From Tubiluchus corallicola (taxonomy: Eukaryota; Animalia; Priapulida), in the NCBI GenBank assembly GCA_030141605.1, contig JAQGDQ010002015.1, forward strand, positions 1-17,741: a stretch of 17,741 bases of DNA. The letters run 5' to 3'. Below, in pieces: positions 1 through 17,741 of the stretch. Every line of letters starts with the position of its first letter. The stretch's first letter is position 1. Made by a program: the position numbers and the translations under genes. A model generated the notes under the pieces. The model ran no database searches. It worked only from the letters and a program-made list of their open reading frames with translations, and was not told where the DNA came from.

Positions 1-415
1 AGAACAAACATTCCATGAGCAGGTTAAAATTGAAATAGAGTACCACTGTACAACATTCAGTGTAATACACAGAAACTCGATAAAGTTTAAGATAAAAATT
101 GAAATTTTAAATTTACCGCTGCGCTCACGCACGAGCTCTCGAACGCGTGTACTACGTCACAAATGAACAATTCTAAACTAAACGGTACAGCAGCTGTTTT
201 TCTTGCAACGAAATACGGGCGCTGGTGCCCATCTAATCAACAACCGGCGAAATGCATGTCACAGCAAAGAACTAGCCGCGCAAACTCCAAATTACTTTTG
301 TTTGGTAATAATTCTTTCACTTAAGTCATTCTTTAAAAGATGTGTTTCTTTCCAATATTTTAAAATTTTATTTGTTTTGTTGTACACTTTAGGGTTGGAT
401 CCGATTGCCTTTTAA
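1..415. mobile_element. Diverged terminal part of a dispersed non-autonomous DNA element (possibly Kolobok-like; ends ...GCCTT-TTAA)
   Basis: Colinear similarity by eye to 15350-15682 (direct) and 10711-11090 (inverted), e.g. GGTAATAATTCTTTCACTTAAGTCATT vs GGTAGTAATTCTTTCATGTAAGTCATT. Homology stops at TTAA 412-415. The Kolobok label rests only on TTAA plus a pyrimidine terminus and is tentative. Confidence 0.6.
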
Positions 416-601
416 ACACAAAACTTAGGAGTAAATTTGAACAAACGAACTAGAAGTTGTTGATTTTTTTATGTTTTTAAAAACTTCTGTTGAAAATTAA
501 GAAAAACGTTCTACTTTCATCATCATAATTACCACCAGCGTCACTGCTGTTGCTGCCGCTATAACCACACATTTTTACGCCATGTTCGTCTTTTTGCACA
601 G

Positions 602-758
602 AATTGGGCCTACCTCCTAGAAGAGTCGAATATTAGGATCAGAGTGGCCATTTTGAGCTTTGGGCGGGTAGTAAAATTCGAGTCTTCACTACTTTTTGAG
701 AGTTACCGCTCCCTGGAGCAAGTTATTCGTGCAATCGACCGCGTACCTTACTTTCAAC
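602..758 (+). CDS. Internal exon of a vWA-domain protein (NWAYLLEESNIRIRVAILSFGRVVKFESSLLFESYRSLEQVIRAIDRVPYFQ)
   Basis: Acceptor tttttgcacAG (600-601), donor AAC|GTGAGT (759); 157 nt, ends in phase 1. RVAILSFG and SLEQVIRAIDRVPY match the vWA beta-B strand and the following helix. Not in the ORF track because it lacks a start codon. Confidence 0.85.
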
Positions 759-905
759 GTGAGTAGACATTACATCAATAAATTAGTGGTGCTGTTGTTG
801 TTGTTGTTGCTGTTGTTGTTGCTCCCTGGAGCAAGTTATTCGTGCAATCGACCGCGTACCTTACTTTCAACGTGAGTAGACGTTACATCAATAAATTAGT
901 GGTGC

Positions 906-941
<36 letters not shown>

Positions 942-1331
942 GTTGTTGTTGTTGTTGTTGTTGCTGTTGTTGTTGCTCCCTGGACCAAGTTATTCGTGCA
1001 ATCGACCGCGTACCTTACTTTCAACGTGAGTAAACATTACATCAATAAATTAGTGGTGCTGTTGTTGTTGTTGTTGTTGTTGTTGTTGTGTTGTTGTTGT
1101 TGTTGTTGTTGTTGCTCCCTGGAGGAAGTTATTCGTGCAATCAACCGCGTACCTTACTTTCAACGTGAGTAGACGTTACATCAATAAATTAGTGGTGCTT
1201 TGTTGTTGTTGTTGTTGTTGTGTTGTTGTTGTTGTTGTTGTTGTTGCTCCCTGGAGGAAGTTATTCGTGCAATCAACCGTGTACCGTACTTTCAACGTGA
1301 GTAGACATTACATCAGTAAATTAGTGGTGCT

Positions 1332-1372
<41 letters not shown>

Positions 1373-1458
1373 GCTCCCTGGAGCAAGTTATTCGTGCAAT
1401 CGACCGCGTACCTTACTTTCAACGTGAGTAGACGTTACATCAATAAATTAGTGGAGCT

Positions 1459-1505
<47 letters not shown>

Positions 1506-1600
1506 ATTGTTGTTGCTCCCTGGAGGAAGTTATTCGTGCAATCAACCGCGTACCTTACTTTCAACGTGAGTAGACATTACATCAATAAATTAGTGGAGCT

Positions 1601-1632
<32 letters not shown>

Positions 1633-1756
1633 ATTGTTGTTGCTCCCTGGAGCAAGTTATTCGTGCAATCAACCGTGTACCTCACTTTCAACGTGAGTAG
1701 ACATTACATCAATAAATTAGTGGTGCTTTGTTGTTGTTGTTGTTGTTGTTGTTGTT

Positions 1757-1789
<33 letters not shown>

Positions 1790-1916
1790 GCTCCCTGGAG
1801 CAAGTTATTCGTGCAATCGACCGCGTACCTTACTTTCAACGTGAGTAGACGTTACATCAGTAAATTAGTGGTGCTTTGTTGTTGTTGTTGTTGTTGTTGT
1901 TATTGTTGTTGTTGTT
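708..1916 (+). repeat. 9-copy tandem repeat: exon 3' end + splice donor + intron start (~85 bp) followed by variable (GTT)n
   Basis: GCTCCCTGG starts at 708, 821, 975, 1114, 1246, 1373, 1515, 1642 and 1790. Period is 113-154 bp, with the variation in the GTT tract. Confidence 0.97.
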
Positions 1917-2571
1917 ACAGTAAGTTGGTATCCAACAGTTGATGACAGGGTTCTGATAACTTATAGGATTGTGCATGCAGCTGGACCAGAATCTAGCCAG
2001 TTACCAGGCAGGGTCTTGACATGTTTGCCTTCACATTTATTCTCATTTCGTCTAGAGAATAGAATGAGGATTGTGGCAAACGATGTTCCACTTAAAGTCA
2101 ATTTTCTGAGCAGCCGCCACTCTTCCATTTACTTACCGGGCTCGACGTTGTTTAAGTTTGGTCACTAAGCACATGCATTTTGAGCAAGCAGTTGCTTTCG
2201 ATATCGGTTAAACCGGCTCAGTAGTTACATGTTTTTAACGGCTGAAGTTAAACAACATTGAGCCTAGTTAGTAAATGGGTAGGTAAACTATTTCTAGGCA
2301 GTGTCATCAATCATAACTGTCATGTTATACAAAGTTCCTGACAGTTTGCCTTTTTGGGATCTATACGAATTTAAAAGTGGCTAAGGTACCTCTTGTGGTG
2401 CAGTGGCTCATCTTACAGGAATATCATTGATAACGAGCAAGGTTCCAGTGTCGCCATAATCGTTTATGTTAAGCAAGCTTTGATGCTGAGTGAGAGTCTC
2501 AATTATTGCAACGGACAAAACTAGATAAAAATGAATTTTATATTAAATTCATTTTGCTTTTGTTTTTCTAG

Positions 2572-2799
2572 GTTCAGTAAGAAAATGTCCCCTGCAGAGG
2601 ACGCCATTTGGCTTTGTGGAGTACGACGGTTGCGCCACCTGTACCGACAAAGTGCTAACTGTGTCAGAATACATACTCTTGAATAGCGGAAAGTCACGTG
2701 ATACGGCTACCAAAGCTATTATTCTCATCACAGATGGCAGATCAAATTGTGCTGACGAGTTTCGCACATGCGCAGTTGCTGGGAGGCTAAAAAATGCTG
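2572..2799 (+). CDS. Internal exon of vWA-domain protein (RSVRKCPLQRTPFGFVEYDGCATCTDKVL...KAIILITDGRSNCADEFRTCAVAGRLKNA)
   Basis: Acceptor tgtttttctAG (2570-2571), donor CTG|GTAAGC (2800); 228 nt, phase 1-1, in frame with both neighbours. Contains the vWA hallmark ILITDG.S and the G..T.T MIDAS loop. Confidence 0.9.
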
Positions 2800-2821
2800 G
2801 TAAGCAACTGAGGGTTGGGGG

Positions 2822-3104
2822 GGGGGGTGACAATTCTCTAACAAAATGCGTATTCGAGTCGAATTTGTGACTTTCGAATTCGAATCGAATCGAATTTCAG
2901 TATTTCGAACTCGAATTAAATTTTAAAGATTTTCGAACAGGTTTTCGAACTGCAAGGAAAAGGTGATCTTACAAAGATCATGCATATTGCTCGATTTTGC
3001 TCAGAAATCACAGCTAAACTGCGCTAATTGCATGGCGTTTCAAAAGTTTTAGTGATAAAGAACTCATTTGGCTGAAGTGCTGAATTATTCGAATCTATTG
3101 TTTT
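2822..3104 (+). mobile_element. Degenerate, 3'-truncated copy of the hAT MITE at 9761-10168
   Basis: Shares GAATTTGTGACTTTCGAATTCGAATCGAA, TCTTACAAAG.TCATGCATAT, GTTTTAGTGATAAAGAAC and TGAAGTGCTGAATTATTCGAATCTAT in order. The left TIR has decayed and the right TIR is absent. Confidence 0.85.
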
Positions 3105-3929
3105 ATCAATTTGTTCTATCAATCAGTTTGATGGGTAAACAATGCCACGTGATCGTTTCACTGCCATCGTGAAGAACGAAACTGTAGCGGGGGTGTCTCC
3201 TCCTGGCGGTGAAAAGTTTTTCTCCAGAAATGTTGAAGAAATGACTAGAAATATGAAAAAAATACATTTTAAAACTGGTTTTATAATAGATTAATAAATC
3301 TAATTTATTCTCCATTTGCAGAAATAAATGTGTTTTTTTGCACATAAATACACTTCATGTATAATATACGAAATAGAACTACAGTTATCCTATTTAATTA
3401 CATATATAGATTAATGGGCATAGAAGTTATCCGTGTTTTTCAATCAATATTTTCTAATGCACACTGTGCATTACAGCACGATTGATACGAATATCTGTAA
3501 AATAAATATGATGAACCTTATTTAAAATCTAAAATGTCACCGTTGTCTGACGTTGTGAAAAAGGCTTTTGTCAATATATGTAGTAACATAAACCAAACTC
3601 CTTTAGTGGCACAAAAACTTTATTATTGACTGTTTTTTCGGTACACTATGTTGTGACTACTAGATTAAAACTGTAAAAGCTCAAATCCGTTGAAACTGGT
3701 TAACCTTTGGTAATGCATATCAGAAACCAGTCAGGTGAGAAAATGATTCACTGTAGTCTAACTTGCTGTAAAGTTGTAATGTTGCTAAAGTTTATAAAGT
3801 TCATAAACAAACTCGTGAACTAGTTCACGACAGACGTTACTCCGCCTACAGCCGTGCTGCGCGCGCATATTACTTGTGGCGCCCTCTCGCGTCCGATTGT
3901 GAAAATAATACCGTTTCGCTTTTTTTCAG

Positions 3930-4081
3930 GTGTTGATATCTTCGTTCATGCCGTGGGAGAGCTGATCTATGAGCCGGAAATCCTCTGCATTGCAAGTGAC
4001 GGGAATTTTAATCTGAACACAAATTACGAACAAACTTGCGAAGTAACTTCCCTCGCCAGAGAGACAGGAGTGCAGAAATGA
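3930..4081 (+). CDS. Terminal coding exon of vWA-domain protein (GVDIFVHAVGELIYEPEILCIASDGNFNLNTNYEQTCEVTSLARETGVQK*)
   Basis: Acceptor ttttttcAG (3928-3929), phase 1. GV.IF..AVG and E...IAS are the canonical vWA C-terminal strand and helix. TGA stop at 4079-4081. Confidence 0.88.
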
Positions 4082-4309
4082 TGGAAGAAAATCCATGTTT
4101 TTTCCCGAAAATCATAATTTTACTGTGTAAAATAAGCTTACCAAGACAGGATAAAAAATGACCCCAGCTCTGTTTCATTTTTTATGTTGATGGAGACAAC
4201 GTAAAATTATCAAACCTGTTCTGAAAGTCATTTTTGAAGTTGTTGTTCAGTCACTTTGTTATGATTGAGTTTAGGCACAGAGAAGTGTGAATAGGAACCA
4301 AAAATCTAT

Positions 4310-4315
4310 AATAAA
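4310..4315 (+). promoter_or_regulatory. Candidate polyadenylation signal AATAAA for the vWA gene
   Basis: AATAAA about 230 nt after the stop codon. The hexamer is common in AT-rich DNA, so support is weak. Confidence 0.35.
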
Positions 4316-4788
4316 TATTTGCACTGCACACAACAGAAAACTGCTGCACTGAACATTGAGAAAAACTAGAAAGCCAAAACAGTCAGTATAAACCTGCTTC
4401 ACAGCCAGTATACAGGTATAGAACTTGACCTATGCAGAGTTGCACAGGCTTCACAACAGCCATTAATTTTAGATAGGGGAGGACCAGTGTGTATGTAGTC
4501 ACTGGACAATACAAATATACTGAAGGTAAGTCAGCTGGTAGAATGTAACAAGATTAGCACATAGATGGCAGCACCTAATTACAAAGTACAATTCCGACTT
4601 CCACACCTGTAGTGATTAAATATTTTTCAATTTGTTATGTAACCATACCTTGGTTTTGTTAAAAACTGTTCATGCTATTTTACAAAACACGAGTGTCAGA
4701 TACTAGCTGACTAGGGGGGTAAGTTCTTAGCCCCTTGGTCGTTTACGTAGGCAAAATTTTGGAATTTACTTTGCAGTATTTTTCTTTC

Positions 4789-7397
4789 TGGCAACACCAT
4801 GCGTTTACTTTGACAACTCTAAGAAGTGCTGCAATCCTTAGAATTGCAACATGGCAACACCATACGTTTACCTTGACAACTCTAAGAACTGCTGCAAACT
4901 TCAGAATTGCAACATGACAAAAAACCATACGTTTACCTTGACAACTCTAAGAACTGCTGTAAACCTCAGAATTGCAACATGGCAACACCATACGTTTAGC
5001 TTGACAACTCTAAGAACTGCTGCAAACCTCAGAATTGCAACATGGCAACATCATACGTTTAGCTTGACAACTCTAAGAACTGCTGCAAACCTCAGAATTG
5101 CAACATGGCAACACCATACGTTTACCTTGACAACTCTAAGAACTGCTGCAATCCTCAGAATTGCAAAGTGGCAACACCATACGTTTACCTTGACAACTCT
5201 GAGAAGTGCTGCAAACCTCAGAATTGCAACATGGCAACACCATACGTTTACCTTGACAACTCTAAGAAATGCTGTAATCCTCAGAATTGCAACATGGCAA
5301 CACCATATGTTTACCTTGACAACTCTAAGAACTGCTGCAATCCTCAGAATTGCAACATGACAACACCATACGTTTACCTTGACAACTCTAAGAACTGCTG
5401 CAATCCTCAGAATTGCAACATGGCAAAACCATACGTTTACCTTGACAACTCTAAGAACTGCTGCAATCCTCAGAATTGCAACATGGCAACACCATACGTT
5501 TACCTTGACAACTCTAAGAACTGCTGCAATCCTCAGAATTGCAACATGGCAACACCATACGTTTACCTTGACAACTCTAAGAAGTGCTGCAATCCTTAGA
5601 ATTGCAACATGGCAACACCATACGTTTACCTTGACAACTCTAAGAACTGCTGCAATCCTCAGAATTGCAACATGGCAACACCATACGTTTACCTTGACAA
5701 CTCTAAGAAGTGCTGCAATCCTTAGAATTGCAACATGGCAACATCATACGCTTACCTTGACAACTCTAAGAACTGCTGCAAGCCTCAGAACTGCAACACC
5801 ATACGCTTACTTTGACAACTCTGAGAAGTGCTACAATCCTCAGAATTGCAACATGGCAACACCATACGCTTACCTTGACAACTCTAAGAACTGCTGCAAT
5901 CCTCAGAATTGCAACATGGCAACACCATACGTTTACCTTGACAACTCTAAGAAGTGCTGCAATCCTCAGAATTGCAACATGGCAACACCATACGTTTACC
6001 TTGACAACTCTAAGAAGTGCTGCAATCCTTAGAATTGCAACATGGCAACATCATACGCTTACCTTGACAACTCTAAGAACTGCTGCAAGCCTCAGAACTG
6101 CAACACCATACGCTTACTTTGACAACTCTGAGAAGTGCTACAATCCTCAGAATTGCAACATGGCAACACCATACGCTTACCTTGACAACTCTAAGAACTG
6201 CTGCAATCCTCAGAATTGCAACATGGCAACACCATACGTTTACCTTGACAACTCTAAGAACTGCTGCAATCCTCAGAATTGCAAAGTGGCAACACCATAC
6301 GTTTACCTTGACAACTCTGAGAAGTGCTGCAATCCTCAGAATTGCAACATGGCAACACCATACGTTTACCTTGACAACTCTGAGAACTGCTGCAATCCTC
6401 AGAATTGCAACATGGCAACACCATACGTTTACCTTGACAACTCTAAGAAGTGCTGCAATCCTCAGAATTGCAACATGGCAACACCATACGTTTACCTTGA
6501 CAACTCTAAGAACTGCTGCAATCCTCAGTATTGCAACATGGCAACACCATACGTTTACCTTGACAACTCTAAGAAATGCTGCAATCCTCAGAATTGCAAC
6601 ATGGCAACACCATACGTTTACCTTGACAACTCTAAGAACTGCTGCAATCCTCAGAATTGCTACATGGCAACACCATACGTTTACCTTGACAACTCTAAGA
6701 ACTGCTGCAATCCTCAGAATTGCAACATGGCAACACCATACGTTTACCTTGACAACTCTAAGAACTGCTGCAATCCTCAGAATTGCAACATGGCAACACC
6801 ATACGTTTACCTTGACAACTCTGAGAACTGCTGCAATCCTCAGAATTGCAACATGGCAACACCATACGTTTACCTTCACAACTCTAAGAAGTGCTGCAAT
6901 CCTTAGAATTGCAACATGGCAACACCATACGTTTACCTTCACAACTCTAAGAACTGCTGCAATCCTCAGAATTGCAACATGGCAACACCATACGTTTACC
7001 TTGACAACTCTAAGAACTGCTGCAATCCTCAGTATTGCAACATGGCAACACCATACGTTTACCTTGACAACTCTAAGAAATGCTGCAATCCTCAGAATTG
7101 CAACATGGCAACACCATACGTTTACCTTGACAACTCTAAGAACTGCTGCAATCCTCAGAATTGCTACATGGCAACACCATACGTTTACCTTGACAACTCT
7201 AAGAACTGCTGCAATCCTCAGAATTGCAACATGGCAACACCATACGTTTACCTTGACAACTCTAAGAACTGCTGCAATCCTCAGAATTGCAACATGGCAA
7301 CACCATACGTTTGCCTTGACAACTCTAAGAAGTGCTGCAACCCTCAGAATTGCAACATGACAACACCACACGTTTACCTTGACAACTCTAACAAGTG
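4789..7397. repeat. 63-bp minisatellite, ~41 units (ATGGCAACACCATACGTTTACCTTGACAACTCTAAGAACTGCTGCAATCCTCAGAATTGCAAC)
   Basis: Directly visible. The 21-aa periodicity appears in three ORF frames, and two units carry an 8-bp deletion. Confidence 0.98.
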
Positions 7398-7649
7398 TCA
7401 TTCTATCCAATTAGTAACACATGTTAAGCAAAATTTTCATGGGGTAATTTGTTACCCCGCTTGGTCATTATTGTAATACAAAAACCCCTTGGTCGGCTAA
7501 GGGTTAATTAACAAAATTGAGATTTTGTTGCATTCTTACCAAACAGATGGCGCTCTTTCTTCCTGTTGTAGTGAAATTTCATTTTGATCAGTAGTTTTTG
7601 TGCAATAAGTAACAAAGAGACAGTGTATGACAGAGTTTGCAAAAACGAG

Positions 7650-8615
<966 letters not shown>

Positions 8616-8701
8616 TATTACAAAGACAAATTTATTTACGCAGCGTACCATCAAGGTGGATACTAATTTCTCTGGCTTCCTGTGAGCAAAGCCACAGATT
8701 C

Positions 8702-8713
8702 TGCGCATGCGCA
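8702..8713. promoter_or_regulatory. Perfect NRF1/EWG/P3A2-type palindrome TGCGCATGCGCA in a locally CpG-rich patch
   Basis: Exact match to the established NRF1 consensus; function here is inferred. Confidence 0.4.
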
Positions 8714-9423
8714 CGCATCCTGCGATTGTTTTCCTCGAGCACGCAGCAACAATCGCACGCTTCCCGACGGGAAACCAGTCTGTCTGGTTGCTTTCGGCTG
8801 TTTGTGTTCGGAACAAAGTCGTTCCAGTTGTTTGTTGCTGTGGAACGCGTTCTGTGGGAAGAATAACCAGCGGATTTGTGTGGTTAAGAAAAACTGTGAT
8901 AATGAGAAACAGCAGCATGTGAGGATTAAGCTTAAGTCTAGTGAAGATGTGCCAAGTGGTACGTATAGCTACAACGACTCTACCTCTTTGAAGTTTGAAA
9001 TCTAGGTTAAATAACTATGGAAGTTTTTGCTGAATCAATCAAAATGGCTTATTTATGATACTGCAGCAATGATCAGGCTGAAATAACAACAACAAAATAA
9101 TTACATATAATACTGCCATACCGCATACAGCGTAAGTACAAATATAAATGTTTCGAATTATGCTAATTTAAGAATTGTTCTTTTAATCACAAAAGTATAA
9201 CTGCAAATAATATACCGTTCTAAACGTTAAACATCCGCTTGGCACTGCATGGAGTTCTTATTGTTAAATGTGTTAAAAACTGTCTCCTGGCAAACAGCAA
9301 TATGGGTGCTCTTCATATGCTGAAATCTTCGAGATCCTCTATAGGTAACCTTAAAACATTATTATTGTACACAGACATATTTGTCGTACTATAAATATAA
9401 TTGTTTTAGCGGCAAACAACAGA

Positions 9424-10683
<1,260 letters not shown>

Positions 10684-10710
10684 CACTTGTTTAGTATTAA
10701 ATTTTATTGT

Positions 10711-11180
10711 TTAAATCAAAACAGGACCCAATTTTAAACTGCAGGTCAAGACAATCTACTTTTTTAAAATATTGAAAGAAACCATTTTTTAAAAATGACT
10801 TACGTGAAAGAATTATTACCACACAAACGAAATTTCGCGTTCGCACCACTAGTTCTTCGCTGCACATGCATTTCGCCGTTCGCTAGTCAGACGGGCTCTA
10901 GCGTCTAGCATTTTGGAAAAGCATGCACAAAAACAGGTGTTGTACCTCTCAGTTTTGATTTGTTCGTTTGTGACGAAGTGCATACGTTCGACAGCTCATC
11001 CTAGTTTTAGTACAGCACACTGAATATCTTACAGTAGCACTGTACTTCAATTTTCGCTTTTGCAAACACGTGCAACACTCTCATGGAATATTTTTGCTGT
11101 TGAAAATTATGTTAGTTTGTGACGTCATCAACAGTTGGGCTCGCCCCACGTTAATTAAGTTTGAATCTGTTAGTTAATTT
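10711..11180. mobile_element. Copy of the dispersed element seen at 1-415 (inverted), starting at TTAA
   Basis: The reverse complement aligns to 1-415, including the terminal TTGG.TCC...TTAA. The inner boundary is uncertain. Confidence 0.6.
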
Positions 11181-11223
11181 TTTCTTCATTTCGCTTTCTT
11201 GCATCGACTTAATCATTCCTTTG

Positions 11224-11633
11224 TCATTCATTCATTCATTCATTCATTCATTCATTCATTCATTCATTCATTCATTCATTCATTCATTCATTCATTCATT
11301 TATTCATTCATTCAGTCAGTCAGTCAGTCTGTGAGTCAGTCAGTAAATGATTCATTCATTCATTCATTCATTCATTCATTCATTCATTCATTCATTCGTT
11401 TATTCATTCATTCATTCGTTCATTCATTCATTCATTCATTCGTTCGTTTTTTTCATTTATTTATTTCTTTATTCTTTCTTTCATGCTTTCTTTCGTTCTT
11501 TCAATCATGCTAGTTCACTCATCCATTCATTCTTTCATTAATTCATTTATTTGTCCTTTCTTTCTTTCATTCGTTTTCGCTCAATCATTCATCCATCCAT
11601 CCATTCTTTCATTCAATCAATCATTCGTTTTCA
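11224..11633. repeat. (TCAT)n/(TCAG)n microsatellite grading into degenerate TTCA/TTCT low complexity
   Basis: Directly visible; mirrored at 14824-15225. Confidence 0.95.
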
Positions 11634-12016
11634 TTTTCCTGGATTAAACAAGAATGCGGTTACAGAATTCTGTAGGGAATTTTAAATTGACAGTCAAGGG
11701 ACTGAGTGACACAGATTTCATTGCTAATGGCAACTGACTGTTCCATTTACTATTGACGTTCAAATCAGTCAAACAAAGCTAATAGTCTTATACAGTAAAA
11801 GTAATATCCGTAGTATACGCCTTTTATATCATTGGCTTCCCTACTGTCTAGCCTATCTCTTTATGAATGCGCCCCCCCCCTTATAATGCCGACCTCGCTT
11901 AATGCACAAACATTCGGCAAAACAAAATATCTATACCTGCATGGACATGTGTGTGTTAAAGTATTTTGTATAGATATGTGTGCTATACTCTGTCTCCTTC
12001 AGCCTCGGGCAGCTAC

Positions 12017-13576
12017 ACCAGTGTTTTTCCTGTCTAGGACATTAGAGCATAGCAACACCATTGTTTATCCCTCTAGGGCAGCAGAGCATAGCAACGCTGG
12101 TGTTTTTCCCTCTAGGACAGTAGAGCATAGCAATACCAGTGTTTTTCCCTCTAGGACAGCAGAGCATAGCAACACCAGGGTTTTTCCCTCTAGGGCAGCA
12201 GAGCATAGCAACACCAGTGTTTTCCCTCTAGGGCAGTAGAGCATAGCAACACCAGTGTTTTTCCCTCTAGGACAGTAGAGCATAGCAACACCAGTGTTTT
12301 TCCTGTCTAGGACAGTAGAGCATAGCAACACCAGTGTTTTTCCTGTCTAGGACAGTAGAGCATAGCAACACCAGTGTTTTTCCCTCTAGGGCAGCAGAGC
12401 ATAGCAACACCAGTGTTTTTCCCTCTAGGGCAGCAGAGCATAGCAACACCAGTGTTTTTCCCTCTAGGGCAGCAGAGCATAGCAACACCAGTGTTTTCCC
12501 TCTAGGGCAGTAGAGCATAGCAACACCAGTGTTTTTCCATCTAGGACAGTAGAGCATAGCAACACCAGTGTTTTTCCTGCCGGGAAGATAGAGCATAGCA
12601 ACACCAGTGTTTTTCCTGTCTGGACAGTAGAGCATAGCAACACCAGTGTTTTTCCCTCTAGGGCAGCAGAGCATAGCAACACCAGTGTTTTTCCCTCTAG
12701 GGCAGCAGAGCATAGCAACACCAGTGTTTTTCCCTCTAGGGCAGCAGAGCATAGCAACACCAGTGCTTTTTCCTGCCGGGACAGTAGAGCATAGCAACAC
12801 CAGTGTTTTTCCTGCTAGGACAGTAGAGCATAGCAACACCAGTGTTTTTCCCTCTAGGGCAGCAGAGCATAGCAACACCAGTGTTTTTCCTGCCGGGACA
12901 GTAGAGCATAGCAACGCCAGTGTTTTTCCCTCTAGGGCAGCAGAGCATAGTAACACCAGTGCTTTTTCCTGCTGGGACAGTAGAGCATAGCAACACCAGT
13001 GTTTTTCCCTCTAGGACAGTAGAGCATAGCAACACCAGTGTTTTTCCTGCCAGGACAGTAGAGCATAGCAACACCAGTGTTTTTCCCTCTAGGGCAGCAG
13101 AGCATAGCAACACCAGTGTTTTTCCCTCTAGGAAGATAGAGCATAGCAACACCAGTGTTTTTCCTGTCTAGGACATTAGAGCATAGCAATACCAGTGTTT
13201 TTCCCTCTAGGACAGCAGAGCATAGCAACACCAGTGTTTTTCCCTCTAGGGCAGCAGAGCATAGCAACACCAGTGTTTTTCCCTCTAGGACAGTAGAGCA
13301 TAGCAACGCCAGTGTTTTTCCCTCTAGGGCAGCAGAGCATAGCAACACCAGTGCTTTTTCCTGCCGGGACAGTAGAGCATAGCAACGCCAGTGTTTTTCC
13401 CTCTAGGGCAGCAGAGCATAGTAACACCAGTGCTTTTTCCTGCCGGGACAGTAGAGCATAGCAACACCAGTGTTTTTCCCTCTAGGACAGTAGAGCATAG
13501 CAACGCCAGTGTTTTTCCCTCTAGGACAGTAGAGCATAGCAACACCAGTGTTTTTCCTTCTAGGACAGTAGAGCAT
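12017..13576. repeat. 39-bp minisatellite, ~40 units (ACCAGTGTTTTTCCCTCTAGGRCAGYAGAGCATAGCAAC; 38-40 bp variants)
   Basis: Directly visible; gives 13-aa periodic ORFs with frequent frameshifts. Flanked by the direct repeat GCAGCTAC. Confidence 0.98.
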
Positions 13577-14479
13577 GCAGCTACCCCCCCCCGATGAATA
13601 TCAATTTGCCAGTCTGTATCACGTCAATCGGTTATTGAGTTGGATAAGTGCTTCGATCATTCTCATCTGTGTCCATTAGACTGATTCTCATGAAATGTAA
13701 CGTCAAGACGGTCTTCTCTGAATCTAAGCAATTAGTTGAGTAATCAGACACGAGCAATGGCTTGACACTGCATAAAACCATGTCAATTGAAACAGCTCGG
13801 TTATGCATGGGAAACTGGAAGAGCGTTTCTTCGGGATAAGTGCTGTCCTAAATTCATGTACTCAAATTCATGCTGACACAACTATCCATTTTCAAAAGTG
13901 CTAATTTTTAAAAATGCTTTTAAGAGTGTTATCTAACTTTTTGCACTCAGAAGTGTTGTGCTGAACCCTTATGTCTAATATGGTTGTTTCAACATATCTG
14001 CCTTTTTAACGACCAATACATGGTCAATAATCAGTCAATAATTACTAATGTAATAAAAAATGTAAAACAAAGTTTGTGAAATGAATTCTTATACTGTGAG
14101 AAACAGCTACAACACAATAAACTGACAATTTTTGAGCAAACTTCTTTTACTTACGTGCCAGATGAAACTTGTGAAGCTGAACGTAACCTTGACAACAGTT
14201 CACCAATCGCCAGTAATGATAAAAACCCTGAAAGGCAAGAACTAATCATTAGACATAATAAGCAATAAGCACTGCAATGGGACACTAGGGGAACAAGGCG
14301 TCTTACTAATGCCGAATTTGGAATATGGCAGTAAATGCATTAGTGGAAGATGTGAAATTTTATGTTTAGTTTTCCTTTAATTAGTTGCAGCATCAGTTTC
14401 TGCTGTGTTTATTTGACTATTCGCGAGTTTATTTACACATTCGTTCATCTAAATTACTCATTACATCATTACAAATTTT

Positions 14480-14735
14480 GTTAATTGATTCGCTTGTTCA
14501 TTCGTTCATTCATTTATACATTCGTTCACTCTTTCAGTCGTTCTTTCGTTCATTATTTCGTTCGTTCGTTCATTTGGTTGGTCAGTCGTTCGTTCGTCAC
14601 TCATTCATTCTTTCATTCGTTATTCATTCATTGATGAATTTCATTATTTCATAGATTCTTCTTTCATGCATTCTTTCGCTCACTCATTCATACATCCATT
14701 AATTAATTAATTTATTAATTCGTTTATTTATTTCA
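14480..14735. repeat. Old degenerate (TTCA/TTCG)n low-complexity tract
   Basis: Runs of ttcg/ttca/ttca-like tetramers. Confidence 0.7.
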
Positions 14736-15722
14736 TAAATTAACCATCATCATCTCTTCAACTGTCATAGCGCTAATAGCACATCAAAAACAATTGTCAG
14801 CTTCCATATCCTTTTTTGTTTCTTGAAAACGAATGATTGATTGAATGAAAGAATGGATGGATGGATGAATGATTGAGCGAAAACGAATGAAAGAAAGAAA
14901 GGACAAATAAATGAATTAATGAAAGAATGAATGGATGAGTGAACTAGCATGATTGAAAGAACGAAAGAAAGCATGAAAGAAAGAATAAAGAAATAAATAA
15001 ATGAAAAAAACGAACGAATGAATGAACGAATGAATGAACGAATGAATGAATGAATGAATAAATAAATGAATGAATGAATTAGTGACTGACTGACTGACAG
15101 GCTAACAGATTGACAGACAGACTGACTGACTGACTGAATGAATGAATAAATGAATGAATGAATGAATGAATGAATGAATGAATGAATGAATGAATGAATG
15201 AATGAATGAATGAATGAATGAATGACAAAGGAATGATTAAGTCGATGCAAGAAAGCGAAATGAAGAAAAAATTAAATAATAGATTAAAACTTGATTAGCG
15301 TGGGGCGAGCCCAACTATTTATGACGTCACAAACGAACATAATTTTCAACTGCAAAAATGTTCCACGAGCGTGTTGCACGTGTTTGTGAAAGTGAAAATT
15401 GAAGCACGGTGCTACTGTAAGATATTCAGTGTGTTGTGCTAAAACTAGGATGAGCTGTCGAGCGTGTGTAGTTCGTCACAAACTAACAAATCTGAATTGA
15501 GAGGTGTGACACCTGTTTTTGTGCATGTTTTTCCGAAATGCTAGGCGTTAGTGCCCGTCTGACTAGCGAATGGTGAAATGCATGTGAGCGGAGAACTAGT
15601 GGTGAGAACGCGAAATTTCGTTTGTGTGGTAGTAATTCTTTCATGTAAGTCATTTTTAAAAAATGTTTTCTTTCAATATTTTGTGTTGTTTGTGGTTTTT
15701 GGGTTGTTTTGTTTTTTTTTGT

Positions 15723-15753
<31 letters not shown>

Positions 15754-15809
<56 letters not shown>

Positions 15810-16989
15810 GTTATTATTATTATTATTGTTATTATTTTATTATTATTATTATTTATTATTATAATTATTATTATTATTATGAGTTTATTTCATATAAAAA
15901 TATACAGTTTACAAAGATAAAGATGTTAGTAAAACAGGTAATGCGATGTTAGTAAAGTAACATATCTACAGACATTCAACTTTATAATAACCACACATTG
16001 TAGTTCCCTTGTAATTATATTACATTATACAGTGTTGTAAGGAGCTATAATAGATATCTTAAAACATAATCTTTAAATGAGTTCTTAACCTTTAATTTTA
16101 CATTTTCGTTTAGATCTACAGTACAACCATATTTAAATCTTGAATTTACTCGACTGTTATTTACATAGTAGCATAGCTTTGGAATTCTCAATGTGCAAGA
16201 GTTTACAATTTTTCTCACAAAATTTAATTTTCGACTAACCATTAGGGGTGAGCATCGAACGTTCGAATCGAATTCGAACGCTCGAATTCGATTCGAACGA
16301 GTTTTTTTAGTTCGAACTCGATTCGAATCCAAAACTATAGATTCGAATAATTCAGCACTTCAATCACACATGTTCTTTATTACTAAAACGATTGAAACAT
16401 CATGCAATTAGAATAATTTAGCTGTGATTTCTGTGCTCAATTTTAAACAAATTACTAGTCGTTTTATTGCAGAGCAAAATCTAGTGATATGCATGACCTT
16501 TGTAAGACTAATTTTTACTGGTGGTTCGAAAACTTGTTCGAAAAATCTTTCGGTCTGAATTCGAATTCGGTTCGAATTCGAAACACTGAAGTTCGGTTCG
16601 ATTCGAATTCGAAAGTCACAAATTCGGTTCGATTCGAATTCGCTTTCTGGTAGAGAATGCTCACCCCTACTAACCATTAAATAATTCGCAGGCATTGTGC
16701 CACAAAAATACATTAACAATTTGACGCTTTCATTTTGTCTAAAATCGAATATTTTCCTACAAGCAGTGTTCCATTTTACCCTAACGGCATTAACTTCACT
16801 GTTTGATATACCCCAAATCTCGCATCCGTATAATAAAATGGGTGGACAATATGTATTGATCAGAGTTTTAGCTACTATGTCATTACGGCTATGGCCCATG
16901 CTTGAGAGAATATTATTCACGGAACTAATAAATTTCCTTTTTAACATTGAAACATCAATAGAAAAACTATCACTTGTCAAAATATCGCA

Positions 16990-16994
<5 letters not shown>
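15754..16994 (-). mobile_element. Second (inverted) copy of the LINE 3' fragment with (TTA)n tail
   Basis: ORFs 16408-17034 and 16045-16332 (-) carry the two halves. It retains YGCEIW and lacks the left arm's frameshift. Confidence 0.85.
16243..16669 (-). mobile_element. hAT MITE, 427 bp (duplicate of 9761-10168 with 19 extra bp)
   Basis: Same 13-bp TIRs; TSD CTAACCAT at 16235-16242 and 16670-16677. Confidence 0.93.

Positions 16995-17741
<747 letters not shown>

What the first reader, a model, noticed from the sequence alone, without database searches (positions are those of the whole stretch)
15683..15755. A G/T-only tract that is exactly the other arm's sequence with every A and C deleted
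Seen: the reverse complement of 10684-10765 (82 nt, AAAAAAGTAGATTGTCTTGACCTGCAG...ACTAAACAAGTG) with all A and C removed gives GTGTTGTTTGTGGTTTTTGGGTTGTTTTGTTTTTTTTTGTG, matching 15683-15723 base for base (41/41). The following 32 T's equal 16 ATT units without their A's. I know of no biological process that deletes two base types selectively. Inference: a base-versus-gap tie across a heterozygous indel or alignment end during polishing, or a two-base signal dropout in a read. It is a useful assembly-error signature and would be extraordinary if real.
Basis: partly seen in the sequence, partly recalled or inferred. Interest (0 to 1): 0.75.

Follow-up and report, generated by a model that had tools for sequence, protein, structure and literature searches.

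The report
Assembly tie-break erases A and C
This G/T-only stretch is exactly a nearby repeat copy with every A and C removed, and it is likely not real DNA but a software error made when the genome assembly broke ties between two disagreeing reads.

Summary
Observation confirmed: 15683-15723 equals the reverse complement of 10684-10765 minus its 32 A and 9 C (41/41). It is most likely an assembly artefact. A column-by-column vote between two sequences, one spanning about 130 nt and one gapped there, broke ties in a fixed order T>G>gap>A>C. Three findings support this. (1) Substitutions just upstream follow the same rule: 23 A/C-to-G/T, 0 the other way. (2) Such tracts occur across this 345-Mb assembly: 16 of 50 complex G/T tracts are exact projections of sequence in their own locus, against 0 of 19 purine tracts. 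(3) At another tract, a short-read contig skips it. The order read on the other strand equals Python-2 dictionary order (recalled hash); the program is not identified. Against: the same tract sits in a second contig, the read tool masked this tract, and flank bias was not seen at other loci. Useful as a quality-control signature, not as biology.

The parts
15683..15723 (+). G/T-only tract: the 82-nt end of a dispersed repeat plus its flank, with every A and C dropped
   Evidence: 41/41 match to the filtered reverse complement of 10684-10765
15724..15755 (+). 32-T run, likely the first 16 ATT units with A dropped
   Evidence: the ATT array resumes at 15756; inference
15407..15682 (+). Mixed zone: repeat-element body in which every difference from arm A goes up the order T>G>gap>A>C
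   Evidence: 33 of 33 differences; family letters adopted only when higher in the order
15270..15406 (+). Upstream part of the element, only partly following the rule
   Evidence: 11 of 16 differences
15756..15880 (+). Intact remainder of the ATT microsatellite
10684..10765 (-). Intact source sequence in arm A; its junction with the ATT array is single-copy in the assembly
10766..11180 (-). Copy of a high-copy dispersed repeat (over 2,000 candidate places)
   Evidence: the far end is approximate
9436..11633 (-). Arm A of the inverted duplicate
   Evidence: self-BLAST, alignment
14824..16994 (+). Arm B of the inverted duplicate, holding the tract; about 2 kb of it recurs on contig C1396

Best explanation
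The tract is the neighbouring repeat sequence with every A and C removed, and it is likely a consensus-calling artefact rather than DNA. Inferred steps: at a low-coverage, repeat-rich spot only two sequences voted, one from this locus and one from a paralogous repeat copy aligned with a gap of about 130 nt; each column tied 1:1; the program resolved ties by a fixed symbol order (T > G > gap > A > C on this strand, which is A > C > gap > T > G on the other). G and T beat the gap and survived, the gap beat A and C, and base-versus-base ties went the same way. The faulty consensus was likely reused in two contigs and polished separately; short reads cannot map onto the tract, so it would persist. 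The order matches Python-2 dictionary or set order for the five symbols (lead only; program not identified).
For: Shown: exact projection. In 15407-15682 all 26 substitutions and 7 gaps against arm A go up T>G>gap>A>C; 23 are A/C-to-G/T and none the reverse (p 2e-7; interval picked after viewing; over 15270-15682 it is 31 to 3), against 16 to 8 in the distal arm. Where the family majority differs from arm A, arm B took it in 11 of 14 columns if higher in the order and 0 of 5 if lower (Fisher p 0.005); over 56 family copies 630 of 1099 'up' cells and 0 of 700 'down' cells are shared (cells not independent). The mean of 20 'up' differences per copy is near the 26 seen. All 29 other top family copies keep A and C at this place. 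Genome-wide: 16 of 50 complex G/T tracts (13 of 39 loci) have an exact projection of 30-106 nt in their own locus; controls 2 of 50 (reversed tract), 0 of 50 (other strand), 0 of 19 purine tracts. Tracts at L073 and L076 are projections of near-identical dispersed copies (scores 35 of 36 and 83 of 92 against shuffled maxima 27 and 54). At L080 a short-read contig joins 1987 to 2107, skipping the tract, so an allele without it exists (one contig, depth 3.9). The assembly reuses sequence: 3,801 nt holding another tract are identical in two contigs in opposite orientation. Six of nine differences between C1396 and arm B in the element move to the family majority.
Against: The same tract start stands in a second contig (C1396, 96.7% to arm B, T-run 38 instead of 32), as inheritance would also give. 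Tracts show no bias to the contig's + strand (106 to 85), so the error is not from a last polish of the contigs as oriented. The directional flank bias was not found at other tract loci. The second voter was not found in the assembly. 15270-15406 follows the order in only 11 of 16 differences, and a 19-nt stretch absent from arm A is intact in arm B, so arm A is not exactly the first voter. The order within G/T and within A/C rests on 3 substitutions and 2 retained columns; an order with C above A fits 32 of 33. For 34 of 50 tracts no source was found in the locus; L070 and L071 stayed unexplained with family copies too.
Confidence: 0.88

Rival explanations
1. Still an artefact, but made in one read by loss of the A and C signal, then copied into the assembly.
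For: [quoted passage not shown] A similar split for PacBio RS dyes is recalled, not checked. A read-level origin would explain tracts on both contig strands.
Against: Illumina adds one base per cycle and its deletion rates are about 2e-5, so lost signal gives wrong or unknown letters, not deletions. A single-pass long read would not give 41 of 41 without error (inference). Dropout does not produce one-way substitutions that copy family letters, nor tracts that sit on indels.
Confidence: 0.04
2. Real DNA: a single-strand process removes amino bases, for example deamination of A and C, excision and skipping of abasic sites, giving A-to-G and C-to-T changes nearby and full loss inside the tract.
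For: A and C are the bases whose deamination reads as G and T (established chemistry); 20 of 26 flank substitutions are A-to-G or C-to-T. The tract is in two contigs whose flanks differ. No read test covered this tract.
Against: Inside the tract all 41 A/C are deleted and none is converted; outside only about a fifth of A/C differ. Six transversions also follow the order, and the changes copy the family's letters only when these rank higher, which chemistry cannot know. At L080 the reads bridge the tract.
Confidence: 0.02
3. An ordinary G/T-rich low-complexity sequence that resembles the other arm by chance or by slippage.
For: Two-letter tracts are common in this genome: a like purine pattern has 135 matches, and a second G/T pattern is dominated by simple TGG-type repeats.
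Against: Exact in-register projection, p about 8e-12; purine tracts never pass the projection test (0 of 19).
Confidence: 0.005
4. Artefact by another software route: a gap code that sorts between C and G (the letter D, or a numeric deletion code between the codes of C and G) with last-maximum ties, or a bug on the high bit of a two-bit base code.
For: Gives the same G/T-over-gap-over-A/C split and fits 32 of 33 differences. The four best of 120 orders all put the gap between G/T and A/C.
Against: One C-to-A change (15605) and one retained A against a family C in 28 of 29 copies (15489) favour A above C.
Confidence: 0.055

Closest known systems
Chimeric consensus and over-polishing in repeats of long-read assemblies (T2T polishing study, bioRxiv 10.1101/2021.07.02.450803; passages read)
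   Same: Errors gather in repeats and near heterozygous or collapsed loci; two sources are merged into a sequence that no read holds; found by k-mers absent from reads.
   Different: The passages read describe no base-selective loss. Here the merge is column by column with a fixed symbol order, leaving a two-letter projection.
Column-wise majority-vote consensus with a fixed tie order (recalled practice; CPython-2 dict/set order A, C, gap, T, G computed from the recalled hash)
   Same: Puts the gap between A/C and G/T, A above C and T above G, as seen on the strand opposite the tract.
   Different: No program was identified or run; the hash rule and the habits of specific tools are recalled, not checked.
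G/T-rich microsatellites and low-complexity tracts
   Same: Two-letter composition; flagged by Tandem Repeats Finder.
   Different: Not periodic; it is an exact, in-register projection of a four-letter sequence.
APOBEC C-to-U and ADAR/TadA A-to-I hypermutation (recalled)
   Same: Strand-biased C-to-T and A-to-G changes in a patch.
   Different: These enzymes substitute, do not delete runs of both bases, and give no ordered transversions.

Membership tests
Two-sequence tie-break consensus artefact | Retained letters are an exact, in-register subset of a real sequence | tested here: met
   41/41
Two-sequence tie-break consensus artefact | Base-versus-base ties in the same zone follow the same order | tested here: met
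   33 of 33 in 15407-15682; family letters taken 11 of 14 up, 0 of 5 down. Not seen at other loci
Two-sequence tie-break consensus artefact | Recurs at unrelated loci of the same assembly with the same two letters | tested here: met
   16 of 50 G/T tracts, 0 of 19 purine tracts; L073, L076
Two-sequence tie-break consensus artefact | A gapped sequence exists at tract sites | tested here: inconclusive
   One contig bridges the tract at L080; the gapped partner of the window's tract was not found
Two-sequence tie-break consensus artefact | Tract k-mers absent from raw reads of the assembled individual | tested here: inconclusive
   The read tool skipped 15696-15890 as repeat and holds contigs only
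Python-2 dict/set order as the tie rule | Order A > C > gap > T > G on the voting strand | tested here: inconclusive
   Best fit 33 of 33, but a rival order fits 32 of 33
Python-2 dict/set order as the tie rule | The pipeline holds such a voting step | not testable with these tools
   Assembly method not available
Final polishing error on oriented contigs | Tracts G/T-only on the + strand of contigs | tested here: not met
   106 forward, 85 reverse; 27 and 23 among complex tracts
Single-read signal dropout | Loss of two bases without directional substitutions in the flank | tested here: not met
   23 to 0 directional substitutions
Deaminase hypermutation | Only C-to-T and A-to-G substitutions, no deletions | tested here: not met
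   41 deletions and 6 ordered transversions
Microsatellite or slippage tract | Periodic unit that explains the sequence | tested here: not met
   15683-15723 is explained letter for letter by 10684-10765; only weak periods of 10, 18 and 29

The most novel reading that the evidence does not exclude
The tracts are real: this organism has a strand-specific process that strips every A and C from 70-600-nt stretches at indel sites in repeats, and the copy on C1396 is an inherited duplicate of one such event.
Probability: 0.02. Interest if true: 0.95.

Novelty: not a real feature. Interest (0 to 1): 0.12.

Why it matters
As biology it does not matter. As quality control it does: complex G/T-only (or A/C-only) tracts that are projections of nearby sequence mark places where this assembly's consensus rested on two conflicting sequences, and the flanks there can be false mixtures with a G/T bias that mimic hypermutation. 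One tight pattern gave 191 matches in the assembly (some are natural repeats), so annotation, repeat dating and variant calls at such sites are unsafe. The projection test is cheap and needs no reads. Six paper searches (listings only) showed no description of this signature, which is weak evidence that it is not in print.

Tried and rejected
Contig-strand asymmetry as proof: not found (106 to 85), so a last polish of oriented contigs was rejected. Reads on the window tract: summed contig depth in run X1 falls from 148,224 (15636-15671) to 28.7 (15672-15707) and to 0 at 15708-15887, but the tool skipped 15696-15890 as repeat, so the hole proves nothing; the same holds for zero depth on the L080 tract. 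X1-X3 are one sample and may or may not be the assembled individual. Pooled flank substitution bias at other tract loci: none (near windows A>G 16 vs G>A 20, C>T 21 vs T>C 28); per-locus test also null apart from two flanks that held a second tract; G/T fraction falls only from 0.53 to 0.50 with distance. Source of the L070 tract: not in 9 fetched family copies tested by flank match nor above shuffles; L071 likewise. Second voter: best other copies only 79-86% to the mixed zone; no element end followed directly by ATT repeats. Raw pattern counts as evidence: rejected, since purine tracts give 135 matches and a second G/T pattern mostly hits simple repeats; a G/C pattern gave 0. The 120-order scan used gap costs that split substitutions into indels and cannot rank bases within a class. 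Of the 16 projection hits, one is broken by N letters and one has a reversed control of 34, so 14 are clean. Whether prokaryotic assemblies show such tracts was not examined. Scan index look-ups gave nothing that bears on this.

Full report
Setting. The window is a whole 17.7-kb contig (C1838) of a 345-Mb, 2,547-contig eukaryotic assembly. It is dense in satellites and microsatellites and ends in copies of itself: 14824-16994 is an inverted copy of 9436-11633, and 16990-17741 a direct copy of 7650-8451.

Observation. The reverse complement of 10684-10765 with A and C removed equals 15683-15723 at 41 of 41 bases. 32 A and 9 C are lost and no G or T. Chance is excluded: p about 8e-12, and the longest such run in 500 shuffles is 21 nt. 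The next 32 T fit 16 ATT units without A, which would make the affected stretch about 130 nt; this part is arithmetic, not proof.

What the source is. It is the end of a dispersed repeat with over 2,000 candidate copies, plus a short unique flank. All 29 other top copies keep A and C there. The intact junction occurs once in the assembly. The G/T form occurs twice, here and on contig C1396 in the opposite orientation.

The flank gives the mechanism. In 15407-15682 arm B differs from arm A at 26 substitutions and 7 gaps, and all 33 go up the order T>G>gap>A>C. 23 substitutions turn A or C into G or T, none the reverse; the interval was chosen after viewing the data, and over 15270-15682 the count is 31 to 3, against 16 to 8 in the distal arm. 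Arm B took the repeat family's majority letter in 11 of 14 columns where it ranks higher than arm A's letter and in 0 of 5 where it ranks lower. Over 56 family copies it shares 630 of 1099 higher-ranking and 0 of 700 lower-ranking letters (not independent). A paralog offers about 20 higher-ranking differences over this length, close to the 26 seen. So arm B reads as the column-wise pick between an arm-A-like sequence and a diverged paralog. Where the paralog has a gap, the pick leaves only G and T. A 48-nt stretch that most family copies have and arm A lacks left no trace, as in a vote anchored on a backbone where insertions need a majority (inference).

It is general in this assembly. One 35-letter pattern has 191 matches. 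Raw counts mean little, because purine tracts give 135. The projection test separates them: 16 of 50 complex G/T tracts (13 of 39 loci) have an exact projection of 30-106 nt from ordinary four-letter sequence in their own locus, mostly neighbouring units of tandem arrays; 14 are clean. Controls gave 2 of 50, 0 of 50 and 0 of 19. In dispersed families, the tracts at L073 and L076 are projections of 98-100% identical copies elsewhere; at L073 projected and cleanly deleted stretches alternate, and single-base losses in homopolymers suggest thin, noisy long-read cover. L078 and L080 score modestly above shuffles; L070 and L071 are unexplained.

Reads. Only contigs of public runs were available. 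On the window the tool skipped the tract as repeat, so nothing is shown. At L080 one contig of run X2 (depth 3.9; 105 and 74 letters on the two sides) joins 1987 to 2107 and so skips the tract, and a locus-specific X1 contig stops at the same place. This shows a gapped version at a tract site, as the tie model needs; it does not show the intact version.

The second copy. C1396 shares about 2 kb with arm B at 96.7% and the same tract start, with 38 T instead of 32. This is the best argument for inheritance. But six of its nine differences from arm B within the element move to the family majority, and two of seven distal ones are the commonest letters among short-read contigs, as separate polishing with paralogous reads would give. 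The assembly demonstrably reuses sequence: 3,801 nt with another tract are identical in two contigs in opposite orientation. With tracts on both contig strands, the error most likely predates contig layout.

Which rule. On the other strand the order is A>C>gap>T>G. That is the slot order of these five characters in a Python-2 dictionary or set, computed from the recalled hash, so a first-maximum vote in such a script would give it. An order with C above A (a deletion coded as D, or by a number between those of C and G; recalled conventions) fits 32 of 33. The place of the gap is firm; the order within classes rests on five columns. No program is named with confidence.

Against and null. No flank bias at other loci, which is expected only where the second voter is nearly identical or has been polished away (inference). 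The second voter was not found. Arm A is not exactly the first voter. Absence from raw reads is untested.

Rivals. Signal dropout: the A/C versus G/T split matches Illumina's lasers, but that chemistry adds one base a cycle and rarely deletes (PMC4381044, passages), and dropout gives no ordered substitutions. Deamination and skipping: matches the amino/keto split and the 20 transitions, but not complete deletion without conversion, the six ordered transversions, or the selective copying of family letters.

Literature. Six searches showed no description of this signature (listings only; supplements and software issue trackers not seen). The nearest is chimeric consensus and over-polishing in repeats (10.1101/2021.07.02.450803, passages).

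Verdict. A real pattern in the file and very likely not in the organism: artefact about 0.97 overall, two-sequence tie-break about 0.9, Python-2 order about even. Interest 0.12.

Noticed in passing
window 16990-16994, 7650-8451, 9436: Arm B ends and a direct copy of 7650-8451 begins across a 5-nt microhomology, the junction expected if 7650-9435 were inverted in another haplotype or read; the contig may be a mosaic of two haplotypes.
   Followed up: partly
G000 contigs C2465 and C1966; C2453, C685 and C496; C1845 and C1466: The assembly holds near-duplicate long contigs: lengths 1,053,078 and 1,053,064 with matches at nearly the same coordinates, three contigs with a match at identical coordinates, and 13 contigs with an equal-scoring hit. 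Its 345 Mb likely overstates the genome.
   Followed up: no
window 2574-2798 and 3932-4069 (+): Two likely exons of a von Willebrand factor A domain protein; the first hits Pfam VWA at E 0.003, below the curated cut-off, the second hits nothing.
   Followed up: partly
window 4789-7391 and 12011-13576: A 63-bp satellite (41.5 copies) and a 39-bp satellite (40 copies).
   Followed up: no
window 708-1916: Tandem units of about 113-154 bp, each a fixed 80-nt core plus a TTG microsatellite of varying length.
   Followed up: no
window 9760-10170, 16240-16680, 2820-3090: A repeat element rich in palindromic TTCGAA words, with short inverted ends, in three copies.
   Followed up: no
window 16745-16889: Arm B differs from both arm A and C1396 at 11 places here, mostly T to C, suggesting a third source sequence at the arm's end.
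   Followed up: partly
L065:2144-2290, L072:1701-1762: Several tracts are flanked by short direct duplications, as at insertion or tandem-duplication polymorphisms.
   Followed up: no
window 9007-9341: A 335-bp repeat with at least 40 copies at 92-96% identity, some in inverted pairs.
   Followed up: no
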